From: Candidatus Sumerlaeales bacterium
Lineage (GTDB): Bacteria > Sumerlaeota > Sumerlaeia > Sumerlaeales > Sumerlaeaceae
Length of the DNA stretch: 42,338 nucleotides
Direction of reading: 5' to 3'
Assembly (NCBI GenBank): GCA_038243585.1
Contig: JBBSQY010000028.1
Location: 1 to 42,338 of the forward strand
Shown: piece after piece, positions 1-42,338 of the stretch
Numbering within the stretch: the first letter of the stretch is position 1
Layout: each line of letters begins with the position of its first letter
Notes under the pieces: model-generated
Database searches by the model: none
Seen by the model: only the letters and a program-made list of their open reading frames with translations
What the model was told of the DNA's origin: nothing
Translations under genes and position numbers: made by a program

Positions 1-8
1 GCCTGAAC

Positions 9-32
9 GTAGGATGGGCATTCCTGCCCGTC
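9..32 (+). repeat. Solitary GTAG-type REP-like palindrome
   Basis: GTAG followed by GATGGGCA-TTCC-TGCCCGTC: an 8-bp stem with one G:T pair, intergenic. Confidence 0.55.
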
Positions 33-192
33 TCGCATAACTTTAGCCACATTAGGCGTTGCCAACCTGCAATTTCCCGCCTCTGCGTAAAATAACACTT
101 AGCCCCCGCGATCAACATCCGCGATCAGTGAAGTCCAAAGAGTCCGCCAGGAAAGCCGCGCCTGTTAGACGGCTTAATTTTTGCCCCACAGA

Positions 193-206
193 AGAACGAA
201 TGTTCT
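193..206. promoter_or_regulatory. Candidate LexA (SOS) box, GAAC-N4-GTTC type
   Basis: Perfect AGAAC-GAAT-GTTCT dyad immediately upstream of a DNA-repair-type radical SAM gene. Confidence 0.6.
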
Positions 207-1295
207 ATGGTCCTGTACATTACTGACCAAATGGCTAGCCATCCTCACAGTCGCGCGCGGGGCACAGATCATAACCCTGGAAACAGGTTTGAACGGCTGC
301 ATGTTGAGCCTGAATACGATAACACTGTTTTTGAGGACGTCAGGGACAGGGTAGAGACTACCTATTTGTCTGTCTCCAGCAAATCCATCCTGACAAAAAA
401 CGAAAGTCCCGACCTTGGTTTCCGGTATAGCGTAAACCCCTACTCCGGTTGCACTCATGGTTGTTCCTATTGTTATGCGAGGCCATATCACGAGTATTGG
501 GGGATGTCGGCCGGACTTGACTTCGAGACCAAAATCATGGTGAAAATGGAGGCGGCCACGCTATTGCGGGCGGCGCTGGACAAACCCGGCTACCAATCCG
601 ATATTATTGCGATGAGCGGGGTGACCGATTGTTACCAGCCGGGCGAGAAGCAGTTTGAATTGACACGACAATGCCTGAAAGTGCTGGCGGAGTATAGGAA
701 TCCAGTGGGCATTATTACCAAAAATCGGCTGGTTGCTAGGGACACTGATCTCTTGGCAGAGATGGCGGCGTGGGGCGGAGCGTGCGTATATCTTTCCATC
801 ACGACTCTTGATCCAATTTTGAGCGGGAAACTCGAACCTGGGGCGTCTCGACCACAGGCTCGGCTGGATGCAATTTCAAAACTGGCCGCGGCTGGGATTC
901 CCGTGGGGGTAAATGCGGCTCCGATGATCCCAGGTTTAACAGACAGAGAACTTCCGGCGATAATCAACGCCGCCGCTGAAGCCGGCGCAACTTTTGCCGG
1001 CTACACGGTAGTGCGTTTGCCAGGCGCAGTCCATGGGATTTTTCAGGATTGGCTGGACAAGAACGCGCCGGATTCCAAGTCAAAAGTCATGAATAAGATT
1101 CGAGAAATTCATGGGGGAAACGTTAGCGACAACAGATTCGGAACTCGCATGAAGGGAGACGGCCAATACGCGGATCAGTTACGTGGTCTGTTCAACGCCG
1201 CCTGCCGAAAAGCGAATATTCGTGGCGGGGCGCCCAGGTTATCGTCTGATCTTTTTCGCCGCCCGGCACGCGGGCAACTGGATCTTTTCGGCTAA
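207..1295 (+). CDS. Radical SAM protein, PA0069/Rv2578c (SplB-like) family
   Basis: NPYSGCTHGCSYCYARPYHEY (CxxxCxxC), GLDFETKI, TDCYQP, ITK motifs; C-terminal QLDLF; true start may be ATG at 231. Confidence 0.9.
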   Translation: MVLYITDQMASHPHSRARGTDHNPGNRFERLHVEPEYDNTVFEDVRDRVETTYLSVSSKSILTKNESPDLGFRYSVNPYSGCTHGCSYCYARPYHEYWGMSAGLDFETKIMVKMEAATLLRAALDKPGYQSDIIAMSGVTDCYQPGEKQFELTRQCLKVLAEYRNPVGIITKNRLVARDTDLLAEMAAWGGACVYLSITTLDPILSGKLEPGASRPQARLDAISKLAAAGIPVGVNAAPMIPGLTDRELPAIINAAAEAGATFAGYTVVRLPGAVHGIFQDWLDKNAPDSKSKVMNKIREIHGGNVSDNRFGTRMKGDGQYADQLRGLFNAACRKANIRGGAPRLSSDLFRRPARGQLDLFG

Positions 1296-1349
1296 CGATT
1301 ACTTGAAACCTACATCGACTGAAAAAGGTTAGCGTTTTCGATCCGTCGG

Positions 1350-2072
1350 CTATGTTTTGCGAAATTTAATGCTAATTTTTGTCTCGCGCCCTGTGCGTTC
1401 GGGGCGTCTTGCTTGCGAGGGAATTCGAATCACCGATCCATTGGCTATCCCGTACACTTGATCGCCAGGCTGCGGACGTACGGTGGCTGTGCCAGTGAAT
1501 CCACCAAAAGCCGGCAGGAGCGCATGATCTTCGGAAAACAAAAAACAGGGCACCCGCAGTGGTGGTCCTATGGTGTCGCGCAATGTAACAGCCGGATGGA
1601 TGTGGCCAGACAGGACGAACAGATTCGCCTTCCGACAGGGTTCATGACAAAACAGAAACGGACCGTCCTCCACCGGGTTACGTTGGTAATCCACGTTCCA
1701 CTCCAGCGGCGGTGGATCACTGCTGCGGTCATGGTTTCCCATTACAATAAGGACCTCCAGACCGGTGCTTGAGCGTCGCCATTGTGCCAGCGCTGTCATG
1801 GTATGATCGCACTGGCCTGTGCGATGGTGAAAGAAATCGCCAAGTACAACCAGTCGCTTTGCCGCGGTCGAAAGCAAAATGTTGTTCAACCGCAGCAGGT
1901 CATCAGCGGTCGTACCGATGGGAACAGGAATGCCGGCGTTTCGATAAGCAGATGGCTTCCCAAAATGGGGGTCAGCAATTATAAGGGTTTCTTTTCGTGG
2001 CCAATAAACGGCGCGGTCCCCCAGCAATTCCAGATTTTCCCCTGCCCACTGGCAGCTCAAGCGTTCACTCAT
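1350..2072 (-). CDS. pdeM: Ligase-associated DNA damage response metallophosphoesterase/endonuclease
   Basis: DPHFGK, GDFFH, GNHD, GHIHP and LPAFG motifs; overlaps the helicase stop by 8 nt. Confidence 0.88.
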   Translation of the reverse strand: MSERLSCQWAGENLELLGDRAVYWPRKETLIIADPHFGKPSAYRNAGIPVPIGTTADDLLRLNNILLSTAAKRLVVLGDFFHHRTGQCDHTMTALAQWRRSSTGLEVLIVMGNHDRSSDPPPLEWNVDYQRNPVEDGPFLFCHEPCRKANLFVLSGHIHPAVTLRDTIGPPLRVPCFLFSEDHALLPAFGGFTGTATVRPQPGDQVYGIANGSVIRIPSQARRPERTGRETKISIKFRKT

Positions 2073-4593
2073 TACGTGCCATTTCCTCTTCGGCTATATC
2101 TTCCAGTTGCGCAACCATTCGCTTGATCCTGTCGCCATATGATTCGCTGGATAGATGGGCTGTAGAACTGGACATTCGGCTCGCCCAAAGAGGAAAAGCC
2201 AGGGGACTAAACCGTGTGGTCGGCGTCAGGCATAATTTGATCGTTTTTATACGCGCTAATGTTTCCGAAAGCCGCACGACTTCCATCTGACGCTCAATAA
2301 CTTCTCGCCGGGCCTGATCCAAAAGCAGATTCTCCGGATCATACTTATTAAATACATCAAACAACAGCCCTGTTGATGATTGAACCTGCCGGGCCATTTT
2401 AGGTGCCCCCGGATAGCCAGTGAAGATCAGCCCTGCCACACGCGCAACTTCGCGAAACTGCCGACGAGCAAGTTCAGTTGCGTTGATCGATTCGATCAAG
2501 TCATCCAGAAGGCCATCTGAAGTAAACATTTTTCGCCACGCTTCTGGCTTTAATTGGAGATCAATGGGCTCGTGACTCAGCAGTTCAAAACCATAGTCGT
2601 TCATCGTGACGCCAATAGTGCGAGGCTGCAGACGTGAGATGCGCCAGGCGATTAGGGCCCCCAGACCCTCATGGACAAAATGCCCTTCAAATGGAAAGAT
2701 AAAAACATGATAGCCTTCTCGGCTTCGCACTGTTTCAATCAGAAGCTCGTCTGCCGCAGGAACCAGTGACCAGCGCGACTGGATCTCAAGAATGGGTTGG
2801 ACCATCTCCATTTCCGGACCGACAAAAAGTCCGCGTCGCGCGTCGTCCAGCTTATTTCGCACCGCCTGCCCAAGCTGACTGGTAATGGGCATCCGGCTGC
2901 CACCCCAGGTTGGCAGCGCACCTTTTGGTTTTTCCGCGAACCGCACAGTCGCCGTCAGTTCGCGGAGACGAACCAGTTCGAGATAACGCCCCGCAAAAAT
3001 GAAGCAGTCGCCGATTTTCATTTTCGCGAGAAAGTTTTCTTCTATAGAGCCTAACGTACCGCCGCCCTGAAGTCTGAGGCTGATATTTATGTCGCTCATG
3101 ATAGTGCCTATATTCAGGCGGTGAAGTTTCGCCAGTCGATCTGTAGAGATCACCCACCGATCATTAGGGCGATGCAATTTCTTATACTGCTCATAAGCGC
3201 GCAGAGCCTGCCCCCCCTGGGACACAAAGTCCATCACCCATGCCCATTCAACTGTAGTTAAGTTTCGATAAGACCAGGCGGATTTGACCTCGTTATAAAG
3301 CTGATCCGAATCAAATCCTTCGCCGCTTGCCAAAGTAACTACGTGCTGCGTGAGAACGTCAATGGGACGTTCCGGCGGAACTCGCACTTCAATCTCTCCG
3401 GCATTGGCCGCGTCGCGGGTAGCGGAGTATTCAACCAGCTCGAAGGCGTTAGTAGGGACACAAAATATCCGGCTTATGCCGCCGGGTTGATGGCCACTTC
3501 GCCCCGCACGCTGAAGCAGCCTGGCCACCCCTTTCGGGCTGCCAATCTGGATCACCTGGTCCACCGTCGGGAAATCTACTCCAAGATCGAGACTGGACGT
3601 GCAAACCACACATCTCACTTTACCGGAGCGCAGATTACTCTCCACTGTCTCACGCACTTCGCGATCCAGCGAACCATGATGGATGGCCATTTTCTTAGCC
3701 CACCTGGGCTCCGCGTTCTTAATTGACTGGTACCAGAGCTCAGCTTGCGATCGCGTGTTCGTAAACAAAAGAGTCGTCTTTGCGGCAGAAACCGTATCCA
3801 CAACTTGGGGTAGCAGCTTAAGTCCGATATGACCAGACCAAGGGAACTTCTCGATGCTTTCTGGCAGCAAAGTCACGATGTCGATGATCTTGTTATTGTC
3901 GGCTTTAATAAGCGTTTTGTTGTGGTGTGAAGATGCGGTAAGGACGTCGAGCGCCAGATCCAGATTTCCAAGTGTAGCCGACAGCCCCCATATGCGCACA
4001 TCGGGAAGCCAGGTCCGTATACGCGCCAGCGCCAGTTCCGTCTGTGTTCCGCGCTTATTCCCGAGGAGTTCGTGCCATTCATCCACCACGATGGTTTTGA
4101 GAGAGCCAAGCAGTTCACGGGTATTATCGTAAGAAAGAAGCAGCGATAGACTTTCGGGCGTGGTGACAAGCGTGCTGGGCAGACGAGTGCGCTGGCGTGC
4201 CTTGCGAGAGGCAGACGTATCACCCGTACGCTTTTCAAGCGTCCACGGCATACCCAGCGACTCCACAGGTGCGCTGAGCGCAGACAGCGTGTCATTCGCC
4301 AGCGCCCGCAGGGGAGTGATCCACAGAGCTTGGGCCGGGGCGGGTTCTTTCAAATTCCAGGTGGATGTATCTGGGTGTTCATAAAGCCATTCAGAAAGCG
4401 GCCCCAGCCAAACCGAATAGGTTTTGCCCATCCCCGTCGGAGCATTCACCAGCCCGTCAAGGCCATCGGCATAAGCCTGCCATGCCTGAGTTTGGAACTC
4501 AAATGGCGTCCAACGCTTGCGACGCAACCATTTGATCAAAAGCGGATGCAGGGGAACAGAGGTTGTTGAGATTTTAGAAGCGCTTGACGACAT
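2065..4593 (-). CDS. Ligase-associated DNA damage response DEXH-box (Lhr-core) helicase
   Basis: APTGMGKT Walker A, ITPLRALA, DEWH, SAT, TSSLDLGVD, QRAGRSGH, C-terminal SPLAFPL. Confidence 0.92.
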   Translation of the reverse strand: MSSSASKISTTSVPLHPLLIKWLRRKRWTPFEFQTQAWQAYADGLDGLVNAPTGMGKTYSVWLGPLSEWLYEHPDTSTWNLKEPAPAQALWITPLRALANDTLSALSAPVESLGMPWTLEKRTGDTSASRKARQRTRLPSTLVTTPESLSLLLSYDNTRELLGSLKTIVVDEWHELLGNKRGTQTELALARIRTWLPDVRIWGLSATLGNLDLALDVLTASSHHNKTLIKADNNKIIDIVTLLPESIEKFPWSGHIGLKLLPQVVDTVSAAKTTLLFTNTRSQAELWYQSIKNAEPRWAKKMAIHHGSLDREVRETVESNLRSGKVRCVVCTSSLDLGVDFPTVDQVIQIGSPKGVARLLQRAGRSGHQPGGISRIFCVPTNAFELVEYSATRDAANAGEIEVRVPPERPIDVLTQHVVTLASGEGFDSDQLYNEVKSAWSYRNLTTVEWAWVMDFVSQGGQALRAYEQYKKLHRPNDRWVISTDRLAKLHRLNIGTIMSDINISLRLQGGGTLGSIEENFLAKMKIGDCFIFAGRYLELVRLRELTATVRFAEKPKGALPTWGGSRMPITSQLGQAVRNKLDDARRGLFVGPEMEMVQPILEIQSRWSLVPAADELLIETVRSREGYHVFIFPFEGHFVHEGLGALIAWRISRLQPRTIGVTMNDYGFELLSHEPIDLQLKPEAWRKMFTSDGLLDDLIESINATELARRQFREVARVAGLIFTGYPGAPKMARQVQSSTGLLFDVFNKYDPENLLLDQARREVIERQMEVVRLSETLARIKTIKLCLTPTTRFSPLAFPLWASRMSSSTAHLSSESYGDRIKRMVAQLEDIAEEEMARNE

Positions 4594-4627
4594 AGATTAT
4601 GTATCGATATTTACGCCGGACAAGCTG

Positions 4628-6364
4628 CTAAATTGCCGGATATCTCCTGGAAACCAGCGTCTGATAATTCACAACCTTCTGTTCCAGCTCAGTCTTTTCT
4701 GCCGGAGCCAATTTTTCCAATAGCCCAAGCTGGTTATACGCCTCAATCAGTGATTCCGCCTCTAATCCGGCATAGATGACATTAGGCTCAACGATATTTC
4801 TGCCCATTATCTTTTCCAGCGTCTGCTGGCTATAGGTTGGTTTCTCGGCGACGGTTGATTTAGTACCGTATTGCCCCAGGTTGGAAGCGAAAATTCCCGC
4901 AGCACTAAATGGCAGAAAGTCTTCGTAACGCAAACCTTCATACTGGAGGAAATCCGCATCCACCAAAGCGTTAATATCAGTTGTGTCCAGCGAACCCGCA
5001 TTTTCAACACCCTGTTTCGTGGCAGCATATCTGCCGAAAACCAACTTCTCCTTAAGTAGGGCGGAAAGCGTCTTTGGGAAGCGAGCAAAGGCCTCTGCAT
5101 ACAGCGCGAGATAGGCTTCGTAATCACTTTTGGCCAGTCCCGGATTATTATCTCTGGCCACATCCGCGTTTGCCAGGCAATTATCATAGAGTTCGCGGCC
5201 TGCCGGTGTTGTTGCGTAGAATCTCTGTTCAATCTCGCCAAATCGGGCAGTATGGACCGCCTCTACAGTTGTTCCATCTGCCTCTTGGAAAGTGACCGGC
5301 TCAGTCAGCGCTTTATAAGAATCCTGTCTCAGCAGAACCGGAGTTCCAACAGCAGGGCCTTCTGTATAATCTTTGAACCCGGCATGCTTCAATTTGCTTA
5401 CGTCCAGATCACTTTGCGCCAACCGCTGCGCAAGCTCGTGAGCCAGCGTTTCCACTTCAGGGTCCGAAACTGGATTATCACTGAAACTGTCAATCTCTCG
5501 CCGTGTCAGGTCACGAAACGTCAGTTTTAAATAATCCTTATCAGCCGTATCCCTGAGGCATTTTAAAGCCTGGGATGCACGAGCCTTAAATGTCTCCTGA
5601 TCCAGCTCACCAAGGCAGAATTTCATAGCCGCAGTAAACAGATCCATACAAAAAGTGTTGGGCGTTAGATGGTTCAGGTGGTGAGATTCAAAACATGCAA
5701 TATCTGCGGCGATTTTTAAGCCTGCGTCTGAGAGTTCCTGATATAATTTGTAGTCGCGAGCCTGGCCGGTCCACTTGAAGATTCGGTCTGTGCCCTCGCG
5801 AACAAGTTCTTCCGCCTCCGCTTGTTCCAGCCCCCCTTCAGTCTCGTTCTTCTCGATCAGTTCCTTTGCCCGATCAGAAAATACCTGACGCCCCGCCAGC
5901 AGTTCCTGAACGCGCCTTCGGATCTCCGGATCAAAATTATCAATCATAAGCAGCGAACAGAACACCCGGTGTTCCGGATTAAGAGTGGAACGAAATGCCG
6001 TGGCGATAATAGGCTGGCTCTTGCCGCCCAGGCTGGTCATGTCATAAAAGTTATGGGGCTCCAGCGCAAACGCCGCAAAGAATCCCGAAACCCAGCGATA
6101 CTCCTCTGGAGTTCCTATGCGAATAGCTCCGTGGCGTTCACCGCTAGTCTTGTCCAGTTGCTCGTCAGAAACGGCGAACCCCTGGTGCATCTGTGTCAGA
6201 AGCTTACAGACAGCCTTGTTACAAACCTTGTTTACCAGAAGAGACTTATCATACAAAGGAACTTCTCGCCCAAACATACGAGACAGTTCGGCAAACAGCC
6301 GATGTTGCATCTTTACTTTGTCAGCAAAGGATCCTGTATTGATTTCTGTAAGGGTTGATTGCAA
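4628..6364 (-). CDS. hglS: 2-oxoadipate dioxygenase/decarboxylase (HglS/YdcJ, DUF1338) family, elongated
   Basis: ERHGAIRIGT, NHLTP, EGP..VLLRQDSYKAL, HTARFGEIEQR, YEDFLPFSAAGIFASNL; TTG start uncertain. Confidence 0.8.
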   Translation of the reverse strand: MQSTLTEINTGSFADKVKMQHRLFAELSRMFGREVPLYDKSLLVNKVCNKAVCKLLTQMHQGFAVSDEQLDKTSGERHGAIRIGTPEEYRWVSGFFAAFALEPHNFYDMTSLGGKSQPIIATAFRSTLNPEHRVFCSLLMIDNFDPEIRRRVQELLAGRQVFSDRAKELIEKNETEGGLEQAEAEELVREGTDRIFKWTGQARDYKLYQELSDAGLKIAADIACFESHHLNHLTPNTFCMDLFTAAMKFCLGELDQETFKARASQALKCLRDTADKDYLKLTFRDLTRREIDSFSDNPVSDPEVETLAHELAQRLAQSDLDVSKLKHAGFKDYTEGPAVGTPVLLRQDSYKALTEPVTFQEADGTTVEAVHTARFGEIEQRFYATTPAGRELYDNCLANADVARDNNPGLAKSDYEAYLALYAEAFARFPKTLSALLKEKLVFGRYAATKQGVENAGSLDTTDINALVDADFLQYEGLRYEDFLPFSAAGIFASNLGQYGTKSTVAEKPTYSQQTLEKIMGRNIVEPNVIYAGLEAESLIEAYNQLGLLEKLAPAEKTELEQKVVNYQTLVSRRYPAI

Positions 6365-6480
6365 AGAAGTCTCTCCAACTCAGGCTTAAGGTATTGCTTC
6401 ACTGTGTCGCTAAAACCTACCATAAGCAGCCCAAATGATTTGGGTTTTTACGGGATAATACATCGAGATTTTAGCCATTC

Positions 6481-6516
6481 AAAGAAAAAGGCGGTCGGAG
6501 TAAATCCGACCGCCTT
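6481..6516 (-). terminator. Intrinsic terminator of the 6545..7117 gene
   Basis: 12-bp perfect stem AAGGCGGTCGGA/TCCGACCGCCTT with 5-nt loop; T-tract follows on the minus strand. Confidence 0.85.
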
Positions 6517-6544
6517 GATGCGCACTAATCTTTAATGATGGTGC

Positions 6545-7117
6545 TTATGGCTGCGCTGGTACAACAGTCGTCTTCTCGACAACCTTAGATCCAGTCGGCA
6601 CACCAATGCCAATGTTGCCAAGAGGCGTGTTAAGCTCTATTCCCGCGCGTGTCGGAACCGTTTCATAGGTCGTAACCGCATATGAAGGAAGGGTTTCGAC
6701 TGGACGATTTTCTGTCAGATAAGAACGTACCTTAGTAACTCGTGCTGGCTGCAGGATTTTCGTCTGCTGCACATAGTAAGGGTTAAGATCCGCATTCGGA
6801 TTTGTACGACGCGTCTCGATCACCTTCATATCAATATCCCGCAACCGTACAATATCCGCTTCAGGAACGCCAGCGTATTTATAAGCAGATTCTAGCCGGG
6901 TCCAGTATGCGGGAGAACTCTGCACTACCGTCGTATTACCGGGGGCCGTTATTACCGTTGGCGACACAGCCTGAGTTTCTGTCTTATGTTCAGTAGTAGA
7001 GTGAACCGCGCCGTTCGTATTGGTTTCTGTATGAACAGTTTTTTCAGAGGTTGTCACTTGAGCTTGCGAACTCGCAGCCAGTGCTACAGCAAATGCGATT
7101 GCAGTAAATTGTTTCAT
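6545..7117 (-). CDS. Secreted hypothetical protein, Thr/Val-rich
   Basis: Sec signal peptide MKQFTAIAFAVALAASSQA; GAGGA RBS; own terminator. Confidence 0.8.
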   Translation of the reverse strand: MKQFTAIAFAVALAASSQAQVTTSEKTVHTETNTNGAVHSTTEHKTETQAVSPTVITAPGNTTVVQSSPAYWTRLESAYKYAGVPEADIVRLRDIDMKVIETRRTNPNADLNPYYVQQTKILQPARVTKVRSYLTENRPVETLPSYAVTTYETVPTRAGIELNTPLGNIGIGVPTGSKVVEKTTVVPAQP

Positions 7118-7171
7118 TTGTGTTTCCTCATAACATCATAGTTAGCTGAAAAAGCTACACGTCACTACATG

Positions 7172-7187
7172 GCAAGCAGTGTGCCAA
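7172..7187 (-). promoter_or_regulatory. Sigma54 (-24/-12) promoter
   Basis: Minus strand TTGGCACACTGCTTGC = TGGCAC-N5-TTGC with exact GG-N10-GC spacing, about 55 nt upstream of ATG 7117. Confidence 0.7.
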
Positions 7188-7266
7188 TAATGCGTAAAAT
7201 ACTTCCATTACCAATGAAGCAAATGACGCTTGCACTGGCGCACGAGTCCTGCCACCGGATACTCTT

Positions 7267-8958
7267 ATGAAATTTGTCCCTGTCCAGCTTGCCTATTTTT
7301 TAAGAAACCGCCAGGCCCAGCGAAACATTAGCCTGCTGCTCTGGTTTGTGGCGGGGCTGTTTGGTCTTATTCTCATACACACTGTGCTGTTTCACTTCAT
7401 CATGGCTTACGAAGGTGAGCGACACAGTTGGATCTCAGGATTCTACTGGGTAATGGTCGTGATGTCTACCCTGGGTTTCGGAGACATAACTTTTCAGAGC
7501 GATCTCGGCCGGCTATACTCTGTGTTGGTCATTTTTTCTGGCGTGGTATTTCTGCTCGTAATGTTGCCCTTTGTGTTCATCCAGTTTTTTCTGAGTCCTT
7601 GGCTTGAAGCTCAGAGCCAGGCGCGCGCGCCGCGAAAATTGCCCGCCAGCGCCCGCGACCATGTGATCATCACCAGCTTTGAGCCCGTAACCGAAAACCT
7701 GATGCGGCGGCTCAAAAAATTGAAGATACCTTATGTAATTATTTTGAACGACCTGACGCAGGCGCTTGCGCTTCACGATCTCGGCTTTCGCGTTATGCTC
7801 GGCGATCTAGATGATCCTCAGACGTATAGCCTGTGCAACGCCGACAAGGCAGCCCTGGTGGTAACCACTGGAAACGATATGCTGAATACCAGCATCACTT
7901 TCACCGTTCGCGAGGTGGCCGAAACGGTGGTGATTGTCGCCAACGCCGACAATGCAGACTCCGTCGATATTCTTCAGCTGGCCGGTGCCAGTCATGTCTT
8001 CGAAATGAAAAATCTGCTGGGTCGCTTTTTGGCCCGGCGAGCCATCGGCATGAGCAGCCGGATCAATATCATTGGAAAGGTAGACGACCTGCTGATCGCA
8101 GAGGCGTCCGCAACCCGTACGCCACTGGTAGGCAAAACCATTGCTCAGAGCCGGCTTCGAGAGGCGACAGGTTTAACTGTAGCAGGCCTTTGGGAACGCG
8201 GTAAGTTCATAATGGCCCGCGCGGATTCTGAAATTACTCCCGTATCAGTTTTGGTCCTCGCCGGCACCCAGCAGCAGTTGGACGCTTACGACGAGCTGTT
8301 CTGCATATACGTGGTGAACGATGAACCGGTCGTCATATTGGGCGGTGGCCGGGTTGGGATAGCTGCGGCACGCGCCCTGGTAGAGCGGGATATGGACTAT
8401 CGCATAGTGGAGAAAAACACAGCTCTCGCAACAACCGAAAAGCACGTAGCTGGCAGCGCCGCGGATATCGACACTTTGAAGCGCGCCGGACTCCACCACG
8501 CTAACACGGTCTTGGTAACAACCAGCGACGACGATACCAACGTGTACTTAACTGTATATTGCCGAAAGCTTTACCCAGAACTTCAGATTATTTCCCGAGC
8601 CAGCAGCGAACACAATGTCGGAACTCTACACCGCGCCGGTGCGGATTTCGTAATGTCTTATGCCAGCATGGGAAGTAGCATCGTCCTTAACATTTTACGG
8701 GGTGAAGACCTCGTGATGTTTGCCGAAGGGCTCAGCGTAATGCGGGTGCGGGTTCCAGTGACAGCGCCCGCGCGAACCATGATGGAATCCCACATACGAG
8801 AGGAAACCGGGTCCAATATTATTGCCGTAAAGCGCGGCGGCCAGACAATCGTTAATCCCACCCCGGATACGCAGATTCTGCCTGGAGATGAAGTGGTGTT
8901 GGCAGGCAATCCGGAAATGGAGACCCAGATCGCCCGGTTGCTGGGGGAGAAAGCATAA
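7267..8958 (+). CDS. Potassium channel with tandem RCK (TrkA-N/TrkA-C) domains, GsuK-like
   Basis: Two TM helices around the TLGFGD filter; two Rossmann-like RCK units (second with GGGRVG), each followed by a TrkA-C segment. Confidence 0.88.
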   Translation: MKFVPVQLAYFLRNRQAQRNISLLLWFVAGLFGLILIHTVLFHFIMAYEGERHSWISGFYWVMVVMSTLGFGDITFQSDLGRLYSVLVIFSGVVFLLVMLPFVFIQFFLSPWLEAQSQARAPRKLPASARDHVIITSFEPVTENLMRRLKKLKIPYVIILNDLTQALALHDLGFRVMLGDLDDPQTYSLCNADKAALVVTTGNDMLNTSITFTVREVAETVVIVANADNADSVDILQLAGASHVFEMKNLLGRFLARRAIGMSSRINIIGKVDDLLIAEASATRTPLVGKTIAQSRLREATGLTVAGLWERGKFIMARADSEITPVSVLVLAGTQQQLDAYDELFCIYVVNDEPVVILGGGRVGIAAARALVERDMDYRIVEKNTALATTEKHVAGSAADIDTLKRAGLHHANTVLVTTSDDDTNVYLTVYCRKLYPELQIISRASSEHNVGTLHRAGADFVMSYASMGSSIVLNILRGEDLVMFAEGLSVMRVRVPVTAPARTMMESHIREETGSNIIAVKRGGQTIVNPTPDTQILPGDEVVLAGNPEMETQIARLLGEKA

Positions 8959-8998
8959 CTGCCTAAATTACCATTTTGTGATTCGCACGGAATGCGTC

Positions 8999-9676
8999 TT
9001 ATGATTTTTTATCTGCAACATATAGCACTATTCCAGATCGACGAGCACCTGGATAGGCTTTCGCACGGACAACTTCGACCGTAAAAGGAGCGCGCCGTAG
9101 CCGTTGGAGAAACGCCTCGTCATCTCCGGCAGACCAGATGACGGCACGTCCGCCTGGGCTGAGAGCAGCGGCTAGGCTCCAAAGACCGACATCGTCGTAA
9201 AGCCGGCTATTATCCTCCTGAACCATCGCACTGGGGCCATTATCAATATCCAGCAATATGGCATCAAACGCGGCGGGTTCCGTTCGCAGCACCAGGTCAA
9301 CGACATCCTCTTCGCGTATCAATACCCTGGGATCATTCAGCAAAGCGCCATTCAGAGATTGAAGAAATTCCCGATTCCACTCCACCACCGCCGGCATCAA
9401 CTCTGCTACTTGCACCGAAGCCGCCGCAGATACCCGCTCAAGCACACTTTTTAACGTGAACCCTAGTCCCAGTCCGCCAATCAGAATGCGCGGAGTAGGT
9501 TTCGCCAGCAGGTGCGCCGTCCCTGTTTCCCCAAGCATCAACTCAGATTCCGTCGCGGAAGAATGCATGAGCCCCTGCCCATTCATTCGGATCGCATAGC
9601 TGCCATTATGTTCAAACAATGACAGCCGGGAGCCGTCAGGCGTTAAAGTCTCTGCCAGTTTACGCTGTGGTTTCAT
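8999..9676 (-). CDS. SAM-dependent methyltransferase-fold protein, spermidine-synthase-like
   Basis: ILIGGLGLGFTL SAM motif, VAEL, FDAILLDIDNGP. Confidence 0.8.
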   Translation of the reverse strand: MKPQRKLAETLTPDGSRLSLFEHNGSYAIRMNGQGLMHSSATESELMLGETGTAHLLAKPTPRILIGGLGLGFTLKSVLERVSAAASVQVAELMPAVVEWNREFLQSLNGALLNDPRVLIREEDVVDLVLRTEPAAFDAILLDIDNGPSAMVQEDNSRLYDDVGLWSLAAALSPGGRAVIWSAGDDEAFLQRLRRAPFTVEVVRAKAYPGARRSGIVLYVADKKS

Positions 9677-9757
9677 GGATCCCAGAACCGTTCTGGTTTG
9701 ATGGAATTCCAGTTTATCAACAAAACATTACACACTGTGAAGCAACATGCGGTGTCG

Positions 9758-11356
9758 TTATTTCTGATGCAACTGCAGCAGTTCGCTTAACGTTTCCAGC
9801 GTGTCAGCCTGGCTTGCGGGTTTATCTTTGCGCCAGCGTTGGATCCGGGGAAAGCGGACGGCCAGGCCGGATTTGTTGCGCGTGTTTGGCTGGATGCCTT
9901 CGAAAGCAAGTTCAAAGACCAGTTCAGGTTTGACCATACGGACAGGGCCAAATTTATCCGTGGTATTCTTGCGCACCCAAGAGTCGACCTCGGCGATCTC
10001 TTTGTCGGTCAGGCCGCTATATGCCTTGGCTACGGTGATGAGTTCATCGCCGCGCCACACGCCGAAGGTATAATCTGTGTAGAGGCCGGCGCGGCGCCCG
10101 CTGCCCGGCTGCGCATAGGTGAGCACGGCGTCCATGGTGTACGGGTCGACTTTCCATGTCCACCAGTCGCCGCGGACGCGGCCAGAGCGGTAGGGAGATT
10201 CAATGCGCTTCAGCATGAGGCCTTCGGTGCGGTTTTGGCGAGAGGCTTCGCGGTGAGCCGCGAGATCAGTCCAGGTTGCACAGGTAACCAGTGGAGAGAG
10301 ATGGATCACCGTTTCGTTACTCAAAACCGTCATCGCCTGTTCCAGCAGATGACGACGCTTTCTCAGCGGCTGCTCCCGAAGGTCTTCGCCGGAGAACTCC
10401 ATCAGGTCATAAGCCATGAATGCCACCGGCGTTTCCGCCAGAATCTTCGGCGAGAGGATTTTTCGAGTAATGCGTTTTTGCAGGTCCTGAAAGGGCGCCG
10501 GGCGATCCACCTCCCAGGCAAGTATCTCGCCGTCGATGACGGTTCCGTCGGGCAGGGTGGCGGCGGCGTCCCGTATCTCGGGAAAGCGGTCAGTCAGCAG
10601 GTCTTCTCCCCGCGACCAAAGTATCACCTGGCCTTGACGGCGGATGAGCTGACATCGGATCCCATCCCATTTCCACTCCGCCTGAAAAGCTTCCGGTAGT
10701 TCTTGCTCCATGACTTCCGGGGGGAGGGGATTCGCCAGGAAGAATGGGTAAGGACGAGAAGGATTTTCCGCGGCAGAGCCGGGCTCTGCCAGTCCGAGAA
10801 AGGCTGTGGCCGTTGGTTCCCATGTTCCCATCAGACGGTGAGCCATTACTGCGGCTTCAACATCGTGGATTTGCGAAAGCGCCTTGACCACCAGCGTTTT
10901 CGAAACACCCACGCGAAAGGAGCCTGTAATAAGTTTGTTCCATACGAAACGTTGATCGCGGGCCATGCTTTGCCACAGTCGCAGAACCGCCTCACGGCGG
11001 TCGTTTTCAGGCAACTTGCGCAGCGGGAGCAGTTCATTGTTTACCAGCTCATGCAACGGCATGTCCATAGGTTCCGGGTCATTCGGCAGTAGCAGGGCAA
11101 TGGTCTCCGCAAGATCACCTACCGTGTGATAACATTCCTCCACCAGCCAGTCGGGAAGCTCGGCGGCGTCCGCGATCCAACGGCGAAGCAACGGACTATT
11201 GACGGCGCGGGGCACTCGGTTGCCCGTAAGAAAATAAATGGCCCAGGAAGCATCTTCCGGCGGCGCTTCGGCGAAATAATTCCGCAGCGCTTCCAGCTTT
11301 TCGTTAGTACGATTTGTCTGGTCGAGAGTGATGTAAAGGCGCGTGAACCGGCGCAT
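9758..11356 (-). CDS. ATP-dependent DNA ligase (ligase-associated DDR cassette type)
   Basis: EWKWDGIR adenylation motif, DGE, EGLMLKR, WWTWK, OB domain with RFPR; start overlaps exonuclease stop (TAATG). Confidence 0.93.
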   Translation of the reverse strand: MRRFTRLYITLDQTNRTNEKLEALRNYFAEAPPEDASWAIYFLTGNRVPRAVNSPLLRRWIADAAELPDWLVEECYHTVGDLAETIALLLPNDPEPMDMPLHELVNNELLPLRKLPENDRREAVLRLWQSMARDQRFVWNKLITGSFRVGVSKTLVVKALSQIHDVEAAVMAHRLMGTWEPTATAFLGLAEPGSAAENPSRPYPFFLANPLPPEVMEQELPEAFQAEWKWDGIRCQLIRRQGQVILWSRGEDLLTDRFPEIRDAAATLPDGTVIDGEILAWEVDRPAPFQDLQKRITRKILSPKILAETPVAFMAYDLMEFSGEDLREQPLRKRRHLLEQAMTVLSNETVIHLSPLVTCATWTDLAAHREASRQNRTEGLMLKRIESPYRSGRVRGDWWTWKVDPYTMDAVLTYAQPGSGRRAGLYTDYTFGVWRGDELITVAKAYSGLTDKEIAEVDSWVRKNTTDKFGPVRMVKPELVFELAFEGIQPNTRNKSGLAVRFPRIQRWRKDKPASQADTLETLSELLQLHQK

Positions 11357-12408
11357 TACTCGCCATCCTCTTCAACAGTTCTATCGGTCGCCTGCTGAGT
11401 CTCATCAGCGTCGGGATTCATTGGTTCGCCCACATAGCGAGTCGGGACGCCGTAAGCATTCAAATTGGTATTTTCCGTGAGGTAGCGCACCATTGGGTCT
11501 ATAAAGCCGTGAGTTACACCGATTGTATCAGCGCCAGTGGCGCTTATGGCTTCCATAAGACCGGGCCAGTCAGCGTGGTCGGATAGTATGAAACCCCGAT
11601 CCAGCGCCCGGCGTCGACGCGCCCCTTGAACCGCCATCCAGCCAGATGCGAAGGCCGGCGAAGCAGGGCCAAATTTTTTAAGCCATGGAGAACCAGCGGC
11701 GGATGGCGGAGCGATAATAAGCCCCCTGCCTTTCGCTTCTTTTGCGGTTTCCAGCAGCGCTTTGTTGACGGGGGGCAGCTTGATGCCAGCCTGCTCATAT
11801 GGAGGGAGCAGATTCATAACGGCGCCGTGAGCAAAGATGGGACCAATGGATGGATCTATTCCCCCAATGACCCTTTGCGCCTTCCCCAGCGAGTAAGCAT
11901 AAATGACGGAGACTCTTTCACGCTCCTGATTCTGTCGCCACCACGCATTAATGGAGTCCATGATGGATTGCTGTGGCTGCCAGCGATAGATGGGCAGTCC
12001 GAATGTGCTTTCAGTGATAAACGTATGGCAACGAACCGGTTCAAATGGGGTACAGGTACGGTCAGGGGTGGTTTTGTAATCGCCGCTGAAAACCCATATC
12101 TCGCCATTGTGTTCGAGTCGGATTTGAGAGCTGCCGAGTATATGCCCCGCTGGATGAAGAGAAACCTGAACGCCGTTGATGAACTTTGTTTCGCCATAAG
12201 CGAGCGGCTCAATGGGAGCGTCCGCGCCAATGCGCGCTCGCAGGACGTGCTGCCCTTCCGCGCTGGTAAGGTAGGCCTTGCAGCCATACCGGGCGTGGTC
12301 GGAGTGAGCGTGAGAAACAACGGCGCGATCGACTGGGCGCCACGGATCGAGATAAAAATCCCCCGCTGCGCAATAGAGGCCGCGATCTGTAGGTTCGATG
12401 AGAGCCAT
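11356..12408 (-). CDS. Ligase-associated DNA damage response exonuclease (metallo-beta-lactamase/beta-CASP)
   Basis: SHAHSDH, PAGHILGS, SGDYK, TESTFGLP, YSLGKAQR, LSDHADW; start taken as ATG 12408 (ORF track extends to 12432). Confidence 0.9.
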   Translation of the reverse strand: MALIEPTDRGLYCAAGDFYLDPWRPVDRAVVSHAHSDHARYGCKAYLTSAEGQHVLRARIGADAPIEPLAYGETKFINGVQVSLHPAGHILGSSQIRLEHNGEIWVFSGDYKTTPDRTCTPFEPVRCHTFITESTFGLPIYRWQPQQSIMDSINAWWRQNQERERVSVIYAYSLGKAQRVIGGIDPSIGPIFAHGAVMNLLPPYEQAGIKLPPVNKALLETAKEAKGRGLIIAPPSAAGSPWLKKFGPASPAFASGWMAVQGARRRRALDRGFILSDHADWPGLMEAISATGADTIGVTHGFIDPMVRYLTENTNLNAYGVPTRYVGEPMNPDADETQQATDRTVEEDGE

Positions 12409-12825
12409 TTCAGTATTAGCACAGACGTTCAATGTGTGTTCGCGAAAAAACTGACATTAGTTGTTCAAAACGCTTAAAGCAGAAAAATAAGGGTTAAGGT
12501 CCCATGCGGGAATTGCCCGCCCCGTTTCGCCTCCTAATGTCTCCCTTAAATACAACCATCCAAACCGAAGGAAAATCCATGATGACTACACCTCGGAAGG
12601 CCTTTGGACTACGCCTGCTTCAGTTTAAAACAAAACCATTACCCACATGAACCGCCAGCCCAAATAACAAGCCCTGAACCCACAATTAAAAAAATCAGAA
12701 AAATGTGTACAAAACGCGCAGCCCAGCCAGAACCCACGGGCCTGAGCGGCACAAAAACCTCTACTTTAAGAAATTGCCGCAAAGCACCATCCCATATAGG
12801 ATTCCGAGGAAAAACCTAAACGAGG

Positions 12826-12959
12826 GTAGAGTAGGCTCGCCAAGCCGTCCGCATCACAGGGTAGGGAAGGCTCGCCGAGCCGTCCGCACCACTTAGGTAG
12901 GAATGGCTCGCCGAGCCGTCCGCAGCACTTAGGTCAGGACTGCTCGCCGAGCCGTCCGC
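12826..12959 (+). repeat. Tandem array of four GTAG-type REP-like palindromes, period 35-36 bp
   Basis: Units start 12826, 12861, 12897, 12933; near-invariant core GCTCGCCGAGCCGTCCGC; inferred consensus GTAG-GGACGGCTC-GCC-GAGCCGTCC. Confidence 0.85.
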
Positions 12960-13039
12960 TTATGTCACTTCGGTTGAACATTGTCTGTTTACCCGTGTCC
13001 AATAATTCGTCTCATATCTCATTTTCTCAGGTCCAGTAA

Positions 13040-15505
13040 ATGGCAATAAATTCAGGTCTTGTTTTATCCTTCCGGCTGCTGATCGGTTGTGCTCTTTTGT
13101 TGAGTTTAACACCCTGTGTGGCCCAGAACAAACCGAATATTGTGATGATCTTTACTGATGATATGGGCTACGGAGACATTTCAAGTTTCTCAAACGCTTT
13201 GGCCGTGGAGACGCCGAACATTGATCGTTTGGCAACGGGCGGTATGAAGTTCACACAATTTTATGTAAGTATGCCGATCTGCTCACCGTCGCGAGCCGCT
13301 GTACTTAGCGGGATGTATGCGCCTGAGACGCGGGTGACAAATTATCTTCAGGAACGCCAGGGCAACAAGGATTCTGACGGAAACGACTGGATGGATCCAA
13401 AGCAGTCGTATCTGCTGAAAACCTTTCAGGCTGCTGGTTACGCTACCGGCCATATGGGCAAATGGCATTTAGGCGGCGGGCGAGACGTAGACAACGCCCC
13501 GTCCATCGGAGAATATGGGTATGATGAGTTCTACAGTACTTGGGAAAGCCCGAATCCTGATCCGCGCCTCGGAGTGGAGTTTCCCCCATGGAGTACGCAA
13601 CTAGAGCCCGGCCAGGTACCGCGCCATCAGCGTACTCAATACATGGTGGATAAGACCCTCGATTTTATGCAGCGGCACGCGAATCAGCCTTGTTTTGTAA
13701 CTCTGTGGCCTGATGACCTGCATACGCCATTCAGACCTAGCCCTGCGATGATAACAAAATACGGCGCTGATCCCAACGGAGCAGACACCATCAAACAATT
13801 TTACGGGGTATTGGACGAATACGATCGGCAGATTGGAAGACTGCTTGACGGGTTAGCAGCGCAGGGAATGGAAGAAAACACGATCATTTTCTTTACGGGC
13901 GACAATGGACCTTCACCTACCTATAGCAATCATTTGCGCACAGACGGGCTGCGCGGCAGAAAGCTGAGCTTATACGAAGGTGGAATTCGCGAACCATTTA
14001 TCATTCGATGGCCGGGGCACATCCCGGCCGGCGCCACGAACTCAGCAACAGTTTTGAGTTCCGTGGATCTTCTGCCAACGCTGGCGTCGCTTGCAGGCAT
14101 AGAATTATCTGCAGCCGTCGCATCGCAAACCGATGGCGAAGATCTGTCTCAGGCCATGCTGGGAACTCCAATAACCCGCTCAAATCCATTGCTCTGGGAG
14201 TATGGCGCCACGGCTAGTGTGCCACGACCGGGCGGAGGCAACATAAACGATCGCAGCCCGGTATTGGCCATACGCGAGGGCGACTTCAAGCTATTCGTAG
14301 AGGCAAACAATACCGGCCATCAACTCTATAATGTTAGAACAGATCCTCGAGAGATCACAAACCTGGCGTCAGCCCAACCTGGCAGGGTACAAAGCATGGC
14401 GGCGCAGGTGATCGCGTGGAGCACAACCTTACCGCATCGTACCCATGACTTCCCGGCGTTCGGCTTGGTTAACTTTAATCAGTTTTCAGTAGCAGAAGTC
14501 GCGACAGAGGCTGCTCTTCGCACCGCATCCGGAGCGGCGGACACCAATCGGATCGATGGTGTTACAGGTCATCCCAATGGATCCGGTGACCTGTTTGCAA
14601 TCCACATAGACGGAACGGAAAAGGAAACTATTCTTCGCATCGACGATGGTGAGGGGGAGTTAACGAAAGTAACTGACGCGCCACGCATCGCTCAGGATCT
14701 GGGTGCCTTGCCGTCATCGGGTCTGCAGCTGACGTCTGGTTTTGATTATTCCCCGCCGGGCAATAAACTATATATTGCGGAGAAAAGCCTGGTTTCTGTT
14801 CCGGGCCAGGTACTGCTGATTGGCATCGATACGGCCACTGGTCAGGCAAATCTTGTTACTCGCAGCAGTGATCTTGAAGGGCTCAACGACCACGCCGTAC
14901 TGCCTTATGGAGATTTGATCGGGGTTAGCGGGGAAGACGGGAATCGGACCGTCGGCACAATAGATTTTCGTTCAGGACAGTGGACTCAGAAGCTAAGCCA
15001 TGCGCAGCTTCTAGCGGCGGCACCGGGATCTTCCAGTCTTCCGCCGCAATCGGCGGGGATTAATAGTTCGAGCGGTAAAGCCTTTATGTTTAGCGGTGGT
15101 GATTTAGACCTTTTCGACATCGCCAATGTCAATTCTGCTTCCCCAACCGTTAGCAGAATTATAAAGTCTCAACTGGCAAACGCTGATCTTCGAGACATTG
15201 CAGTCGATCAGGCAGGTAATATGTTTGGTTTGGACGTAACGGATGGTCGTATTATCATAATGCGCGGCAGCGATCAGGCAATGTTTTCGGTTTCGCTGGC
15301 AGAAATTGCGACCAGCCTTGGCAGGACAGAGCCCTTTGTCCCAACTCAATGGCGCGGAATGACCGCTCGTATGACTGGAGCCACAAGGTGTGAATTATTT
15401 TTGGCCAGTTCAAACAGCAACTACGGCTTGGTAAGAATCAAGTTCGGCCCGCCATCTGCGGCGGTGGGGGATTGGACGCTGTATGGGCCGAGCTTTGACG
15501 ATTAA
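13040..15505 (+). CDS. Secreted sulfatase (formylglycine type) with extra C-terminal beta-rich domain
   Basis: Signal peptide, PNIVMIFTDDMG, CSPSRAAVLSG (CxPxR), GKWHLG, DNG, K..LYEGGIREP; about 350 aa C-terminal extension. Confidence 0.9.
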   Translation: MAINSGLVLSFRLLIGCALLLSLTPCVAQNKPNIVMIFTDDMGYGDISSFSNALAVETPNIDRLATGGMKFTQFYVSMPICSPSRAAVLSGMYAPETRVTNYLQERQGNKDSDGNDWMDPKQSYLLKTFQAAGYATGHMGKWHLGGGRDVDNAPSIGEYGYDEFYSTWESPNPDPRLGVEFPPWSTQLEPGQVPRHQRTQYMVDKTLDFMQRHANQPCFVTLWPDDLHTPFRPSPAMITKYGADPNGADTIKQFYGVLDEYDRQIGRLLDGLAAQGMEENTIIFFTGDNGPSPTYSNHLRTDGLRGRKLSLYEGGIREPFIIRWPGHIPAGATNSATVLSSVDLLPTLASLAGIELSAAVASQTDGEDLSQAMLGTPITRSNPLLWEYGATASVPRPGGGNINDRSPVLAIREGDFKLFVEANNTGHQLYNVRTDPREITNLASAQPGRVQSMAAQVIAWSTTLPHRTHDFPAFGLVNFNQFSVAEVATEAALRTASGAADTNRIDGVTGHPNGSGDLFAIHIDGTEKETILRIDDGEGELTKVTDAPRIAQDLGALPSSGLQLTSGFDYSPPGNKLYIAEKSLVSVPGQVLLIGIDTATGQANLVTRSSDLEGLNDHAVLPYGDLIGVSGEDGNRTVGTIDFRSGQWTQKLSHAQLLAAAPGSSSLPPQSAGINSSSGKAFMFSGGDLDLFDIANVNSASPTVSRIIKSQLANADLRDIAVDQAGNMFGLDVTDGRIIIMRGSDQAMFSVSLAEIATSLGRTEPFVPTQWRGMTARMTGATRCELFLASSNSNYGLVRIKFGPPSAAVGDWTLYGPSFDD

Positions 15506-15621
15506 GCGTGGTGAGGTAATAAAACTAGGCTTGATTTAAGAATCAAACCGCTACCTAACCAGCTCAAAACTCTTGGTTAACTCACCACCCCTGAGCTACT
15601 TTGCAGAATAACGTTGGAAAC

Positions 15622-15637
15622 TGGAACAGGCTTTGCA
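15622..15637 (+). promoter_or_regulatory. Sigma54-like promoter upstream of clpB
   Basis: TGGAACAGGCTTTGCA, GG-N10-GC spacing, about 45 nt before the ATG. Confidence 0.55.
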
Positions 15638-15682
15638 AAAGCATCTTCTTTTCACCACTTCCATATCTATCGAGGTTAACTC

Positions 15683-18265
15683 ATGCGCCCGGACAAGTTT
15701 ACTGTCAAATCGGCTGAGGCTTTACAAGCTGCTCAATCTCTAGCTAATGAGCAGGGTCACTCCGAGGTAGCTCCGGAACATCTCCTGGCCATTCTGGCCC
15801 GGCAGGAGGATGGCATTGTCCCACCAATATTACAGACGATCGGAGCACGTCCCGATACGGTGGCGGGGCAAGCGCTGAAGGCACTTGAACGATTGCCGAA
15901 GGTCAGCGGCAGCGGCGCTGGGCAGGCGCAATTGTCAAGATTGCTTGCGCAGGCAGTCGATGGGGCGGAGAAAGAGGCCGACCGGCTAAAGGATGATTAC
16001 ACAAGCACTGAGCATCTGCTTATGGGTTTGGCGGAGTTGCGATCGTCGGAAGCTGGTAAAATTCTGACCCAGAGTGGAGTAACCCGCGACACCATATTAA
16101 AGGCTTTGGAACAAGTGAGGGGTAGCCAGCGGGTTACGGATCAGAACCCGGAGGCAAGATATGAAGCCCTGAAGAAGTATGCTCGAGATCTTACGGAAGC
16201 TGCGCAATCCGGCAAACTGGACCCAGTAATTGGGCGGGATGAAGAAATCCGGAGAGTTATGCAGGTGCTGTCTCGCAAGACGAAAAACAATCCCGTGCTC
16301 ATCGGCGATCCGGGAGTGGGTAAAACGGCTATAGTAGAGGGTTTGGCGCAAAGGATCGTGCGCGGCGATGTGCCGGAAGGACTAAAGAACAAGAAGGTTC
16401 TGGCGCTGGACATGGGAGCTCTTATAGCCGGCGCGAAGTTTCGTGGTGAATTTGAAGAGCGTCTCAAGGCCGTGCTGAAAGAAGTAACAGGCAGCAACGG
16501 TGAGATCATCCTGTTTATTGACGAGTTGCATACCGTCGTCGGTGCGGGAGCAGGCGAAGGAGCAGTGGACGCAGCAAATATGCTGAAGCCGGCACTCGCC
16601 AGAGGAGAACTGCGTACCGTTGGCGCAACCACGCTGGATGAGTACCGGAAGTATATTGAAAAGGACGCGGCATTGGAGCGCCGGTTTCAGCCTGTGCAGG
16701 TGGACGAGCCGACCGTGGAAGATACCATCTCCATTCTGCGTGGGCTGCGCGACAGATATGAGCAGCATCACAAAGTGCGGATTCGTGACGGAGCGCTAGT
16801 TGCTGCGGCGGTTTTGTCGCACAGATATATAGCCGATCGGTTTCTTCCAGACAAGGCAATTGATCTGGTAGATGAGGCCGCAAGCCGCCTTCACATGGAA
16901 CTGACGTCGCGGCCCGAAGAGCTGGACGAGGTGACGCGCCGGGTAATTCAACTACAGGTAGAAGCTGCGGCACTTCGCAAGGAGTCCGATGCAGCCAGCC
17001 GGGAGCGCCTGGATAAGCTGCAAAAAGAACTTGCGAATCTGGATGAGCAGCAGCGGGCGTTAGAGGCGCGGTGGTCAGCTGAGAAAAGCTCCGGCGACAT
17101 CGTCGCCAATTTAAAGCGAGACATCGAGCAGGTACAGCTCGATATCGACAAGGCACAACAGCAGGCGGATTGGAACAAGGTGGCGGAGTTGCAGCACGGA
17201 CGGCTGCCTCAGCTTCAGAAGGAACTGGAGGAACTCCAGCAAGAATCAGAAACCGGCGGAAAAGCTACGACGAATGACGTTACGGAAGAGGACATCGCCG
17301 AAATTGTAGCCCGCTGGACTAATATCCCCGTTTCGCGCCTCATTGAAGGGGAAGTCGAAAAGCTGATACAAATGGAAGATCGGCTGGGCAAACGAGTTGT
17401 GGGCCAGCGAGATGCTATCATAGCTGTTTCGAACGCTATCAGGCGCGCCCGCGCCGGCCTTAGCGATCCCAACCGGCCCATCGGGTCATTTATTTTTCTC
17501 GGTCCCACCGGCGTAGGCAAGACTGAGTTGGCGCGAGCTCTGGCAGAGTTTATGTTTGATGACGAGAACAGCATGATCCGCATCGACATGAGCGAGTATA
17601 TGGAAAAGCATTCTGTGGCACGTATGCTGGGAGCGCCTCCTGGTTATGTAGGCTACGAGCAGGGCGGCCAGCTGACGGAGGCGGTTCGCCGCAAACCCTA
17701 CAGTGTGATACTTTTTGATGAGATCGAGAAAGCGCACCCCGACGTCTTTAATGTCTTGTTGCAAATACTGGAAGACGGACGCCTGACCGATGGACAGGGA
17801 CGGGTGGTGAACTTTCGAAATACAGTGCTTATCATGACAAGCAATATCGGCTCCGCCTTAATCGAACAAATGAGCGGCGGTGATCAGGAGATGATTGAGC
17901 AGGCAGTTCGTGAGGAGCTTCGCAATAATTTCCGCCCGGAATTTCTTAACCGGGTTGACGAAATCATCATTTTCCACAGCTTGAGTCAGGAACAAATCAG
18001 CGAAATCGTAGGCATTCAGATGGCGCGTGTATTTGAACGTCTGGCAGACCGAAACATCACTTTGGATCTGACGCCTGCCGCTAAAGAATTTGTCGCAAGA
18101 GAAGGCTATGATCCGACCTACGGAGCTCGGCCGCTGAAACGCGCCATCCAGCGGAAGATACTAGATCCATTGTCGCTTCAGTTGCTGGAAGGTAAATTCT
18201 CCATTGGAGATCACATTGTGGTCGATTCAGATGGTACGGATCACTTGTCCTTTAAGAAATCGTAA
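15683..18265 (+). CDS. clpB: ATP-dependent chaperone ClpB
   Basis: Two AAA+ modules ([31 protein letters not shown]), long coiled-coil M domain, GYVGY pore loop. Confidence 0.97.
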
Positions 18266-18379
18266 AAGACTGCTTTGCAGAAAGAAATGAAAATTTGTTG
18301 TATCCTCTGGACTTAAACACAGAGAACCAGCAAGTGGTTTAGCTACCGGCTTAATTCGAAATCAGCATAAGGCAGACAA

Positions 18380-19483
18380 GTGGCGACCTCAAAAGGTTTT
18401 TTTGGAAAAAGCGCAAGCAGTAGCAAGGGAATTGGCATGGAAAGTGACGATCAGGCTTACCTGAATCAGATAGAGCAGAACATCCGCAGCAAAGATAATG
18501 ATCAGGATGACGCGCGCAAAGAGGCTGAACAGCGCTCTATGGAAATGGCAAGGATACGCCAGGCCACCAGCAACTCTGCCCTGCCGGGTTTGAAACCTTC
18601 CTCCGCACAGCCGCCTGCCAAGCCGAATGAGCTGGAAGGGGATCCGCGTTACCGAGAGTATTTTGAGAGACTTAAAAAGCAAAAGGGAATTTCAACCCCT
18701 TCAGGCGGAGTACCCGGCATCGCTCATGAAACGCCCGCCGCAGGGGTCGCGCGAGCTACCGTCTCAGAAAATCAGGTTGTTGGCCCAGGATCTATTGTAC
18801 GGTTTGACGACGGAAGTATTGGGATTTACAAAGATGCGGTATCAGGCCGGGATTACGCACTTTTTTACTTTCTTCAACCGGATGGGCAATTTAACCCGGA
18901 AGGAGTATTTCTTCAGTGTTATCAGGCGAAAGCTATTGGGATCTTACCGGAAAACTATTTTAGTAAACTGCGGGATGACAATACGTGGGATAGGGATCTT
19001 ATCCTTTACCATCTATCGAACTTCGATCATATCGGGTACTTAAATAACCTGGCGGAGCATGAGGAACGTAAGCCGAAGAACACAACCCCTGCGCGAAACC
19101 CGGCTATTTCTTCCCTAACAACTACCGAACCGTCAGCTCCGAGCTCAAGAGCAACTTCCAAACCTGTAGGGGAAGGTTCATCTTCTCTTCCCGTTTCGGA
19201 ATCGGAAAAGGCATCAGGCAAAGGCACTACTCAACCGCTGGCCGTCGGCAGCGATGAGTTGGTGCGCGGACGAAAATTTATGATCAAGTTCAGCGGCAAA
19301 GAGTGGGAAGCGGTTTACTGGTCAAAGGATAGCGAAGGCACCATCGTTGCCCATTCCACCCACGGCCACTGGTCGCTGATGCGCCTGGATCTAGATAGAT
19401 TTAAGGATAGTTTGGAACTTGGCGAAGTGGTGGATTCGACGACCATGAACACCATCGCAGAAGATGTAGCCGCGGCGAAGTGA
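18380..19483 (+). CDS. Hypothetical protein
   Basis: 367-aa ORF filling the gap between clpB and HDAC; no recognised motif; GTG start uncertain. Confidence 0.75.
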   Translation: MATSKGFFGKSASSSKGIGMESDDQAYLNQIEQNIRSKDNDQDDARKEAEQRSMEMARIRQATSNSALPGLKPSSAQPPAKPNELEGDPRYREYFERLKKQKGISTPSGGVPGIAHETPAAGVARATVSENQVVGPGSIVRFDDGSIGIYKDAVSGRDYALFYFLQPDGQFNPEGVFLQCYQAKAIGILPENYFSKLRDDNTWDRDLILYHLSNFDHIGYLNNLAEHEERKPKNTTPARNPAISSLTTTEPSAPSSRATSKPVGEGSSSLPVSESEKASGKGTTQPLAVGSDELVRGRKFMIKFSGKEWEAVYWSKDSEGTIVAHSTHGHWSLMRLDLDRFKDSLELGEVVDSTTMNTIAEDVAAAK

Positions 19484-19544
19484 GGCTGGGCAGAGTTGCC
19501 AAACTACGGCAAACGTAAACATGTCTTTAAACAGACTAGAGTAC

Positions 19545-20456
19545 TTACAATAAAGCTTGGTGAAACAGTTCCGACGCTATTTTGCAGGTTTGGGCTTGGA
19601 TTGTTACCGTGTCTGCAACCTTCATTGCGTAACCGCCAGCTGTTACTGTTACGATAGGTATGCGACGGGAAATGGCTTCGTGTATTACGAGCCGATCTCG
19701 CTCCGCAAGTCCCTCAATCGTAAGATTGAGGCCTCCGAGAACATCATGTTTATACGGGTCAGCTCCAGCAACATAAATGATCAACTCCGGCCGATGGGAT
19801 TCAATTAACGGAGCCAGAACGTCGCGCAACTGTGATAGGTAATCTACGTCACCGGTAAGATCTTCTAGTCCTATGTCCAGGTCGCTTTTCTGTTTCGTTG
19901 GATAGTTAGCTTCCTGATGTATAGAGAAAGTAAAAACCTCTGGAACATCCTGGAAAATATGCGCTGTGCCGTTTCCCTGGTGTAGGTCGCAGTCAATAAC
20001 CAGCGCCCGCTGAATCCGACCCTCCTGCCGCATGGCGCATATGGCGACGGCAATATCGTTAATATAGCAGAACCCTTCAGCATGGTCCGCGAACGCATGG
20101 TGGAATCCGCCGCCGATGTGGCACGCGACAGGCGGACTCACGCTAAGAGCAGCACGGCAGGCGATGATCGTTCCACCGGCGGCGAGCTTGTAGCCATCTA
20201 CAATTTCCGCGGTAAGCGGCAGCTCGCTGGACGCCGTGCGCGTGCTGCGCCGCAAGTTTGAAAGGTCATCTAGATACGCAACCGAATGCACCGCCTCCAG
20301 CTGTTCCTGAGTTGCAGGTACAGGAACCAGGAAATCTTCAATAGCACAGACTTCGTCTTCGAGGAGAAGATCTCGTACAAGCCGGTATTTCGCAGTCGGG
20401 AAAACATGGTCCCCTATATCAATTTCATAGTCTGGGGACCAGATGAATTTAATCAA
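19545..20456 (-). CDS. Histone deacetylase family (Zn-dependent) amidohydrolase
   Basis: HVFP..KY, GGFHHA..GFC..ND, DCDLHQGNGT, GADP, GGY motifs. Confidence 0.9.
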   Translation of the reverse strand: MIKFIWSPDYEIDIGDHVFPTAKYRLVRDLLLEDEVCAIEDFLVPVPATQEQLEAVHSVAYLDDLSNLRRSTRTASSELPLTAEIVDGYKLAAGGTIIACRAALSVSPPVACHIGGGFHHAFADHAEGFCYINDIAVAICAMRQEGRIQRALVIDCDLHQGNGTAHIFQDVPEVFTFSIHQEANYPTKQKSDLDIGLEDLTGDVDYLSQLRDVLAPLIESHRPELIIYVAGADPYKHDVLGGLNLTIEGLAERDRLVIHEAISRRIPIVTVTAGGYAMKVADTVTIQAQTCKIASELFHQALL

Positions 20457-20460
20457 TCGG

Positions 20461-21846
20461 TCAGAGAACCGGTTGGGGTGTCAGACGCTTCGAGAGATTG
20501 TGAGAAATCTTCCACACGTCGCCGGCCCCAAGGGTTATAATCAGGTCGTCCGGCTGAAGATTGTCGGCCACAAAATCTTCCGCTGCCTGAAGATCACCTA
20601 TATATCTTACATTAGGGTGGTTGTTTTCCTGGATGTGGCGAACGAGCATGTCTGAATTAACGTTCGGCATTGGTTCTTCGCCGGCACCGTAAATATCCAC
20701 GATGATTACCTCGTCGGCATTGCCAAACGCGGCTCCGAAATCTTTAGCCAGGGATTTTGTGCGACTATACCGGTGGGGCTGGAACACGCTGACAATCCGG
20801 TTCTTATGGGATTGTCTGGCAGCGGACAAGGTGGCAACAATTTCACTGGGATGGTGAGCATAATCGTCAACGACTGTGCATAATTCCGTCCGTCCCAAAA
20901 TTTGAAACCGCCGCTGTACGCCCATAAATTCGTGGAGCCCGTTAGAAATCTGATCAATATTAAGTCCGAGGTGCATTCCGATAGTTACGGCCGCAAGGCT
21001 GTTCTGCACATTGTGACGACCGGGAACCTGAAGGCTGACGCTTCCCAGTGTACCTTGAGAAGTAACAACGTCAAAGCTGCTTCCCAAGTCTTCAAAGGTC
21101 AGATTCTCTGCGCGAATATCCGCTCCCTCGCGCAGCCCGTAAGATAGGAATATGCGGTCAGCACCGACGGCGTGACCCACAAGGCGAAGAACCCCGGGGT
21201 CGTCGGAACAATAAACTACAAGCCCCCCAGCCTGAACATTTTGTAGGTGTTCAGCGAAAATTTCGTGGAGATGAACAGTATCTCTGTAAAAATCAAGGTG
21301 GTCCATTTCAATATTTGTAAGCACGGCAATTTCCGGACGATACTCGATTAAAGATCCGTCGCTTTCATCTGCCTCTATAACAAACCATTCCGAGCTACCA
21401 CTGCCCGCATTGTCAGAAAATGTATTAACAATGCCACCAATGACGTACGAGGGGGCAATGCCCGCGTGAAGGAGCATCGTGGCAACCATGCTGGAAGTAG
21501 TGGTTTTACCATGCGTTCCGGCAATGGTGATACCGCGATGCGCATTGACAAGCTGCGCAAGTTTTTTAGAGCGATGGATAACAGGTATGCCGAGCCGCTT
21601 TGCTTCGACTACCTCTGGGTTGTCTGCGCGAATGGCGGAACTGGTTACGACTTCTGTGGCACCATGGACGTTTTCGGGATTATGGCCCAGAAAGATTTCG
21701 CATCCCATTGCACGAAGGGAATTCACTGTGGGGGATTGTTTCGAGTCAGAACCGCTTACCGCGTCGTTCTGTCCCAGCATATATCGAGCTATGCCGCTCA
21801 TCCCAATTCCACCAATGCCAATAAAATGGCTACGTTTGTCCGTCAT
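20461..21846 (-). CDS. murC: UDP-N-acetylmuramate--L-alanine ligase
   Basis: HFIGIGGIGMSG, GTHGKTTT, EADESD, DHLD, DDYAHHP, FQPHRYSRT, GAGD. Confidence 0.96.
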   Translation of the reverse strand: MTDKRSHFIGIGGIGMSGIARYMLGQNDAVSGSDSKQSPTVNSLRAMGCEIFLGHNPENVHGATEVVTSSAIRADNPEVVEAKRLGIPVIHRSKKLAQLVNAHRGITIAGTHGKTTTSSMVATMLLHAGIAPSYVIGGIVNTFSDNAGSGSSEWFVIEADESDGSLIEYRPEIAVLTNIEMDHLDFYRDTVHLHEIFAEHLQNVQAGGLVVYCSDDPGVLRLVGHAVGADRIFLSYGLREGADIRAENLTFEDLGSSFDVVTSQGTLGSVSLQVPGRHNVQNSLAAVTIGMHLGLNIDQISNGLHEFMGVQRRFQILGRTELCTVVDDYAHHPSEIVATLSAARQSHKNRIVSVFQPHRYSRTKSLAKDFGAAFGNADEVIIVDIYGAGEEPMPNVNSDMLVRHIQENNHPNVRYIGDLQAAEDFVADNLQPDDLIITLGAGDVWKISHNLSKRLTPQPVL

Positions 21847-22029
21847 GATAACTCCATCGAAATTCTTACCCGGTTTGCGGCAATTTATGTTTCAGCTTGC
21901 GGTTTGACAACAATTTCCCATATCTGCTTCACAGATTCCATACGGAATTTCGCACTGAAAAGTACGTCCTGCGTAAGAAGCACTTTAATATTTGATGCGT
22001 AACTCATGAAATCATAATGAATTTTGGAT

Positions 22030-23463
22030 TTAGTGAGGCGGCAATGGTGCTGGTCGCAGGCGGCCTGAAAGGTCACTTTTAATAAGCAATATTAAGCCGA
22101 AACCTCCTGCAGCCATCCAGTATATGCTGAGGCCGAAGGGATATGGGATCAGGTTTGCCAGCCACGCAGCCACAACACTGGCAATGAAAAGACCGCTCCA
22201 CCTCAGGATAAGTTTAGAGTCTAGACTAATGCTGTTTTTTGCAAGAAAGCGCAAGTCGATGGCGACGGCGAGCATTTCGCACCCTAGAAGCGCGATTGCA
22301 GCCCCAAGCGCCTCAAATTTCCAAACAAGAATAAGGTTTGCAACGACGCTTACGGCCAGTACAATTCCGTATCGCCGCGCCACTAACTTCTCCTGATCAA
22401 GACATATCAGAAGGTTTGCGTATACGTATTGCAAGAACGTCAGAAATACGGTAAGCGCGTAAACCTGGAAAACGGTTTTGTACGGCAGGTATTGGGGCGT
22501 TCCCAATAGTAGAATGAGTTCCTCGGCAAACGCTACCAGACCAACCGATATCATGATCCCTGCACTACCAACTACAAGTTCCAGCTTTCGCAGCGTAGGC
22601 ATTATAATAGACAGGCTACCGCTATTTCTTGCAAAAAATGGAATGGAAGCGTTCATCAGCGCAATAGGCAGAAACGAAACACCCTCCGGAATTTTGGCAG
22701 AGAGATTGAATGCCGCCGCATCGCCTAGCGCCGCGTTCGAAGCAAACAGTCCAAGCGTCAGGATTCCAATGCGTAGATAAAGGATTCCGATAAGGTTCAA
22801 CAAGATAAAGGGTAAACCTCGCTGAACCATTAAGAGGGTTTTTCTTAAATTATTGATCAGGGTTAGTGGAACCTGCGCCTTCCGAGCAATAAACCCCAGT
22901 GATGTCATGATATCGACAAAGGAGACAATAGCGAACAATAACGCAAAGTTCGCCAGCGTTAGTAGTTCCAGTCGATAAAGTAGAGTGGTCATCGCAAGCA
23001 GGAGCAGCCGGGCGCCAGTAGCTAAAGTCGCATCGAGAATGATGAAGTCAAACGCCCGTATAACTCCACGGAATACGAATGCGTTGGAGTCCAGCCATGC
23101 CGCAGCCAATAGCAAAAATAAAATGGCGGCGCTGTCCGGCGGCAAAAACACCTGCCCCGCAAGATATCCAAAAATCAGGTAGGGGAAAAGCGTTAGAATG
23201 CGGGACTGAAATGCGCATGCTAGCAGCGCTCTACAAGCTGTCGTCGAACTATGCGCTCGCGCCACTTCCCGGACCAGCAAGCCACGGAGGCCGCATTCAG
23301 AAACAGTAGCCAGTATTATGGCAATGGTATACGCCACGGAAAATAACCCGGCGTCGCCGAGGCTGAGAGATTTAAATAGAAGTATGAACACCAGTAGGAA
23401 TGCTGCTTTTCCAAAAGCCAGAATCAGCAGTTGCACTACGGTGGGAGGAATCAGACGTAACAC
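22030..23463 (-). CDS. Oligosaccharide flippase (Wzx/MOP superfamily)
   Basis: Many hydrophobic helices, GL..LLVREVA and LGAAIA segments typical of Wzx; clustered with a glycosyltransferase. Confidence 0.8.
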   Translation of the reverse strand: MLRLIPPTVVQLLILAFGKAAFLLVFILLFKSLSLGDAGLFSVAYTIAIILATVSECGLRGLLVREVARAHSSTTACRALLACAFQSRILTLFPYLIFGYLAGQVFLPPDSAAILFLLLAAAWLDSNAFVFRGVIRAFDFIILDATLATGARLLLLAMTTLLYRLELLTLANFALLFAIVSFVDIMTSLGFIARKAQVPLTLINNLRKTLLMVQRGLPFILLNLIGILYLRIGILTLGLFASNAALGDAAAFNLSAKIPEGVSFLPIALMNASIPFFARNSGSLSIIMPTLRKLELVVGSAGIMISVGLVAFAEELILLLGTPQYLPYKTVFQVYALTVFLTFLQYVYANLLICLDQEKLVARRYGIVLAVSVVANLILVWKFEALGAAIALLGCEMLAVAIDLRFLAKNSISLDSKLILRWSGLFIASVVAAWLANLIPYPFGLSIYWMAAGGFGLILLIKSDLSGRLRPAPLPPH

Positions 23464-23470
23464 TGACAGA

Positions 23471-24259
23471 TTAACCTTCAGGCTGATGAGAAGGGATAGG
23501 TTTTCTCATGATGAAAACATATCCTAGTGTAAATCTATCAGAAGCCAAGGTATCATTTCGCAACAACAGCCAAAAACCTTTTTGAATGCTCATTAAAATC
23601 GTGCGGTGTACAGCGTCGTAGGCATTGTGAACCTGTGACCCGGAGCTAATCCTTAGCGCACGCCTGATCCCACCAAACATCAAGCCGAGTCCCTTCACGA
23701 AAACATCCGCAAAAACTGTCAGGTAACCGCCACGAGGATGAATTTCAGTTAAGGCCAGACCGGCTTGCTCCGCCAAATGTTTTAGCGCATACGGAGTGTA
23801 TCGGTAGAAATCCCAAGGCGCTTCGTGAATTCTGTAATAGAATGGGGTGGAGACAATTGCGATACCACCGGGAACCAGAACCCGCGAAATTTCAATAATG
23901 CTTTCTGCCGGACATGGTACGTGCTCCAAAACCTCCGTACAGAGAACCGTATTGAAAACACCGGCGCGAAAAGGAAGCTGTTGTCCAAGGGCAAACACGT
24001 CAACAAAGCTGTTATTGTGGGTCGTAAACGGCACATCCAATCCATAATATGTCGAAATGCAGTTTTCTAGTAACGGCTTATATGGCTTGGTTGAACATCC
24101 GATATCCAATAGTTTTCCTGTGGCCAAATGAGTCACGTTAGCGAGGTGTTTCACAAGGCACTCTGTTGCCAGAAGGGATTCTGGAGCGATTTTCCCAGGG
24201 ACGACCTTGAACCACCGGCCTGGTTTAGCTCTCAAAAATCCCTGATAGTCAGTTTGCAT
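23471..24259 (-). CDS. Class I SAM-dependent methyltransferase (glycan-locus type)
   Basis: LLDIGC..KPY, VLCTEVLEHV, RVLVPGG, HEAPWDFYRYT. Confidence 0.85.
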   Translation of the reverse strand: MQTDYQGFLRAKPGRWFKVVPGKIAPESLLATECLVKHLANVTHLATGKLLDIGCSTKPYKPLLENCISTYYGLDVPFTTHNNSFVDVFALGQQLPFRAGVFNTVLCTEVLEHVPCPAESIIEISRVLVPGGIAIVSTPFYYRIHEAPWDFYRYTPYALKHLAEQAGLALTEIHPRGGYLTVFADVFVKGLGLMFGGIRRALRISSGSQVHNAYDAVHRTILMSIQKGFWLLLRNDTLASDRFTLGYVFIMRKPIPSHQPEG

Positions 24260-24264
24260 TATAG

Positions 24265-25428
24265 TTAATCAGGGATCAGGTGGGAAATTAGAGACTCAAT
24301 CTTTTTCACGTGGCTATTCCAGCTGTTTTGGGCGGCCCAGACAGGACCCGCTGCTCCAGCAGTTGCGCGCCAAGGTTCATCAAGTATTGCTGTGGCCATT
24401 GCTTCCGCCACGGCTTCGGCTGACCGCGGAGCTACTAAAATTGCTGTGCGGGGGCATTGCACCGCCTCTGGCACGCCGCCCCAGTTTGTCCCGATACATG
24501 GGAGTCCGGAGGCCTGTGCCTCAAGAAAACTGATACCGAAACTCTCCAGGAAGTCACCCTCGGGTTGGCTCGGTTGCAAATAGATATCAGCCGCGGATAA
24601 ATATAAAGGCAGTTCTTCACGCGTCACCGGACCGAGAAAAAGTACGTGACCGCTTACTCCAAGCCGTGCAGCCTGGTTCTTGAAATCAGAAATAGCATTT
24701 CCCGATCCGACAGCTACAAACAATGTGCGGGCCAGCAGCTCATCTTTAAGTAGCGCAAGAGCCTCCAGGATAATATGAATTCCTTTTTCGCGGGAAACGC
24801 GACACGCGGCCAAAAACACCAGCCTTTGTTCCTTGGTGCATTTAATAGGCCTCTGATCAAACCAGGATTCTCGCAGGCTGGAAGCCAATGTCTCTGAATC
24901 TGACGTTCCGTCTGCAGCCGCATGGACGCCGGGAGTGACCGGCACGGCGTCGATTCCATATCGTTGCGTTAATATGCGGGCCGTGTTAATGGAATTAGTG
25001 CAGCGCAATGCAGCGTGTGTTGCAACTGCTTTAAAAATTAGGCGACGAACGACACGTTTGCTTTCAGTCACAAGTTCGGTTCCATGGTAATAAATCCCAT
25101 AGGGGATTTGGTTCCTTTGGGCGATTGTCATGACAGGCAAACCAAATCCGCGGTAATTGGTGCACCAGATAAAATCTGGTTTCCAGTCCGCAACTACGCC
25201 ATATAATATTTGAAAGAGACTAACCAGTCTAAGTATTGGAGGCTGCTTATTGGTTGCATCCTGGACATGAAACTTTGCGTTAGCGGCCGCGTGTGCTGCC
25301 CCCGCCGTAGTCGTCAATATCTTCACCGTGTGCCCTCTGCACTGCAGACCGGCAGCCTGCTCAAAGCTGAGAGTAGCGATGCCGCTGACGTTGGGGATAA
25401 AATCTGTGGAAACTACGAGAATTCGCAT
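24265..25428 (-). CDS. Glycosyltransferase family 4
   Basis: MRILVV..DF.P..SGI N-terminus, KG motif, ESFGISFLEAQASGLP (ExFG..EA). Confidence 0.9.
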   Translation of the reverse strand: MRILVVSTDFIPNVSGIATLSFEQAAGLQCRGHTVKILTTTAGAAHAAANAKFHVQDATNKQPPILRLVSLFQILYGVVADWKPDFIWCTNYRGFGLPVMTIAQRNQIPYGIYYHGTELVTESKRVVRRLIFKAVATHAALRCTNSINTARILTQRYGIDAVPVTPGVHAAADGTSDSETLASSLRESWFDQRPIKCTKEQRLVFLAACRVSREKGIHIILEALALLKDELLARTLFVAVGSGNAISDFKNQAARLGVSGHVLFLGPVTREELPLYLSAADIYLQPSQPEGDFLESFGISFLEAQASGLPCIGTNWGGVPEAVQCPRTAILVAPRSAEAVAEAMATAILDEPWRATAGAAGPVWAAQNSWNSHVKKIESLISHLIPD

Positions 25429-25445
25429 TTAAGCAGGAATGCCTT

Positions 25446-25691
25446 CTATGATTCTTGGGGCAAAGGGGCGGGTTCAGTAGCCTTATTATGCTGCACTGCG
25501 TAAACACGTGCGTCATAAACTTCCGTATAGCCACAGAGTCCGCAGGTAACCAGAATGTACGTTGAGGGTTCACTCCGAAAGATAGACCAGCCGCCGCTGC
25601 CAAATCTAAAGATTCCTGAACGCGTGCTAGCTATTCTGCTTCGGCACTTTACGCAGCAAAAGTTTTCGGCCAATTGTTTTTCAATGGTCAT
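25446..25691 (-). CDS. Small zinc-ribbon protein (DUF2082-like)
   Basis: CVKC and CGLCGYTEVY pairs; start taken as ATG 25691 (ORF track gives 25709). Confidence 0.75.
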   Translation of the reverse strand: MTIEKQLAENFCCVKCRSRIASTRSGIFRFGSGGWSIFRSEPSTYILVTCGLCGYTEVYDARVYAVQHNKATEPAPLPQES

Positions 25692-25775
25692 GGGAAAATA
25701 CAAATGCAATGTCGGTGCCCAAATGTCAACACCTCTTCATGGCTTGATATGCCAATGAATCGCCAAGGGACGGAA

Positions 25776-25852
<77 letters not shown>

Positions 25853-25927
25853 GTTCCCTGTTACATGCGAGTGGCTTTTACTCGCAGCTTCAGTTTTCAT
25901 TCCCGATGGAACAGGGTTTTGCGAAAA

Positions 25928-28423
25928 TCATTGGTAACCGTAATACGATGCCTGTGGCTGCACCTGCTGGTAATACTGCTGCTGGTATGCTGGTTGCTGC
26001 TGCTGGCGTTGCTGCTGCGGTTGTTCCTGCATCTGGTATTGTGCCTCAGGATCCGCCGCATTCTCCTTGGGCGCTGAGCCGCTAATGGCGCGGCCTCCAT
26101 GAAAGGAACAACCCGATTTTGGTTCAGTGCCAGTTTTAAAAGCAGCGTTTTTAAATACGTTTTCGCCGCTTGCATAGCATGCAGATGTCACCAGTTGTCC
26201 GCTTCTTGAGCAGGTATCGCGAATTGCGACTCCAGAAGGAACCGTAAATTTCATCTGCCAGTCAGAACGCGTTTCCAAAATCCGTTCCATCATCGCAACC
26301 CAAATCGGTCCGACTACAACACCGCCAGTCATTTTAGGACCCATACTGCGTTGCTGGTCGTATCCAATATTAATTACCAGGGACAGGTCGGGCGTTATGC
26401 CGCAATACCAGGCATCGAAGCAGTCATTGGTAGTTCCTGTTTTACCGCCCATTTCCGGTAGTTTATTGCCTTTTTCGTTTTCCTCAATAACCCATTTGCC
26501 AACGGTAGATTTCGCCGTGCCCTGACCAACGATATCCTGGAGGATTCTTGTCGTCATATAAGCTGCCTGGGGAGACAGTACCTTATACTCTTCTGGCTTT
26601 ACCACCTTCGAATCAGAGGCACTCTTGCTGCTGAAAAGGCGTTTCATTGGAGTCGGAGTAATACCAATGCCCTGGTTGGCGAAAACACTGTATGCAGCTG
26701 CAAGCTCCAGAGGGTTAATGTCAGGGGTTCCCAAGGATACAGGTGCATACTTTGGGATGTCCCAATCGGAAGGTCTCGTAACGACGTTAAAGCTATTATA
26801 TATTTTAACTGATTGCTCGCCACCGAGGGCTACGAAAAGCTTTACAGTAGGAATGTTTCTCGATTTAACCAGTGCTTCGTGAAGTGTCGTCGCGCCATAG
26901 TGGCGGTTTTCATAGTTTTTAGGAGACCAGCCGCCTATGCTATAGGGCGAATCCTGCATGACGGTGCCCGGAGTAAATTCCGGTTTGCCATCTTCCATGG
27001 CGTCAAAAGCTCCGGCGTATAAAAGAGGTTTCCAGCAGCTGCCGGGCTGGCTTCCTCCTTGAAAGGCACGATTCCATTCACCGTTGTTTGCCGTGTCGTT
27101 ACGATCGTCCCCGCCAACCAGCGCCAGGATTTCGCCAGTTTTGTTGTTGAGGAGAACCGCGGCGCCCTGAACGTGAGATTTGTCGTACAGATATGCTTCG
27201 AGCGTACCATCCTTTTTAGTACCGGCCACAAAGATATCAACAAGGGCACCTTTTACAATCGCCTTTTCCGGGTAAAAATAAGGAAGTTTCGCGGGCAGAG
27301 GAATTTTGGCGGAGCGCCCATGAGCGCTCACTCGGATATGTTCGTCGGTGACTTCCGTAATGCGAGCCAGTCTACGCGGATTACGTTTTATATCACTAAA
27401 ATCGCCGGTCTCCTTACCATACCGGGCCTCATTCTGACTGATCGATTTTAGTTCAACCTCACGCAATGCCTTGCTTAGCTCTTCTTCTACAATTTTCTGA
27501 AGGCTGAGATCGACGGTCGATATAATCTGGTAGGCTTTTTCACCTAGCTCATTTGCCTTCTCCAGATTATTATTTCGAATGAGCACGTTGCTGACGTAAT
27601 CAACAAAATAGGGGGCAACAGTTTTGTTTTGTACCGGTGGATTCAACTCAATCGGAAGTGATGACAGACGTTTGTAATCCGAATCATACTTAATAAAATT
27701 AAGCCGCCGCATATTAAAGAGCACCTGATTGCGACGGTTGACGGCTGCGACCTTGTTATTAAAAGGGGAGAGGCTGGTGGGCGCTTTAGGTAAACCGGCC
27801 AGCATTGCCGCTTCCTGGATATTTAAATCCTTTACATCTTTATTAAAGTAAATGCGGCTCGCTTCCTGAATGCCATAGGCGCGAGAGCCAAAGAAGATAT
27901 GATTGAGGTAAAACTCAAGAATTTGATCCTTGGAAAAGTCCCGCTCTATTTGAAGCGCTAAGAGCACCTCTTGAAATTTACGTGAAAGTGTCTTTTCAAG
28001 ATTTTCCAAGACAACATTTCTGGCAACCTGCATAGTTATGGTACTGGCACCCTGTGATTTTCCACCGCTTTTAAAGTTTTCAGCAATGGCGCGCGCGATG
28101 CCTCGAAGATCGATGCCAAAGTGTTTTTGGAACCGTTCATCTTCAATGGCGAGAAAAGCGTTTTGAACATGTTCCGGAATATCTTTAATCCGAACAAGCT
28201 CGCGGCGTTTTGAGAAAAACTCTCCAATTTGCTTATTGCCGGTGCGGTCATACACACGCGAAATTTCCGGCGGATTATACTTTTCAAGCGCCTCTATCGG
28301 CGGCATATTTTGCAGATAACCCACAAGCGCGCCAACGGCGAGGCCGCCCCCCAGAACGCCTATTAATAATACCCCAAGGAAAATGGTTAGCCACTTCCTG
28401 AAAAGTGGATGCATGGCTTTCAT
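25928..28423 (-). CDS. mrcA: Class A penicillin-binding protein (PBP1A family)
   Basis: N-terminal TM helix; transglycosylase EDERF, GASTITMQ, RKFQE; transpeptidase SCWK, SRN, KTGT. Confidence 0.92.
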   Translation of the reverse strand: MKAMHPLFRKWLTIFLGVLLIGVLGGGLAVGALVGYLQNMPPIEALEKYNPPEISRVYDRTGNKQIGEFFSKRRELVRIKDIPEHVQNAFLAIEDERFQKHFGIDLRGIARAIAENFKSGGKSQGASTITMQVARNVVLENLEKTLSRKFQEVLLALQIERDFSKDQILEFYLNHIFFGSRAYGIQEASRIYFNKDVKDLNIQEAAMLAGLPKAPTSLSPFNNKVAAVNRRNQVLFNMRRLNFIKYDSDYKRLSSLPIELNPPVQNKTVAPYFVDYVSNVLIRNNNLEKANELGEKAYQIISTVDLSLQKIVEEELSKALREVELKSISQNEARYGKETGDFSDIKRNPRRLARITEVTDEHIRVSAHGRSAKIPLPAKLPYFYPEKAIVKGALVDIFVAGTKKDGTLEAYLYDKSHVQGAAVLLNNKTGEILALVGGDDRNDTANNGEWNRAFQGGSQPGSCWKPLLYAGAFDAMEDGKPEFTPGTVMQDSPYSIGGWSPKNYENRHYGATTLHEALVKSRNIPTVKLFVALGGEQSVKIYNSFNVVTRPSDWDIPKYAPVSLGTPDINPLELAAAYSVFANQGIGITPTPMKRLFSSKSASDSKVVKPEEYKVLSPQAAYMTTRILQDIVGQGTAKSTVGKWVIEENEKGNKLPEMGGKTGTTNDCFDAWYCGITPDLSLVINIGYDQQRSMGPKMTGGVVVGPIWVAMMERILETRSDWQMKFTVPSGVAIRDTCSRSGQLVTSACYASGENVFKNAAFKTGTEPKSGCSFHGGRAISGSAPKENAADPEAQYQMQEQPQQQRQQQQPAYQQQYYQQVQPQASYYGYQ

Positions 28424-28630
28424 CAGAAACTCTCTCTCCCGTCGTTTCAGATTCTGTTCAATATTTCAATTGGCGACGCGAACAATTCAATTATGGTGCT
28501 AAAATGAACGCGGGCCGGCATGAACAACTATCCGTCTTGAATCTTATTTTTTCTCGAGATATGCGACGCGGAATCAAAAGTTCATCAAGCACCTATACGT
28601 TCCCCAAAGATTGTATCACTGGAGCCAATT

Positions 28631-29689
28631 ATGACCATAGCTGTTAATCCCTGGGTTGATGCCATGCAGGGGTATGTCCCGGGAGAACAGCTGAACGATC
28701 CGGATGTTGTCAAATTAAATACCAATGAAGCGCCCTATCCAGCTGCTCCAACGGTGAACCAGGCAATAAAAGAAGAGACAGACCTGGAGTTGTTTAATAA
28801 GTACCCAGACCCTTCCTGCTACAAACTGCGATCCGCGATTGCATCTCGCTATGCCTTAGGTATTGATGAAGTTGTTGTGGGAAATGGTTCGGATGAAAGC
28901 CTTCGCCTACTGGTCCATGCATTTACCAATCCCGGCACGGGAGATAAGATTGCAACCAGCAATCCTACTTATACTTTGTATGCAGTGCTTGCGGAGATGT
29001 ACGGAGTAGAGGTGGAAAATCATCCTTCGGAGGCGCCGGATTACAGTCTGCCAGCGTCTTTGGTTGCCGCGCCGGTCAAAATGGTATTTCTGCCCAATCC
29101 CAATCCGCCAATCGGTACTTTCTATTCGACTGCTGATTTGGAATGTCTCGCCGCCGCTGATCCTGATCGTGTTGTGGTCATTGATGAAGCATACGTGGAT
29201 TTCGCGCCCAATGATGCGCTGAGCGTATACAAAAAGTATGAGAACGTGGTGATTACACGAACCTTTTCCAAAAGTTACTCGCTGGCCGGGCTGCGGATTG
29301 GGTTCGTAATTTGCCGGCCAGAACTGGCGGCATCGCTCAACAAGATTAAAGATTCCTATAACATTAATAGACTTACGCAGACGGCAGCGCTTGCGGCATG
29401 GGAAGCCCGGGAGTATTACGGCGACATGGTAAATCAAATTGTCACGGATCGCGCGTTTCTGGCTGAAGCGCTTAAAGAACGAGGATTTATTGTTCCGGAG
29501 AGCCACGGTAATTTTGTTTTTGCGCGAAAAAGCGGCGCTAAAGAACTATACGAAGCATTGAAAAAAGAAAAAATTCTGGTGCGGTATTTCGATTTACCCG
29601 GATTGCGAGACGGATTGCGAGTAACCGTAGGCACTCGAAAGCAGTTGGACAGGTTGTTGGCGGCGATGGATCAGATCTCCGGCTTGTAA
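28631..29689 (+). CDS. hisC: Histidinol-phosphate aminotransferase
   Basis: YVPGEQ, KLNTNE, YPDP, GNGSDE, PNPPIG, DEAY, RTFSKSYSLAGLRIG. Confidence 0.92.
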   Translation: MTIAVNPWVDAMQGYVPGEQLNDPDVVKLNTNEAPYPAAPTVNQAIKEETDLELFNKYPDPSCYKLRSAIASRYALGIDEVVVGNGSDESLRLLVHAFTNPGTGDKIATSNPTYTLYAVLAEMYGVEVENHPSEAPDYSLPASLVAAPVKMVFLPNPNPPIGTFYSTADLECLAAADPDRVVVIDEAYVDFAPNDALSVYKKYENVVITRTFSKSYSLAGLRIGFVICRPELAASLNKIKDSYNINRLTQTAALAAWEAREYYGDMVNQIVTDRAFLAEALKERGFIVPESHGNFVFARKSGAKELYEALKKEKILVRYFDLPGLRDGLRVTVGTRKQLDRLLAAMDQISGL

Positions 29690-29704
29690 AATTTCAGATG
29701 CAAG

Positions 29705-30643
29705 CTACTTGTCGCCCCCAGCAAGGAGGTAGAGGACGGCCATGCGGACTGCGATACCGTTTGTGACCTGTTCATTTATCGCTGAGTGTGGACCATCAGC
29801 GACCTCCTGGCTGATTTCAACGCCCCTGTTTACTGGTCCGGGATGCATAACCAGCACATCAGGCTTTGCCCACTTCAGGCGCTCGGCGTCCAGTCCGTAA
29901 AGCAACCGATACTCCCGGATACTTGGGAACAGATTTGCCCGCTGGCGTTCGAGTTGGATTCTTAGAAGATTAATGACATCGACACCGGCAATGCCAGATT
30001 TAAGCGAATGATGTATCTCGCATCCTAGCTTTTCATAATACCGGGGCACAAGTGTCGGAGGGCCAACGAGTCGCACTTTTGCGCCTAATTTCGTCAGCGC
30101 ATAAATGTTGCTTCGAGCCACGCGGCTGTGGAGAATGTCTCCGACAATAGCTACCGTAAGATTTTTGAGCGAGCCCTTTTTTTCGCGAATGGTGAACGTA
30201 TCCAGCAGCCCCTGCGTTGGGTGCTCGTGCGCACCGTCGCCCGCATTGATCACACTCATTTGCAGGCGTTCAGATAGCAGATGCGGGGCTCCTGGACAGG
30301 AATGCCGCATAATCACATAATCAACGCCCATTGCCTGTATGGTTCGCGCCGTATCAAGAAGAGACTCGCCCTTGGATACGCTGCTGGTAGAGACGTTAAA
30401 TCCCACTACATCTGCGGACAATCGCTTTGCGGCAAGCTCAAAGGAGGTGCGCGTTCGGGTGGAATTCTCAAAGAAGAGACTGCAGACGGTCTTTCCCAGG
30501 AGCGTCGGAACCTTTTTAACGCTGCGAGTAAAAACTGTCTTCATGGCCCCTGCGCTATCCAGAATTTGCAGTATTTCATCTGCTGTTAAATCCTCAAGAC
30601 CAAGCAGGTGCTTACGGTTTGTGAGAGTTGTCTTGTTCGTCAA
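29705..30643 (-). CDS. pyrB: Aspartate carbamoyltransferase catalytic subunit
   Basis: [37 protein letters not shown]. Confidence 0.96.
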
Positions 30644-30726
30644 GCGGTTTTGCCTTCAACAATTTATTTGTCACGTATGATGATTTCCGGAACGGATCAT
30701 TATGCCGATTTCATCGGATTCAAAGC

Positions 30727-30755
30727 AAAAAAAAAGCCGCCTTTCGGCGGCTTTT
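30727..30755 (-). terminator. Intrinsic terminator after the small lipoprotein genes
   Basis: Minus strand AAAAGCCGCC-GAAA-GGCGGC followed by 9 T. Confidence 0.9.
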
Positions 30756-30773
30756 CGTATGAGACCATCAGCG

Positions 30774-30992
30774 TCAATAATAGGTCCGGCAGGTGGCGAA
30801 ATCAGCGCCGTTGTAGGAATCGGCGGGAGCATAGGGTTGTCTTACGGATGGACCGCAAGTTCCATTGCCTCCGCTACATCCGCCCAAGGCAGGAGGCGGT
30901 GGAACCGCGCAGCCAGGAGCTACATAGCGCTGAGTGGCGCAGCCAAAAAGGCTAACCGACGCCAACCCAACCAGAAGTAATTTGACTACCAA
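30774..30992 (-). CDS. Small Cys/Pro/Gly-rich lipoprotein (72 aa)
   Basis: TTG start 2 nt after the upstream stop gives MVVKLLLVGLASVSLFGC (lipobox LFGC); terminator follows 18 nt after the stop. Confidence 0.65.
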   Translation of the reverse strand: MVVKLLLVGLASVSLFGCATQRYVAPGCAVPPPPALGGCSGGNGTCGPSVRQPYAPADSYNGADFATCRTYY

Positions 30993-30994
30993 TT

Positions 30995-31183
30995 TTAGTA
31001 CTGACCGACTGGCGCGCATGTTGGCGTGCAAGGTGCAGCTGGTGTGCAGCTAGCGCCGCAAATGCGAGCTGGTGAGTAGTCGTACAACGGATACGGGTAG
31101 CATTTCGTGCTAGCCGTCTGGCAGCAAGCCGCCAAAACTGTTGCAGCTGCTACAGCAAGAAAACCAAGTTTCACAAACTTCAT
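30995..31183 (-). CDS. Small Cys/Pro-rich lipoprotein (62 aa)
   Basis: GGAGGT RBS 7 nt before ATG 31183; MKFVKLGFLAVAAATVLAAC (lipobox LAAC); 7 Cys in the mature part. Confidence 0.8.
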   Translation of the reverse strand: MKFVKLGFLAVAAATVLAACCQTASTKCYPYPLYDYSPARICGASCTPAAPCTPTCAPVGQY

Positions 31184-31404
31184 GTGATTTACCTCCAAAG
31201 ATATTTTTGTTAACCTCGGGGACGAATTCGTTGTCCAAGGGATTGGAAATCAAGGGAAAAACGACCTTAAACGAAAAATGTTTTGCGAATCGGGAACCTT
31301 TCTAAAGGTTGTCAGGCTGTCAGACTAGACAGTGGCTCTTGTAACCTTTTATATCTCTCTGACATTTGCCTCTGATTCCACACTTCCGGTCGAAAACCGG
31401 ATAT

Positions 31405-31443
31405 AAAAAAACGACTTTCATAGGTGCTTACTATGAAAGTCGT
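31405..31443 (-). terminator. Intrinsic terminator of pfp
   Basis: 13-bp perfect stem ACGACTTTCATAG/CTATGAAAGTCGT, 7-nt loop, T-tract on the minus strand. Confidence 0.85.
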
Positions 31444-31473
31444 CTTGAGAAAGAGGATGCCTGCTTTAAATAC

Positions 31474-33123
31474 TTACGCGCTTCTCTCGTGCATTAGAGT
31501 GAGGGTTCGTGCATCAGCCAACTCGGCAGGGCCATAATATTGAATGGGCCCAACGAAATGGTAGGCATCGTTCACGACCCAGCTGGCCCGATCGGTTGCG
31601 AATGCGAGAAATGGTTTCCCATTCAGTTCCACCAGCGCCTTCTTAATTACAGGCTTCATTTTCCCTTTTCGCAGTTCCATGTTCAGCATGGACGTGACAG
31701 GAATTCCCCCCATAACCCATTCTTCCGCCGGCGCCAGCATGTTTTGGCCGTATACAGTATAACCCGTAAGTCCTGCGGCTATCAGATGGGCCGCTGAGTA
31801 TCCAAGGGAATAGCAGTAATCTGCGTCGAAGTTAGATGGAGAAACGCATCGGCCCTCGTATCCAAAGAAGTGATGCAGGGGCAAAAAGCTGCTTTTGAAT
31901 TTACCCTGCATACGTAACTCGTTGAGCCGCAGCTTGACAAGATCTACCAGCAAAAGGTCTGTCTCTATTTGGCTTACGGGTATATTCCCGTGATGGTCAG
32001 GCTTTAATAAAGTCTGCTGGATGCTGTCCGGAAGAGTGGAATACACATGGGAGGATTCGTTGGACAGCTTCATGTTCACGAATTGGCGCTTATCCTCATC
32101 AGACGTGTATGAGTTAAGCAATTCCTCATTCTCATGAAAGAGAACGCTCAGTTCTTTCAGAAGCACTTTGAAATCCGACAGAAACTCGAGCAGGCCTTCC
32201 GGGATCACAATGACACCATAATTCTTTCCGGCCTCTGCGCGGCGAACCACCACGTCAACAATCTGCTCCACCACATCATTAAGTGTCAGATTAAGGGCTT
32301 CAACCTCTTCGCTGATTATGGTAAGGTTGGGTCTCGTCTGCAACGCCACTTCCAATGCCACATGGCTGGCTGCCCGTCCCATCAACTTAATAATGTGCGT
32401 ATACTTGCGTGCAGATTTAGCGTCGCGCGCGACATTGGCCACCAAACCGGCATACGTTTTCGCGGCGGTATCGAACCCAAATGATGTTTCGATGATTTCA
32501 CTACGCATGTCACCGTCGATGGTTTTTGGCAGCCCGATGACTTGTATCCCAGCGTCGCGAGACTTTAACTCCTCAGCCAGGATTGCGGCGTTCGTATTGG
32601 AGTCGTCTCCTCCAATAACTACAAGAGCCTGCGCACCCAGGTAACTAAGCGCGCGAACGCAGCGGTCGATATCTTCTGATGATTCAATTTTATCACGCCC
32701 GCTGCCGATCATGTCGAAGCCGCCCGTGTTGCGATATTGATCTATCAGCTCGCTGGTTAGTTCTATCTGATTGCCTTCTATAACGCCTATAGGACCATTC
32801 AAAAAGCCGATCAAGCGACTCTCGGAATGCATTTTTTTGACTGCATCGAAGAGGCCTGCGATAGCATTATGGCCGCCAGGCGCCGGGCCACCAGATAGCA
32901 CCACTCCGACAGTAATAGGCTTTGGAGCTGTCGACGGACTCCCGGAAACAAGTCTTACGGTTTTCAATCCAGAAGTGTTCGGAAACAGCTTTTGTATCTC
33001 GAGATCAGGAGCCTTTGATGACGAGTCAACAGGTTGTACATCGATGTTGCCTTGTAACGCGAATGGCAACCGGGGCTTATAGCTGACCCTTTCGTTATGA
33101 AAGGGAGGGAATTTGTCGTTCAT
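31474..33123 (-). CDS. pfp: Pyrophosphate-dependent phosphofructokinase (long type)
   Basis: SGGPAPGG, GGDDSNTNA, PKTIDGD, MGR, IPEG, GYEGR; 549 aa. Confidence 0.92.
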   Translation of the reverse strand: MNDKFPPFHNERVSYKPRLPFALQGNIDVQPVDSSSKAPDLEIQKLFPNTSGLKTVRLVSGSPSTAPKPITVGVVLSGGPAPGGHNAIAGLFDAVKKMHSESRLIGFLNGPIGVIEGNQIELTSELIDQYRNTGGFDMIGSGRDKIESSEDIDRCVRALSYLGAQALVVIGGDDSNTNAAILAEELKSRDAGIQVIGLPKTIDGDMRSEIIETSFGFDTAAKTYAGLVANVARDAKSARKYTHIIKLMGRAASHVALEVALQTRPNLTIISEEVEALNLTLNDVVEQIVDVVVRRAEAGKNYGVIVIPEGLLEFLSDFKVLLKELSVLFHENEELLNSYTSDEDKRQFVNMKLSNESSHVYSTLPDSIQQTLLKPDHHGNIPVSQIETDLLLVDLVKLRLNELRMQGKFKSSFLPLHHFFGYEGRCVSPSNFDADYCYSLGYSAAHLIAAGLTGYTVYGQNMLAPAEEWVMGGIPVTSMLNMELRKGKMKPVIKKALVELNGKPFLAFATDRASWVVNDAYHFVGPIQYYGPAELADARTLTLMHERSA

Positions 33124-33192
33124 TGTAGTCCTTGTTTGCGCGGTAAAAGCAGATTAGAATGCAAAATGTGGAAAATAGGCGAGACGCCTGTG

Positions 33193-33951
33193 TTACTTTT
33201 TGAAATTCACGATACCAGCGAAAGATTCCGCATTGAGAGCGGCTCCGCCTACCAGAGCTCCGTCGATATCTTGTTGAGCCATTAATTCCTGGACGTTTTC
33301 AGGTTTCACACTGCCACCATACTGAATGCGCACAGCTTCGGCAGTGGAGGAGTCGTAAAGATCAGTCAGAAGCTTACGAATGAGGGCGTGTACTTCCTGC
33401 GCCTGTTCCTTGCTGGCGGTCTTCCCGGTTCCAATGGCCCAGACTGGTTCATATGCGATCACCGAAACAGCAATTTTATCCGCAGGTAAATCTGCCAGGC
33501 ACCCTTTAATCTGCTGTGTAATCACGTCTGCGGTTTTCTCGGATTCTCGCTCTTCCAAAGTCTCGCCAACGCAAATGATGGGCGTCAGGCCATGTTTATA
33601 AATGGCTTTGGCTTTGGCATTAATGTCTTTGTCTGTTTCATTAAAGTACTGCCGGCGTTCTGAGTGGCCGACGATCACATATTCAACGCCGGCTTCTTTG
33701 AGCATGGCAACGGAAATTTCTCCGGTGTAGGCGCCGGATTCCTCGAAGTGGCAATTTTGCGCTCCGATTTTAATTTCAGAGCCTTTTACGGCTTCAACTG
33801 CGGAATCCAGAGAAGTGTAGACGGGACATATAACTACCTCTACATCTGTTGAACTGCCGGCAGCGGCGACGAGAGCCTTTGCCAGTTCCGCGGATTCCGC
33901 GCGATTTTTATGCATCTTCCAGTTGCCGGCCATAATGGGCTTACGTGCCAT
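33193..33951 (-). CDS. tpiA: Triosephosphate isomerase
   Basis: AGNWKM, GHSERR, AYEPVWAIGTG, YGGSV, LVGGA. Confidence 0.97.
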   Translation of the reverse strand: MARKPIMAGNWKMHKNRAESAELAKALVAAAGSSTDVEVVICPVYTSLDSAVEAVKGSEIKIGAQNCHFEESGAYTGEISVAMLKEAGVEYVIVGHSERRQYFNETDKDINAKAKAIYKHGLTPIICVGETLEERESEKTADVITQQIKGCLADLPADKIAVSVIAYEPVWAIGTGKTASKEQAQEVHALIRKLLTDLYDSSTAEAVRIQYGGSVKPENVQELMAQQDIDGALVGGAALNAESFAGIVNFKK

Positions 33952-33991
33952 GGGTTCAGGTTCCTTATGTGAAAAGTATAGTTAAGGCGTT

Positions 33992-34027
33992 AAAAAAGCG
34001 GAGCCGAAAAACTTCCGGCCCCGCTTT
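33992..34027 (-). terminator. Probable intrinsic terminator between gap and tpiA
   Basis: Minus strand GCGGGGCCGGAA..TTTCGGCTCCGC stem (two G:U pairs) followed by 6 T. Confidence 0.7.
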
Positions 34028-34067
34028 GTGTACTAATGAGATTGCTACAGATTCGCCGCGGCGAATT

Positions 34068-35096
<1,029 letters not shown>

Positions 35097-35321
35097 TTAC
35101 TCTTCTGGCTTTTAACTATAACCGCAACTGATACACCAGTTTCCAAAACCCATTGAAACATTTTTTTCGCGGAGCATTCAGATACAAGGCTGCGACTCTA
35201 CGCGTGTACAAATGAAAAGGGTGTCGCGGGAATGCGACCAACAGTTCACTGTTGTTGTCTGTAAGCTGATTAAACAGGCGTCTCGGCGCGGGTGACTGTC
35301 CGATGGAAGGAGCTGGATCAA

Positions 35322-36416
35322 ATGCTTTACCGGTATACTAAATGGGATGAGCGCCTGACGCGTCAGATGACAATGAAAAGCCTTTCAAAGCTTTTCACGC
35401 ATCTGCTTACGCAATCCAGCGGCGACGTGGAGAAGGCCCTGGACTGGATGGAATATCTCGGCGAAAAGTATGGTTTTTTTAACGATGATATCACTATCGA
35501 AGATTTTAAAAAGTTCCTGAAAGAGGAACAGCTTGTCCGGACGAACGACAAAACACAGCAGTTTGAGCTGACGTCCCGGGGGGAGCAGAAAATTCGCTCG
35601 GATGCATTTGAGGAGATATTTTCCTCACTTAAGCGGGACAATCTAGGTGGCGGGCATCGTGTTTCTAATACCGGAGCCGGGGGCGAGATCCTGCCAGAGA
35701 CTCGAAAGTTCGAGTTCGGCGATATGGTAAACGATATCGATTATACTCGATCCATTCAAAACGCCATTCGCAATCACGGCCTTGAATCGTTTGACTTTAC
35801 CCAGGACGATGTGGAGGTACATCAGCGAGAGCAGAGCACCTCCTGCGCCACGATGCTGCTCGTGGACATCAGCCACAGCATGATCCTGTATGGGGAAGAC
35901 CGGATTACGCCCGCGAAAAAAGTCGCGATGGCGCTGACCGAATTCATCCAGACCCGCTACCCTAAGGACAGCCTTGACGTGGCCGTTTTTGGTGACGATG
36001 CTCAGGTTGTATCGCAGCGCGACCTGCCATTCATATCGGTTGGGCCATTTCATACTAATACTAAGGCAGGTCTGGAGCTGGCCACAAAGGTCCTGTCATC
36101 CCGGAAACACGTGAACAAGCAGATCTTCATGATTACCGACGGCAAGCCCAGTGCGATTTTTGAAGGCGGCTTTCTCTACAAAAACCCTTTCGGACTGGAT
36201 CCAAAGATTGTAAACCAGACGATTAATGCTGCGGTGCAATGTCGTCGGAAGGGGATCGTAATAACCACCTTTATGATCACCAGCGATCCCTATCTGAAAG
36301 ATTTTGTGGATAAGTTGACACTGGCAAACAAAGGCCGCGCGTACTATGCGAATCTGGATAACCTTGGCTCTTTTATTTTCACGGATTATCTAAAAAACCG
36401 GAAAAAGACTATATGA
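35322..36416 (+). CDS. VWA (von Willebrand A) domain protein
   Basis: MIDAS DISHS, T, TDG; start taken as ATG 35322 with upstream GGAG (ORF track gives 35292). Confidence 0.85.
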   Translation: MLYRYTKWDERLTRQMTMKSLSKLFTHLLTQSSGDVEKALDWMEYLGEKYGFFNDDITIEDFKKFLKEEQLVRTNDKTQQFELTSRGEQKIRSDAFEEIFSSLKRDNLGGGHRVSNTGAGGEILPETRKFEFGDMVNDIDYTRSIQNAIRNHGLESFDFTQDDVEVHQREQSTSCATMLLVDISHSMILYGEDRITPAKKVAMALTEFIQTRYPKDSLDVAVFGDDAQVVSQRDLPFISVGPFHTNTKAGLELATKVLSSRKHVNKQIFMITDGKPSAIFEGGFLYKNPFGLDPKIVNQTINAAVQCRRKGIVITTFMITSDPYLKDFVDKLTLANKGRAYYANLDNLGSFIFTDYLKNRKKTI

Positions 36417-36537
36417 AGCTCCATAATGGCGCTTTTCACGCTGCGGAAACCCGTAAGGTTTTTTTGTATTGCCTGAAACTTTCAGAGCCATTGATGTCTG
36501 CAATACTTTAGGTATGATAGATCTGCGCTCAGGAAAA

Positions 36538-38145
36538 ATGAAAACTTTAGCCGGTTGCTGGCCCCTCTTGCCGGGCCTGATTGCTCTTGCGGTTTGCAGT
36601 CACGGGGAGTCCTATGCGGCGGACTTGTTTGTAAAGTCATCAGTCAACCTGCCTGAAAGCACCACCGCTTTTGAAGTTACCCATGATCTTGACGGCGACG
36701 GATTCAACGACGCTTTCGCTGTTTACCAGCGGCGTATCATGGTATTTTTCCAAACACCGCACGGGGCCTTTCCGTCCGCTCCGGACATCGAAATCGGTGG
36801 CGAACAGCCTATCCCTGATAAATACGCTGCGGTCGCCATTGGAAAAGTCTCGTTGGAATCGGGGCGCCAGCTTCTTTTGATCGGTTCTACCGGTGTCGAC
36901 TACATCAGTTTTGCTGCGCTGAAAGCAGGCGGGGTAGGTCCGGTTGAGCCCCGCAACCTGATCTCCAGCCCTCTATCTATTTCGACACAGCCCGAACTGG
37001 TCTATCTAAACTGCGCCATTGATATGGACGGCGATGGCACACCGGAAGTTGTGTTACCCGAAGAAGAAACTCTGGCTGTTTATTCTTCTGCGGACGGTGC
37101 CCCATTTGTGCGCTCGGCCACCATTAGCCTCCCGATGAAATCTCAGCAGGAAACCAGCCTGGACAGTGAGCCGCTGTTGCTGGGTAGTTCCTTTTTCAGT
37201 CAGCCCGGTTCCGGCGGAAACGTGCAGTTACTGCCGGAAGAGGGCTTGTGGCATAGCGTGAGATATTCTACTACCCGCTATTGCGAACCCTTGCTAGTAA
37301 CCGATTATAATGTAGATCGCCGTACAGATTTCCTGGGCTCTGGCCTTATAAAAATGCAAAACAGTGAAGGAGAGTTCGATCAGCGAGCTTCCAGCGTCTA
37401 TCAGAAAATTGTAACGGCCATGGTTCCTCATGAGTCTCGCAACATTCTTGTTCCCTCGCCAAACCTTGCGGATTTCAACGATGACAAAGTCTGGGATACC
37501 TACTCCGTAGACGTAACCACCGCAAAGCTAAGCCCCCGCACAGACGTTTCTGTCTACCTTGGCAACGACGCCCGAAGCTTTTCCCAAGAGCCGACCCAGG
37601 TTTTGAGAACCCGAGACTTTGCCTATAGCGACGCCATTCCCGTTGGAGACATTAACAACGATGGTGCTCAGGACATTGCCCTGTTCCATTTGGATTTCCA
37701 GCCGTCCAGCATGCAGTCTCAGCTAAAGGCGTATTTGCGCAACGGCCTTGAAGGCGACCTTCGGTTTTACCTATGGGATAAAAAATTAAACAGATACCCC
37801 GATTCGCCGTCGTTCAGGCACCCGGTCACTGTTAGCTATGAAATCTACGGGGCACGACAGTTTTTTCGGCAGCAGGTGACCATTAATCAAGACGTAACCG
37901 GCGATGGCCTGCCTGATCTGGTGCTTAAGACAGGCGGAATGGAATTCTCAGTTTATGAGAACCTTCAGGGAAAGGGTTTCAGCCGGTCCCCGGTCGCTGT
38001 GGTGTCGACAGCCCCAACGCGGTTTTCATCTTTGCAGACTGTCGATCTAAACGGCGATGGCCTAAGCGACGTGGTAGTATCCGGTTACCTGGAAGAGCAG
38101 GATGACCGGGTTATCTATTCGCTATTTACCAGCCGCAAACCGTGA
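36538..38145 (+). CDS. Secreted FG-GAP/VCBS-repeat (beta-propeller) protein
   Basis: Repeated DxDGDGxxD-type loops (DLDGDGFND, DMDGDGTPE, DFNDDKVWD, DINNDGAQD, DVTGDGLPD, DLNGDGLSD); signal-like N-terminus from ATG 36538 with AGGA RBS. Confidence 0.85.
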   Translation: MKTLAGCWPLLPGLIALAVCSHGESYAADLFVKSSVNLPESTTAFEVTHDLDGDGFNDAFAVYQRRIMVFFQTPHGAFPSAPDIEIGGEQPIPDKYAAVAIGKVSLESGRQLLLIGSTGVDYISFAALKAGGVGPVEPRNLISSPLSISTQPELVYLNCAIDMDGDGTPEVVLPEEETLAVYSSADGAPFVRSATISLPMKSQQETSLDSEPLLLGSSFFSQPGSGGNVQLLPEEGLWHSVRYSTTRYCEPLLVTDYNVDRRTDFLGSGLIKMQNSEGEFDQRASSVYQKIVTAMVPHESRNILVPSPNLADFNDDKVWDTYSVDVTTAKLSPRTDVSVYLGNDARSFSQEPTQVLRTRDFAYSDAIPVGDINNDGAQDIALFHLDFQPSSMQSQLKAYLRNGLEGDLRFYLWDKKLNRYPDSPSFRHPVTVSYEIYGARQFFRQQVTINQDVTGDGLPDLVLKTGGMEFSVYENLQGKGFSRSPVAVVSTAPTRFSSLQTVDLNGDGLSDVVVSGYLEEQDDRVIYSLFTSRKP

Positions 38146-38233
38146 CAGGTTAGCATAGCTCTCACAGGCGTTCCTGTCGGCATTTATACAGCACTGTTAA
38201 ACGGTATTATCATTCACACTTCGAGGTTACGCA

Positions 38234-40471
38234 TTGAACCCCCCTTCATCTGATTCATCCGCCCTGGCAAAGGCTTTTGCCTCATGTTCACTCTTTCCTC
38301 AACTTGGATTATGCAAACTGGATTGCGGAGCGGCTGACGAAACTGTCGTTCATCAATTATTGCGGTTCCTTTCAGAGGCGGCGACGAGTGCGGAAATTGG
38401 CGGATCCACGGACGACTCAATAACTGATCATGGGGTTAATCGGGTCCAAGATTCGGCCGTTCAATGGCGCAGGGCAGGCCTGACGAAGATTTTCCCTCTA
38501 TATATAGAGGCTCTTACTGTATCTGCCGCTGTGACTCCGGCAGCCGACGAGGTTGTTCCTATTGCCATGCAGTTTCCCGGTACTTACTCCATTTCTGAAA
38601 GCGTCGTTACGCCGGAGAGCCATGATTTTTTTGAGAAAAATCAGGAATTATGGACGGCATGGGTACGAGAGCGAGTTGCCTCGGGCTTTGACGGCGGGCT
38701 TTCCTACAACGTGCTTGAAGTCCCCGGCGATGCTTTGCGCGCAGACGAAATAGACGTGCGCCCGCTTACGCTTCATGCCATTTCCGAAGACGGCAGGGGA
38801 GTAGACCGTGGCGACGCTGCCGCCCAGGCGGCCATCGCAAACGCTTTCTGGCAAACCTTTTGGGCCACCGGTGCCACGCGCGCAGAACGGGGCAGCGTAT
38901 TCCCCATCGCCTTCTTGCCTGTGGACAGGTCCAGCGCCTTTGAGTTTGCTGAACCTTTTCACGAGCGGTATGTTTCGCTGCGGCGGCGTCTGTTCGGACG
39001 CTCCGCCATAGTGGGCTATGCCCTGGAAGCGCTGACGGCGCGGCGTGCGCTTTTATTTGATGCCGATAAGTGTCGATTTAAGATAGCTTCAAATTTCGAT
39101 GCTGCGGAGGCGGGCGTGGCTTCATCGGATGTCCTGTTGGCCGTGGGAGAAATGAATCGAACAGGTTTTGTCGACGCTTATACGGGCGGAAACACCGAAG
39201 CTTTTAAGGCCTGGGCCGACCAGGAAAGCCGAGGCGTTTCAGGCGCACCATGGCCGTATGCTGGGTCAGACTGGAATCAAAAGGTCAAGGCGGCTGGCCA
39301 TGGAACAGAGGATTTTCTGGCTGATATCCGCGCCGGCGCCGGCGACAAACTGGAAGTCATTCGCCGCGTTGTACCTTTTGCCGGATGTGCTTACCTTTAC
39401 CAGGTGATGCTGGAGACAGAGACGTTGAAGTCTCGAGGGAAAATTCAAGGTCTGGACGGGGAGCTTCTCGGTGGCACCAATTCTACATTTTTCCTGAACT
39501 TTCCAGAGGAATACAGTGCCCTGCACAGTGCCATGAACGAACCCGTATCTCTGCTGGTGGAGGACGGAAAGACCCGACAGATCAAGACGTTCAAGCGGGC
39601 GGCTTTTGTCCTTAGCCAGGCGGGGGAAGCGTTTATCACGACCCGCGTAGGCAACCGCCTTAACTCGGATGTACTGGTTTTCGAAGGAGAGAGCGCCTCA
39701 ACCAATTATTTCGATAAGGCTCATAAGTCATTTCGCGAGAACAAGTTTGGCCCACTTTTTTTCGGGGCCGCCGTTGTGGGAAATTCCATCGTTGAGACAT
39801 TTGAGGAGATCGCAGTTGAAGTGCCACCCGCCGGTTGGTTGACCGGTGACAGCGAAGCCTTTGGCGGGCGCATCGAACCCACCGATGCCGTAGACGTGCT
39901 GGTGCGGCGGCCGGGAGAACTCGCCGAGGTACCGGTCCGCCATGCTTTTGCCATTGGTCCCCTCCTTATGGAAGACGGCGAAATCGTTCCGCTGGAGAAG
40001 AGCCGTGAGGAATTTAAATCCATCGAAATGAACAAGCCTCTTACCTTTGAGGAAACGAGCGTGCTGTCGCGGACGATGATGCCGGACGCGCTGTTGGATT
40101 GTCCGGTTCGGGGCGTTCCTCCTACGCGGTTTCCCTATGACTGGAACGTCACCCGCGCGCCGCGTTCGGCCATCGGCGTTAAGGAGGACGGGAGCGTTGT
40201 CGTGGTGGTTGTGGATGGGCGGGCCGATGTCGCTCATAGTGTGGGTGCCACACTGGCCGAACTGGCGGTCATCATGAAATCCATAGGCTGCCGCGACGCC
40301 ATGAACATGGACGGCGGCGGGAGCAGCGTAATGTTCGTAAACGCTCCGGAAGCTCGGGACGCGAAGCTACGCCCTGATTTGCGGGATGGCATCGTAAGCC
40401 TGCCCAGTGATATGGGCGGGGTAGAGCGTCTGTTGCCGGTGCCGCTGGTGGTGTGTCGGCGGAATAAGTAG
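38234..40471 (+). CDS. Phosphodiester glycosidase (NAGPA/DUF2233) domain protein with long unknown N-terminus
   Basis: C-terminal GPLL, PRSAIG, VDGR, GATL.ELA, AMNMDGGGSS; start uncertain. Confidence 0.78.
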   Translation: MNPPSSDSSALAKAFASCSLFPQLGLCKLDCGAADETVVHQLLRFLSEAATSAEIGGSTDDSITDHGVNRVQDSAVQWRRAGLTKIFPLYIEALTVSAAVTPAADEVVPIAMQFPGTYSISESVVTPESHDFFEKNQELWTAWVRERVASGFDGGLSYNVLEVPGDALRADEIDVRPLTLHAISEDGRGVDRGDAAAQAAIANAFWQTFWATGATRAERGSVFPIAFLPVDRSSAFEFAEPFHERYVSLRRRLFGRSAIVGYALEALTARRALLFDADKCRFKIASNFDAAEAGVASSDVLLAVGEMNRTGFVDAYTGGNTEAFKAWADQESRGVSGAPWPYAGSDWNQKVKAAGHGTEDFLADIRAGAGDKLEVIRRVVPFAGCAYLYQVMLETETLKSRGKIQGLDGELLGGTNSTFFLNFPEEYSALHSAMNEPVSLLVEDGKTRQIKTFKRAAFVLSQAGEAFITTRVGNRLNSDVLVFEGESASTNYFDKAHKSFRENKFGPLFFGAAVVGNSIVETFEEIAVEVPPAGWLTGDSEAFGGRIEPTDAVDVLVRRPGELAEVPVRHAFAIGPLLMEDGEIVPLEKSREEFKSIEMNKPLTFEETSVLSRTMMPDALLDCPVRGVPPTRFPYDWNVTRAPRSAIGVKEDGSVVVVVVDGRADVAHSVGATLAELAVIMKSIGCRDAMNMDGGGSSVMFVNAPEARDAKLRPDLRDGIVSLPSDMGGVERLLPVPLVVCRRNK

Positions 40472-40634
40472 ATAAATTAAGGCGTTAAATAATTTGAATA
40501 CGGTTTATGGCGTACAGAAAGCTCGTTAGTAGTGCGAGGCAGCAAGTTGGTGTACCGACATTGGAGATCGCAGACCCAGATGTGATGCTGTTAAGTCTTG
40601 GCGGTTATGTGAACTTATAGAGGTTTTCTTTTTC

Positions 40635-40743
40635 AGGGCCGAAGGTCCGTACGCATACTGCGAAGCAGCAAGATCTCTTACCAGCCTGGGCCGAAGGCCC
40701 AGGTACAGAAAGCTTCCGTGCCAAGGCTGAAAGCGAGATGCAT
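40635..40743 (+). repeat. Compound-hairpin repeat copy A
   Basis: AGGGCCGAAGGTCC..CCTGGGCCGAAGGCCCAGG..GGCTGAAAGC..ATGCAT, with a 23-nt extra segment. Confidence 0.85.
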
Positions 40744-40792
40744 GGCTGTTAATTCTTAGCGGTTAATGTTAGTTTATAGAGGATTTCATTTT

Positions 40793-40879
40793 AGGGCCGA
40801 AGGTCCGTACGCATACCAGCCTGGGCCGAAGGCCCAGGTACAGAAAGCTTCCCCTGCCAGGGCTGAAAGCCCGATGCAT
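40793..40879 (+). repeat. Compound-hairpin repeat copy B (direct repeat of A)
   Basis: Same hairpin series without the 23-nt segment; ends 4 nt from the tnpA stop. Confidence 0.85.
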
Positions 40880-40883
40880 GGCG

Positions 40884-41336
40884 CTATCCCCAAACATATT
40901 GTTCCTCATATTGCACTTCATACTCTTGCAAGAACTTCCGAAACTCGTCCTGAAATGTCACACGCCGGTGATGTTCCTCTTGTGAATCTATATAGGTCAC
41001 CAATTCTTTAAGGTAACGTGGACTCACCGAAAATGCGCCATAACCGCTCTGCCAGGCGAACGTCTCCAAACCTGGAGCTAAAGGTTTTATCCATTTTGAT
41101 GAGGTGGTTTTTAGTTCTTCAATTATACCGGAAACCGTAGCAGTGCTTTTTAACCGGACGGCCAGGTGGACATGATCATCAATTCCGCCAACACGATAGC
41201 ACTCAGAACCGGACGCCCGGACCACTCCGGCGAGGTAGGCATGGAGCTTTGGACGAACAGATTCAATAATGAATGGTCGACGCTCCTTGGTGCTGAAGAT
41301 GATATGGACGAGAATAAACGACAACGATTGTGCCAT
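40884..41336 (-). mobile_element. tnpA: IS200/IS605-family Y1 HUH transposase (TnpA), no tnpB
   Basis: HIIFSTKERRP, DHVHL (HUH), FAWQSGYGAFSVS, YIDSQEEHH (catalytic Tyr, Gln); 150 aa. Confidence 0.9.
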
Positions 41337-41416
41337 TGGTTCCTCCGAAAAAGATAGAATACGTACTTATAAGTTCGAAGTTGGTCAAGTGAAATACTGC
41401 CATTAAAAGTTGGGAT

Positions 41417-41527
41417 ATGCATCGGGCTTTCAGCCCTTGGTGTTTAAGAGGTTTTTTACCTGGGCCTGCGGCCCAGGCTGGTAAGAGATCTTGCTGCTTC
41501 GCAGTATGCAGACGGACCTTCGGCCCT
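41417..41527 (-). repeat. Compound-hairpin repeat copy C (inverted relative to A and B)
   Basis: Reverse complement reads AGGGCCGAAGGTCCGTCTGCATACTGCGAAGCAGCAAGATCTCTTACCAGCCTGGGCCGCAGGCCCAGG..AGGGCTGAAAGCCCGATGCAT. Confidence 0.85.
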
Positions 41528-41769
41528 AAAGGATGTTTAGAGATTTGTATGGACCTTCAGGGTAACAGGATATTTTAGATGTGAACTGACCTTCGACCCG
41601 GGCTTGTTTGCATACAGACTTTTGGCCGTCATAGATGTTGGTAGAACTAGATTTAGACTGTGGCCCAACTAATTTAGATAATGTCTTGCTTCGCGGTAGG
41701 GAAACGATCCTTCGGCCTTATGGTCTGCAATACCTGTCAAACTCTGCTGGTCCAGGAACGTATTACCCG

Positions 41770-42338
41770 CTACGTCCTGTAAGCCCCGTTTATCTCGATG
41801 TACTTCTCCGTCAGGTCACAGGTCCAGACTGTAGCTGATTCGTTGCCGGCATTTAGATCCACCGCTATTTTAATTTCTTCTTCCCCAAGTATCACCAGCG
41901 CCCGGTCCTCGTCAAATGACTGAGGCGTTCCCTCTCGCATAAGTTCCAAACCGCCCAGGGAGATGTCTGTTTTTGTCGGATCAAATTCGACCCCACTATT
42001 GCCCAGGGCACAGGCGATGCGGCCCCAATTGGCGTCTCGTCCATAGATTGCGGTTTTTACCAGGGGAGAATTGGCCACAGCCATGGCTGCCTTCCGCGCT
42101 TCCGCAAACGTCGGCGCGCCGGCCACGGTGATTTCCACCAGGTGTGAAGCCCCTTCGCCGTCACGGGCCAGCTTGCGGGCGAGTTCGGTCAGCACGTTCA
42201 TCAGGGCCGTTTCAAACGGATGCAACGCCGGCCCGTCCGGTTCTATATGGACTGTTGACGCCCCGTTGGCCAGAAGGATGGCCGTATCGTTGGTGCTGGT
42301 GTCGCCGTCCACGGTAACGCAGTTAATGGTGCGGTCAA
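41770..42338 (-). CDS. argJ: Ornithine acetyltransferase/N-acetylglutamate synthase, 3' part (5' end outside the window)
   Basis: TVDGDTSTND, DGEGA, SPLVKTA..G.DANWGR, WTCDLT..YI.ING.YRT; frame open to the window edge. Confidence 0.93.
   Translation of the reverse strand, partial: DRTINCVTVDGDTSTNDTAILLANGASTVHIEPDGPALHPFETALMNVLTELARKLARDGEGASHLVEITVAGAPTFAEARKAAMAVANSPLVKTAIYGRDANWGRIACALGNSGVEFDPTKTDISLGGLELMREGTPQSFDEDRALVILGEEEIKIAVDLNAGNESATVWTCDLTEKYIEINGAYRT

Follow-up and report, generated by a model that had tools for sequence, protein, structure and literature searches.

Two very small open reading frames lie side by side on the minus strand of contig JBBSQY010000028.1 (assembly GCA_038243585.1) of a Candidatus Sumerlaeales bacterium, and they raise the question of whether they are genes at all and, if so, what a pair of tiny, cysteine- and proline-rich lipoproteins would do in its envelope. 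The whole 42,338-nt contig was analysed and is referred to here as the window; the genome assembly to which it belongs, G000, is 89.7% complete with 3.6% contamination. ORF1 (30995..31183, minus strand) encodes a 62-aa predicted lipoprotein with the lipobox LAA-C20 and a mature part of 43 aa containing 7 cysteines. ORF2 (30774..30992, minus strand) begins with a TTG codon 2 nt beyond the ORF1 stop, and encodes a 72-aa predicted lipoprotein with LFG-C18 and 5 cysteines. In both cases the prediction is based on a lipobox, a basic n-region and a hydrophobic h-region.

The pair is flanked upstream by gap-tpi-pfp and downstream by pyrB. An intrinsic-terminator-like hairpin followed by a T tract (31408..31446, minus strand; −20.0 kcal/mol) closes the gap-tpi-pfp run and lies 224 nt from the ORF1 ATG, while a second such hairpin (30731..30756, minus strand; −18.7 kcal/mol) closes the two-gene unit. 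The conserved downstream neighbour, pyrB (aspartate carbamoyltransferase; 29705..30643, minus strand), is one for which we claim no functional link to the pair. Comparison of upstream regions picks out a −35-like TTGATT behind a T tract (31248..31253, minus strand), suggesting a promoter, then the heptamer GAGGTTA near the putative mRNA start (31211..31217, minus strand) and the Shine-Dalgarno sequence GGAGGT of ORF1 (31191..31196, minus strand). All 16 aligned ORF1 upstream regions keep the T tract with TTG, GAGGTTA some 36 nt further on and then GGAGG, the last two being invariant. A preliminary description of this locus had reported the two adjacent ORFs, their lipoprotein signals, cysteine counts, 2-nt gap, Shine-Dalgarno sequence and hairpins, all of which we find as stated, and had proposed that the pair is its own transcription unit; the conserved promoter-like element and leader, with hairpins on both sides, support this. 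GAGGTTA is not enriched as a genome-wide signal (233 copies, comparable to similar words), and a similar GGTTAGGAGG is found ahead of the B2 genes described below. Rfam gave 6 matches, all sub-threshold and all on the downstream terminator. Elsewhere in the window, a tRNA-Ile(GAT) adjoins the PBP1a gene (25776-25852), and an IS200-like transposase (40884-41336) lies close to the window end.

Taken alone, this pattern of ORFs and terminators is weak evidence for genes: when small ORFs were filtered for a lipobox, a Shine-Dalgarno site and at least 8% cysteine, 7 passed in the genome, compared with 4 in a single equally long sequence simulated with a Markov model, and the terminator scan returned 3 sites against 2.3 expected. 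It is conservation across family relatives that marks ORF1 and ORF2 as real genes. One or both lie directly upstream of pyrB in 11 of the 12 other genomes of the host family (f1, whose named relatives are Candidatus Sumerlaeaceae); by profile search, ORF1 orthologues sit beside pyrB in 10 of these 12, and ORF2-type genes occur in 8. ORF1 is found without ORF2 in G003, G011, G012, L185 and L188, and an ORF2-like gene stands alone in G010. In G008 the contig stops inside pyrB, and no true match to either ORF was found. Our phylum set comprised 75 genomes, 13 of the host family (G000 included) and 62 others, and among the 62 there was no real match to either profile. Six weak profile matches, five in the 62 and one in G008 (L064, L065, L078, L079, L081 and L083), were rejected as signal-peptide or off-frame. 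In the pyrB neighbourhoods of 40 relatives (30 loci read), the pair is likewise present in the host family only.

Wider searches gave a similar picture. A scan of 185,579 genomes yielded 10 loci, nine titled Sumerlaeota, Sumerlaeaceae, Sumerlaeales or BRC1 and the tenth Bacteroidetes (L049). The latter is probably a mis-binned contig, since it has the Sumerlaeaceae gene order and its pyrB nests within that family; its ORF1 shows an apparent frame change near the end. HMMER against 1.84 billion representatives gave 4 matches, a 90%-identity database held 42 ORF1 clusters and 9 ORF2 clusters, and neither exact sequence occurs among 15 billion catalogued proteins. ORF1 and ORF2 match nothing in Pfam, NCBIfam or the PDB (0 PDB matches with both alignments), and members of the ORF1 alignment gave scattered weak NCBIfam or Pfam matches only. 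A viral scan, with pyrB, returned nothing. Judged by titles and the start of abstracts, the accessible literature on Sumerlaeota lipoproteins and cell envelopes has nothing on these proteins, and the accessible part of PMC8092238 contains nothing on envelope lipoproteins.

The conserved synteny is with pyrB. Synteny between pfp and pyrB had been suggested as a check, and while the link to pyrB is kept, pfp lies immediately upstream in G000, G002 and G009 only among the loci read; nuoA-C intervenes upstream in G003, G004, G007, G011 and G012 (G005 and G006 are left out of this comparison). A second suggested check concerned selection. Over residues 27-42 of ORF1 (31058..31105, minus strand; defined on 47 aligned homologues), pN is 0.00 against a pS of 0.48-0.87 for 5 of 14 relatives, such that this 16-residue core shows no amino-acid change while 48-87% of its synonymous sites differ; for the other nine, pN is 0.05-0.28. 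Mature ORF2 has a pN of 0.08-0.29 against a pS of 0.64-0.86 in all four relatives compared. The frames are thus conserved, with purifying selection on the ORF1 core and on mature ORF2, and we conclude that both ORFs are genuine genes under purifying selection.

The lipobox cysteine is invariant (47/47 ORF1 and 18/18 ORF2 homologues), and the conserved part of the mature protein is a KCYPYPxYDxSP(R/K)xC core, 6-9 residues from the lipidated cysteine, in which Y29, P30, Y31, Y34, S37, P38 and also K27 are invariant in all 47 aligned homologues; position 40 is R in 29 and K in 18. These non-cysteine residues are conserved better than the cysteines, of which C21 is retained in 43 of the 47, C28 in 43 and C42 in 45. 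Cysteine is nevertheless abundant, at a mean of 17.5% of mature ORF1 (proline, 16.3%) over the 47 homologues and 16% in the window ORF1, and 43 of the 47 carry 5-9 cysteines in the mature part. The spacing C-x3-C-x5-C-x3-C, to which the preliminary description drew attention, is present in the window ORF1 but is found in just 3 of the 47 homologues, and it sits in a variable tail that runs from 4 to about 30 residues past C42. Three homologues lack C28 yet retain the +2 cysteine and C42, and another, P0005, keeps the core with only its lipid cysteine left, C21, C28 and C42 all being lost. That C28 is lost alone in three homologues, while P0005 has lost all three, suggests that the +2 cysteine may pair with C42 to close a loop, with C28 free.

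Aspartate at +2 is absent in all 42 ORF1 clusters. Their C-terminal residues are K (15), R (10), Q (7), Y (5), F (3), N (1) and P (1), so that the terminal tyrosine pointed out earlier, true of both ORFs here, is a minority state for ORF1; the Tyr- and Gln-ended forms are one clade on the pyrB tree (support 90/98). Six of the 42 clusters end in Cys-Lys. A tether through a terminal lysine was considered for ORF1 and dropped, given that just 15 of 42 clusters end in K, a share no different from that among larger lipoproteins (p=0.37). Codon use in ORF1 resembles that of 21 ribosomal-protein genes (z=3.5, a value that none of 2000 synonymous draws reached), unlike that of ORF2 (z=1.0). AlphaFold2 gave a mean pLDDT of 55 for ORF1 and 49 for ORF2, with low confidence beyond the signal helix, and prediction of an ORF1-ORF2 complex scored 0.01, which is no usable answer. 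In the ESM Atlas, ORF1 reached a best value of 0.91 (157 shared features) with unnamed lipoprotein clusters commonest in Planctomycetota, and ORF2 stayed below 0.9; we treat both as leads only. The walls of planctomycetes have a high Cys and Pro content.

Judged by profile comparison, ORF2 is a diverged tandem paralogue of ORF1. A DxSPxR motif is present in 9 of 18 ORF2 sequences, and these align with mature ORF1 (hhalign 89.9%, E 1.7e-6); the window form of ORF2 has lost the motif, and its C-terminal half aligns with the motif-bearing form (hhalign 96.4%). Four ORF2 sequences, moreover, beat all 1,500 shuffles on the mature-ORF1 profile. It is this chain of alignments together with the shuffle test that points to a tandem duplication as the origin of the pair. 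ORF2 has a conserved C-terminal motif of its own (residues 54-72; 30777..30833, minus strand), W/Y-x3-D-x-YN-x-AD-x2-T-x-R-x-Y-hydrophobic, which does not match the VxDWxLY export tag of this genome. The ORF2 family averages 11.6% cysteine, and none of its 18 aligned members ends in lysine. ORF2 is missing throughout genus g2, a pattern of loss in one genus.

A census of G000 for further small Cys/Pro lipoprotein ORFs with Shine-Dalgarno sites found the families B1 (G000:C20:24461-24649, plus strand), B2 (G000:C20:24788-25006, plus strand), B3 (G000:C17:16217-16381, minus strand) and C (G000:C9:42282-42572, minus strand, and C71:8366-8662, plus strand), as well as two singletons. The B1, B2 and C profiles are found in 12, 12 and 10 of the 13 family genomes, respectively, and in none of the 62 others; B3 is found solely in the Tyr/Gln-ended clade (G000, G002 and G009). 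G010, which is 66% complete, is without B1, B2, C and the short YkuD enzyme described below. Every genome copy ends in lysine (B1 12/12, B2 12/12, B3 3/3, C 11/11; 38/38 overall) after tails that vary, and all 27 B copies end in Glu-Lys. It is important to note that, because the copies are related, 38/38 represents three or four lineages and not 38 trials. In the database 32 of 34 B1 clusters end in lysine, both exceptions being long forms, although the B1 profile includes the terminal residues and so bears on this count. The background is lower: lysine ends 13 of 50 lipobox proteins of larger size and, among long proteins, 199 of 1844 (10.8%). B1, B2, B3 and C are candidates for wall tethers of the Lpp kind, and as a lead they are arguably stronger than the window pair itself. 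Their relation to the pair is not visible as homology (hhalign probability for mature ORF1 against B1, 11%), and B1 and a family-C copy show no high-expression codon bias.

Some details of these loci are worth recording. We looked for synteny of the B1/B2 pair with prmA and rejected it, as 0 of 9 relatives' prmA loci carry them. The two family-C copies, on C9 and C71, share their neighbours and are probably one locus from two strains; the near-duplicate loci G000:C9:39500-45500 and C71:5500-11000, and BamA on both C2 and C95, probably reflect strain mixture. Small Cys-containing lipoprotein ORFs with Shine-Dalgarno sites also lie at G000:C37:23614-23754 (minus strand), directly upstream of a pilM-like gene, and at G000:C2:124432-124689 (plus strand), the latter with a likely relative in G004 (L086). 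The paralogy of the pair, its aromatic/proline core and the Lys-ended families elsewhere in the genome all go beyond the preliminary description.

What envelope would such proteins serve? The host family is diderm, by BamA (13/13 genomes) and LpxC (12/13), and has PBP1a, a MurC-type ligase, L,D-transpeptidases and Pal. As Pal is kept in the family (it is not assembled in G000), the family is not without a tether; Lpp (PF04728) was found in none of five family genomes. Lgt is present in 4 of 5 and was not found in the 89.7%-complete G000. YkuD matches are more numerous in the 13 family genomes (2-9, median 4) than in the 62 others (0-2, median 1), and OmpA-like domains are fewer (median 1 against 4.5), the latter being a count that includes MotB and may track flagella. 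Since both counts describe one clade they amount to one event and cannot show co-evolution. The sole OmpA-like domain in G000 (C47:216-506, minus strand) closes a frame of 863 residues that has a long linker rich in Pro and Thr.

G000 has 9 YkuD matches, and among 4 scanned none reaches an LdtA/B/C-type cut-off. One is a short, secreted, single-domain protein (G000:C8:19949-20344, minus strand) of ~110 aa when mature, which keeps the catalytic His and Cys and ends in RVFVYP; it is found at 54-72% identity in 10 family genomes (orthologues L199-L201 and L203-L208). Orthology was judged on 16 stretches, which also hold three family paralogues and two ends of another, long enzyme from other families, the pattern used not capturing those of G004 and G037. 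This short YkuD is a candidate enzyme for attaching the Lys-ended lipoproteins. With respect to thiol oxidation, VKOR is present in 5 of 5 family genomes, and the three read carry a CxxC domain at its C-terminus (a VKOR-thioredoxin fusion); DsbB was not found in the family, and a DsbA-like Thioredoxin_4 occurs in 6 of 13 genomes. The fusion gene adjoins an lgt match in L189 (G007) and in G004:C18:73740-75597. The LptD models PF04453 and PF19838 match nothing in 5 of 5 family genomes, though a divergent LptD could escape them; as LpxC and BamA are present, the LPS translocon may be highly divergent.

A search for an OmcB/DUF11 partner, suggested earlier, did return one match to an OmcB Pfam model, a DUF11-repeat protein that is the sole PF03504 match in the genome (G000:C39; 35.3 bits, cut-off 34.1), but it is unlinked to the pair and has 13 Cys in 689 aa (1.9%). 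Secreted DUF11-repeat proteins at G000:C39:26238-28307, C24:24587-27385 and C67:3-1274, and in L104, have a common Lys-rich C-terminal domain with an ECNE motif, and the C39 protein and its G009 relative carry a CxCC linker between repeats; these may represent a sorting domain or a thiol partner.

The reading we prefer, to which we give somewhat less than an even chance, is that these proteins build an outer-membrane scaffold that is held together by disulfides and peculiar to this lineage. Within it, the sister families would be Lpp-like wall tethers and the window pair untethered subunits. After lipidation at C20 and C18, the pair would be delivered to the outer membrane, as the absence of Asp at +2 in 42/42 ORF1 clusters would allow, with ORF1 present in quantity and ORF2, produced through translational coupling, as the minor partner. 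Periplasmic oxidation would then close the loop between the +2/+3 Cys and C42, displaying the YPYPxYDxSP core and leaving C28 and the tail cysteines free for bonds to other subunits, and the core would dock on a conserved partner, be it itself, a sister lipoprotein or a barrel protein. In B1, B2, B3 and C, the Pro-rich spacer and terminal lysine would act as an L,D-transpeptidase acceptor as in Lpp, while ORF1 and ORF2 would have no tether, much as YqhH, an Lpp paralogue, has Cys but not the Lys. We place the pair as the untethered part because the sisters bear an Lpp-type anchor mark and the pair does not. The weakest step is that the pair joins the sisters in one scaffold, which is proposed on composition, signal style and shared range, not homology. 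A disulfide-bonded envelope scaffold had already been put forward for the pair; it is our best reading too, and it is still what we infer rather than what we observe. A bolder form of this proposal, which we think possible but on balance unlikely, is that all six Cys/Pro lipoprotein families make up a kit that serves the family as a covalent outer-membrane tether of its own invention, with no relation to Lpp: a disulfide net like the chlamydial envelope, with four families nailed down through lysine by the family-specific minimal L,D-transpeptidase, and the pair as untethered organising subunits.

The conservation of non-cysteine residues, and of the core in P0005 without any non-lipid Cys, is more in keeping with a docking peptide than with a net of disulfides alone. 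In the main rival reading, ORF1 and ORF2 would be LptM-like accessory peptides serving a barrel or secretin of the outer membrane, their anchored invariant motif plugging into the machine while the tail is dispensable. In its favour, the invariant core is only 6-9 residues past the lipid Cys, the tail can shrink to 4 residues after C42, P0005 has no non-lipid Cys, and LptM acts via a short N-terminal motif, according to the accessible part of 10.1101/2025.01.03.631273. Yet neither ORF matches LptM or any other NCBIfam or Pfam family, none of the loci read has a barrel gene next to the pair, and LptD went undetected by its models in 5/5 genomes, though a divergent one may be missed. Furthermore, ORF1 codon bias suggests bulk amounts, and the pair is limited to one family while barrel machines are phylum-wide. 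We consider this reading unlikely. The invariance of K27 in 47/47 homologues, when position 40 swaps freely between R and K, invites another explanation, in which ORF1 is tied to peptidoglycan via this internal lysine in the manner of Coxiella LimB; such tethers are on record in the available portions of 10.1101/2024.09.03.610988 (LimB) and PMC11841132 (Lpg1810). We are sceptical, and think this distinctly improbable, given that a residue so close to the lipid anchor is probably too near the outer membrane for wall contact, that ORF2-type paralogues have no Lys at that position, and that the homologue-finding method may account for part of the invariance.

The remaining explanations take their cue from the cysteines or from the size of the genes. 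Lipid-anchored metal or redox buffers, binding Cu or Zn on free thiols as metallothioneins do, would suit the 5-9 cysteines of most mature ORF1 proteins, and LimB is reported as metal-binding in what is accessible of PMC11841132. The residues that are invariant, however, are Lys, Tyr, Pro and Ser; the tail Cys spacing is conserved in just 3/47, and the motif quoted earlier belongs to the variable tail. None of the loci read has a metal gene or a regulator next to the pair, and thiols, once exported, would be oxidised by the VKOR-thioredoxin fusion. This makes a metal buffer very improbable. Tandem tiny lipoproteins are known from the entericidin locus ecnAB, which the insulated two-gene unit recalls, and the pair might by the same token be a toxin and its antidote or, as the preliminary description had it, ribosomal lipopeptide precursors. 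To this we give hardly any credence. Either gene can occur alone, the locus is stable beside pyrB and not patchy, there is no Pfam match and no amphipathic helix in the mature parts, and the loci read show no modifying enzyme next to the pair, DUF692 (PF05114), the MNIO type that goes with Cys-modified RiPP precursors, being present in one of five genomes and absent from the other four, G000 among them.

Of the scaffold that we prefer, the genes and their Lys-ended sisters are solid, and the mechanism is inference. To our knowledge, Pal, OmpA and OmpM are the only means of holding the outer membrane described for most diderm phyla, and lipoproteins bound to the wall through a final lysine are reported solely from a gammaproteobacterial subclade. 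If the scaffold is real, wall tethering through a last lysine evolved more than once, here in a distant uncultured phylum, and Lpp-like tethering can be combined with chlamydia-style disulfide cross-linking. It would also supply a search rule for other phyla: a tiny lipoprotein with a variable tail and an invariant terminal Lys. Should the gene-level result alone hold, these are new lineage-marker small genes, now annotated as hypothetical.

How, then, does the pair compare with known systems (sources include the accessible part of PMC2811131)? The preliminary description offered chlamydial OmcA as an analogy, and as an analogy it stands. According to the available text of PMC1403754, OmcA is a small lipoprotein with an SPII signal and about 15% Cys, OmcB having 4.4%; ORF1 and ORF2 likewise have a lipobox Cys and fewer than 100 aa, with envelope disulfide cross-linking proposed. 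Beyond this the likeness ends: PF03503 (Chlam_OMP3) matches in 0 of 5 family genomes at E<=0.1, the neighbour of ORF1 is a paralogue with no omcB in the operon (the flanks being pfp and pyrB), the host family has the PBP1a, MurC-type ligase, L,D-transpeptidases and Pal named above, and conservation centres on the Tyr/Pro core and not on cysteines. LptM (YifL; NF047847) is also a tiny lipoprotein with a short conserved motif just past the lipid Cys and a variable tail, although its CGLKGPLYF-type motif and NF047847 are absent here, where the pair has another motif and many cysteines. Coxiella LimB is lineage-specific too, and its internal-Lys wall tether parallels the invariant K27, which in ORF1 is very close to the lipid anchor.

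The closest parallels to the proposed division of labour come from the Lpp group. In the accessible parts of the sources, Lpp is reported in four gammaproteobacterial orders only (10.1101/2021.05.31.446380), the Lpp box needs one terminal Lys and no more than one (10.1101/2024.09.03.610988), and Salmonella LppB, which ends in -RICK, forms a disulfide dimer that is wall-bound via its terminal Lys, while YqhH is Cys-bearing and Lys-less (10.1101/2025.11.13.688167; PMC12681736). The window proteins and their sisters are similarly short; the sisters are Lys-ended, those 6 of 42 ORF1 clusters with a Cys-Lys end resemble LppB, and the window pair, with Cys and no terminal Lys, resembles YqhH. The -RTYY end of ORF2 is near the Dickeya Lpp box VRTYKK (in the same accessible part of 10.1101/2024.09.03.610988), probably by chance. 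Unlike Lpp, a coiled-coil trimer, the pair and its sisters are Pro/Cys-rich and non-helical, with no PF04728 match, and ORF1 and ORF2 end in Tyr, not Lys. The pair thus belongs to neither the OmcA nor the Lpp/LppB/YqhH set; by analogy, it resembles OmcA in size, anchor and Cys content, and Lpp, LppB and YqhH in what would be a system of tethered and untethered members.
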